Both the position numbers and the translations under genes were made by a program. Under the pieces are notes generated by a model. The model saw only the letters and a list, made by a program, of their open reading frames with translations. It was not told the origin of the DNA and searched no databases. Below are positions 1 to 37,270 of a stretch of 37,270 nt of DNA, piece after piece. The stretch spans positions 1 through 37,270 of the forward strand of contig JBHLRQ010000023.1 in NCBI GenBank assembly GCA_048882385.1, in the 5' to 3' direction. The stretch is from Candidatus Thorarchaeota archaeon (GTDB taxonomy: Archaea > Asgardarchaeota > Thorarchaeia > Thorarchaeales > Thorarchaeaceae). Numbering within the stretch: position 1 is the stretch's first letter; each line of letters starts with the position of its first letter.

Positions 1-531
1 ACAGATCGAGACTCAGTTTCTTATATCAAATTTCTTCGGATATGCAAGAAGCACCTTCAGTGGATTGGTCTATCAGAAGCCGCCAGAGATATTCTTTCAG
101 TACTTCTCACTGAATACTATTGGTCTAGTGAAGCTCTTTCACCTGAAGAACTTGCTAGTATAACTGGTTACTCTCGTGGCAGTATTAGTGTAGCTATTTC
201 TCAATTAAGATCTCTCGGATTCATTGAAACCCGAGTTGACACTACTCAGGAAGGACGAGGACGAAGACCTACGCTTTATGCGCTGAGTGAAGGTCTCTCT
301 GGACTGATAATGTTCGGAATTAGGAGACTTGGTGTTGAATTAGAAGGTATCCTCAATGAAACTAATGCTATGCAGATGTCAACTGATAGGGATGAAAAGA
401 TTGCAGTAGAAGCTCTTGCAAAGCTGACAAGAGAAGCAAAACGAAATTCAGAGCAGCTCCGTGAATACACAAGAGTGATATTGTCAACCAAGATGCTAGA
501 AGAATCTAGTCCTGGCCAAGAAAGTGACTGA
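1..531 (+). CDS. Winged-HTH transcriptional regulator (GbsR/MarR-like), 5'-truncated by window edge
   Basis: Frame 1 is open from base 1 into the 310..531 ORF: ...ALSPEELASITGYSRGSISVAISQLRSLGFIETRVDTTQEGRGRRPTLYALSEGLSGLIMFG..., an HTH plus wing; paralogous to 6873..7430. Confidence 0.8.
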   Translation, partial: TDRDSVSYIKFLRICKKHLQWIGLSEAARDILSVLLTEYYWSSEALSPEELASITGYSRGSISVAISQLRSLGFIETRVDTTQEGRGRRPTLYALSEGLSGLIMFGIRRLGVELEGILNETNAMQMSTDRDEKIAVEALAKLTREAKRNSEQLREYTRVILSTKMLEESSPGQESD

Positions 532-601
532 ATTTATTGAATCGCTGTGACCAAAATCCAGTATGATTGCGTAGAAGAAATTAGGACGCTCAGGTGAGCT
601 C

Positions 602-1903
602 TTGATGATGGATATGAACAACAAAATACCTGAACGAATTCGAGAAGAGCTCCGAAAGAATCCCAAAGGTTTGACGATAACCGATATTGCAACGCGAATA
701 CAAATCAACCGAAATAGTACGGCAAGATATCTTGATGTTCTTCAGATCTCCGGACATGTTGAGATGCGAAAGGTTGGTCCTGCGAAGCTATATTTCCTGT
801 CACAAAGAGTCCCTCTTGAAGCAATGTTGAATCTCTCAGAGGATGGTATACTCACCTTCGACTCTGATTTGAAAGTGATTCGAGTAAATGACGCATTTTC
901 CAGGATCGTCTGCATCGAATCAGACGAATTGCTTGGAGCTACATTAGACCAATTGGAATTGCCCGGATTAGAAAAGGAAAGAATCACACCTCTGCTCATT
1001 GAGTCTCTGGCTGGAAAACAAATCGATTTCGAAACAACCCTGCAGAATCAAGGAAAAACAAAGCATCTCGATGTAAAACTGGTTCCAACTACTTTCGATG
1101 ATGGAAGTGCAGGATCTACAATCCTACTCGAGGATAGTACAAGACGAAAACAGTCTGAAAAGGAAATTCAACGACAACATGATTTTCTTAATCTTGTGAT
1201 GGAATCCGTCGCTCATCCATTCTATGTGATTAATGTTAAGGATTTCATAATACAGATGGCAAATAGAGCCGCACGTTTGGGATTACTCACTCATGACTCG
1301 ACTTGCTATGAACTCACTCACCGATCAAACAAACCCTGTTCAGGCGATATTCATCCATGTCCATTGAAACAAGTTGTTGAAACCAAAAAACCCGCAATAG
1401 TAGAACACGTTCACCACCAGGTGAGTGGCAGAACAAGACATGTCGAAATCCATGCACATCCCATTTTTGACAATTCTCAAAATGTTGTACAAGTAATAGA
1501 ATACAACCTGGATGTTACAGATAGAAAGCAGGTAGAAGCCGACCTGTCAGCACTACTGGACATGTATCAGCTGATAGTTGAAAACATGGAAGATGGGGTA
1601 TTTGTACTCCAGGCTGGCCGAATTGTCTATTGTAATGCATCACTTTCGAACACGCTTGGCTATGAAGTACATGAGATAACCGGAGTTGATCTATTCAGGT
1701 TAGTGAAATCTGAAGATTGGGAAAATATCACGAAAGTTGTTTCAGAAAGTGATCGGGATGGGCAGCAATCAAGAATTCATGAGTTCACAATGATTACAAA
1801 GAAGAATACTTCTGTTTCAATCCAGGCAAAGATATCATTATCTAACTATGCTAGTGAACCAGCTTTGATTTTTAATGTTCTCAAAACAGACCTAAAATCA
1901 TGA
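602..1903 (+). CDS. One-component regulator: N-terminal wHTH plus three PAS domains
   Basis: KGLTITDIATRIQINRNSTARYLDVLQISG HTH; PAS signatures (EDSTRRK, DVTDRK, ENMEDGVFVLQAGRIVYCN); middle PAS has C-x4-H-x5-C-x6-CP; no kinase domain. Confidence 0.85.
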   Translation: MMMDMNNKIPERIREELRKNPKGLTITDIATRIQINRNSTARYLDVLQISGHVEMRKVGPAKLYFLSQRVPLEAMLNLSEDGILTFDSDLKVIRVNDAFSRIVCIESDELLGATLDQLELPGLEKERITPLLIESLAGKQIDFETTLQNQGKTKHLDVKLVPTTFDDGSAGSTILLEDSTRRKQSEKEIQRQHDFLNLVMESVAHPFYVINVKDFIIQMANRAARLGLLTHDSTCYELTHRSNKPCSGDIHPCPLKQVVETKKPAIVEHVHHQVSGRTRHVEIHAHPIFDNSQNVVQVIEYNLDVTDRKQVEADLSALLDMYQLIVENMEDGVFVLQAGRIVYCNASLSNTLGYEVHEITGVDLFRLVKSEDWENITKVVSESDRDGQQSRIHEFTMITKKNTSVSIQAKISLSNYASEPALIFNVLKTDLKS

Positions 1904-2010
1904 ATCCATTTTAGAATGATATTTTTGCATCTAAATCTACACACTAACTGACCTTTGCAATGCAAAACCGCTATGCAGAACCGCGTTGCCACCATTTCTT
2001 TTTATTATTT

Positions 2011-2050
2011 AGAAAGTATATGATATTTGAAACGGATGTTGCACAACATC
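2011..2050 (+). promoter_or_regulatory. Putative BRE/TATA promoter with palindromic operator upstream of microprotein 1
   Basis: AGAAA-GTATATGA at 2011-2023, then inverted repeat GATGTTG-CA-CAACATC (2035-2050) over the expected TSS. Confidence 0.5.
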
Positions 2051-2074
2051 TAGCTCTTCAAGGAGACAAAAACA

Positions 2075-2191
2075 ATGAGTGATTGTAAATATGCGGGTGA
2101 AAAAAACGCAGCTGGTCAGATTTGGTGTAATAAAAAGAATATCTATGTGTCTGGAACAGAGAAGAATAGCTGTCCCGACTATGAACGATGA
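2075..2191 (+). CDS. Cys3 microprotein 1 (38 aa), not in ORF track
   Basis: MSDCKYAGEKNAAGQIWCNKKNIYVSGTEKNSCPDYER; SD AGGAG at 2061-2065; 25/37 identical to 2962..3081 with many synonymous changes. Confidence 0.85.
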   Translation: MSDCKYAGEKNAAGQIWCNKKNIYVSGTEKNSCPDYER

Positions 2192-2246
2192 ATCCTCTCT
2201 TGCAGGATTGTACTCAGTAGATCGGGTATTTAGAGTCATTTAATAT

Positions 2247-2290
2247 GGGGCGCGGTTCCACTAAGGAGTCCGAGTCCCTTCTCTTCAATT
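2247..2290 (+). terminator. Putative terminator hairpin after microprotein 1
   Basis: GGGGCGCGGTTCC-ACTAA-GGAGTCCGAGTCCC imperfect stem followed by a pyrimidine run TTCTCTTC. Confidence 0.4.
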
Positions 2291-2486
2291 CTTTGGAATT
2301 TTTGCCTAATTTATAATATACCTTATTTATGTATGTTATTCTAGTGAAATTATTCAATATAATCATAAGAGTCAAATCTTTTAGATATATCAAAAAGATA
2401 TATATGTGTAAAAAGTATTCTGGCTCTAAGGGTATGGTTGATCCGAAAAAACAGCGGATGAATCCAGATCCCGGGAGATATCAAAA

Positions 2487-2954
2487 ATGGATTACAAAGG
2501 TCTTTTAGACACTTCTAACGCAGTTGTCGTTGCTGTCGCAGAAGCAATGGTTAACATGGGACTCGATATCCCGCTTATCTGGACTCAGATGGCCAATGCT
2601 TTCCAAGGGAATGCAAAACCCATGTTAAGCCAATTGGGTCTGAATATCGATGGAAACGACGTGAAATCCGTTGTAGAATCTTTTGTTACCGAGATTAAGA
2701 AGTCCGGTGCTGTTCAGCGATGCAATGTTGTGAGTCTGACCGATTCAGAGCTCGTGATGGATATTGGTGAGTGCATTTTTGCACCTGCGACAGCTATCAT
2801 CCGGGGTGGCGATATGAATATGATTCCACCCTGTCCAATGATGGCTATCCTATATGCAGCTCTCAATGAAAAGACTGGTACACATTGCACTGTAACAAAG
2901 TGTCAGTTTAGACCGGACTTGAATGCTAGTGATTTCACAGTGGAACTGGGGTGA
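2487..2954 (+). CDS. V4R/methanogen-output-domain-like ligand-binding protein
   Basis: ECIFAP...PPCPMMAILYAAL...C Cys pattern and alpha/beta layout like V4R/MetOD1 domains; SD-like GGGAGA upstream. Confidence 0.55.
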   Translation: MDYKGLLDTSNAVVVAVAEAMVNMGLDIPLIWTQMANAFQGNAKPMLSQLGLNIDGNDVKSVVESFVTEIKKSGAVQRCNVVSLTDSELVMDIGECIFAPATAIIRGGDMNMIPPCPMMAILYAALNEKTGTHCTVTKCQFRPDLNASDFTVELG

Positions 2955-2961
2955 ATATAGA

Positions 2962-3081
2962 ATGGGGTCAGATTGCAAATATGCAGGTGATACCAATTCC
3001 GCAGGTCAGGTCTGGTGTGATAAGAAGAAGATCTACGTCTCTGCAAAAGAGAAGGATAGCTGTGAATTTTATGAAAAATAG
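2962..3081 (+). CDS. Cys3 microprotein 2 (39 aa), not in ORF track
   Basis: MGSDCKYAGDTNSAGQVWCDKKKIYVSAKEKDSCEFYEK; fills the gap between 2954 and the Roadblock gene, whose SD GAGGTGA overlaps its stop; paralog of 2075..2191. Confidence 0.85.
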   Translation: MGSDCKYAGDTNSAGQVWCDKKKIYVSAKEKDSCEFYEK

Positions 3082-3092
3082 AGGTGAAAGAA

Positions 3093-3455
3093 ATGAGTGC
3101 TAAAATAAAGAAACTTGAAGAAATTCTGAAGCAACTCGAGGCTGACAGTGAAGTCGATGGCTGTGCACTTGTTAGTGATAGGGGTCAGTTAATGGCTGCT
3201 GCACTACACAAGGATGTAGATGACAAGGCAGTATCTGCGATGGCAGCCGCACTTGTGTCAATTGGAAGTCGTGTGGGTTCTGCTCTTGCTTCCGGAGATC
3301 CAAAGAACATAGTGATTGAAGGAGATAAGAAGACAGTCATCGTTCGAAAAATATCGAACGCTGCAATGATTGCCACCGCTCCAAAGGATGCAAAGATTGG
3401 CTTGATTGACTTCGAGATGGATAAAGCTGCAGCATCTGTGGATTCAACGCTCTAG
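3093..3455 (+). CDS. Roadblock/LC7 domain protein (MglB-like)
   Basis: VDGCALVSDRGQLMAA...VSAMAAAL...AKIGLI Roadblock motifs; ATG at 3093 follows SD GAGGTGA (track start GTG 3084). Confidence 0.9.
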   Translation: MSAKIKKLEEILKQLEADSEVDGCALVSDRGQLMAAALHKDVDDKAVSAMAAALVSIGSRVGSALASGDPKNIVIEGDKKTVIVRKISNAAMIATAPKDAKIGLIDFEMDKAAASVDSTL

Positions 3456-3517
3456 CTTGTAGTATATCATCACGGCTTCATGAATTGGAAACAGAAGAAC
3501 TAAGGAGATTGGATAAC

Positions 3518-4183
3518 TTGTCTATACGAAAACTGAGGTCATATGACTACAAAGTCTATGTGACTGGACCCTTTCAGGCTGGAAAGACGACTCTTATTCA
3601 CACACTCGATCCCAATGCTATGTCAATTGAACGTGACATGAAAGAGGAATATCGAGGTGAGAAGAGTACAACAACAACTGGGTTTGATCTTGGGCGAGTA
3701 ATCTGGGTCAGAAAAGAAGAATCTCACATGGGTCTAATTGTACCCAAAACAGAGTATGAAAACGAGATTTCGGAATATGAAGGCTGGACAGCCAAGGAGG
3801 TTGAGCTTCGAGGCGTACCTGGCCAACTGCACTTCAAATTTGTAAGAGACACAATGAGGTCCAACACAGATGGTGTTCTTATGATTGTGGATTCTTCAGA
3901 TCCAGGAATGATTGGTGATGCCTGCGCTATACTTGCAGAAACAAAAGGTGCATTTACTGGCACCCCCATTGTTTCTATTGCTAACAAACAAGACCGAGCC
4001 GATGCTGTAGCTCCAGAAGAGGTGGGTGTTTGGTTGGGCGTTTCAGATGTAATTGGGATGTCTGCCAAGAATCGTGAGTCATCCAAGACTGCTTTAGTTC
4101 TTCTTTTGAGAATGGTTGAGGAGATTTGTCTGGCGTCTTCAACAAAAGATGAAGTCGTGGGGGTAGTTCCACAAACACAGTAA
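3518..4183 (+). CDS. MglA-like small Ras-superfamily GTPase
   Basis: G1 GPFQAGKTT, switch I TTTTGFDLG, G3-like GVPGQ, G4 NKQD, G5 SAK; TTG 3518 follows SD AAGGAG (track start 3485). Confidence 0.9.
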   Translation: MSIRKLRSYDYKVYVTGPFQAGKTTLIHTLDPNAMSIERDMKEEYRGEKSTTTTGFDLGRVIWVRKEESHMGLIVPKTEYENEISEYEGWTAKEVELRGVPGQLHFKFVRDTMRSNTDGVLMIVDSSDPGMIGDACAILAETKGAFTGTPIVSIANKQDRADAVAPEEVGVWLGVSDVIGMSAKNRESSKTALVLLLRMVEEICLASSTKDEVVGVVPQTQ

Positions 4184-4201
4184 TTTTGAGAGGTATTAAT
4201 A

Positions 4202-4999
4202 ATGGAGCATGATCAAGTCGATACAAATAGTGAAAACGAACAACATGAACTAATTCCTGATCAAACAATATCTGAGAAACCAAAGAGAGTACGGAAACCT
4301 CAGACCAAAAAGGAAGTTGTGCAATTAAGATCAGAATCGTCACACACAACTATTGATGATAATTTAAGAGAATCAACTCTTGATGTGATTACGCCTGATA
4401 TATCAGAGATACAAACTGAGAATATTTCAGATTCAGAGAAGCCAACTCAACCGCCTACTGTTGAGCAGAAAAATCTAGAGGAAGAAAATACTTCAACAAT
4501 CGATAATTCACATGATTCACACGACATGGCTGGAGTTGAGGAAGCAACTTCAGAATCAAATGAAATTCCTCCGATTCAACAGATTCGTGAACTCCTTAAG
4601 GATTTTGAGATGAGAGTTTCAGTTTGGGGACTTACAGTCTTCACGGCTGATGGTTATATCCTAGCTCATCGTTTGTTTTACGATGGAATGCCTGAGAACT
4701 TGGAAATGATCGTTAGTAGTATGTCAGCTGGATTGATAACCATCTCTCAGGACTTCATCCGTCTTGTTGCATCTAATTCTTTGTTCAGACAAGTATTGGT
4801 TGATGCAGATGACGAATCAGGAAATGTTAGTTTCTCTGTATTATTGAAGCAAATTGCAGAGAATGTTATGTTGACTTGTATATTCCCGAGTAAAGCGAAG
4901 TTGGGTCTTGTTTCATTTGAAATTGAGAATCTTAGCAATGATATCAACGAGATTGTGAAACTCTGGGATGTCAAGCTTCACGAGGAAACTGTTACTTGA
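4202..4999 (+). CDS. Acidic disordered N-terminus plus C-terminal Roadblock-like domain
   Basis: About 120 aa E/S/D/T-rich region, then VWGLTVFTADGYILA...VSSMSAGL...AKLGLV Roadblock pattern. Confidence 0.75.
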   Translation: MEHDQVDTNSENEQHELIPDQTISEKPKRVRKPQTKKEVVQLRSESSHTTIDDNLRESTLDVITPDISEIQTENISDSEKPTQPPTVEQKNLEEENTSTIDNSHDSHDMAGVEEATSESNEIPPIQQIRELLKDFEMRVSVWGLTVFTADGYILAHRLFYDGMPENLEMIVSSMSAGLITISQDFIRLVASNSLFRQVLVDADDESGNVSFSVLLKQIAENVMLTCIFPSKAKLGLVSFEIENLSNDINEIVKLWDVKLHEETVT

Positions 5000-5012
5000 A
5001 GGAGATAAGAAA

Positions 5013-5432
5013 TTGAGAGAAGGAAAAACTGACAAACTTGATAGAATAATGGAAAGCTTAGTGGGTCCCGACCAGAATTTCACAAGTTGCGTAGTAACGA
5101 ATGAGAGGGGTCTTGTTGTTGCTGGAGAGTCAATCGAAGGTTTTTCCAGCCAGATATTAGCTGCGATGGTTGCTCTCATGTCAGATACTGCAATTCGTGT
5201 GAGTGAGAATCTCGGATATGGACATCCAAAGACATCATCAATCAAAGGATATGGCGTACTAATTTCAATTCAAGAGTTCATGGTGCGAGATAGATGGTTT
5301 CGAATAGGAGCGGTTTTGTCCGAAAATAAAGAGAGCAGATCGCGTTTCTTCAGAAGAGGTCTCAATCCTGAAAAAATCGAATCAAGATTAGCAGGAGCTG
5401 CGAAGAAACTTCGTTCTATTCTCGAAGATTGA
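5013..5432 (+). CDS. Roadblock/LC7-like protein
   Basis: TSCVVTNERGLVVAG...LAAMVALMSDTAIRVSENLG; TTG 5013 follows SD GAAGGAG (track start 4968 would overlap the upstream gene). Confidence 0.75.
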   Translation: MREGKTDKLDRIMESLVGPDQNFTSCVVTNERGLVVAGESIEGFSSQILAAMVALMSDTAIRVSENLGYGHPKTSSIKGYGVLISIQEFMVRDRWFRIGAVLSENKESRSRFFRRGLNPEKIESRLAGAAKKLRSILED

Positions 5433-5478
5433 ATTTCCAATGCGCAGGATTATTCATTAAATACTGCGGAGGAACGAT

Positions 5479-6873
5479 ATGATGGGTGTCAGAAAAGAAT
5501 TCTATGGGACATATCAGGAATATATCGAATCTAAACGGGACTCACTTTATTGGAACAAGGACCAGACTATGTGCTCTTGCCTTGACTGCACATCTCGCTT
5601 TATGTTGAAGATGAACCATAATCATCGTGATGTTTCAATTGAGGAATTCGTGGAAATTATAGGACTTGATTTCATTAGCAAAGATTCTTTTCAAAAGAAT
5701 GAAGAACCAACTCTGATTAATATCGACAAGATTTACTTCTATGATAATGATTCGAATCGATATAACATAACATCAAACGTGCCAGAAGAAGAAAGGTCAA
5801 CTGTGTCTAGAATAAAAAACACAGAACCTTCTGTAGATTTTCTGATTCGTATTCTAGATTCCTTTACTTATCCCTTTTACATCATTGATGTAAGTGATTA
5901 TAAAATTAAGATGGCAAATCGTGCTGCGATGATTGAGCAGCTAGATGAAACTAGTACATGTCATTCGATAATTCACAGGAGTCCTGTTCCTTGTTGGGAG
6001 AAAGGTCAGGATTGTCCTCTAATTTATATCAAGCAGACAAAAAAACCTGTTATTCTCGAACACATGCATTTCGATGAAAATAGAGACCTTAGAGTCATAG
6101 AGGTTCATGGATACCCTGTTATTGACTCCTCTGGAGAAGTAGTTCAAATTATAAAATATGGTTTCGATGTGACAGATCAAAAATGGGTTGAAGGTCAGCT
6201 TGCGAAAGAGTCTAGAAGAGCACGATTATACCTTGACCTATTGGCACATGACATGGCGAATGAATTACAGGTTATTCAGGGGAGCGCTGAACTTGCTAAA
6301 GAAATATTGTTGATCGAAGAAGAATCAGAGCTGATACCACGTTTCGTGCATCAGATAGTTGAATCTGTAAACCGATGTATGACACTCATTGCTGAAGCTA
6401 GATCAACTGAAAATCTTCCATATGTTCCTCTCGTTGAAAGATCTCTAGCTCGAGCACTTTTAGAGTGTGTTGAAACAATAGGTGAGAAATTTACAGATTG
6501 TGTCTTTATTATTGAATGTGAGGATTCAGAAGCTGCAGTCATGGCCGACAAATACCTTGAGAATCTTCTTGCTAATATCCTTTCAAACGCAGTAAAGCAC
6601 AATCCATCTACACAGAAAAGTGTCTGGGTGCGACTTTGTCCATCGAAGGATGGTTATGATATTTCAATTTCTGATAACGGACCAGGCATTGAGGATGTGA
6701 TGAAAGAAATTCTCTTTGACCCTAAACATAGGTTTGGAGGTCTCGGAATTCATTTCTCTTTGCAGATTGTTGAGAAATACGGGGGGAAAATTACTGTTCG
6801 TGATCGAGTTCACGGAAAACCAAACGAGGGTGTTGAGTTTGTAGTATGGTTACCAAAGATTAGGAGTAGTTAG
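5479..6873 (+). CDS. Soluble PAS-domain sensor histidine kinase
   Basis: H-box LAHDMAN, N-box NAVKHN, G1 DNGPGI, G2 GGLGI; Cys3His PAS like that in 602..1903; start codon uncertain. Confidence 0.9.
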   Translation: MMGVRKEFYGTYQEYIESKRDSLYWNKDQTMCSCLDCTSRFMLKMNHNHRDVSIEEFVEIIGLDFISKDSFQKNEEPTLINIDKIYFYDNDSNRYNITSNVPEEERSTVSRIKNTEPSVDFLIRILDSFTYPFYIIDVSDYKIKMANRAAMIEQLDETSTCHSIIHRSPVPCWEKGQDCPLIYIKQTKKPVILEHMHFDENRDLRVIEVHGYPVIDSSGEVVQIIKYGFDVTDQKWVEGQLAKESRRARLYLDLLAHDMANELQVIQGSAELAKEILLIEEESELIPRFVHQIVESVNRCMTLIAEARSTENLPYVPLVERSLARALLECVETIGEKFTDCVFIIECEDSEAAVMADKYLENLLANILSNAVKHNPSTQKSVWVRLCPSKDGYDISISDNGPGIEDVMKEILFDPKHRFGGLGIHFSLQIVEKYGGKITVRDRVHGKPNEGVEFVVWLPKIRSS

Positions 6874-7430
6874 TGAATATGAAACACAAAAATGACATTC
6901 TCCCCTTTCTAAGACGTGCCCTTCTCACAGGTGTTGAACATCTAGGAATACAAAGAAGTGCAACCGAAATTCTTGTCATCCTTTATCTTGAGAAGCAGAA
7001 GAATAATCCCGCATTGTCAATAAAGGAGATAGTGGAGAAATCAAATCTATCCCTCAGTTCAGTTTCAGTTTTGTGCTCGCGGCTAGAAATAGAAGGTATA
7101 CTCATCAGACATTCCGATGATTCAAGTCTGGGACGTGGAAGAAGAAAGATACTCTATGAGTTTGCTATTGGTATAGATGGATTACTTGCACTTGGAACAA
7201 ACAAGTACATTCGGGATGTTGGACGAATATGCCGGGACATTAAACTGTATCTGAAACAGAATGAAAGCGATGATAATGTTCACAATGAATTATTATCCAG
7301 ACTAAGGAATGAGATTTGTTCTTTTTTAGAACACAGCAGAGTAGCTATTGAATCTACTACTTCAATGTTTGAAAAAGAATCGCAAGGTGAAATTGATTTG
7401 AAAGAGAAAATAGTAGAGGGTGCAATTTGA
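6873..7430 (+). CDS. Winged-HTH transcriptional regulator (GbsR/MarR-like)
   Basis: ALSIKEIVEKSNLSLSSVSVLCSRLEIEGIL...GRGRRKILY; paralog of 1..531. Confidence 0.8.
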   Translation: MNMKHKNDILPFLRRALLTGVEHLGIQRSATEILVILYLEKQKNNPALSIKEIVEKSNLSLSSVSVLCSRLEIEGILIRHSDDSSLGRGRRKILYEFAIGIDGLLALGTNKYIRDVGRICRDIKLYLKQNESDDNVHNELLSRLRNEICSFLEHSRVAIESTTSMFEKESQGEIDLKEKIVEGAI

Positions 7431-7471
7431 AAATTAAATCATTTGAAAGAAGACTCTTGACTAAGGATTGA

Positions 7472-8683
7472 TTGTTTTCACAAGAAATGAAGCCTCTGGA
7501 GCGACGAAATATGATAACGAATGAAAAAGGATTGTTCATCATCCATAGATTTTCAGGAATGGCTCTGTATTCACATGAGTTTGTAAGAGGTGAATTGGAT
7601 CCACAATTGTTATCTGGATTTATTGGTGCAATGACAAGTTTTCTGGGCGAAGCTCTAAGTTCTAATGAATCTGGTTGGAAGACAATATATGGTTCTGAAA
7701 CAACCCTAATTGTAGAGGCTGGAGAGTGGACAACAGCGGTCTTGGTTGTCTTAAAAGACAATGGTCTTCTTCATAACAAAGTTCGATTGATAGTTGCTGA
7801 ATTTGAGAACACATTTCAAGCTTTCCGGGAAGTATCTTGTTTTGAGGGGGGGATAATTGATTCATTTGATGAGTTTGTTATGAGAGTTTTCACAGATGAG
7901 AAAATATCACCAAGAACATGCATAAGAAAGAAAGAAGATTCAAAAGAGGAAATCCTTCCTTTTACGCGTTTTAGCCAGTCATACGTTGTTCACTCCTCGC
8001 TTTCAATGCTTGATGAAATAATCTCTCTTGAAGAGTTTGCTAAACGCCAGGACATCTCATTTGAGATGGCAAAAGAGATTGTGATGTTTGCTTATTGGCA
8101 TAATGGCATTGACATGCTCTATATTCCATCTGATGATGATATCTTAACACCAACTGAGAAGTCTCTCTCTACGATTTTTTCTGATGGGAATCCTCTAGGT
8201 CTGTCAAGATATACATTGTTTATAGTGGGTAGTTTGAATGGTCGAAAACCACTAGGGAAGCTTCTCGAACGTTGGAACTTAGAGGAAAGAAATATACGGT
8301 TTGAATTGGGCTCTCTCATCACACAAGGTTTTCTTCAAAAATCAACTCCTGAACACAATTTGATTCTAGGGCATGAGGCTATGCTTAATCGATTCCTGGC
8401 GCAGTGCAAGAATCTTGTATCACAACAAACTCTCACAGAAGCACTGCTCACGATATTTGTTAACGGTATTGAAACCCATCCCTGGCTTTCACGCATTCGG
8501 ATTCAGGACGGGTTCAATCTGGAATGCAAGATTGATGAAACTATGTCTCCAAATGACTACGGCGATTTGTACGACGCTCTTCAATATGTGATGAATGAAA
8601 CAGGTCGGAAATTGTCAGTTGTCATTGACGAAGAGAAGATTAATGAAGCCCTCCTTCAGGCAAGACTGCGTAGTTATGGATGA
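7472..8683 (+). CDS. Longin-like N-terminal domain plus wHTH-like repeats
   Basis: LFIIHRFSGMALYSHEF...LDPQLLSGFIGAMTSF longin-type start; LNGRKPLGKL...ELGSLITQGFL wHTH-like segment; full-length paralog at 16518..17819; start uncertain. Confidence 0.65.
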   Translation: MFSQEMKPLERRNMITNEKGLFIIHRFSGMALYSHEFVRGELDPQLLSGFIGAMTSFLGEALSSNESGWKTIYGSETTLIVEAGEWTTAVLVVLKDNGLLHNKVRLIVAEFENTFQAFREVSCFEGGIIDSFDEFVMRVFTDEKISPRTCIRKKEDSKEEILPFTRFSQSYVVHSSLSMLDEIISLEEFAKRQDISFEMAKEIVMFAYWHNGIDMLYIPSDDDILTPTEKSLSTIFSDGNPLGLSRYTLFIVGSLNGRKPLGKLLERWNLEERNIRFELGSLITQGFLQKSTPEHNLILGHEAMLNRFLAQCKNLVSQQTLTEALLTIFVNGIETHPWLSRIRIQDGFNLECKIDETMSPNDYGDLYDALQYVMNETGRKLSVVIDEEKINEALLQARLRSYG

Positions 8684-8756
8684 TGGTTCCACATACTGTA
8701 ATTATTGATGCAGGTCTATGTTTTAATGTGTTTCTTCTATTGAATTGTCGGAATAG

Positions 8757-8818
8757 CAGAACATTCAAAACTATCTTCTATGACATCGTGAGGTAATGTA
8801 AGGGCTTCACAATACCAA
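8757..8818 (+). repeat. Degenerate copy of the promoter/SD/start region of the 9739 carboxyltransferase gene
   Basis: Ungapped match to 9684-9745 at 48/62 nt, including identical CAGAACATTCAAAACTA; ATG replaced by ATA at the same 55-nt spacing. Confidence 0.8.
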
Positions 8819-9071
8819 TCACATTTTCCTTCGCAATCACTACTGGATTCAAGAATCAAGACTTGCCACTTATCATGTTTTTTGACTCAAATATGAAAAA
8901 TCGAAATTGATGGCAACACGTTTGTGAATTTCGGACTTATGCACAAAGGCCAAATGTTTAGAAAATTTAATGAATATTATTAGTTTCTCGATGACGTTTT
9001 TAACGAGCCTATAGAAGAGTATGTATGATTGTGGGTATGATGAGGAAAAGAAATGACGGAAGGTGAATGAG

Positions 9072-9317
9072 ATGAATGAGGACAGAAGAAAGTGGACAAT
9101 GGTAATTGTACTCGTTATCTCATTGATACTGATATTTCTTGTATTTGGGCCGTCATTCTATGAAACTCTGACTATTGAAGGAAAACGTGCCTACATGTTG
9201 GTGTTTCAGATTGTATTTTTGTACACAATAGGCAGTTTTGTGTTTCGTTGGCTTGAAAGTAGACATAAAGTAAAGGATATTATTAATGAGAAAGAAGAAA
9301 AAGAAATGTTGGACTGA
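9072..9317 (+). CDS. Small membrane protein with two TM helices
   Basis: Hydrophobic segments WTMVIVLVISLILIFLVFG and YMLVFQIVFLYTIGSFVF; SD GGAAGGTGA before ATG 9072 (track start 9063). Confidence 0.65.
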   Translation: MNEDRRKWTMVIVLVISLILIFLVFGPSFYETLTIEGKRAYMLVFQIVFLYTIGSFVFRWLESRHKVKDIINEKEEKEMLD

Positions 9318-9738
9318 AAATATTCTCAATGCAAGATATCAGATTTGAAGTCAATCGCTTGGAATCGATACGGCCAACGGCCCTAATGGATTGGAAATTC
9401 TTAAAATGAAATCTCAGAAGATCGCTTCCAATGTTCAGACATGCTGACAGTCACCTTTTCAGACTTAGACAAATCTGTGAGATGAATGAAGCAATGAGAC
9501 ATGCAAAGGTTAGTGATATGGAACGATTAAAGACACTTGAGTTTCATCAATGAGGGTTTAATCCGTCACAGATTGAACCATTATTCTGGTCTGAATTTGG
9601 GACTGCCCATCGTTCGGGTACTATTGAGAAAGTTATTAGTGATGCGAGTTCATGATGCAGGTTTTTCATTTTACCAAAACCATCAGAACATTCAAAACTA
9701 GCTACATAGACCACGAAACGTAATGTGAGGACCTCACA

Positions 9739-11286
9739 ATGCCAAAGGAATCGTTTGACAAACTCGCTGAGATGAGAGAGAAGACACGTGAAGCTGGAGG
9801 CGCTGAGCGAAAGAAACGTCAGCACGATGCTGGTAAGTACACTGCGAGAGAGCGAATCGAGAAACTCCTAGATCCTGGTTCTTTTGTAGAGATTGATGAA
9901 TTTGTTGTTCATCGTGAGTCTGCCTTTGGTATGGATGAGAACAAGATTCTCGGTGATGGTGTCATAACAGGCTATGGCACAATAGACGGCCGCAAGGTGT
10001 TCATCTTCAGCCAAGACTTCACTGTCTGGGGCGGTTCTCTCGCAGAGATGTACGGTCTCAAAATATGCAAAGTCATGGACATGGCAATGGAGACCGGAGC
10101 TCCTGTAATAGGTCTAAACGATTCTGGAGGTGCTCGCATTCAGGAAGGTGTGAAGAGCCTTGCATCCTATTGTTGGATATTCAGACGTAACACGTTAGCA
10201 AGCGGTGTCATTCCTCAAATATCTGCAATTATGGGTCCTTGTGCTGGCGGTGCTGTTTACAGTCCTGCAGTCACTGACTTCACGCTCATGGTCAAGGGTA
10301 CAAGTCACATGTTCATTACTGGTCCCGAAGTGATCAAGACAGTAACTGGTGAGGAGGTCAGCTTTGAGGAGCTGGGCGGCGCAATGACACACAATACAAC
10401 TAGTGGTGTTGCATCATTTGCAAGCGAGGATGAGGATGACTGCATCATGCAAATCAAGACACTTCTCAGTTATATCCCAAGCAATAATCTTGAAGAGCCA
10501 CCACGTGTTGAAACCGGTCATTTCCCAGATGATGTCGACGATTCCATTGATGACCTTGTTCCTGAAGATGCCAATGTTCCTTATGACATGCGAGAAGTTG
10601 TAGCGAAACTGGTTGACAACGGTGAGTTCTTTGAGGTCCATGAACATTGGGCGAAGAACATGATCACCGGGTTTGCACGTTTTGACGGTCGCTCTGTAGG
10701 CATTGTGGGAAACAATCCTGCTCATCTCGCTGGCACAATCGACATCAATGCATCAGACAAGTGTGCTCGATTTGTTAGATTCTGTGATGCTTTCAACATA
10801 CCAGTGATAACTTTCATGGATGTTCCGGGATATCTCCCCGGAACTGCCCAAGAATGGGGCGGCATCATTCGTCACGGAGCTAAGATTCTCTATGCATTTG
10901 CTGAGGCAACTGTTCCTCTCATTACTATCATCACTCGAAAAGGATACGGTGGGGCATACGACGTGATGAGCTCAAGACACATTGGAGCAGATCTTGTTTA
11001 TGCTTGGCCCGGTTCTCAGATTGCTGTAATGGGGCCTGATGGAGCAATTAACATAATCTTCAGAAAAGAAATTGCCAAGGCTAAGAACAAGGAGATGAAG
11101 CGTGCACAGCTTGTAAAGGAGTACAAGGAACAGTTTGCCAATCCATACATTGCTGCTGGTCTTGGGTATATCGACAAAGTGATCTATCCACGAGAAACAC
11201 GCCAGTTGATTTGCAACGGTCTAGACATGCTTTCAAGCAAGAGGCAGAACAGACCTCCAAAGAAACATGGAAACATTCCTCTGTGA
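9739..11286 (+). CDS. Acyl-CoA carboxyltransferase (PccB / MmdA / transcarboxylase 12S-like)
   Basis: GKYTARERI, NDSGGARIQEG, GPCAGGAVYSPA, DVPGYLPG, RKGYGGAYDVM, C-terminal KKHGNIPL. Confidence 0.95.
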   Translation: MPKESFDKLAEMREKTREAGGAERKKRQHDAGKYTARERIEKLLDPGSFVEIDEFVVHRESAFGMDENKILGDGVITGYGTIDGRKVFIFSQDFTVWGGSLAEMYGLKICKVMDMAMETGAPVIGLNDSGGARIQEGVKSLASYCWIFRRNTLASGVIPQISAIMGPCAGGAVYSPAVTDFTLMVKGTSHMFITGPEVIKTVTGEEVSFEELGGAMTHNTTSGVASFASEDEDDCIMQIKTLLSYIPSNNLEEPPRVETGHFPDDVDDSIDDLVPEDANVPYDMREVVAKLVDNGEFFEVHEHWAKNMITGFARFDGRSVGIVGNNPAHLAGTIDINASDKCARFVRFCDAFNIPVITFMDVPGYLPGTAQEWGGIIRHGAKILYAFAEATVPLITIITRKGYGGAYDVMSSRHIGADLVYAWPGSQIAVMGPDGAINIIFRKEIAKAKNKEMKRAQLVKEYKEQFANPYIAAGLGYIDKVIYPRETRQLICNGLDMLSSKRQNRPPKKHGNIPL

Positions 11287-11646
11287 TTTTGTAGGTTTAG
11301 CCTATGATTGAAAAGTTATGGGAACGTGTGCCAGTGTTCTGACATTTTCTACATCAAACAGGTTCATGCATATTCTCTTCAGAGTGGATGTGATATGACA
11401 CTTTCAACATTGTCTAAGAGGAAACAACAGGTTGAGGGTTCCGATGAGAATCATAAACTCATGGAAGAGTTCTCTTCACTTCCCAATCCAGAGGAAATGG
11501 ATTTGAGCTTGTTTAAACATAAGTTTTTGAAATTTGTTATATAACAATAAAAATTAAAAGTAATTGCTCACAATAATTATTGGTGTTTTATCATTTCAAC
11601 AGAAACTGATTGAATGCCAAGTTCTCATCATTGGTGGACTGTAATT

Positions 11647-12207
11647 ATGAAAAAGAACTGCTGGGAAATAATGAATTGTGGAAGAATCCCTGGTGGTGAC
11701 AATGCTGATCAGCTCGGTGTTTGTCTTGCTGCGACTGAAGAAAGCGTAGACGGAATAAACAGCGGCAAAAATGGGGGTCGGATATGCTGGGCTGTTGCTG
11801 GCACGCTCTGCGGAGGCAAGGTACAAGGCGAATTCGCATCTAAAATGGACAACTGCATTAAATGTGATTTCTTTCACACTGTGTCTAAGGAAGAAGAAGA
11901 CTTTGTGATGTATTCTGATTCTATGGCTAGGGTCAATTGCTGGGAATTCATGCAGTGTGGCCGTGAACCAAATGGACCAAAAGCAGCTGAACTGGGTGTT
12001 TGTCCAGCATCAACAGATATCAGCACGAATGGCTTGAATCGTGGAAAAAACGGAGGAAGGATTTGCTGGGCAATTGCAGGCACGCTCTGCGGTGGTAAAA
12101 TCCAAGCTGAGTTTGCATTGAAGTTTGCTAATTGCATTACATGCGCATTCTACAATAAAGTTCTGAACGAAGAGAGTAAAATCGTTCTACATCCAGATGA
12201 GGTATGA
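11647..12207 (+). CDS. Tandem two-CW domain protein (two repeats of about 85 aa, 7 Cys each)
   Basis: NCWExxxCGR...GVC...GGRICWAxAGTLCGGK...CxxCxF occurs twice; likely ATG 11647 (track start 11614). Confidence 0.85.
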   Translation: MKKNCWEIMNCGRIPGGDNADQLGVCLAATEESVDGINSGKNGGRICWAVAGTLCGGKVQGEFASKMDNCIKCDFFHTVSKEEEDFVMYSDSMARVNCWEFMQCGREPNGPKAAELGVCPASTDISTNGLNRGKNGGRICWAIAGTLCGGKIQAEFALKFANCITCAFYNKVLNEESKIVLHPDEV

Positions 12208-12442
12208 AAGAGTTCTCAAGTTTATCGACACATTCATACTCACTTAGTGGTCAATATAGCACGTCATGAGAAACTTCAATGGACAACAGTTAATATTCAT
12301 TATATCTTCTACACCGGATCAAGATACATTACTTCCATCCTCCATCCACGCTGCCTTTAGTACTCTTGCTGTTGCTTATTGATTTAAGTAGGAGAGTCTA
12401 ATAATTCAGAGATGAACAATTCATTCCAATTTCTAAATCCGC

Positions 12443-13399
12443 TCACACCGTTGAAGAAGTATCTCGCCTGTACCAGAGATGCCTATATCTTTCCTGAAAC
12501 TTGTACTTCGTGTACAGGTCAATTGCCGCTTGATTTGTATTATGAACAACAAGTTCAGCAACTCTATACCCATTATGAAATGCTCGATTTAGCATCTCGA
12601 CAAACAGGGCTTGGCCATACCCTCGGCGTCTATACTTTGGCAAAACTCCTAATCCTTGAATCTTGAGAACTCTTTTTTCCCCATCGTCAACATCATGATA
12701 TGATGACCAACCTGAACCTATTCCAACAGGCTTGTCGGCAGCCTCGCACACAACCAGTAATCGCGGCTCGAAGTTGATATGGTTGGCCTGAGCTCTCAAT
12801 GAACTAGTCGTTGCAAAACTCCGATCATAGCTTTCGCTGTAGATTTCGTTATGAAGTTCTACCCATGTTTTCAATTCCCTTTTTGGATCTAAGACCCTGA
12901 ATCTCAATTCCTTTGGTCGAACCTCTGATTCTATTGGTTCGTCATACTCCAGTCTCATCTTAATCCAAGAGTAATCATATTTGAAACCGCGAGATTCGGC
13001 GAATACTCGTGCATCAGTACGAAAGCTTGGCATTCTGCACTCAAATACAGTCGTACCCCTTTTCTTGCCTTTTTCTAGCAGGTGTTCCAGAATCATTGAA
13101 CCTATTCCTTTACTTCGAAAATCTGGATGCACTTGGATCATTATCCGGGAACTTGATGGTGATATTCCCTGAGAGAATATTGTACCAGCTGCAACTAGAG
13201 CCCCCTCCCTGTTTTGTATTAATACAACATCTCGCCCAACTTCGACACTTGGATGAGAGAATGATGAGCGGAAATAATTTCCACTGATTTCCACGTGATC
13301 TGGGTTGTCCATTGAATCTACTGCATTATACAAGGCAGCATAATCTTCGAACATCGCTTCATTTCCCGGTTGTAGTAGAAATGTGTTTGAATCCCTCAT
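12443..13399 (-). CDS. Tandem GNAT N-acetyltransferase
   Basis: Two motif-A copies VHPDFRSKGIG and VLPKYRRRGYG; motif B NQAAIDLYTKYKF. Confidence 0.9.
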   Translation of the reverse strand: MRDSNTFLLQPGNEAMFEDYAALYNAVDSMDNPDHVEISGNYFRSSFSHPSVEVGRDVVLIQNREGALVAAGTIFSQGISPSSSRIMIQVHPDFRSKGIGSMILEHLLEKGKKRGTTVFECRMPSFRTDARVFAESRGFKYDYSWIKMRLEYDEPIESEVRPKELRFRVLDPKRELKTWVELHNEIYSESYDRSFATTSSLRAQANHINFEPRLLVVCEAADKPVGIGSGWSSYHDVDDGEKRVLKIQGLGVLPKYRRRGYGQALFVEMLNRAFHNGYRVAELVVHNTNQAAIDLYTKYKFQERYRHLWYRRDTSSTV

Positions 13400-13403
13400 T
13401 ATC

Positions 13404-14090
13404 TCATCCCACTATCTGAACCCTATTTTCCATAGGCTGAGTATACGAACTCCAAATGCGCCTTTTTCTGATCTGCTTGTGGTGGAGGACAGCTCGGCCA
13501 AGTTCTGTTATGCTTACATGCTTGCGACGTGAAATTCGCAATCTAGATACATAACCAGCCAACTCCAAATTTCGGAGATGTCTGGAGAGTCCTGACGGTC
13601 GGATTCCTGTTTCTTCGGCTACCTGTTTTTGATGCACCGGTTTATCACAACTCTCAAGATAACAGAGTATCTCTCTTTTCTGGAATGAAAGATTGACAAG
13701 CTCGGATGGCCAAATCTCAGAAAGGTCGAATGTTTCATTTCTGTTAACACACACTATGGACGCGTTAACTATCGCAGCAGAAATACAAGCTGCTAACGTC
13801 ATTGTACAATCATCAGTTGCAATGCTGAACTCGATGTCATACTCATCAATTCTCTGAGAATCCAGTGCGTTTAAGGATGAAGAAAGAATATTGTTGAAAT
13901 CATGTGATGCAACCGTCACAGATATGCCTGTGATTCCAATGCTTGAATATTTGTCAATGAGCTGGTTCACGATATCCTCTTGTTCCTGGTTATGAACAAT
14001 GATAAGCTCATCAATTTGTTTTCTTACAGTTAAGCACTCTATGCTTTCCGTATTTCCGAAGAAGGCGATGTGGATCTTTTGTTTTGCCAT
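13404..14090 (-). CDS. CARF-like Rossmann domain plus wHTH regulator (Csa3/DUF6293-like)
   Basis: HIAFFG...DELIIVH...DFNNIL...IEFSIA...MTLAACISA, then QKQVAEETGIRPSGLSRHLRNLELAGYV...ITELG; ATG 14090 after SD GGAG (track start 14141). Confidence 0.7.
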   Translation of the reverse strand: MAKQKIHIAFFGNTESIECLTVRKQIDELIIVHNQEQEDIVNQLIDKYSSIGITGISVTVASHDFNNILSSSLNALDSQRIDEYDIEFSIATDDCTMTLAACISAAIVNASIVCVNRNETFDLSEIWPSELVNLSFQKREILCYLESCDKPVHQKQVAEETGIRPSGLSRHLRNLELAGYVSRLRISRRKHVSITELGRAVLHHKQIRKRRIWSSYTQPMENRVQIVG

Positions 14091-14180
14091 TGTATATATT
14101 CTCCAATGAATGTGCTGGTCATTTGTTAGTATTGTGTGCAATCAGAATCCAGTAAGTTTGGATTGAGTGCATCCTGCAAT

Positions 14181-14283
14181 AGGTGGGGCCTGAAGAATAT
14201 CCAGACCCCGTGGGGTGCCCCCCACCTTCTACCAGTTTTTCGTTACAAAGCTTCCCCGGTCAAGGTCCTAAATCCCGGGTAAC
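14181..14283 (-). ncRNA. Candidate GC-rich structured leader/ncRNA of unknown class
   Basis: Minus-strand stems GGGGTCTGG/TCAGGCCCC, GGGG/CCCC, closing AGGT/ACCT, and GTTAC-CCGG/CCGG-GTAAC; TTATATA box at 14299-14305. Confidence 0.4.
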
Positions 14284-14440
14284 AACTCGAATTCTGAGTA
14301 TATAAGCTGTTGATGAGCCAAAAAAAGTGGGACTTCAGACGAAATGAATGCGCTCTCTGATTAGATTCATATGTCCATTAGTAGCAAATCTCAAGATTTT
14401 TTATTTTCTTGAAGAATCTTGTTACTAGCGTAAGTTATGT

Positions 14441-16117
14441 CTAAAGTTGAGGTTTCGGAGATGTGACGAATTCAGATTGCGACTCTAACTCTTTAGATAC
14501 CATTTCTTCACATTCTTTTCTCAGAAATTCCAACCAGGTTCTCAGATCTTCTTTCTGAGCCATCCATCTCTGATGTTCAACATCCCAAAACTGCCTCGGA
14601 AATTCCCAATGTCCCCAAATTGCACTACTAAGCGGTGAAATAGTAACTGGCCATTTGAGTAGCCGAAGGGTGTCCATCATTTTGGTTGAACCCCCCAATG
14701 GAAGTTCAACAATCATCAGAAGATTTCTGATCTTTTCATATCGCAGAAACACTCGTGGAAGTTCTCTTGACCAAACATCAAGAAGGTTTGCTGTTCTTTC
14801 ATCTGTGGCTCTGAGTGCCACTCTCTCAACGAGACCGATATTCATCACACTCCAATCCCGTCGAATCAATCCCTCTGTCCTTAGTTTCTTCAGTCTATTT
14901 ACTAGCTTGTTTTGTCCCACTGCAAGCTCTTTCCTTATCGCTCGCGTGGATGTAAATCCCTGTCTCACTAAATCAAGAATACGGATATCAAGAGAGTCGA
15001 GATAATAATCTGTAGTTCTTGCAGGGTAGTCAATTCGTTCAACAAGCTGGTCTATAGACTCTTCTTTAATACGATGACCCCATCCTTGCATTGCAATCCA
15101 CGGTATTTCCCAATTACGGATTTTTGCATTATAGTGATAGAATGAGTTAGAAACGCCAACAGAGAATGTTTCTGAAACATCACATGCAAGACCATAATTC
15201 TCCAGAATATTGATCATCTGTTTTAAGAACCGGACGTTTTCTGAGTTGTCAGGCACAGCAAGTCGTGCCATAGAATGCCAGGGTCCATTTAGAATTGCTC
15301 TAATTTCATATAAGAACGGACATTTAGTTAGAAGCTTATCGGGATTGCTCCATGATGGTCCTGCTAGAAGGACATGAAATGTTTTGATACCAACAGTGGA
15401 AAACGGAACGGTTGTGTGTTCAACCAAGACGTATTTTCGTTTCAAGTAATTGATTTTAGTGCAAACCCATGATTCACTTAATCCAGAAATCTCTGCAACC
15501 TGTTTGTAGGAAGCATCACGATTTTTCATCAAAACATCGAGTATCTTAACCTCCGCTTGATTCAAAGTGACCACAATACTCTGAACCCTTTGCATCATAT
15601 ACTCTACATACTGCTGGAAATCCAGAAACTTACCATAGCGAAACATACATACAAATTCATGAATGATCGAATCCAGCTCATCATTTCCACCAAGTGTGTG
15701 AATCCACGTCATGAGCTCTAATGAGTTGTATACAAGATTTGGCTGAATTCGTAGTGACGGGATAGTTCTCCACAGAGAAGTCCATCTGTTTCTATCACCT
15801 TTCTTCAGAGATTGGCGTGAAAACTCAAAAGCAAGGTCGCGTTTTGCTTCAGAGCATAGATTGTTGGGTAATGAATTAAATAGACACTCTCGAAAAATTA
15901 ATCCTCTTAGCGGAATATCGCCTACCACTACTTCCTCTGTTATTTGAAATTCCCGATCCGAAACAACATAACTTCCTCCCATATACAGTCCATCCAGCTT
16001 ACTGATGGTTCTTATTGATTTAGGATGGGCTGGAGTTCCAAGATTAAAACGGTCCGCTACAATGCTAGAACATTCTTGCCATATACTCAATATTTCGGAG
16101 GTTAAATCTGTCATCAC
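14441..16117 (-). CDS. Large regulator with two Lrp/AsnC-type HTH modules
   Basis: EVKILDVLMKNRDASYKQVAEISGLSESWV and LDSLDIRILDLVRQG...RAIRKELAVGQNKLVNRLKKL; N-terminal region of about 180 aa unassigned. Confidence 0.75.
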   Translation of the reverse strand: MMTDLTSEILSIWQECSSIVADRFNLGTPAHPKSIRTISKLDGLYMGGSYVVSDREFQITEEVVVGDIPLRGLIFRECLFNSLPNNLCSEAKRDLAFEFSRQSLKKGDRNRWTSLWRTIPSLRIQPNLVYNSLELMTWIHTLGGNDELDSIIHEFVCMFRYGKFLDFQQYVEYMMQRVQSIVVTLNQAEVKILDVLMKNRDASYKQVAEISGLSESWVCTKINYLKRKYVLVEHTTVPFSTVGIKTFHVLLAGPSWSNPDKLLTKCPFLYEIRAILNGPWHSMARLAVPDNSENVRFLKQMINILENYGLACDVSETFSVGVSNSFYHYNAKIRNWEIPWIAMQGWGHRIKEESIDQLVERIDYPARTTDYYLDSLDIRILDLVRQGFTSTRAIRKELAVGQNKLVNRLKKLRTEGLIRRDWSVMNIGLVERVALRATDERTANLLDVWSRELPRVFLRYEKIRNLLMIVELPLGGSTKMMDTLRLLKWPVTISPLSSAIWGHWEFPRQFWDVEHQRWMAQKEDLRTWLEFLRKECEEMVSKELESQSEFVTSPKPQL

Positions 16118-16517
16118 AAACTAGTATGAATACTAACTTTAAGAGCTTCTGTTGTATTGACTAAGGATTTCACAAAGTCAATTAAGCTAGTTTGCCATTA
16201 GGAGATTGATTGTCCTTCAATCAATGTTGCTTTCTAGGATGCAACTATCAATCTATTTTGAAACTTCCATCGTGTCAGCTTGAATACTCAGAAGTTCTAT
16301 TCTAATTGATGAAAATGACCTCTCCACCAAAAGACCCCCCTGAGCCTTGGTAAACATAACCTCGGTGTCAATTAGAGAATTGAAAATCGGGTTGAATGAA
16401 AGGAACGTGAAGAGTAATTATGGTTGTTGAAATTACGTTGATGAATTCAATCAGAATTACTCTTCCCAACCTCATTATTTGGTCCATAATTCGAACTGAA
16501 AAAATGAGGGTAAACGA

Positions 16518-17819
16518 TTGACCAATAATCTCGATAAACAATCAGCGAAAACGCGGAGATCCGCATCACTACGGGAAGTACGGGATGATGTGCAATCAGC
16601 TTTCCAACCAAATGAGAAATTGCTAATAATAATGAACAAAGACAGTGGTTTAGCTCCTTACTCACATGAATTCTGCAGGAGCAACTTGGATCCTCAAGTT
16701 ATTTCTGGGTTCATTTCAGCAATGACAAGTTTCATGGGTTTTGTGACAGGTGAACAACAATCCAATTGGAAAACAGTGTATGGTTCAGAATCTGAGATCC
16801 TTGTAGAAACAGGTGAGTGGACATATGGAGTTCTCGCAGTAGCAAGGGTAACAAATGAAGCTCGATGTAATTTGTCCCGAGTTACTTCCGAGTTTGAGGA
16901 TTGTTTCAAAGTACTCAAGAATTCTGATGATATTGAAGGCAGTGCATTTAGAGAATTTGATCAGCTCGTGAGAAAATTGTTCGTGGATGATAGAATTACT
17001 AATGGAACCCTCGTAATGAAGCGATTAGAGTGGAAATCATCAGGATTATCTTTCGACTTACCAAGTACGACCTTTAACGTGTCAAAATTGTTTCTTGGCA
17101 TTGAAGCAGCACAATCCGTCCAAGAAATAGCCGAGTTTCACTCTCTCCCAATTGAAGAGGTAGTCGAACATGTTTCAAAAGCATTTTGGAATAACGCTGT
17201 CTATCTCAAGCTAGTTCCAACAGCAAACGATGTTCTAACTCTTTCAAAAGACACCTCATCGATTGTATTCCAAAAAGGAAATCCCCTCCATCTATCTGAT
17301 AAAAGCTTGAAGGTGATTTCGCAATTCGATGGTCGTACGAAACTGTCGAGTGCTATGAATGGATTGAATCCTCTTGAGATGAAGATTCTTTTAGAAGATT
17401 TGGGAGAACTTGTCAACAGAGGTCATATTCAAAGAATATCTGAGGAATGCCGTTTTGTCATCCTAAATGAATGCATTCTATCAACTCTTTCTTGTCGAGG
17501 GTCTCAGATTGTTGGTCGTAAAAACATGACTGCACTCTTTGATCAAATCAGAGAAAAAGGAAACAAACAACACCCTTGGATAAACAGAGTACGGCTCACA
17601 GATATGATGCATACTCAGTGTATCTTCGAAGTAAATTCGAACTCGGATGTCCTGAAAGACATTTGTGATGCTCTGGAATTTTTCATTGAGGAGCTAACTC
17701 AACGTCTCTCTGGTTTGTGCAGCAAATATGTGATTAATAGACTATTAAACAGTATAATTGACAATTGCAGAGAGTTGTGGTTTCCAAACCGAGCCAATGT
17801 TGGAATGTTCAGTGCATAA
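16518..17819 (+). CDS. Longin-like plus wHTH-like protein, paralog of 7472..8683
   Basis: Shared blocks YSHEF, LDPQ, SGFIxAMTSF, WKTxYGSE, GEWT, GNPLxLS, HPW; start uncertain. Confidence 0.7.
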   Translation: MTNNLDKQSAKTRRSASLREVRDDVQSAFQPNEKLLIIMNKDSGLAPYSHEFCRSNLDPQVISGFISAMTSFMGFVTGEQQSNWKTVYGSESEILVETGEWTYGVLAVARVTNEARCNLSRVTSEFEDCFKVLKNSDDIEGSAFREFDQLVRKLFVDDRITNGTLVMKRLEWKSSGLSFDLPSTTFNVSKLFLGIEAAQSVQEIAEFHSLPIEEVVEHVSKAFWNNAVYLKLVPTANDVLTLSKDTSSIVFQKGNPLHLSDKSLKVISQFDGRTKLSSAMNGLNPLEMKILLEDLGELVNRGHIQRISEECRFVILNECILSTLSCRGSQIVGRKNMTALFDQIREKGNKQHPWINRVRLTDMMHTQCIFEVNSNSDVLKDICDALEFFIEELTQRLSGLCSKYVINRLLNSIIDNCRELWFPNRANVGMFSA

Positions 17820-17980
17820 TGAGATATCATCTTCGGAAATTGCCTAGATCATCAGTTCGGACAGAATTCTTGAATTTGTCAATCACTGATTAACAGGGTT
17901 AATTTTTCCAATCCTTTTTGTAGAAAATATTATATACTACTTTTTTCAAACGACCATCTATATAGTTGGTGTTTTTACCA

Positions 17981-18226
17981 ATGATGAGCAACGAAGAAAT
18001 TGAGCAAAAGGTGAAATCTTCCAAGTTGACCAAGAGTCAATCTATTGTCCTCTCCATATTGAGAAAACAAGGGAAGAACGGCGTTACACCCAAGCAGCTC
18101 TTAGATGAAGTGCAATTTGCACCTCGTACCGTTAGATACGCCCTGCGGAAACTGCTAAAGAAGAATCTGATTCGTAGAATTCCGTGTCTTCAAGACATGC
18201 GACAATGGATCTACATTCCAGCATAG
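17981..18226 (+). CDS. Small stand-alone winged-HTH protein
   Basis: LTKSQSIVLSILRK...TPKQL...APRTVRYALRKLLKKNLI...DMRQWIY; TATA-like TATTATATA near 17929-17937 (track start 17966). Confidence 0.85.
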   Translation: MMSNEEIEQKVKSSKLTKSQSIVLSILRKQGKNGVTPKQLLDEVQFAPRTVRYALRKLLKKNLIRRIPCLQDMRQWIYIPA

Positions 18227-18265
18227 AAGAAAAAAGAATAGTTGGGGGATAGTCCCCCTCTTTGT
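18227..18265. terminator. Likely bidirectional terminator between convergent genes
   Basis: GGGGGA-TAG-TCCCCC hairpin (18244-18258) with T-rich tails on both strands. Confidence 0.6.
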
Positions 18266-18460
18266 TCATTTGCGAGAGTTCATGACCTGCCAGCAACGCT
18301 TGCAGATGCCAGGAGCGGGCATGGTATTAGCATTGACCCAGCCCTTGCATTTAGGAGCGATATTGACAGTGCAGCGATCCATCTTGTGAGGATAGATTTT
18401 ATTGCCAACTTCACGAGCTCTAATTTTCTTCTGGCCGCCACGGCCTTTCTTGTGCGGTAT
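18266..18460 (-). CDS. Basic Cys4 zinc-finger-like microprotein (64 aa), apparent ATA start; not in ORF track
   Basis: (M)PHKKGRGGQKKIRAREVGNKIYPHKMDRCTVNIAPKCKGWVNANTMPAPGICKRCWQVMNSRK; SD-like AGGATGA upstream; in-frame TGA three codons upstream; TTTATAA box near 18549-18555; terminator downstream. Confidence 0.7.
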   Translation of the reverse strand: MPHKKGRGGQKKIRAREVGNKIYPHKMDRCTVNIAPKCKGWVNANTMPAPGICKRCWQVMNSRK

Positions 18461-18672
18461 GATAATTCATCCTGCGATGGCCACTCTGGGCAACATCGCT
18501 AGCCTCTCCAGTCCACAGAAATCACTAGAATCGCGTTTTCATGAATTGTTATAAACTCTTGGCAATTTTTTGTGACTTGAATGCCTTTTAGTCTGTATCA
18601 CTGAGAGAACATAACATCTCAAGTTCTTGGTTTTCTATCAATTTTCTTGCTAGAGATCTAGAAAGGGGATTA

Positions 18673-19089
18673 TTGATGACAAAAATCTGTGATGCTTGTG
18701 GGTCTACTGAAGGAGTACAGTTTGTTTACAACTCGTTCTCTGATGGAGGAGAATGGAGATGTGATGCGTGTCTCAACAAGAGGTTCTCTGAAGGATCACG
18801 AGTTGTCAAATTTACAGACACTTCTCACCCAAATCGTCCAGCCTATTATATGTGCATAGAGTCTCAAGAAGACTTGGATCTGATCATGACTGTTGGAGAG
18901 AGAGCACACACAATTGGAGCAAAGGGAATTGAAGCCTGTTTCTATGCAGCTTTCAAACATGGACGCCGAATTGGTCCATCTGCTTTCACATTGGGACATG
19001 AAGATAGTGTGGCCCAATTGCGTTCCCATGTAGATACATTACGGATGTACATTGAAACGTCAGAAAGATTGGCTTCAAAGAGAGAATAG
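18673..19089 (+). CDS. Zn-finger (CDAC...CDAC) hypothetical protein
   Basis: Two CxxC motifs at the N-terminus; SD-like AGGGGA upstream. Confidence 0.7.
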   Translation: MMTKICDACGSTEGVQFVYNSFSDGGEWRCDACLNKRFSEGSRVVKFTDTSHPNRPAYYMCIESQEDLDLIMTVGERAHTIGAKGIEACFYAAFKHGRRIGPSAFTLGHEDSVAQLRSHVDTLRMYIETSERLASKRE

Positions 19090-19157
19090 ATTCTGATGAA
19101 TTGAAATTAGAACCAACGGAAAATGCTAACAGGACGTATTTCTTCAGATAGTCGCAG

Positions 19158-20084
19158 GTGGGCACTTGTTTGGATCTAGTGGACAAAACGATAATGATTG
19201 AGATTTCTTCTAATTGTCGAATCAGCTATGAGAATCTCTCACGGAAGACGGGTCTCAGTGCCAATGCTGTAAAAAATCGAGTAACTGCACTCTTGGAGAG
19301 TGGAGCAATATCACGTTTTGCAGTATCCCTGAACGCTGCAATGATCAATGCTTCATATTTCATGGCACTTGTGAATACTGATGGGACTGAGGATATTGAC
19401 AAATTCATAGGAAGAATAGGTGAAAATCCGATGATTGGTCATATCAGTCTTCTAGCCAGTGCTACTGGTGGAGCATACCTTGTATGGGGTCAGTACATAG
19501 GTTCATCTATGCTATCCAAATTGAGACGTTTTCTGCGCCAACACACAAAAGTTCGTAGTGTCGAACTTCATACCATCATATCTCCTGTTGGAAAAAAAGT
19601 AGAGCTAGCGAATCTACATCTTCGAATTCTTGCTGTTCTCAAGAATAATCCTCGAGCCATGATAAACGATATAGCTCAGGAAACTGGACTGGCACCAAAA
19701 ACTGTTCGACGAGCCATCCGTGAACTCATGGAAGATGGAGGTATCTATTTTTCTGCTAGGCCAGATATGGCTGCTGGAAAAATTGTTAATTTCTTTGTGC
19801 GCTTTGAGTATGATGAAGATCAAATCACTTTAGAAGAGGTCGTAAAGTGGTTGCAGGATCAATATCCTCTCGAGCTTTGGGATCCGACCCCTTCAGCTAC
19901 CGAACCAGTTTTCTTTGCTGAGTTTGTGGTTGAGTTTCTCCATGAGGCTGAGGAGATTGCTCGCCATATCCGCAGTAGGTCTTTTGTGAATTCCACAACA
20001 ACACTTGTCTGTTATTCGAGTAAGAAGTTCTCGTACCTTGCTGAAACTATGCTTGAAGACATGATTCATGATGCAGGATACTAG
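19158..20084 (+). CDS. Tandem Lrp/AsnC-type regulator
   Basis: NCRISYENLSRKTGLSANAVKNRV and NPRAMINDIAQETGLAPKTVRRAI, each followed by a RAM/ACT-like segment. Confidence 0.85.
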   Translation: MGTCLDLVDKTIMIEISSNCRISYENLSRKTGLSANAVKNRVTALLESGAISRFAVSLNAAMINASYFMALVNTDGTEDIDKFIGRIGENPMIGHISLLASATGGAYLVWGQYIGSSMLSKLRRFLRQHTKVRSVELHTIISPVGKKVELANLHLRILAVLKNNPRAMINDIAQETGLAPKTVRRAIRELMEDGGIYFSARPDMAAGKIVNFFVRFEYDEDQITLEEVVKWLQDQYPLELWDPTPSATEPVFFAEFVVEFLHEAEEIARHIRSRSFVNSTTTLVCYSSKKFSYLAETMLEDMIHDAGY

Positions 20085-21210
20085 AAGTAGGAGCGAGATC
20101 GTATTGACACCTGAAGAACCGTATCGATATGAGATGGGTCCAATAAGACCTCCTAGTGAAGCTACTAGTCTTCTTCTTCGAGTGACCCGTAATTGTCAAT
20201 GGAATCGGTGCTTATTCTGTCCGGTGTACAAGGAATCTGAATTCTCTGCACGTCCTGTCGACCATGTGTTACGTGATATCGATTTGATAAAACGCTATAC
20301 TGACTTCCTAGATAATCCGACTGATGATGTTCTGATTGAAGAGCCACTAGCGTACAACTCTGCGATTATGTGGAGTGGCAACAGAATGAAATCTGTATTC
20401 CTCCAAGATGCTGACTCATTGGTCATTGGTTCAGAAAACCTGTCTCTAATTTTGGAGCATCTGAAAGACAATTTTCCAAACATTGAGAGAGTCACAAGTT
20501 ATTCACGCTCTTCAACATTGAATAAAATGAGCGTTGATGACCTTGCTGCACTTCGAGAGTCGGGACTTTCAAGAATCCATGTTGGTCTTGAGTCAGGTTC
20601 TGATAATGTGCTCAAGATGGTTCGGAAAGGTGCTTCAAAGGCCATCCATATCCGAGCAGGAATGAAAGTAAAATCAGCAGGAATAGAGCTTTCAGAATAC
20701 TTCATGCCTGGTCTTGGAGGAAGAAAATTCTCCAAGGAGCATGCTTTAGAGTCTGCAGATGCATTGAATCAGATTGATCCAGACTTCATTCGACTTCGTC
20801 CCCTTGCATTCCCAATTCGAGCTCCCCTGTACGAGCTTATGATCTCTGGTGAATTTGATAGATGTAACGACGTTGATGTAGTAAAGGAACTGCATACTTT
20901 TGTAGCCAGTTTGGATGGAATCTCAAGCTATCTCGTGAGTGACCATATTCTTAATCTATTCGCTGATCTGAATGGAAAACTACCAGAGGACAAGAAATTC
21001 CTGATTGGGATACTGCAAAGATTTCTTGAATTGGGTGAAAGTGAACAACTTCTATATCGATTCGGAAGACGACTAGGAGCATTTTCAAGTCTGGATGATC
21101 TTTCTGATGGTTCCCGTATAGAAAAAGTAAACCACATTATGTTGGAGAATGGAGTCACTTCTCAGAATATTGACAGACTGATAGATCAGATGTCTCAGCG
21201 ATTCATCTGA
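20068..21210 (+). CDS. Radical SAM protein (no SPASM or B12 domain)
   Basis: CQWNRCLFC cluster motif, IRPPSEA, GLESGSD, SDHILN; true start may be slightly downstream. Confidence 0.9.
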   Translation: MMQDTRSRSEIVLTPEEPYRYEMGPIRPPSEATSLLLRVTRNCQWNRCLFCPVYKESEFSARPVDHVLRDIDLIKRYTDFLDNPTDDVLIEEPLAYNSAIMWSGNRMKSVFLQDADSLVIGSENLSLILEHLKDNFPNIERVTSYSRSSTLNKMSVDDLAALRESGLSRIHVGLESGSDNVLKMVRKGASKAIHIRAGMKVKSAGIELSEYFMPGLGGRKFSKEHALESADALNQIDPDFIRLRPLAFPIRAPLYELMISGEFDRCNDVDVVKELHTFVASLDGISSYLVSDHILNLFADLNGKLPEDKKFLIGILQRFLELGESEQLLYRFGRRLGAFSSLDDLSDGSRIEKVNHIMLENGVTSQNIDRLIDQMSQRFI

Positions 21211-21596
21211 TTCCATTTCCCTAAGCTCAGACTGCGTTTAAAGCCCCTGATATTGTTCAATCATTCCTATTTTCTCAGTCGCCTCTGTCCATGAAATAAT
21301 ATTCATTCTACTCATCTTATTGTATGTAGGTGTATAACAATGGCAAGTGAGAAAGGCACTGTCAAGAACTTGAGAAATCTCCCAAATAATAGACGCCGAG
21401 TTAGCATGTCTTATGTTTATCATAACCGCTTTGATAGGTAGATTAAATTTCTCTATATCCTCGAGTCGAAATCGGATGGAGTGAAGATCACCAATCTTCA
21501 CTCTATTCCATAACTGTTTTTCACCAAATCCCCGAAACCTCGGGTTCGTAGATCATGGATTTGTGTATCCAGAAGAAAATCAATCAAAATGAGTTT

Positions 21597-21632
21597 GAGG
21601 GAGGCCGTGTGCAGCTTCACGGCCAATCCCTC
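21597..21632 (-). terminator. Strong hairpin downstream of the two basic micropeptides
   Basis: Minus strand GAGGGA-TT-GGCCGTG-(8 nt)-CACGGCC-TCCCTC, followed by T-rich sequence. Confidence 0.6.
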
Positions 21633-21668
21633 TTGGTTACAGACTACACAATGGCTGAGTTCCGGTTT

Positions 21669-21764
21669 CTAATTTCTGTAAAGATAAGCATGAGCCAAGG
21701 CTTCAGTTGACTGAATCTTCTTAGCCTTGATTCTCTTCTTCTTGGTTGATTTTTCTATTGCCAT
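21669..21764 (-). CDS. Lys-rich micropeptide B (31 aa), not in ORF track
   Basis: MAIEKSTKKKRIKAKKIQSTEALAHAYLYRN; strong SD GGAGGT 8 nt before ATG. Confidence 0.65.
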   Translation of the reverse strand: MAIEKSTKKKRIKAKKIQSTEALAHAYLYRN

Positions 21765-21787
21765 TCATATTACCTCCATATTGTATC

Positions 21788-21886
21788 TCACTTTCCATCT
21801 GTGTAGTCTAGGTAAAGGGACCTCAGTGTCCTGAGTCCGCTTCCTCTCTTCTCGGAAAGCCTGTTGTTCTTCTTTTCTTCAGCCAT
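21788..21886 (-). CDS. Charged micropeptide A (32 aa), not in ORF track
   Basis: MAEEKKNNRLSEKRGSGLRTLRSLYLDYTDGK; purine-rich SD-like GGAGAGGATGTGA upstream; TATA-like CTTATATT near 21966-21973. Confidence 0.55.
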   Translation of the reverse strand: MAEEKKNNRLSEKRGSGLRTLRSLYLDYTDGK

Positions 21887-22072
21887 TGTGTTCACATCCT
21901 CTCCGAACCTCGGAGCATTTTCCACGACTCCCAACGTTCGTCTGTATTTGTATTACGTATTACATAATATAAGTATTTAGGTTACCTATTTTGTGATATA
22001 TAAATACATACTCAGAAACTGTGACGCAAGACATAAACAGATGAGTGAAATCCACTCCAATGTGGATGTAAG

Positions 22073-22429
22073 ATGGAGCGGTTTGAACGAGCCATGGGAA
22101 TGACACCAAAACAATGGAATGACAGTATGGTTGAGCGCACGTCAAACTGTAGATGCAAAGAATGTGCGACGTTCATCCGTGCAATCGATGAATCACAGAT
22201 GCACTACAAATCCATTGGCTGGGATGTATCAAAAGAATCTAGAGAATCGAAACTTGGTATACAGTTCTGTCACAGCGGAAAAAGTCCTCGAATCTCTGAA
22301 GAACGATCATGTTTATGCAAGGACTGTCCAGTGGCGCGTGAGATGTTCATAACTTATACTCATTATTGTATAAACGGAGATGCTCCATCTCGTATGGGAG
22401 CTCTCGCTGGAATGTCTGAAGAATTCTGA
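22073..22429 (+). CDS. DUF2769-like Cys-rich protein
   Basis: CxCxxC...FCxxGKS...CxCxxCPV...YCxxG pattern. Confidence 0.75.
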   Translation: MERFERAMGMTPKQWNDSMVERTSNCRCKECATFIRAIDESQMHYKSIGWDVSKESRESKLGIQFCHSGKSPRISEERSCLCKDCPVAREMFITYTHYCINGDAPSRMGALAGMSEEF

Positions 22430-22431
22430 AA

Positions 22432-23202
22432 TCAAGTCTGTTCTTTTGCGTTGAGTTTCCTAATAGTTTCAAGAGCAATCTTGATCATGTTCTTCTCGCC
22501 AATATCGAATTCCTCAACTCGTTGTCCCTTGTAACGATTCTCTGTTGTGACAAGATTTGATCCTACGGTGAGTATTCCTCCAGCTCTCTTTCCAAGATCT
22601 ATCGAAGCCATCAGAATCGCTGAGAGCTCCATCTCAAGCGCCACAGCTCCTAGTTTAGCATATTGCTCATTCAGTTTTGGTGAACGTTCTCGAAGGTAGA
22701 AATTCTCGCAGGTTCTTACAACGCCTGTATGATAGATTGCCCCAATCTCTTGAGCTGAATCAATCAATGTCATCATAACATCAAGATCGGGCACTGCTGG
22801 AAACGCTATTGGTGCAAACTCGAGTGTACATCCCTCATCACGAATACATCCCGTTGCAATTATATTGTCACCCAAGTTGATCTCTTTCTGATATGTCGCA
22901 CACGAACCAATACGAATGAAGGTGTCTGCACCAATATCTGCAAGTTCTTCAACTGCAGTGACTGCGGAAAAAACTCCCATCCCTGTAGACATCACGGTGA
23001 CATCTACACCTTGATACTTGCCAGTGAATGAGAGGTATTCCCTATGAAAACCCATTTCCTCAGCTTCATCAAACATCGAAGCTGTAAGCCTAGCGCGTTC
23101 TGGAGATCCTGGTAGCAAAACATACTTTGCAATCTCATCTTCTTTCAATTGTATATGAGGTGCTCTCCCATCTTCACCTCTCATGACTCCTGGATGCGCC
23201 AT
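22432..23202 (-). CDS. udp: Nucleoside phosphorylase, uridine phosphorylase family
   Basis: LLPGSPERA, HREY, STGMG, FIRIGSC, IRDEG, EME motifs; exact substrate uncertain. Confidence 0.85.
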   Translation of the reverse strand: MAHPGVMRGEDGRAPHIQLKEDEIAKYVLLPGSPERARLTASMFDEAEEMGFHREYLSFTGKYQGVDVTVMSTGMGVFSAVTAVEELADIGADTFIRIGSCATYQKEINLGDNIIATGCIRDEGCTLEFAPIAFPAVPDLDVMMTLIDSAQEIGAIYHTGVVRTCENFYLRERSPKLNEQYAKLGAVALEMELSAILMASIDLGKRAGGILTVGSNLVTTENRYKGQRVEEFDIGEKNMIKIALETIRKLNAKEQT

Positions 23203-23314
23203 AGTCTAATTGGTGTCACTCTTAGTCTTAAGTCTATAACATCGTTGTAAGGAATGCCATAGAACATTTATTGAGAACAATAACTATCTGAATAACTAGC
23301 GATACTAGAATGGT

Positions 23315-23336
23315 TTGTGACCAGATGTGGTCACAA
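23315..23336. promoter_or_regulatory. Perfect palindrome in a divergent intergenic region
   Basis: TTGTGACCA-GATG-TGGTCACAA, 9-bp arms with 4-nt spacer. Confidence 0.5.
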
Positions 23337-23441
23337 CAGTTTTTAATTGAGTCTTGTAGATTGTTAAAAAGCGGAGGAGTTAAACTACGAGAAAATGAAC
23401 AATCCATCTTCTCCAGGCATGCGTGGAATGGGGTTTGAAAT

Positions 23442-24428
23442 TTGAGTGAAGAATTCTACTCCAAATTATTGAATTATCTTAAAATCTTTGAAGAATGGCA
23501 AAACTGGCAAGTTAGTAAACAAGGCGACAAAGATCGTCCACAACTTCCAGAATCAATTCGTCCACTCTTGCATGAATGCATTTTCAATAACTATAGATTC
23601 ACTGAAGAACAAGCTGACACTCTGATGTCTTATTCAAATGTGATGCTGTATTCTCACAAACCATTTACAGACTTTGTGACAATTCTCGCATATTGTGGGG
23701 TCAAGGGTTCTCCAAACATGGAAACCTCTATCGATATTGACCCATATATATTGAGAGAAACAAAATCGCATCCATGTGAAATTGCAGCTCGTTGCCTAGG
23801 AGAATCAGGAGTATTCAAGAAGGAAGAAGTACCTCTCTATTATGATTACGGAGTGCTTGGATTTCAAGTGCCTGATTCATTTCGTGGCATTTTCCTTATT
23901 TTAACAAACTACCGTGCATTTGCAGTTGGAGGGATTGTCAATAAACGTGAGCATTTCTATAAACTCGTCTATGAACATATCGAATCTTTCCTGCGATCAC
24001 TTGATTACATATTCATCGATAAGCGATTGACGAAAATTCAAAATCAAAAAACACTAATTCGCGCTGAGAGCTATACGAAATTCTTTATGACGCATAAAGA
24101 GAAGTATTCTATCCCTCTATTCATCCCCCTTCCTGGAACAATCAAAATAAAATCGTTAAAGATGTCTGAAGAAGGGTATCGCGAAGATTGGCTACCAGTC
24201 TTTTTCTCACCTATTGATTTACAATCGGACATTGATAGTCTAAAGAAGAACTTTGATGAAACAAGGAAGAAATTTCCGCAATCAGACATCTTGACAAAGT
24301 ATCCCTATTCAAAGAAATCTATAGACAAGGATGATTTGAAACGCAGAACAGAAGCATTGCATGATAAAATATTAGGTATACATGAACCAATTAAAGATAC
24401 AACTGTAGCTTGGCATGTAGACTCTTGA
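23442..24428 (+). CDS. Hypothetical protein, possible PH/GRAM-like domain
   Basis: 328-aa ORF; GIFLILTNYRAF resembles the G-x-L-x-L-T-N-x-R strand of PH-like folds. Confidence 0.6.
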   Translation: MSEEFYSKLLNYLKIFEEWQNWQVSKQGDKDRPQLPESIRPLLHECIFNNYRFTEEQADTLMSYSNVMLYSHKPFTDFVTILAYCGVKGSPNMETSIDIDPYILRETKSHPCEIAARCLGESGVFKKEEVPLYYDYGVLGFQVPDSFRGIFLILTNYRAFAVGGIVNKREHFYKLVYEHIESFLRSLDYIFIDKRLTKIQNQKTLIRAESYTKFFMTHKEKYSIPLFIPLPGTIKIKSLKMSEEGYREDWLPVFFSPIDLQSDIDSLKKNFDETRKKFPQSDILTKYPYSKKSIDKDDLKRRTEALHDKILGIHEPIKDTTVAWHVDS

Positions 24429-24490
24429 AGTATCTCCTTCACTATATTTGGAAACATTCTCAACCGCGTTGGAACAGTGGTGATTGATTC

Positions 24491-25987
24491 TCAGTGCAAA
24501 AATGAACGAATACCTGACCATACCATCGCAATATCTGCCTCGTCAGCTGCTTGGATTGACTGGCTATCTCGTATTGAGCCCCCCGGAGCTATGATTGCAA
24601 CCACACCTTTTTTCACCGCTGCATCTACGGAATCTCTGTACGGAAAGAATGCATCTGATGCCATTACAGCTCCTTTTGCTCGCTCACCTGCTCGTTTCAA
24701 AGCGAGTTCTACAGCTCCTATTCTTGAGGTCTGCCCCATTCCAATTCCAAGAGTCTTATTTCCTGTACTAATTACTGCTGCATTTGATTTTGCATATTTG
24801 ACTACTTTCCATGCAAAAATCAGGTCTTTCATCTGTTGTTTTGTTGGTTCCTTCTTTGTAACAACAGTCAGGTCCTTCTCTGATAATATGTACATATCAG
24901 TTGGTTGAACGAGAATTCCATTCGGAACGACTCTAACTGAGAGCTCAGGTATTCTATGGTCTTCAAATACGCAAAGTATCAAGTTCTTCTTCTTCGTGAG
25001 AATATTGAATGCGTCTTCGTCATAACCAGGCGCAATAATTGCATCAACAAACATCGAATTGAGTTTCTTTGCTAGTCCTTCAGGGATTGGTCTATTGAAT
25101 CCTATGACAGACCCAAATGCAGATAGATTGTCTGTGTCAAAAGCATGATCGAATGCAGTTTCAATGTCTTTTGCAGTAGCGAATCCACACGGGCTCGTAT
25201 GCTTTATTATTGCACATCCAGGGTCTGTGTGCTCAGAGAGACTGCCAATCGCTGCATAGAAGTCTACGAGGTTATTGAAAGACACAACTTTGCCATGGAT
25301 CTGTTTGAAGAATGGATTCTTTCCTGGCTTGAGATAGTACTTGGCTTCCTGGTGCCAGTTCTCACCGTATCTGAGTTCTTGCGGATTATCAAAAGCAAGG
25401 AAAAAGCTAGATGGGAATTTCTCGTTAGATGAAAGATAGTTGCTTATTGCAATATCATATCTTGCAGTATGCGCGAAGGCTTTCTTAGCCAAGTCTTTTC
25501 TGAGTTCGGAAGTTACATCATTATTGACTATTGCTTGAGCAACTACTTCATAGTCAGAAGGCGATGAAACAACTATGACTTCATTGTAGTTCTTTGCAGC
25601 TGCTCTGAGAAGCGTCACCCCACCAATGTCGATATTATCTAGTGCATCTTTCAGTTCGTGATGTTTCGAGGTGATTTCCTCGAATGGATACAGGTTTACT
25701 ACAACAAGTCCGACAGAGTGTATCTCCAATCTGTCCATTTCCATCTCATCATCTTTTGTACCGAGAACTCCTCCCAGTAATTTAGGATGGAGGGTCTTCA
25801 CTCGACCATTCAGAATCTCTGGGTAATCTGTAAAACTTGACACAGGTATTACAGAAATACCAGACTTCTTGAGGTGATTCGCGGTCTTTCCAGTACTGAT
25901 GAAGTCAAAATGTGAAGAAATGGTCTTACAGAACTCAACTACTCCGTCTTTGCTATAGACACTAACTACACCAAGTCTTCTCTCCAA
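24491..25987 (-). CDS. purH: Bifunctional AICAR transformylase / IMP cyclohydrolase
   Basis: GRVKTLHP, IDIGG, LRYGEN, IKHTSPCG, KSNA, ASDAFFP, PGGSIRD; probable TTG start at 25987 (track start 26026). Confidence 0.97.
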   Translation of the reverse strand: MERRLGVVSVYSKDGVVEFCKTISSHFDFISTGKTANHLKKSGISVIPVSSFTDYPEILNGRVKTLHPKLLGGVLGTKDDEMEMDRLEIHSVGLVVVNLYPFEEITSKHHELKDALDNIDIGGVTLLRAAAKNYNEVIVVSSPSDYEVVAQAIVNNDVTSELRKDLAKKAFAHTARYDIAISNYLSSNEKFPSSFFLAFDNPQELRYGENWHQEAKYYLKPGKNPFFKQIHGKVVSFNNLVDFYAAIGSLSEHTDPGCAIIKHTSPCGFATAKDIETAFDHAFDTDNLSAFGSVIGFNRPIPEGLAKKLNSMFVDAIIAPGYDEDAFNILTKKKNLILCVFEDHRIPELSVRVVPNGILVQPTDMYILSEKDLTVVTKKEPTKQQMKDLIFAWKVVKYAKSNAAVISTGNKTLGIGMGQTSRIGAVELALKRAGERAKGAVMASDAFFPYRDSVDAAVKKGVVAIIAPGGSIRDSQSIQAADEADIAMVWSGIRSFLH

Positions 25988-26126
25988 TAAGCAACACCAT
26001 CTATTGAACAGTACTTCTGTTTGCAACTACCAGTCCTAACGTAGCCTTCTTTCGCTCTCTTGAAGCCTAATAAAAACTAATTGATTAACAAAATGCATCA
26101 ATAAATGACTATGGTCTATTGTAGGA

Positions 26127-28892
26127 TCATAGCCATGTGCCGTTCCAGGACATGAGGTTGATGTCTGCAACTGTTCTTGAATACTCGTTTAGCTTGAGGA
26201 TCTTCTTGATCCATCCTGCAAGTGTGACTCCAACATTGATTTTTAATTTGAGGCTAATCGCCCAGGTTCCTGAAACACCTGATTGACCTGCAGAAATTGC
26301 AAGACTGATTGGTGCATACGCGATGGCTTCAACAAAAGGTCCACCTACATCGTAAAGCAAGAATGCAAGTCTGCACTTTGCATAGGGTGTGACTGTCACT
26401 CCTGCAGATGCAGTAATAGTGGGTCTTCCGTATGAAGCATCTCTACCAGATTGCCATATGGGGCTCCATCCGTTCTGCCATCTGACACCTGCTTTATACC
26501 AGGCACTTGCCTGTGCCCAAGTTGAAATTGAGAACTGCCCGTTAGCATTCAGTTCAACACCCACACTAACAGTGAGTTTCAATTTTGCCCAAACTAGAAT
26601 TGACCCTGCCCAGAAGGTGAAACGAGTAGAAAATGTCCATAGAACATATTCTCTCTTGAAGGTGTAATCGACAGAAACCCCTGCAGAGGCTTCGACCTTT
26701 ATTGCTGGAGTTATCTTCATCCATGATTCGAACCATTGCAGCTTATAGCCTGACCAAGTCCATTTTCTTTCCCATCCCATGAACCAGTTTACATGTAATG
26801 TGGGAGTAGCTCTCAGAGTTACCGAGAATGGTCCTGAGCTGATCCTCTTCTCAAAACTGCCTGGAGCTATTCTGTAAGTCCATGTCTTTGACCAATCACG
26901 TTCGATCTGTATGTTTTCTCGCTCTGTCATAAATAGTGGAGGAGGAGCAGCAGTATAATTGATTGAAAACATTCGATAGTTTCCAAGTGCTGTTGCAAGG
27001 TATGTTTCTGAAGCAGTGATGTTTCCCTCGGTGACAGAAAGCAATTCGTCAACGATTACCCTTCCTGCAATGACCGTCACATTTGCTTGCATAATGGTAC
27101 CTTCACCAAAGTCAACTGTCCATGTAAGATCCTCAAGCTCAGTTGGATTTTGAAGCACACTACCTCCAGGCAAATCGAATGCAATCTGCCAGTGGGATGC
27201 ATAGATTTGGTCGCCTGGAAGTGATTGAAGCATCAGCATCATGTACTGTATCTTTGTAAATATGAACTCGGCAGCTGAATTTGTGGCGTTTTCATCAATA
27301 GGTCCGACTCTGATTCGCCAATCGGTCCCGCCAAGGAATTCCGCAATTTGATCTGAGCTAGCCTGTAGGGTGACTATAGTTTCATTACTCGCACTCCAAG
27401 GAGTCGTTTTTGAATCATAGATACTGACATCAAAGCCAAGTAGAACCAGCTGCTCCATCGAAAAGCCCTCGTATAGTGATTGCTTCACTGGCGCTGAGTT
27501 TTGCTGTTCTGAAGGTGCAGGCACACCTCCAAAATCTAGTTGCGCATATGTCACTTCTCCAGGACTAATAGTGGCATCAGTGCTCAGTTCAGACTGATTG
27601 AATGTGCCAAAAACGGTGTAGGTCCCAGGGAGTAGATGATACCATACGTGTCCCGAAGCTGATACATTTTCTTTTGTTGATCCTTCTGGTCCTCTATAGT
27701 ATACTTCAGTTAGGTTGACTAGTTCCCCATCATAGTATCCTGATATGAACAGAATTCCAGTGTTGTTCTCAGTTTTGCCATAGTTATGTGCCGCTATTGC
27801 AAGGTCTCTCAAATCTATCTTTCCGTCCCAGTTCAGATCAAGTTCTGGCATCCAATCATCATCACTAACATTGGCTCCGACATGACTAGCTATAAGATCT
27901 AGGTCCCCTAATTCGACTTGTCCATCATGATCACTTACATCTCCGAGGAGTGAAACATCCTTGACAGTTTCTTCACTCTCAGATTCATCTTGAACAGTTA
28001 TAGTTTCAGGCACTTCATATTCTACATCTTGCCCTAGAGTAAGGGGGTCCTCAAAGAATGCTCCCCGAAGCATGTCCGACAATGGCGACTCAGGGATTGA
28101 AATGCTAAATGACATCAGAGCACTACCATCTCCTTGGACTGTAACATTCTGCGTCGTTGAAATTTCTACATTGGTTGTGACACTCTCCACTTCAGATGCG
28201 ACGAGAACCTTGCCTATTGAAGTGGCTTTTGTTGTCTGGAATGAATAGCTATCGTCAAGAATCAAAGTAGTCAGAGGATAGCTCTCAGTTGGGTAATATC
28301 CGTTATTCACAACATGAAATGTGTCATTGGTTCCACTACCCGTAACAATGCCGTTTGCAATACCCATCTCTTCTGCCTGTACAACTGAAATTGTGATGAA
28401 TGGGACATCGGAATTGACGACATTCATCGAAATGTAGTCAATTGTACTCCAATAAATAACGAGGTCAGTGTCTGAGTAATAGTCAGGATCAAACTCCTCA
28501 ATATTTGCTGATGTCTGATTGTTGATGTTCTCCAGCAGGTATCCTCCCCCAACAAGCCAATCTCGTACAAATGACGCATAGGAGTCACCCGGATCGTTGA
28601 AGAACACGATTTCCACATCATTCGGATTCATATAACTTGAAGCCCACAGTATTGTCCTATTCAAGAGGTTCAGAATTTCAGTGGCGAACAGCGTTGGTCT
28701 ATACCATCCAAAGAATGCGTATTTCCGGGGATCATTGACAATCAATACATCTTTTCCTGTTTCTGATGATGCTATTGTTGAATTATCTGATGGGACCGGA
28801 TTGACAGATTCAGTGATTAGATGCATTCCTGCTACGCAAGATACGAGAATTACTAGAATTAGAAACACTGACTTTGCTTGAGCATCATTCAT
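26127..28892 (-). CDS. Large secreted protein with central dockerin-like domain and beta-rich basic C-terminal domain
   Basis: Signal-like N-terminus; paired Ca-loop motifs GDVSDHDGQVELGDL and DLNWDGKIDLRDLAIAAHNYG; no C-terminal TM anchor. Confidence 0.8.
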   Translation of the reverse strand: MNDAQAKSVFLILVILVSCVAGMHLITESVNPVPSDNSTIASSETGKDVLIVNDPRKYAFFGWYRPTLFATEILNLLNRTILWASSYMNPNDVEIVFFNDPGDSYASFVRDWLVGGGYLLENINNQTSANIEEFDPDYYSDTDLVIYWSTIDYISMNVVNSDVPFITISVVQAEEMGIANGIVTGSGTNDTFHVVNNGYYPTESYPLTTLILDDSYSFQTTKATSIGKVLVASEVESVTTNVEISTTQNVTVQGDGSALMSFSISIPESPLSDMLRGAFFEDPLTLGQDVEYEVPETITVQDESESEETVKDVSLLGDVSDHDGQVELGDLDLIASHVGANVSDDDWMPELDLNWDGKIDLRDLAIAAHNYGKTENNTGILFISGYYDGELVNLTEVYYRGPEGSTKENVSASGHVWYHLLPGTYTVFGTFNQSELSTDATISPGEVTYAQLDFGGVPAPSEQQNSAPVKQSLYEGFSMEQLVLLGFDVSIYDSKTTPWSASNETIVTLQASSDQIAEFLGGTDWRIRVGPIDENATNSAAEFIFTKIQYMMLMLQSLPGDQIYASHWQIAFDLPGGSVLQNPTELEDLTWTVDFGEGTIMQANVTVIAGRVIVDELLSVTEGNITASETYLATALGNYRMFSINYTAAPPPLFMTERENIQIERDWSKTWTYRIAPGSFEKRISSGPFSVTLRATPTLHVNWFMGWERKWTWSGYKLQWFESWMKITPAIKVEASAGVSVDYTFKREYVLWTFSTRFTFWAGSILVWAKLKLTVSVGVELNANGQFSISTWAQASAWYKAGVRWQNGWSPIWQSGRDASYGRPTITASAGVTVTPYAKCRLAFLLYDVGGPFVEAIAYAPISLAISAGQSGVSGTWAISLKLKINVGVTLAGWIKKILKLNEYSRTVADINLMSWNGTWL

Positions 28893-29592
28893 CTGTCTTA
28901 GCCCTCCTTCTTTTACTAATTCCTATTGCGACAAGAATCACGATACCACAAATGATTGCCATTAGAATCAAGTTTTGAACAAGTGTATCTCCCGGTTGCA
29001 AAAAGGATATTGCTGCTCCGTCTACATGCTCGATAGTTATTGTATCAAGGTACGGATTAAGTATGAATGTATCAGTACCATAGGGCTCTGAGAATGAAAC
29101 GTCAAATAGCCCTTGAGTTGGCTGGCTTTTCAAATTGAATTCAATCCACAAAAGGCTCCCGTATCCATGGCTGCGTGTATCGTTTTCAAGTAATGTTTCC
29201 CCGGCGACTACAAAACCCTGACTCTGATTGATGATGGGAGTAATTGATATTGCTTCGTGGTTGGAAAAGAAATCACTCTTTTCGCCATCTGTATATCCCA
29301 CTCTTGATACATTGAAGAGAGCGGAATTGAAGAGAATCTTAACCTGCCACGCAAAACACTCCTCTGAGATGTTCAACCAAACTGTCAGATTGAACTTTTC
29401 ATCTAGGGTCTGTATTTGCGCTGCTGATGGTTCAATCCATAGCGCATTTGGCTGATGCGGTTCACTGGATTCAAATGCAACTGCATAATTTATTGACCCT
29501 GCTATCATCAAGATGAGAAACATCAGAATAATACTAGAATAGACTCTTCTATGTTTCTCACTCCACGCGAATCCCATGATACATTTAATCAA
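28885..29592 (-). CDS. Membrane-anchored cohesin-like domain protein
   Basis: Signal segment; LWIEP...FNLTVWLN...AWQVKILFN...GSLLWIEF beta-sandwich pattern; C-terminal TM then KRRR; 8-nt ATGAATGA overlap with the next gene. Confidence 0.7.
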   Translation of the reverse strand: MIKCIMGFAWSEKHRRVYSSIILMFLILMIAGSINYAVAFESSEPHQPNALWIEPSAAQIQTLDEKFNLTVWLNISEECFAWQVKILFNSALFNVSRVGYTDGEKSDFFSNHEAISITPIINQSQGFVVAGETLLENDTRSHGYGSLLWIEFNLKSQPTQGLFDVSFSEPYGTDTFILNPYLDTITIEHVDGAAISFLQPGDTLVQNLILMAIICGIVILVAIGISKRRRAKTDE

Positions 29593-29784
29593 AATCTAAG
29601 GTTTTAAGCTTATATTGGAGGTTCTAATTTTAAACCAAGGTTTTGAATTACCCAAGTCAGAGTAATCAGATGCTCCTGATTTGCTCGTCCTGTGATGTTG
29701 CCTTTGTCATCAGGGAATGGAAATTTCAGTCTAGCGCAAACGCTTTTGTCCTTCATCTTTCATATACTAGTGAGGTCGAATTAT

Positions 29785-30075
29785 TTGTCAGATGAGATTG
29801 AGGAGATTGCCCTGCTCATATACACTGCAATCTTTCAGGATGAACCATTTATCGAAGTTGATGGCATAGAGTATCAGATTGAGAAGACATCAAAGAGTAA
29901 GGTCAGACTAGTGAAATACGATGACTTCACCTTCATCGAGCAGAATCCGTTCAAGTCTTCCAGGTGGGGAAAGGAAGCTCAGGAGGGTCATCAGATTATG
30001 TGGGTGATGAAGGGACGAAAGTACCTTGCAAGGGTGCGAGATGGGAAATTCCTAGACTTGAGAAAATCTAGCTAA
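29785..30075 (+). CDS. Small hypothetical protein
   Basis: FIEQNPFKSSRWGKEAQEGHQIMWV; SD GAGGT before TTG 29785 (track start 29692). Confidence 0.7.
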   Translation: MSDEIEEIALLIYTAIFQDEPFIEVDGIEYQIEKTSKSKVRLVKYDDFTFIEQNPFKSSRWGKEAQEGHQIMWVMKGRKYLARVRDGKFLDLRKSS

Positions 30076-30151
30076 ACTCCTCATGATGCATGCTAGCCTA
30101 GGTGTGATATAGTGTTATACAGGTTAACGCTCAACTGAATTATTGATTTTT

Positions 30152-30622
30152 TCAATCTCGATATGACCACAGTCCATTCTGTTTCCTGTTCAGAACTATC
30201 TGTCCTAGATGGTATGAGTTATGTTGAGCAAGTATAACAAATGCTCTCAGTGTAGGTTCCCCTCTCAGGGTGCGCATAGGTGATTCAAGATCGACTTCAT
30301 TTAGGAGCCTTGTGGCATCTACTATTCCATCCTTGAATCTTTGAACTAAGATATCCCAATTGTTTTCCTTCTCATCAGCACTAGAAGGCCAATGTTTGTC
30401 TATCGCCTTTCGCCAATCCATGACATCAGTTCGAACAGCCTCTAGAATCAGATCTTGCCAGTAATCAATATGGAACAAAATTTCCCATGAGGAAAAAAGT
30501 CCCTCTGCAGCCTTCAGTAATGCTTGTTTATGTGTCAGTCCGTTTATAATGTCAAATGTATCTCTATGAGTAAAGCTTCCACGGAAACCTTTCTCTATAG
30601 TTTCAATTACTATGTTTCTCAT
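30152..30622 (-). CDS. DinB/YfiT family protein
   Basis: SSWEILFHIDYWQD and HNSYHLGQI motifs; probable ATG 30622 (track start 30664). Confidence 0.85.
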   Translation of the reverse strand: MRNIVIETIEKGFRGSFTHRDTFDIINGLTHKQALLKAAEGLFSSWEILFHIDYWQDLILEAVRTDVMDWRKAIDKHWPSSADEKENNWDILVQRFKDGIVDATRLLNEVDLESPMRTLRGEPTLRAFVILAQHNSYHLGQIVLNRKQNGLWSYRD

Positions 30623-30710
30623 TTCGATCACACTTGTAGCTCCTGATGTATCTGCTGATTTCACCCTGCTTTAATAATCTGACAGTTTTTGCAGGTCTTG
30701 TCAATCGCTG

Positions 30711-31691
30711 TTAGAAACTATGCAAAAGTCGATAGTCAACTTCACAGGGTGGTCCTGGCGCAATCCTCATCGAAGTTGGATTTGTTTCAGCAATCCACGA
30801 CCATATGGTCACCATGTAATCTGGATTTGTTTGACAGATGCCCTGTTCTGGACTGCTACATATTGTTCTAACATCTTCAACTGTGATTGTGCCTTTCCTT
30901 TCCTCAAACCAATTTCCTAATCTCTCGATGTATACATGAGTCGGATCACTTTCAGGCAGTCCTTTATCCAAGTGCAACATCTCCTTCATCACGAACACAT
31001 TTCCAGCTACTCCAAAACCCTCTTCCAAGTATTCAGCACAAGTCTTCTCAGGAGTCACTTCAATTCTTGCTATACTACCAGACTTATCAAGAACAAGAAA
31101 TGTGACAGCTTCAGTATGTGGAACCTCAGCTAGATATTCTACTGCTTCTTCAGTAGTCGAGAGTTTGTCGAGTGCCCAACGCGTTGAGATATTCATCCGC
31201 AGACCAGGTCGAATCTTTCCGGTGTACATCGCACATGACGCACTTCCTATAGTAAGCCCCACCTCATTCATACCTCCATAACGACCGAAGTCTCCATAGC
31301 TAAAACCAACGCTCTTGTAGCTTCCTTGTGGATTAGAATGAATGGTATGCAAAGCTGCAATATCCTCCCTAATCCAATCCTGCTGTCGCGCATAGATTGG
31401 ACTTCCACTTGCAGTATATTCTCCACTGACTGCGAGGAGTGTACACCCAAAGAGAAATGCAGGTGTAAGCATAGAGCATTGTAGTGCTTCGTAACTCTGT
31501 CCAGAACCCTTGGCGATTCCTTGAAGTTCTATGAGAAGATCTGGTGCATACTGTTCAATTGCATCTACGCACTTTGCAGCAAACTCTAAGTTGCTCTCCT
31601 TTGGTTTAAACTGCCGATGGTATTGTGAGAGTGTCTTTGCAAACATCTCTCCCATTTCAAAATAAGAACCTGATACTCTTACCTCATTCAT
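30711..31691 (-). CDS. Peptidase C45 family (Ntn-hydrolase, acyl-CoA:6-APA acyltransferase-like)
   Basis: GSYFEMG, ELQGIAKG, G|CT autocleavage site, GGMNEVGL. Confidence 0.85.
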   Translation of the reverse strand: MNEVRVSGSYFEMGEMFAKTLSQYHRQFKPKESNLEFAAKCVDAIEQYAPDLLIELQGIAKGSGQSYEALQCSMLTPAFLFGCTLLAVSGEYTASGSPIYARQQDWIREDIAALHTIHSNPQGSYKSVGFSYGDFGRYGGMNEVGLTIGSASCAMYTGKIRPGLRMNISTRWALDKLSTTEEAVEYLAEVPHTEAVTFLVLDKSGSIARIEVTPEKTCAEYLEEGFGVAGNVFVMKEMLHLDKGLPESDPTHVYIERLGNWFEERKGTITVEDVRTICSSPEQGICQTNPDYMVTIWSWIAETNPTSMRIAPGPPCEVDYRLLHSF

Positions 31692-32130
31692 CTTATCACA
31701 TCATAATCTCATGAAGAGAATATGGGCCAGAAACATTGGAGAGAATTAATTAAGAATTTACATCTAAACATCTGAGTTTGGTCTTTATAAAATGACCATG
31801 GATTTGGTTTAACAAACTCCAGAGCAATTTTGACCTTTTCAAACTCTCACATCCTAAATAGAAGATGAAAATCAATGAACAATGACATTCGGATTGAATG
31901 AATTGACCTTACTGAGTTAGACTAGTCAAGGAATGTTTATGATACCACAGATTCGTTTTCGTAATTGTGAATCATTGCACAGGATTGATAAACGATCCTC
32001 ATTAGTGAGCAAATGCACAAATGAGCTCTATGGCAAATCAATATGGACTATCGAACTCACAAATCCAATCAATTTTCAGCAATATCAGAACTACTAAATA
32101 CATAGTCGACTACGAGCAGAATGGCTAAAC

Positions 32131-32280
32131 ATGACCAAACTCATGATAACTGACACTGTCCTGCGTGATGCGCATCAGTCCCTACTAGCAACAAGAATGC
32201 GTACAGAGGACATGATTCCAATCTGTGAGAAGCTCCACAAGGTTGATGATCTTAAGGAGTGCATCTTGAATACTTGGTGA
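32131..32280 (+). pseudogene. Truncated diverged copy of the 5' end of the 33901 carboxyltransferase gene
   Basis: MTKLMITDTVLRDAHQSLLATRMRTEDMIPICEKLHKV then unrelated sequence; 33/38 aa identical to 33901; ATCAGAAC lies 47 nt before the ATG in both copies. Confidence 0.9.
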
Positions 32281-32386
32281 CAGCATCGAATCTTGTTGAA
32301 TGGCAGGTAAGGTTATTTCCCACGATCCAACAGCTTGCAGAATAGATATATCAAAGTGGTCTATTCATCAGACTCTGGTTTTAGAA

Positions 32387-33625
32387 ATGCTACGTCGCAC
32401 TCGTGCTATTTGTTTCACCATGCTCCTTCTCTTTATCACACCTTCTTTATTCATAGATAGTTCGAAAGTGAGTGTGATTGTACCATTCAGTTCTTCAACA
32501 TACAGCCAGACCACGGGGTGGCTCACAGGCTGGCAGTATCGGAAATCCCACACCATTGAGAGCTCTGTAGGTACTGGAACGAACTATCAGGTCAGGATTA
32601 CAGTTCATCGTTCTGTGGATACAGATACAGGTGAGCATGTCTACATTGGTACAAAATGTAGGACTGATTTTGGAGACATCAGGTTTACTGATGATGATGG
32701 GACAAAAGAGTTAGATTACTGGGTGGAAACCATCGATTCCAATAAAGCATTATTTTGGGTTGAGGTTTCAGATGACTTGAGTGAAAATCCCACCTTGATT
32801 TACATCTATTATGGTAACTCAAGTGCTACCACGATGAGCAATGGACCGGACACCTTTCTTTGGTTTATCGACCAGAATAATGTTTCTGGATGGGACATTC
32901 ACGGGATGACAATCTCATCTGAGGGAGGCTACTTGAGATTCTACAACGATGCATTATTAGAAGGTGGATATGTGACAAGACCTCTAAATCCCTCTACCAC
33001 GATTTTTGCTCTAGAGATGCAATTCCATACTGTGAGTCTTGGGACCAATGACCAGTTTATCTATGGTCTATTTGGAGACATAGACACACTAAGAATGTCG
33101 CAATTAGCAATGCCCTCTGTTTACTCCCAGACTGAAGCAAGATATTTCTTAGTGCTGGATCAATATACTTTCTATGATGAGCTGTCCGAGGGTACATCAT
33201 ACATCCTGAGAAATTATTGCAATGAGAGCAGCTCCACTGCAAATCACTATTACATCGATGATCAGTTACGGAATAATCTTGGTTCTGCTTTGGATATACA
33301 AAAAGCGCAAAATTCACCCGATGAAGTTACACGTCTACTTATTGGTGATGGAACTGCAAATGGCTATCTTGACCTACGATTGAAATGGCTATTCTTGAGA
33401 TCATGGACAGGTGACATTGAACCTATCCAGGGTGCCTGGGGTGCTGAAGCATCAAGTACTACGAGTTCGCCTCCCGATGGTTCTGGTGGCATTGACATGA
33501 TGATTTTAATCATTGTTGGCGGTGGAAGCATTGGAATAGTGATCATACTCGCCACAATCGTTCTCTTACTAAAACGTCGGACAGGAGGCACTGCTGAATC
33601 TGGTCAAGTCCCATATAACTGGTGA
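32387..33625 (+). CDS. DUF2341 domain cell-surface protein with C-terminal TM anchor
   Basis: GWQYRKSHTI, NYQV, DFGDIRFTDDDG, LDYWVE, IYIYYGN; signal peptide and C-terminal TM; probable ATG 32387 (track start 32300). Confidence 0.85.
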   Translation: MLRRTRAICFTMLLLFITPSLFIDSSKVSVIVPFSSSTYSQTTGWLTGWQYRKSHTIESSVGTGTNYQVRITVHRSVDTDTGEHVYIGTKCRTDFGDIRFTDDDGTKELDYWVETIDSNKALFWVEVSDDLSENPTLIYIYYGNSSATTMSNGPDTFLWFIDQNNVSGWDIHGMTISSEGGYLRFYNDALLEGGYVTRPLNPSTTIFALEMQFHTVSLGTNDQFIYGLFGDIDTLRMSQLAMPSVYSQTEARYFLVLDQYTFYDELSEGTSYILRNYCNESSSTANHYYIDDQLRNNLGSALDIQKAQNSPDEVTRLLIGDGTANGYLDLRLKWLFLRSWTGDIEPIQGAWGAEASSTTSSPPDGSGGIDMMILIIVGGGSIGIVIILATIVLLLKRRTGGTAESGQVPYNW

Positions 33626-33900
33626 AGAAAAAGGGAAACTGGTCAGACAGAATATATTCAACCATCACAAGATCTAGAGAACTCCTAGTTCGATTCAGAA
33701 TCACTATCTAAATGACTACATTCTATGAAGACAGCTTTTAGAGTAAGAGTTTCTGTTTCCTGTTTCTGATGTTGATTACGGTAACAAAGCAGTCGTTCGA
33801 CCGTCGCGATTCGGAGATATCGAAAACAACTCCAAATCAAAAGAACAGGCTAAATCAGAACGACTATATGTAGAGGCACACTGAACATTTTTGGTCTACA

Positions 33901-35481
33901 ATGTCGAAATTGATGATTTGTGACACTGTTCTTCGAGATGCGCATCAATCTCTTCTAGCAACCAGAATGCGAACTGAGGACATGCTTCCTATTTGTGAGA
34001 AACTAGACCGAGTAGGATATTGGTCTCTCGAGATGTTTGGCGGAGCAACATTTGACTCCATGATGCGCTTCTTGGACGAGGACCCTTGGGAAAGACTAGA
34101 AACCCTCCGAGATGCGATGCCAAACACACGCTTACAGATGCTCCTGAGAGCTCAAAATGTGGTTGGTTATCGTCACTATGCCGATGATGTCCTCGAAGCT
34201 TTTGTTGTTGAAGGAGTCAAAGCTGGTCTGGATGTGTTTAGAATCTTTGATGCCCTCAATGACATTCGAAACATGAAGGCTGCAATGAAGTTCGTCAAAC
34301 GTGAAGGTGGTCATGTTCAGGCAAGTTTCTGCTATACATTGAGTCCATTTCATACAAATCAGAAATTTGTAGAAATGGCAAAAGAGCTGCATGCTCTTGA
34401 CGCTGACTCAATCTGTATCAAAGACATGGCAGGGCTCATCTCACCTGAAGCTGCTTTTGATCTGGTTACACGACTCAAAGATGAGATTGAAATTCCAATA
34501 CAGCTCCACTCTCACTATACTAGTGGAATGGCTGCAATGGCATACCTGAAGGCGGCTGAAGCCGGTGTCGATGTTGTTGACTGTGCAATATCTGCGCTAT
34601 CAATGGCAACATCACAACCAGCCACCGAATCTATAGTTGAGGCATTAAAGGGAAACAAAAGAGATACTGGTTTAGACATCAATCTGCTTTCCGAGATTGC
34701 ATCCTACTTCAGAAGGATTAGAAGAAAATATGGTCAGTTCGAGGGAAGCCTTCAGGGTGTGAATCCCCAAGTTCTAGTCTTTCAGATACCCGGTGGAATG
34801 CTCTCTAATCTAGACAACCAGTTGAGAGAACAGGGTGCTTTGGATCGTTATGACGAGGTTCTCAAGGAAGTACCTAGAGTTCGGGCAGAACTAGGATATC
34901 CTCCCTTGGTCACACCGTCAAGTCAGATTGTTGGAACACAGGCAACACTCAACGTGATAACTGGTGAGAGATACAGCATGATACCCACTGAGGTGAAGCA
35001 ATACATTCGAGGGTATTATGGTCGTCCACCTGCTGAGATAGATCCTGAGATTCAGAAAAAAGCAATAGGTAATGAAAAGCCACTTGACTGTAGACCTGCA
35101 GACATGCTGGATCCAGAGCTACCTGCAGCACGCGAGGCTCTAAAGGATATTCCACACGTTCCAAGAGACCTTGTTTCGTATGCCTTGTATCCTCAATACG
35201 CGTTGGAATTTCTCAAACGGAAGGCACAAAGAATGAGTAGAGGTACAATGACGCGAGAGCTTGAAGTTGCTCTAGCTGCGGCTGTGCTTCATATGAACGG
35301 AGCAGCTCTTGGTTCATTTGCTTCAGTTGCTAGTAGTGCTCAGACATGGTCTGATGCTGGAAGAGCTGATCTTGTTGAGGGTAGGACCGTGCAGTATGGT
35401 CCTGGTCAGTGGGATAGGTCATCATCATCATGGTCTTCAGCTGGACGGAAGGACATCATGAGAGGTCGTAGGAGAGGGTGA
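33901..35481 (+). CDS. Pyruvate/oxaloacetate carboxyltransferase (PycB / OadA / transcarboxylase 5S-like) lacking a biotinyl domain
   Basis: RDAHQSLLATRM, GGATFD, IKDMAG, HSH, PGGMLSNL, LVTPSSQIVG; C-terminal tail with two W-x-x-AGR motifs. Confidence 0.93.
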   Translation: MSKLMICDTVLRDAHQSLLATRMRTEDMLPICEKLDRVGYWSLEMFGGATFDSMMRFLDEDPWERLETLRDAMPNTRLQMLLRAQNVVGYRHYADDVLEAFVVEGVKAGLDVFRIFDALNDIRNMKAAMKFVKREGGHVQASFCYTLSPFHTNQKFVEMAKELHALDADSICIKDMAGLISPEAAFDLVTRLKDEIEIPIQLHSHYTSGMAAMAYLKAAEAGVDVVDCAISALSMATSQPATESIVEALKGNKRDTGLDINLLSEIASYFRRIRRKYGQFEGSLQGVNPQVLVFQIPGGMLSNLDNQLREQGALDRYDEVLKEVPRVRAELGYPPLVTPSSQIVGTQATLNVITGERYSMIPTEVKQYIRGYYGRPPAEIDPEIQKKAIGNEKPLDCRPADMLDPELPAAREALKDIPHVPRDLVSYALYPQYALEFLKRKAQRMSRGTMTRELEVALAAAVLHMNGAALGSFASVASSAQTWSDAGRADLVEGRTVQYGPGQWDRSSSSWSSAGRKDIMRGRRRG

Positions 35482-35482
35482 A

Positions 35483-36010
35483 GTGAGTCCAAGTAAATAC
35501 AAGGTCACACTTGACGATAAAGCGTTTGATGTTAATGTCAAAATGCTTGATGAGGGTGGTCTCCTTGTCATCAGTGTTGGAGACCAGAGCTATACAATGA
35601 AGCCCTCTCAAGACGATGAGGGAAATTGGATAGTCAACGACACTGCAATGGACTATTCTCTTAAGATCCTGAAGAGAAGTGGAAAGAATATCACCCTGGA
35701 AATAAATGGAGAAGAACGTAATCTAGAATGGGAGAGAGTTCGCAAGCAGGAGGCTTCGAAGAGTGCTGCAGGAAGCGCACCGAGCGGACCCAAGATGAAA
35801 GGCGGGATTTACCCCCCCATGCCAGGAAAGATTACTGATGTTCGTGTCAGTGTTGGTGACACGATAAAATCAGGGGACACCGTAGTCATATTAGAAGCCA
35901 TGAAAATGTTCAATGAGTTGAAAGCCGGTTCAGCAGGTACTGTGAAGGAAGTCAATGTTGAGGTTGGTGTAATGGTAACGCCAGACGACCTTCTCGTTCT
36001 CATCGAGTGA
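35483..36010 (+). CDS. Biotin carboxyl carrier protein
   Basis: PMPGKI and LEAMKM biotinylation motif. Confidence 0.93.
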   Translation: MSPSKYKVTLDDKAFDVNVKMLDEGGLLVISVGDQSYTMKPSQDDEGNWIVNDTAMDYSLKILKRSGKNITLEINGEERNLEWERVRKQEASKSAAGSAPSGPKMKGGIYPPMPGKITDVRVSVGDTIKSGDTVVILEAMKMFNELKAGSAGTVKEVNVEVGVMVTPDDLLVLIE

Positions 36011-36021
36011 GGTGCTCTCTC

Positions 36022-37188
36022 ATGGAACCAGTGAATGTCATTGGGGTTGGAATGACTTCTTTTGGTGTCCTTGAAGACTCACTAATTCAGTTGGCTGAAA
36101 TGGCATCATTTCAGGCAATAAAGGATTCTCAAACTGTAGGACAAACATTTGATCATCTTGTTGTTGGATCACAGAACCCTGACGAGTTTGTCAACAAAGG
36201 TCATCTATCAACATTACTTGCTGATAGACTTGGCATAGTCCCTGCAGGTGCAACGCGTGTGGAAACTGGTCCTTCCTCTGGATCAAGTGCTTTTGAAACT
36301 GCATTTACCATGATAGCATCTGGCCACTCAGACCTCATCCTCGTGATAGGTGTAGAAAAAATGTCTGAAGTGGACCGTGGAACCGCTTCAAAGATACTTG
36401 CCAAGATGATGTCTTATGAGAATGAAACTCGTTACGGAGCTACACCCACAGCTCTGGCGGCTATGGTTGCACGTCGATATATGCACGACTTTGGTCTAAC
36501 AAGAGACGAGTTGTCACTCATACCCGTAAAAGCTCACAGTAATGGAGCCAAGAATCCATTAGCACATTTCCAGAAAGAGGTCACAGTGGAAAAGGTCAGT
36601 AGTGCAAGGATTGTAGCAGATCCTCTAACGCTATTCGATTGTTGTCCTACCAGTGATGGAGCCGCCGCAATTGTCTTAGCATCAAACAGAATTGTAAAAG
36701 ATCTGGGGGTTTCTGACCAAGCAGTTCGTGTTCTTGGAGTTGGTCATGGAACTGATTACCATGCTGTGCAACACAGATTGTTACTCACCTCGTTTGGAGC
36801 CACAGTTGCGGCAGCTGAGAGAGCTTTTTCAATGGCAAAGGTGGAACCCAAAGACATTGATGTCTTTGAGCTCCATGATGCATTTTCCATTCTAGAATTG
36901 ATTAACATGGAAGATGTGGGTCTTGCAGAGCGTGGCTCTGCTGCTGAGATGGTGAAGGAAGGACTCACCGAGGTTGATGGAAGATTTCCTGTAAATACAA
37001 CTGGGGGTCTAAAGGCGAGAGGGCATCCAACCGGCAGCACTGGTATAGCACAGATTCATGATGTCTACAACCAACTTATGCAGAGAGCACCAGAGGGGTT
37101 ACAGGTAATCTCTCCTGTACTTGGACTAACTCAGAATATTGGCGGGTTTGGTAACAATATGGTTGTATCAATCCTGAAGGTTCCGTGA
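36022..37188 (+). CDS. Thiolase-fold protein (archaeal/SCP2 type) lacking the nucleophilic Cys
   Basis: GVEKMS, NPLAHF, SDGAAA, ELHDAF, GHPTG, NIGG; expected ACASG reads GPSSG; SD GAGGTG before ATG 36022. Confidence 0.9.
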   Translation: MEPVNVIGVGMTSFGVLEDSLIQLAEMASFQAIKDSQTVGQTFDHLVVGSQNPDEFVNKGHLSTLLADRLGIVPAGATRVETGPSSGSSAFETAFTMIASGHSDLILVIGVEKMSEVDRGTASKILAKMMSYENETRYGATPTALAAMVARRYMHDFGLTRDELSLIPVKAHSNGAKNPLAHFQKEVTVEKVSSARIVADPLTLFDCCPTSDGAAAIVLASNRIVKDLGVSDQAVRVLGVGHGTDYHAVQHRLLLTSFGATVAAAERAFSMAKVEPKDIDVFELHDAFSILELINMEDVGLAERGSAAEMVKEGLTEVDGRFPVNTTGGLKARGHPTGSTGIAQIHDVYNQLMQRAPEGLQVISPVLGLTQNIGGFGNNMVVSILKVP

Positions 37189-37270
37189 TATTTGCTTAAC
37201 ATCATCCGTTCATCTGTCTAAGATTTTCTTATTAGAACTGGTCTTGTTTTTCATTGTATAAGAGCCCAAT

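Follow-up and report, generated by a model that had tools for sequence, protein, structure and literature searches.

Two kinds of system stand out among the closest described relatives of the locus analyzed here. The first comprises the Roadblock/longin platforms (MglB–MglA, Ragulator–Rag, and TRAPP core–Rab), for which TRAPPC3-fold proteins, Roadblock proteins, and small GTPases are given as the building blocks of GTPase regulation in the sections of PMC10933270 drawn on here. Those sections report crystals of Thor-TRAPPC3 carrying Zn on four cysteines, and they describe no microprotein partner for Thor-TRAPPC3, TRAPPC3, or the V4R sensors. The second comprises the small subunits of glycyl radical enzymes (HPAD-gamma/HpdC, BSS-beta/-gamma, and MASS-beta/-gamma), which are HiPIP-like according to the sections of PMC13450708 used here. 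In HPAD-gamma, one cluster is held by three cysteines and a histidine, and cluster removal dissociates the BSS small subunits (the same sections of PMC13450708).

We analyzed a stretch of 37,270 nt from a Candidatus Thorarchaeota archaeon (assembly GCA_048882385.1, contig JBHLRQ010000023.1, positions 1 to 37,270), referred to below as the window; all features discussed lie on its forward strand. Coding status, family distribution, synteny, and folds were computed for two short ORFs, each with an ATG start: micro1 (2075..2191, 38 aa), a paralogue predicted to be separately transcribed, and micro2 (2962..3081, 39 aa), the operonic copy. BLASTP reproduced the identity given for this pair in a preliminary description of the DNA (25/37 identical, 31/37 positives, no gaps, E 2e-19). 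The spacing C-x13-C-x14-C is common to both, and a search of the window's own genome found no others.

Both ORFs are real genes under purifying selection, as had been suggested before. Nei–Gojobori estimates with seven orthologues per copy gave dN of 0.01–0.29, with dS either saturated (not computable) or 0.19–2.6. Omega was 0.012–0.136 among orthologues wherever it could be computed, and 0.10–0.15 between micro1 and micro2 within a genome in the two of seven genomes where this was computable. The family homologues in public records are called genes, under the name 'hypothetical protein'. That the ORFs are chance or non-coding features, such as regulatory RNA or leader sequences, might be suggested by their very small size. 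Against this stand the low omega with saturated dS, 71 intact copies in at least 20 genera, the Shine-Dalgarno-like sites ahead of both ORFs, and the occurrence of the same sequence as an in-frame domain of a longer protein. The reading frame is what is conserved, and this explanation is already contradicted; we give it next to no credence. A longer, 52-aa reading of micro2 from the ATG at 2923 was rejected: it is not conserved, and in a relative the frame is closed just upstream (open frame of 40 aa).

The three cysteines were invariant across 67 aligned family sequences (63 unique). Exactly three cysteines were present in 46 of the 63 unique members, including both window copies, whereas 13 carried a fourth, two to four residues ahead of the first (CxxC in five, CxC in seven, and CxxxC in one), so that the earlier label 'Cys3' fits most of the family and not all of it. 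Asp or Asn directly preceded the first cysteine in 61 of the 63. Pfam searches yielded no family for the two window ORFs, and at E ≤ 10 none for 31 members either, with three single chance-level rows as the sole output; NCBIfam likewise held no family. No characterized family with an unrelated function was thus matched in these two libraries. The PF01355 (HiPIP) HMM, run at E ≤ 10 against the window's own genome, matched nothing, and PDB sequence-profile searches with the microprotein returned chance-level GH18 rows only. With Pfam, this HMM, and the PDB profiles, no sequence similarity to any HiPIP or glycyl radical small subunit was found. A search of the ESM Atlas returned unnamed clusters only, plus a 0.84 match to a viral DUF6472 cluster. 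Literature searches found no earlier description of the microprotein and nothing on HiPIPs in Asgard archaea; PMC10933270, in the sections drawn on here, treats the neighboring proteins, and its 'TRAPPC3-like' set might include the 155-aa family described below.

micro2 lies in an operon with a conserved gene order (TRAPPC3-like, microprotein, Roadblock, Arf-like GTPase, Roadblock-like) that recurs in 20 or more genera of the phylum sample. In the window, the first of these genes (2487..2954) encodes a 155-aa protein with a TRAPPC3/Bet3/V4R fold, the predicted partner of the microprotein. Upstream of it, the element TTTTAGATATATCAAAAAGATATATAT (2379..2405) was almost unchanged in all seven aligned Thor-type loci and is a candidate for the operon promoter. 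The stop of the 155-aa gene (2954) and the ATG of micro2 (2962) are only 7 nt apart, and the Roadblock ATG (3093) follows the micro2 stop (3081) after 11 nt, so micro2 is indeed packed between the V4R-like and Roadblock genes as the preliminary description had it. The Roadblock/LC7 protein (3093..3455) was identified by Pfam Robl_LC7 (2.5e-12) and by the PDB Roadblock chains 9jue, 7f8m, and 7yh1. It is followed by a small GTPase (3485..4183) that is weakly Arf/Arl-like (Pfam Arf 3.5e-7; PDB Arf/Arl chains at E 5e-5 to 5e-4) and scored under the cut-off of TIGR00231. The next gene (4202..4999) encodes a 265-aa protein with a low-complexity N-terminal part and no Pfam match; in tblastn, its C-terminal residues 125–260 landed on the Roadblock genes of relatives. 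A second Roadblock-like protein (4968..5432) matched Robl_LC7 below the cut-off (E 0.014) and is syntenic in relatives. The cluster is flanked on one side by an HTH and triple-PAS sensor/regulator (602..1903; Pfam PAS_4 6e-28 and HTH matches), homologues of which also flank the cluster in relatives. On the other side lie a PAS histidine kinase (5479..6873; Pfam HATPase_c 3.5e-16) and a MarR-type winged-helix regulator (6873..7430; Pfam MarR_2 3.7e-6) that is syntenic in relatives. A motif scan showed that the sensor/regulator and the kinase share a C-x4-H-x5-C-x6-CP motif, at about 1304 and 5959, respectively. The operon shares its building blocks with the Roadblock/longin platforms: a TRAPPC3-fold protein, two to three proteins of Roadblock type, and a small GTPase. 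It differs from them in that no longin subunit was identified in it, and any GEF or GAP activity would be putative. To our knowledge, the predicted metal-cluster microprotein and its HEAT-GNAT fusion have no counterpart in those platforms.

The search of other genomes proposed in the preliminary description yielded intact homologues at 71 places in 40 of the 400 Asgard phylum genomes, representing at least 20 genera. The spread was patchy, with just four of the 27 other genomes of the window's genus carrying the family, and the family is confined almost entirely to Asgard archaea. Forty-seven of the 71 places lay directly 3' of a 155-aa TRAPPC3-like homologue. Seven were extra copies 300–400 nt upstream of a 155-aa homologue with their own promoter-like element, like micro1; 15 were C-terminal domains of HEAT-GNAT proteins inside the same clusters; and two formed a tandem solitary pair (G391:C49) away from any TRAPPC3-like gene. 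Conversely, 50 places carried a match to the 155-aa family at E ≤ 1e-24, and the microprotein adjoined 47 of them. The three places without it were one cut by a contig end and two divergent paralogues that had neither the microprotein nor Roadblock/GTPase genes. A Roadblock gene came next after the microprotein at 43 of the 47 operonic places, which bears out the earlier link to a V4R-like/Roadblock/GTPase cluster. Because adjacency to the TRAPPC3-like gene persists at the four places that have no adjoining Roadblock gene, gene order indicates that the V4R/TRAPPC3-like gene, not the GTPase gene, is the conserved partner.

All seven matches to longer proteins with a fusion partner were HEAT-GNAT forms, and among the longer-protein matches no fusion to the TRAPPC3-like protein was seen. 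A 528-aa frame in G212:C47 that had been considered such a fusion proved to be a TRAPPC3-like protein lengthened at its N-terminus by a coiled coil; behind it lies a decayed microprotein gene. At the places examined, the neighbors were TRAPPC3-like, Roadblock, GTPase, PAS, and kinase genes; no glycyl radical enzyme gene stood beside the microprotein there, and no redox enzymes were seen among the neighbors in the window and the relatives' loci.

These counts bear on two other explanations. HiPIPs are soluble electron carriers, and the microprotein could be a free-standing small electron carrier or thiol peptide that is merely co-transcribed and not a subunit. The tandem solitary copies, with no TRAPPC3-like gene beside them, would suit such a role, whereas the position of 47 of the 56 stand-alone copies directly after a TRAPPC3-like gene and the lack of redox enzymes among the neighbors speak against it. 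The conserved surface residues, moreover, coincide with the predicted interface described below, and we consider a free carrier very unlikely. Alternatively, the microprotein may be chiefly a docking tag that brings other proteins into the complex of the cluster, with its partner surface on the Roadblock protein, the GTPase, or the HEAT-GNAT protein and not on the TRAPPC3-like protein. The HEAT-GNAT fusions and the Roadblock genes that so often come next could be read in this way. The adjacency to the TRAPPC3-like gene at places without a following Roadblock gene, and the co-folding with the TRAPPC3-like protein (the sole partner run), which passed its controls, weigh against this second alternative, which we consider improbable.

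Between the sensor/regulator gene and micro1, several elements suggest a unit of its own. A palindrome, TGCAATGCA (1956..1964), lies upstream of the putative promoter, and TGCA(A/T)TGC was kept in six of the six relatives with sequence there (the G021 locus ends before it). A BRE/TATA-like element, TTGCCACCATTTCTTTTTATTATT (1986..2009), was recognized by its conservation: the consensus TGCCAC(A/C)ATTT(C/G)(T/C)TTTTAT(T/A)AT was kept in G000, G013, G002, G363, G378, and G391, and an element of this type also precedes both tandem solitary copies (L059). In the window's own genome, it was unique at up to four mismatches. We infer that it acts as the promoter of micro1. The palindrome GATGTTGCACAACATC (2035..2050), between the TATA-like element and the micro1 start, had been proposed as an operator; it is present, and its arms are kept in four genomes of genus g1 but nowhere beyond the genus. 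Folded as RNA, it was no stronger than shuffled sequences (z −1.32). A Shine-Dalgarno-like AGGAG, read from the sequence, lies at 2061..2065, 9 nt before the micro1 ATG. Downstream, a GC-rich hairpin (2247–2278) followed by a T-rich tract (2247..2300 in all) forms a terminator-like end to the unit; the hairpin had an MFE of −20.3 kcal/mol (z −2.87), and equally stable folds occurred in three of 200 shuffles. This region of G013 contains similar sequence; the GC-rich inverted repeat of G021 is a different one. A scan for sigma-70 promoters and intrinsic terminators, which is not suited to archaea, returned approximately the number of sites expected by chance. The conserved promoter-like element and the terminator-like hairpin support the prediction that micro1 is a separate transcription unit. 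The earlier claim that micro1 looks monocistronic stands as regards the TATA-like element, the AGGAG, and a terminator-like hairpin, but not as regards a hairpin directly after its stop codon, which was no better than shuffles (z 0.26). On the tree, micro1, the other upstream copies, and the tandem copies formed one group (1 change; support 90/76).

The fold of the 155-aa protein was assessed on an AF2 model (pLDDT 93.6). Foldseek matched the model to TRAPPC3 (6aq3) at E 1.4e-4. VIA gave TRAPPC3/Bet3 6aq3_A (Z 11.1, 148 aligned), Thor-TRAPPC3 7yh3_D (Z 10.7), and PoxR/MopR at about Z 9.4 (PoxR 5fru_A, Z 9.4). The modelled protein has the TRAPPC3/Bet3/V4R two-layer alpha/beta fold, which it shares with eukaryotic TRAPPC3 (Bet3) and the bacterial V4R sensors PoxR, MopR, and DmpR (Z 9–11). 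At the sequence level, Pfam V4R or TRAPP Bet3 was not matched at E ≤ 1 (one chance-level match only), a PDB profile search gave no V4R/Bet3 match, and identity to the solved Thor-TRAPPC3 structure was only 10–11%. G25, C96, P114, C116, and N146 were invariant in 31 sequences of the family. C76 or C79 was present in 26 of the 31; C134, C139, and C148 varied; and three members had only C76, C96, and C116. Like Thor-TRAPPC3 and PoxR, the 155-aa protein carries cysteines both on the sheet and where helix D begins, the positions at which the sections of PMC10933270 drawn on here place the Zn site of those two proteins. In them, a Zn site with four ligands links sheet and helix D; in the 155-aa family, two cysteines are invariant.

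Co-folding of micro2 with the 155-aa protein, which had been proposed as a check, gave an ipSAE of 0.64 (runs 0.64, 0.66, and 0.61) versus 0.02 for the best control. The runs agreed in at least 94% of contacts, with a partner pLDDT of at least 83. Of the pairs used for calibration, 58 of 80 solved complexes and two of 110 mismatched pairs attained this mark; the calibration is only rough here, as our own alignments and riding ligands were used. The predicted interface contains the invariant C96 and N146 and the near-invariant G74 and Q77 on the 155-aa side, and the near-invariant N12, W18, K22, Y25, and V26 on the microprotein side. The model makes it quite likely that the microprotein binds the TRAPPC3-like protein. 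The cysteines and the N-terminus of the microprotein are outside the named interface residues. Partners without C76/C79 were paired with four-cysteine microproteins in four of five cases, and partners with C76/C79 in two of 26, the rows being related lineages. A fourth cluster ligand might accordingly come from the partner's C76/C79; we treat this as a lead only, because the rows are related lineages and the microprotein N-terminus is outside the named interface.

The microprotein model (pLDDT 88.3) was compared with 48,161 chains, of which nine reached Z ≥ 2. All eight of the matches listed were HiPIP-type [4Fe-4S] modules, with Z of 2.1–4.2 over 35–38 residues, values that are weak and far below what the comparison tool rates as trustworthy; a 39-residue three-strand unit is, moreover, a simple shape. 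The best match, also the top match in Foldseek, was the HPAD small subunit 2y8n_B (Z 4.2, rmsd 1.8, 37 aligned), followed by the MASS small subunit 9o8u_F (Z 2.7) and BSS beta (4pkf_B and 9pzj_E, Z 2.3). Four HiPIPs (8z82_a, 3h31_A, 1isu_B, and 1pih) matched over 35 residues at Z 2.1–2.4, in their cluster-binding C-terminal halves. The glycyl radical enzyme small subunits are thus the best and almost the sole structural matches, and they are likewise very small, cysteine-bearing, and attached to a larger partner. In HPAD-gamma, three cysteines and a non-cysteine ligand hold one cluster. There are differences as well. Most microproteins have just three cysteines, and their cofactor is a predicted one. 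The partner of the glycyl radical subunits is a glycyl radical enzyme, whereas that of the microprotein would be a TRAPPC3/V4R-fold protein in a GTPase operon, and the matched glycyl radical and HiPIP chains have 51–86 residues, whereas the microprotein is shorter. Compared with HiPIPs, the microprotein lacks the N-terminal half, the first ligand cysteine (in 46 of 63 members), and any link to photosynthetic or respiratory electron transfer. Canonical HiPIPs use four cysteine ligands arranged as CxxC...C...C, which the window copies, with three cysteines, do not show; the CxxC-x13-C-x14-C form of five of the 63 members is one that we take to resemble the HiPIP ligand pattern.

Short cysteine-rich proteins most often bind Zn, and the microprotein may instead be a structural Zn mini-domain, with three cysteines plus an Asp, water, or partner ligand (four cysteines in some members), that serves as an architectural adaptor on the TRAPPC3-like protein with no redox or Fe-S function. 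The low Z of the HiPIP-type matches leaves room for this, the synteny and co-folding fit it equally well, and the Asp or Asn before the first cysteine could help to ligate a metal. The Thor-TRAPPC3 fold itself, moreover, is a Zn binder (sections of PMC10933270 drawn on here). On the other side, no CxxC or CxxH knuckle is present in the window copies or in 46 of the 63 unique members, and no zinc ribbon, treble clef, or rubredoxin was found at Z ≥ 2 among the 48,161 chains, whereas every listed match was a cubane Fe-S module. Cysteines spaced singly, 13–14 residues apart and without a CxxC knuckle, are unlike typical Zn fingers. We consider a purely structural Zn domain rather unlikely, though the most serious of the alternatives. 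The preliminary description had proposed a metal, Fe-S, or thiol-switch micro-subunit that a second copy could titrate, and this is partly sustained: all the tests run came out in its favor, in that the fold comparison favors a metal-cluster module and the co-folding supports binding to the 155-aa protein. The thiol switch and the titration by micro1 are conjectures of that description. That the microprotein binds a metal centre is very probable; that this centre is Fe-S rather than Zn we hold with little better than even confidence.

Taken together, the microprotein is probably a minimal HiPIP-like accessory subunit of the TRAPPC3-like/Roadblock/Arf-like GTPase module, with a cofactor that is probably Fe-S and possibly Zn. 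The fuller proposal is that micro2 is an Fe-S subunit docked on the TRAPPC3-like protein that affects the Roadblock/Arf-like GTPase platform, with micro1 as an exchangeable isoform; as a whole, this is plausible at somewhat less than even confidence. micro2 would be produced together with the upstream TRAPPC3/V4R-fold protein and would dock by a conserved strand face (N12, W18, K22, and I24–V26). On the 155-aa protein, this face would meet a surface made up of the N-terminal helix, G74 and Q77 where strand 1 begins, E95-C96-I97 where strand 2 ends, and N146. C5, C19, and C34, amid conserved aromatic residues, are the predicted ligands of a cubane Fe-S cluster, which may be a [4Fe-4S] cluster with an open or non-cysteine fourth site or a [3Fe-4S] cluster; the CxxC and CxC relatives would supply all four cysteines. 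Folding and attachment of the subunit would depend on the cluster, as in the HiPIP-like small subunits of glycyl radical enzymes, and loss or oxidation of the cluster would alter the TRAPPC3-like/Roadblock platform by which the Arf-like GTPase is regulated. micro1 would be an older paralogue with its own promoter; 10 of the 13 residues in the predicted interface are retained in it, so that it could take the same site under separate regulation. The computations establish coding status, family distribution, synteny, folds, and a co-folding pass; from them we infer that the two proteins bind each other in the cell, that the cofactor is Fe-S, that the subunit has a role in sensing, and that the isoforms exchange.

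A more far-reaching version of the proposal makes the microprotein a cluster-bearing switch that two proteins share. In this version, the interface with the TRAPPC3-like protein would complete or sense an open, three-cysteine Fe-S site, redox or Fe-S status would gate a TRAPP-like regulator of the Arf-like GTPase, and micro1 would swap in as another switch subunit. In Loki-type clusters, the same domain would anchor a HEAT-GNAT (RimI/Nat-like) acetyltransferase on the complex, prefiguring in a prokaryote the acylation-dependent control of Arf/Arl GTPases. We offer this as a long shot.

Asgard homologues of TRAPP, Roadblock/longin, and small-GTPase proteins are central to the debate on the origin of eukaryotic membrane trafficking. 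In MK-D1, such genes are generally outside operons and their pairing is hard to predict (sections of PMC10933270 drawn on here). The conserved operon provides four to six defined proteins for reconstitution. The microprotein is a component that escapes domain-based surveys, being approximately 40 residues in length and without a matching family model. If the Fe-S assignment is true, we would know of no smaller HiPIP-like module, and it would be the first link of a metal cluster to a TRAPP-like GTPase regulator. If the metal is Zn, an Asgard TRAPPC3-fold protein would still gain a new, obligate small subunit.

The two microprotein ORFs lie on the forward strand at 2075–2191 (copy 1, 38 aa) and 2962–3081 (copy 2, 39 aa), as the preliminary description had placed them, each with an ATG start and a preceding Shine–Dalgarno-like purine run. 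They are paralogues that align without gaps (25/37 identical, E 2e-19) and share the spacing C-x13-C-x14-C. Copy 2 is tightly packed, with the stop codon of a 155-aa gene (2487–2954, forward) 7 nt upstream and the ATG of a Roadblock gene (3093–3455, forward) 11 nt downstream. Copy 1 is solitary, and the 155-aa gene begins 295 nt downstream of it. The window's own genome (3.7 Mb, 256 contigs, 95% complete) yielded no third copy. A longer, 52-aa reading from a start at 2923 was rejected, as this start was not conserved.

Intact homologues were present in 11 of 61 related genomes, and a profile search yielded 71 matches in 40 of the 400 genomes sampled from the phylum (Asgard archaea). The proposed purifying selection was borne out by omega values of 0.012–0.136 wherever computable among seven orthologues of each copy (dN 0.01–0.29, synonymous sites mostly saturated); between paralogues within one genome, omega was 0.10–0.15, computable in two of seven genomes. 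The three Cys were invariant in all 67 aligned sequences, and A8, G9, G15, W18, K21, Y25, V26 and Y37 were at least 90% conserved. Judged by these patterns of sequence conservation, both ORFs are genes. The designation Cys3 holds for 46 of 63 unique members, which have three Cys alone, but not for the other 17: in 13 an additional Cys lies two, three or four residues N-terminal of the first (7 CxC, 5 CxxC, 1 CxxxC), and in four it lies elsewhere. The residue preceding the first Cys was Asp in 53 and Asn in eight of the 63.

A match to an already characterised family was sought in several libraries and none was found: Pfam held no family for the two ORFs of the window, nor for 31 members at E ≤ 10, and NCBIfam, PDB sequence profiles and the ESM Atlas held none for the microprotein. 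HMMER over 1.84 billion cluster representatives returned only 20 matches (E ≤ 0.001). None of the 37 matches from a word-indexed search had a recorded Pfam domain, and those with names were 'hypothetical protein' of Thorarchaeota, Promethearchaeota, Freyarchaeota or Asgardarchaeia. A further scan, with a single genome for each prokaryotic species, found 26 loci, whose record titles named Asgard lineages (22), 'archaeon' or 'uncultured archaeon' (three) and Candidatus Coatesbacteria (one, L105). In the last, a record with a 2.6-Mb chromosome, an intact microprotein gene adjoins Roadblock and TRAPPC3-like genes at 2050–3111 of the locus, at 53% G+C. The SSU rRNA of that genome scored 784 bits against the bacterial model versus 488 against the archaeal model, and the cluster may have been transferred from Asgard archaea, or the record may be chimeric or mis-binned.

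All 71 places in the phylum sample were retrieved and sorted by neighbourhood. In 43 the microprotein gene was flanked by a homologue of the 155-aa gene on one side and by Roadblock on the other; in four it followed such a homologue with no adjoining Roadblock gene. Seven were extra copies preceding the 155-aa gene by 300–400 nt (the arrangement of the window), 15 were C-terminal domains of longer proteins, and two formed a tandem pair elsewhere (G391:C49). One of the 43 (G212:C47) is a decayed copy, its frame broken behind the second Cys. This cluster (L076, 421–2140) is a second, paralogous one, an intact cluster being present elsewhere in that genome; its TRAPPC3-like protein carries a ~370-aa coiled-coil-like N-terminal extension and is followed by the broken microprotein gene, and its Roadblock match begins only at residue 19. 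Conversely, the 155-aa family was present in 59 of 400 genomes (E ≤ 1e-5), and at E ≤ 1e-24 the microprotein lay directly downstream in 47 of 50 places, a contig end cutting one more. The remaining two (L083, 3252–3662, G035:C1; L084, 3476–3919, G371:C37) are divergent paralogues (28–32% identity) with no microprotein, Roadblock or GTPase neighbours. By these adjacency counts in both directions, the tightest and most persistent link of the microprotein is to the 155-aa gene.

No Pfam match and no PDB sequence relative was found for the 155-aa protein. Its AlphaFold2 model (31-sequence alignment, pLDDT 93.6) matched TRAPPC3/Bet3 (6aq3_A, Z 11.1, 148 residues aligned), yeast TRAPP core chains (Z ~11), the solved Thorarchaeota TRAPPC3 (7yh3_D, Z 10.7; 7yh2_A, Z 10.4) and the V4R sensor domains of PoxR and MopR (Z ~9.4). 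As a description of the fold, the earlier label 'V4R-like' is correct. In sequence, only 10–11% of residues are identical to the solved Thor-TRAPPC3, so that the 155-aa protein belongs to a separate family.

We co-folded the 155-aa protein (31-row alignment) with copy 2 (31 rows, same locus order), including one 4Fe-4S cluster and one Zn as ligands. The score was 0.64 (runs 0.64, 0.66 and 0.61) versus 0.02 for the best control, with at least 94% contact agreement between runs and a partner pLDDT of at least 83. A value of 0.64 was attained by 58 of 80 solved complexes and two of 110 mismatched pairs, counts that are only a rough guide here, given the custom alignments and ligands. No comparable solved complex is known to us, and a pass through memorised structures therefore seems unlikely. 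The model thus supports, rather than demonstrates, binding of the microprotein to the 155-aa protein. The predicted interface comprises residues 3–4, 7, 74, 77, 95–97, 99–100, 103–104 and 143–146 of the 155-aa protein, with C96 and N146 invariant and G74 and Q77 near-invariant, and residues 12–14, 16, 18, 22–27 and 29–30 of the microprotein, with N12, W18, K22, Y25 and V26 near-invariant. Copy 1 keeps 10 of 13 interface residues of copy 2 versus 15 of 24 other aligned positions, compatible with its occupying the same predicted site.

The AlphaFold2 model of the microprotein itself (67-sequence alignment, pLDDT 88.3) has three short strands. Foldseek gave no significant match with it; the top row was 2y8n_B, the small subunit of 4-hydroxyphenylacetate decarboxylase (HPAD; E 2.7, TM 0.65). 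An independent structure search of 48,161 chains gave only nine with Z ≥ 2, and all eight entries listed at that level were HiPIP-type cubane-cluster modules: 2y8n_B (Z 4.2, rmsd 1.8 Å, 37 residues, chain 46–85), the MASS small subunit 9o8u_F (Z 2.7), BSS beta 4pkf_B and 9pzj_E (Z 2.3) and four HiPIPs (Z 2.1–2.4), values that are low in absolute terms and below the trusted range of the tool. They carry weight because nothing else in the bank matched and they represent one fold class. The CxxC-x13-C-x14-C form of some relatives presumably resembles the HiPIP ligand pattern. According to PMC13450708 (a review) and PMC12358834 (the MASS structure), small subunits of glycyl radical enzymes have HiPIP-like folds with [4Fe-4S] clusters, HPAD-gamma holding one four-Cys cluster and one three-Cys-plus-His cluster, and the role of these clusters is still unclear.

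The best-supported reading is that the microprotein would serve the TRAPPC3-fold protein as an obligate small subunit and carry a metal centre on its own three invariant Cys. We lean towards a cubane Fe-S cluster over zinc, since the sole structural relatives are HiPIP-type modules, most members have no CxxC knuckle, and the Cys are surrounded by conserved aromatics. Either a [3Fe-4S] cluster or a [4Fe-4S] cluster with a non-Cys or partner-supplied fourth ligand would be compatible with three Cys. Against this, no sequence similarity to any Fe-S family was found, the fold Z scores are low, three-Cys sites are non-canonical, and the related TRAPPC3 fold binds Zn: in Thor-TRAPPC3, Zn on four Cys ties the sheet to helix D (Tran et al., PMC10933270). 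Zinc on the microprotein's Cys is plausible, though less likely. Among 31 sequences of the 155-aa family, all have C96 and C116, 26 have Cys76 or Cys79, and further Cys are variable. Across these 31 loci, of related lineages, a four-Cys microprotein accompanied four of the five partners with neither Cys76 nor Cys79 and two of the 26 with one, a sequence-level lead towards a shared or compensating ligand.

Copy 1 had been described as a unit of its own, and conservation upstream and a downstream hairpin agree with this. The element TTGCCACCATTTCTTTTTATTATT (1986–2009) is near-unchanged across four genera (six genomes) and has a palindrome, TGCA(A/T)TGC, ~25 nt further upstream. This element also precedes both solitary tandem copies in G391, and the window's own genome has it only once. 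The palindrome at 2035–2050, earlier called an operator, is conserved, but only within the genus. A hairpin directly after the stop codon folded no better than shuffles; a GC-rich hairpin with a T-rich tail at 2247–2300 did fold better than shuffles (z −2.87). The 155-aa gene has its own upstream element at 2379–2405, TTTTAGATATATCAAAAAGATATATAT, which contains the palindrome GATATATC, is conserved in seven of seven aligned Thor-type loci, and is a candidate operon promoter or operator. These sequence features make it very likely that the extra copy is transcribed as a unit of its own. A tree of 32 copies (38 columns, with most other forks lacking resolution) groups all nine upstream or tandem copies together (one change, support 90/76; 90% of bootstrap trees), which makes the duplication an old one in this archaeal family. 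The two solitary tandem copies of copy-1 type in G391 (L059, 4250–4900, G391:C49) are each preceded by that promoter-like element together with a GGAGGTGA site; they lack an in-frame ATG, and the start would be CTG, or GTG inside the Shine–Dalgarno-like site.

All 15 fusions (L052 8217–8810, L053 4472–5065, L054 8876–9472 and 12 further places; ~230–510 aa, in one family of the phylum) contain a GNAT domain, often with HEAT repeats N-terminal of it. The closest NCBIfam model for the GNAT part was RimI (N-terminal acetyltransferase type), at 29 bits far below the 86-bit cut-off. They sit in the same clusters on a divergent arm (GTPase, Roadblock-like, HEAT-GNAT-micro), the opposite arm encoding TRAPPC3-like, micro and Roadblock. 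The fusions suggest that the microprotein domain serves to dock proteins onto the same complex.

The usual order downstream of the microprotein is Roadblock, small GTPase and one or two Roadblock-like proteins. In the window, the first ~120 residues of a 265-aa protein (4202–4999) are acidic, of low complexity and poorly conserved, and residues 125–260 cross-match Roadblock genes of relatives (tblastn), which brings the Roadblock-type proteins of the operon to three. For MK-D1, by contrast, small-GTPase genes are reported to lie mostly outside operons with Roadblock, longin or TRAPPC3 genes (PMC10933270). PAS sensors, a PAS histidine kinase and a MarR-type regulator frequently flank the clusters. 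The flanking PAS sensors carry a conserved Cys/His motif, C-x4-H-x5-C-x6-7-C-P (e.g., TCYELTHRSNKPCSGDIHPCP), located by motif scan at 1304–1390 and 5959–6050 (forward) of the window. It was present in 16 of 36 larger loci scanned, Thor-type and Loki-type alike (L016, L017, L020, L021, L052–L055, L066–L068, L077–L081), and seven times in the window's whole genome, twice at this cluster. It may be a metal or redox site of the cluster's own sensors.

By analogy with the glycyl-radical small subunits, an Fe-S cluster on the microprotein may mainly keep the subunit in shape and place. Attachment could thereby be sensitive to oxidants or iron status, and this sensitivity might feed into the Roadblock/GTPase switch. 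A search of the literature on Asgard TRAPPC3/V4R, Roadblock, GTPase and HiPIP found no description of the microprotein, and the accessible text of PMC10933270, which deals with the neighbouring proteins, contains no mention of it. Both the fold class and the concept of a tiny cluster-bearing accessory subunit are already known; no precedent is known for the microprotein family, its partner or its position within a GTPase operon of Asgard archaea, which makes it of considerable interest to the study of trafficking-like modules in these archaea.

Follow-up and report, generated by a model that had tools for sequence, protein, structure and literature searches.

The window analysed here is a stretch of 37,270 nucleotides from a Candidatus Thorarchaeota archaeon, the genome of which comprises 3.7 Mb in 256 contigs. 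Within the window, a radical SAM gene (20068-21210, +) is separated from a DUF2769 gene (22073-22429, +) by an 860-nt gap, which holds a minus-strand unit with two very short open reading frames, pepA and pepB. A first-pass annotation of this DNA had noted that the segment behind pepB is complementary both to the start of pepA and to a site inside pepA, and had proposed an RNA switch. The question raised by the locus is whether the 3′ end of an archaeal mRNA folds back onto the start codon of its first cistron and, if so, to what effect.

Read from 5′ to 3′, the unit comprises a TATA-like box, a near-palindrome, a hairpin, a Shine-Dalgarno motif and pepA, a second Shine-Dalgarno motif and pepB, a 36-nt 3′ segment and a terminal hairpin (Table 1). 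The TATA element, the peptides of 32 and 31 residues and the strong hairpin are all present as first annotated, with coordinates off by at most one base.

Table 1. Features of the minus-strand micropeptide unit. Positions are those of the window.
Feature	Position	Strand	Basis
TATA-like box TTATATTA	21972-21965	-	sequence
16-nt near-palindrome TGTAATACGTAATACA	21964-21949	-	sequence
Conserved promoter block	21943-21989	-	81-91% identity in genus genomes; aligned
Hairpin in the 5′ UTR, with stems CGAAC/GTTCG (outer) and GGAG/CTCC (inner)	21904-21940	-	folding
pepA Shine-Dalgarno GGAGAGGA, GGAG-type	21897-21904	-	sequence
H1 5′ arm ACACAATGGCTGA, over the pepA start codon and first two codons	21879-21891	-	inverted repeat, covariation
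pepA ORF, 32 aa plus stop, MAEEKKNNRLSEKRGSGLRTLRSLYLDYTDGK	21788-21886	-	ATG 21886, stop 21788
Hairpin within the pepA coding sequence, GGACTCAG ... CTGAGGTCC	21818-21838	-	folding
H2 5′ arm, AGACTACACA, bulged G, ATGG; last pepA codons	21795-21809	-	10-nt repeat
pepB Shine-Dalgarno GGAGGT	21772-21777	-	sequence
pepB ORF, 31 aa plus stop, MAIEKSTKKKRIKAKKIQSTEALAHAYLYRN	21669-21764	-	translation
3′ UTR anti-start element; H1 3′ arm 21658-21646, overlapping H2 3′ arm 21650-21641	21641-21658	-	
Terminal GC-rich hairpin GAGGGA-TT-GGCCGTG / CACGGCC-TCCCTC (21632-21597), then T run (21589-21586)	21586-21632	-	

The whole window gave no Rfam match at the gathering threshold and no tRNA, and 11 weak matches within 21150-22150 were all far below threshold. 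Identification of the unit as a riboswitch, sRNA or C/D box RNA was thus rejected for want of an Rfam family at the gathering threshold. A scan with bacterial promoter and terminator models, which do not apply to an archaeon, returned nothing useful. The only RNA run among 20 sequencing runs yielded one 151-nt contig (21898-22043, with 14 differences), which crosses the promoter and is silent on expression and transcript ends.

The 13-nt perfect complementarity between 21646-21658 and 21879-21891 is present as had been claimed, and is referred to below as helix H1. When 21200-22100 was subjected to 300 dinucleotide-preserving shuffles, a perfect inverted repeat of at least 13 nt was found in four, so the 13-mer is unusual. 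The 10-nt perfect complement between 21641-21650 and 21800-21809, part of a second pairing (H2), could also be verified; repeats of at least 10 nt occurred in 120 of the 300 shuffles, which places the 10-mer alone at chance level.

Unguided RNAalifold prediction on 18 homologous units gave, as its main feature, a helix joining the start of pepA to the segment after pepB. In a set of 24 units from genomes and metagenome loci, between 9 and 14 of the 15 helix positions pair in every unit. Of the pepA AUG, the U and the G pair in each of the 24 units, and three units (L016, L037 and L107) leave the A unpaired. Overall, 74.9% of the alignment cells are paired, compared to 19-36% where the 3′ partner was slid by one to three columns. 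The covariation score of 0.177 (0.03-0.055 for the slid controls) was not reached in any of 500 column shuffles; since all sequences come from closely related members of one genus, these shuffle statistics overstate independence. Identity among the homologous units is 66-90%, and they are therefore not assembly copies of one sequence.

Compensatory double changes, counted by eye and without a tree, occur in at least three lineages. GCU/AGC, at an Ala codon, is replaced by ACU/AGU in L010, L011 and L015, and GCU/AGC by GUU/AAC in L016; GAU/AUC is replaced by AAU/AUU in L009. The change of GAU to GGU in L027 and L033 is tolerated as a G-U pair, and two A-to-G changes in the 3′ arm of L107 give U-G pairs. 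In the clade of the window the helix has slid 5 bp upstream (ACACA/UGUGU), with the AUG still covered. The ten core columns contain 11 G-U cells, each of which would turn into an A-C mismatch on the opposite strand; selection has thus acted on the sense RNA rather than on the DNA or an antisense transcript.

The pairing is also specific in location. In all 18 units, pairing of the 3′ segment with the pepA initiation region outscores that of its shuffled versions (z −1.5 to −5.4, mean −3.2), at duplex energies of −20.7 to −36.0 kcal/mol; mean z-scores elsewhere in the mRNA were −1.15 to 0.0. Counted from the first base of the stop codon of pepB, the 3′ arm begins at 12 nt in 13 of the 18 units, at 11 nt in one, at 16 nt in three and at 18 nt in one. 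This spacing is mostly constant even though the length of pepB varies from 29 to 32 residues. The pepA Shine-Dalgarno motif lies mostly outside the core helix, and an extension of the helix that displaces the 5′ hairpin (3′ CAACC against GGTTG) is found in some units only.

The first-pass annotation had named covariation in related genomes as one check on its proposal, and had held that reading frames and complementarities that are not conserved would indicate a chance duplication. For the start-codon helix, the pairing covaries and is kept in 24 of 24 units, and the reading frames are coding (see below). Its statement that the 3′ segment can mask the pepA start codon agrees with this conserved and covarying helix.

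Two other identities for the paired region were rejected. A bulge-helix-bulge processing site consists of two 3-nt bulges on opposite strands with a 4-bp helix between them; by inspection, the helix here is continuous over 9-14 bp and its flanking internal loops are unequal (5 nt and 2 nt in L004). An antisense ORF that would start at the mirrored ATGGCTGA is 19 residues long in the window, 24 in L004 and 11 in L007, a variation in length that shows it not to be conserved.

Both pepA and pepB evolve as coding sequence, and their frames, lengths and Shine-Dalgarno motifs are kept among units. PepB has the consensus MALAKNxKxKLNxAKKAQSTEALAYAYLYRx, with strictly conserved amino acids and free third positions; in EALAYA, the entropy at the three Ala codons is 0 for positions 1 and 2 and 1.3-1.6 for position 3. 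For pepA (MADExxNNExFAxRGNGNPGLRTLDSLYYDYARIK), third-position variation likewise exceeds that of the first and second positions. There is extra third-position conservation near the internal pepA hairpin, a homologue of which is visible by eye in aligned units as GGGACTCA ... TGATTCCC. A GGAGG-type motif before pepA is conserved in all aligned units, and GGAGG before pepB is invariant in alignments A2 and A4. The comparison of units therefore shows a helix that is selected at the RNA level on the sense strand, two coding ORFs and a conserved spacing from the stop codon.

Both peptides are charged and hydrophilic. The sole hydrophobic or aromatic run, EALAYAYLY, has ∼9 residues and is too short for a membrane span, so the earlier remark that neither peptide is hydrophobic was correct; no membrane-spanning stretch is present in pepA or pepB. 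No family in Pfam, NCBIfam or PADLOC matched either peptide, a PDB sequence search returned nothing below E 0.1 and the ESM Atlas gave no usable match. Comparison of pepA with pepB by hhalign (E 0.42) gives no support for paralogy, and modelling of a complex of the two gave no verdict (score 0.02). The pepA frame is truncated in L019 and decayed in L014, with the 3′ element partly remaining in both; pepA can therefore be lost, and the element may have another role. In the subclade L009, L105, L106, L037 and L107 the pepA stop codon is itself lost, giving read-through peptides of 39-50 residues that overlap the pepB start or end 1 nt before it. In L108 the pepB start codon is CTG in place of ATG.

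The helix is embedded in a conserved architecture. The 5′ UTR hairpin ends at the pepA Shine-Dalgarno motif, and its homologous stem is paired in 81.5% of cells, with four of seven pairs changed on both sides (alignment A2). Homologues of the two-part terminal stem are paired in 85-86% of cells, with both sides changed in 7 of 12 pairs; the terminal hairpin and the T run that follows are likely to form the end of the transcript and to protect its 3′ terminus. For the whole architecture (5′ hairpin, helix and terminal hairpin), 86.6% of cells are paired, against 36-42% in slid controls.

Upstream, other units carry TGTAATA-N-TATTACA where the window has the near-palindrome TGTAATACGTAATACA. Placed between the TATA box and the presumed start of transcription, the palindrome is likely to be an operator; we presume this assignment of promoter and operator in part from general archaeal promoter geometry. 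The promoter block occurs once in the genome of the window, in which a search for further copies found none. A 45-nt promoter block containing the TGTAATA-N-TATTACA palindrome (21949-21989) is very highly conserved. The same block stands upstream of an unrelated gene for a signal-peptide protein in L013 (G002:C27), which suggests a shared operator for a regulator. A second TATA-like element (TTTATATA on the minus strand, 21993-22010), kept in L003, precedes the divergent DUF2769 gene by ∼70 nt and is the likely plus-strand promoter of that gene.

On balance, we favour the reading that the unit is a bicistronic mRNA for two real micro-proteins, in which an anti-start element in the 3′ UTR folds back and gates pepA. 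The gating by the long-range helix is probably coupled to translation or termination of pepB. In the proposed mechanism, the element 12 nt behind the pepB stop codon would fold back over ∼220 nt onto the pepA start, forming a helix of 9-14 bp. The closed form would block initiation at pepA and leave the pepB ribosome-binding site free inside the loop, so that pepA would be made only when the helix is open. A 9-10 bp helix across a loop of 220 nt may have only marginal stability in vivo. The routes by which it would open are less certain than the block itself. The helix could be open co-transcriptionally, before the 3′ UTR exists; in the clade of the window, a decoy site among the last pepA codons could capture the element; or a ribosome terminating on pepB might reach or abut the helix. 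In bacterial ribosome profiling, the leading edge of a ribosome with a stop codon in the A site lies at about this 12-nt distance. By this bacterial geometry, a terminating ribosome would abut the helix or begin to open it.

A bolder version of this last route is a ‘reverse coupling’, in which the pepB stop codon lies one ribosome footprint from the paired pepA start and finishing ribosomes open the helix or are handed over to pepA. We regard it as a tentative and rather doubtful extension. If true, pepA would never be made without pepB, and the order and ratio of the two peptides would be fixed. A two-peptide stoichiometry would then be enforced through mRNA circularization in an Asgard archaeon, and the unit would provide the first comparative evidence of base-paired 5′-3′ closed-loop translation control in Archaea.

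We then considered the alternative pairing H2, which in the window has 14 bp with one bulged G and involves the last pepA codons. Folding of the transcript depends on the assumed 3′ end. The fold of 21560-21945 (MFE −107.9 kcal/mol, z −3.44) uses H2, and that of 21585-21945 (MFE −105.8 kcal/mol) has the 13-bp start-codon helix with pair probabilities of 0.79-0.99. Forcing H2 on the shorter RNA costs 4.6 kcal/mol (−101.2 kcal/mol) and leaves the terminal hairpin intact; H2 becomes the MFE structure when 25 more 3′ bases are included. The first-pass annotation had proposed that the competing pairing would disrupt the terminal hairpin, but the hairpin is not displaced in either folded state. H2 pairs at all 14 positions in the window, L100 and L101, at 10 of 14 in L102 and L003, and at seven or fewer in the other 19 units. 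Across the genus, 45.9% of its cells are paired, no better than the 24-48% of slid controls. Of the claimed competition inside pepA, what stands is therefore a pairing kept in the five sequences of the window’s clade, and genus-wide support for it was not found.

Attenuation by a leader peptide, which had also been brought up, does not fit the unit. In an attenuator, a leader ORF precedes the gene under control and shares sequence with hairpins that terminate or antiterminate in alternation; here the sole terminator comes downstream of the two ORFs, H2 does not displace it, and each peptide is a conserved protein and more than a mere leader.

That a distal 3′ segment can occlude a start site is textbook knowledge for the mRNAs of bacterial type I toxins and for RNA phages. 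The label ‘undescribed RNA switch’ given by the first-pass annotation was thus overstated, in that long-range start occlusion is a known principle; the covarying start-masking helix to which it was attached is real, and what is new is the archaeal setting and the geometry. We know of no archaeal mRNA with such a covariation-supported start-occluding helix, and a search of one library of open-access papers for such a helix, and for work on small proteins of Thorarchaeota, found neither. Asgard archaea are the closest prokaryotic relatives of eukaryotes, in which 5′-3′ communication is central to translation, and a short and testable base-paired closed loop is of interest here for that reason. 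In the coat-replicase ‘Min Jou’ interaction of the RNA phage MS2, a long-range helix masks one start and ribosomes on another cistron open it. There, the upstream cistron opens a downstream start, whereas here the candidate opener would be termination on the downstream pepB, acting on an upstream start over ∼220 nt. The start masking of MS2-type coupling is present in the unit; opening by pepB ribosomes is suggested only by the 12-nt spacing in 13 of 18 units.

The nearest bacterial likenesses are type I toxin mRNAs. As with the mRNA of hok/Sok (mok-hok) on Escherichia coli plasmid R1 (PMC9841398), the unit would give a short bicistronic mRNA with a 5′ hairpin, a long-distance 5′-3′ interaction that closes the full-length form to translation and a stable 3′ terminal hairpin. 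In the tac/fbi fold-back of hok, an upstream box sequesters the mok Shine-Dalgarno motif, and 3′ trimming relieves this; mok overlaps hok, the product is a hydrophobic membrane toxin and Sok is antisense. Here, two separate ORFs encode hydrophilic peptides, the pairing is on the start codon and the host is an archaeon. For aapA/IsoA of Helicobacter pylori, PMC6733600 describes a 5′-3′ interaction that traps the full-length mRNA in an inert form, with transient local hairpins proposed to act during transcription. An anti-SD masks the Shine-Dalgarno motif of that mRNA, which has a single toxic-peptide ORF and for which the antisense RNA is essential; the present unit has two ORFs and a paired start codon. 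In haloarchaea, translational regulation requires the two UTRs together, with its direction set by the 3′ UTR (Brenneis and Soppa 2009, PMC2636863). The abstract of that work describes reporter genetics on unrelated genes and organisms and mentions no base-paired helix or covariation.

The resemblance to hok and aapA raises the alternative that the unit is a type I toxin-antitoxin-like module, in which one peptide is harmful, the fold-back keeps the mRNA inert until 3′ trimming and an unseen antisense RNA neutralizes the active form. Short ORFs, a 5′ hairpin, a 5′-3′ interaction and a stable 3′ hairpin are shared with these mRNAs (PMC9841398, PMC6733600), the pepA AUG lies under a covarying 5′-3′ helix in 24 of 24 units, and the unit is accessory, being missing in G001, G024 and G041 and relocated in the clade of the window. 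Against this, neither peptide has a membrane-spanning hydrophobic stretch, and we do not claim membership of the class. No antisense promoter or RNA could be identified, the length of the antisense ORF at the 3′ arm differs among units, PADLOC, Pfam and NCBIfam gave no match, and pepB-like genes are housekeeping-like in number (2-9 per genome). We consider the module unlikely. It is also quite unlikely, in our estimation, that the helix serves mRNA stability only, clamping the 5′ and 3′ regions against exonucleases with no role in translation. The structured ends are strong and covary, and the extended, interrupted complementarity between the 3′ UTR and the 5′ region reaches the duplex energies given above, both of which a clamp would explain; a clamp would not require the pepB stop to lie at a fixed 12-nt distance, the true 5′ end already has a protective hairpin of its own, and the helix is always on the start codon even after the register shift.

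A switch between two states, with the 3′ element pairing by turns with the pepA start and with the site inside pepA (or with the terminal hairpin) as the regulatory principle, is very doubtful. In the clade of the window, H2 is kept through synonymous changes: of three substitutions in the pepA arm of L100 and L101, two give G-U pairs and one is part of an A-U to U-G change on both sides. The two states are only 4.6 kcal/mol apart in the window, and H2-type pairing scores z −2.9 there and −4.6 for L003. A local hairpin between the 3′ element and the last pepB codons (z ≤ −2) is formed in 6 of 18 other units, so a competing partner may recur in different guises. Set against this are the absence of genus-wide conservation of H2, the poor pairing in 19 of 24 units, a 10-nt repeat at chance level and a terminal hairpin whose invasion is not favoured; no ligand or signal is evident. 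Finally, it is barely credible that the repeat arose by chance or as a DNA-level inverted duplication (cruciform, protein-binding palindrome or mobile-element end) with no RNA function. The 13-mer of the window does repeat the start region together with five upstream bases, as a local duplication would, but a repeat of this length is rare among the shuffles, compensatory and G-U changes run across the 24 units, the unit is single copy in the genome, and the arm sequences differ between clades with complementarity kept.

The unit is a single-copy feature conserved within one genus of Thorarchaeota. At the DNA level, it has matches in 15 of 24 other genus genomes and in none of 16 outside the genus. 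A pepA profile finds exactly one copy both in the genome of the window and in 19 of 27 other genus genomes, with no match in 58 genomes from 15 other genera of the family. At 16 of 18 loci the unit lies within ∼1 kb, and on the same strand, of a conserved gene for a protein of ∼110 residues without a Pfam family; the context is a different one in the window and in L003, its nearest relative among genomes. Upstream of this gene, G001, G024 and G041 lack the unit, which is therefore an accessory and, as its relocation in the clade of the window shows, relocatable module. The ∼110-residue neighbour (L004:1938-2267 and homologues; G000) has its own TTTATA promoter and only a weak MreB-like_C match (E 0.004), and was not found in the genome of the window with the query used. 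In G008, one contig begins inside the 3′ UTR of the unit.

A reading of the peptides as RiPP precursors was rejected, since the radical SAM gene adjoins the unit only in the window and L003 and is not the neighbour at the 16 other loci. The encoded protein has 380 residues and no further domain match. A two-HTH regulator of the Lrp/AsnC type (307 residues, 19158-20084, +) overlaps its start by 17 nt, and from this arrangement the two are a possible regulator-enzyme pair, which converges on the micropeptide unit only in the clade of the window. Directly downstream of the unit is an 87-residue, GTG-start ORF (21238-21501, −) that has no family match and no homologue in L003 and may not be a gene; an 18-bp imperfect hairpin (21471-21511) is located at its start.

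The distribution of pepB is wider. A profile of its family matches all 28 genomes of the genus, with 2-9 matches each that are often tandem ORFs ∼100 nt apart, and 56 of 76 other genomes of the same archaeal family, but none of 224 genomes from 29 other families of the phylum. Thus, pepB belongs to an unannotated, multicopy family of small proteins that is restricted to one archaeal family and that this locus exposes. Only 12 representatives were present among 1.84 billion proteins, nameless or named ‘hypothetical protein’; for the most part, gene callers overlook this family.

Paralogous operons of two or three micro-ORFs are found in the genome of the window at C31:18507-18707 (−), C20:26386-26484 (+), C2:74819-74908 (+) and C19:4497-4583 (−). 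They are also present at loci L070-L083 and are conserved across the genus. The possibility that fold-back is general to the pepB family was rejected. The three-ORF operons (C31 and relatives) have no 3′ UTR spacer and end in a terminator that overlaps the last ORF, ORF3, which shows that fold-back is not general. ORF1 of the paralogous operons has 33-35 residues, starts with MALxx or MAFxx and has an aromatic-rich tail such as YAYQFRR or YAYLTMR. ORF2 (29-37 residues) has the form MA[LI]AK...ISTDAITHSYxYR in C31-type operons, unlike in C20, and ORF3 (37-38 residues) ends in ...EVLLWEAT, or ...EVLALEAT in C20. In several of these operons, the codons for the C-terminal Arg-Arg and the stop (AGG AGG TAA) serve at the same time as the Shine-Dalgarno motif of the next ORF.
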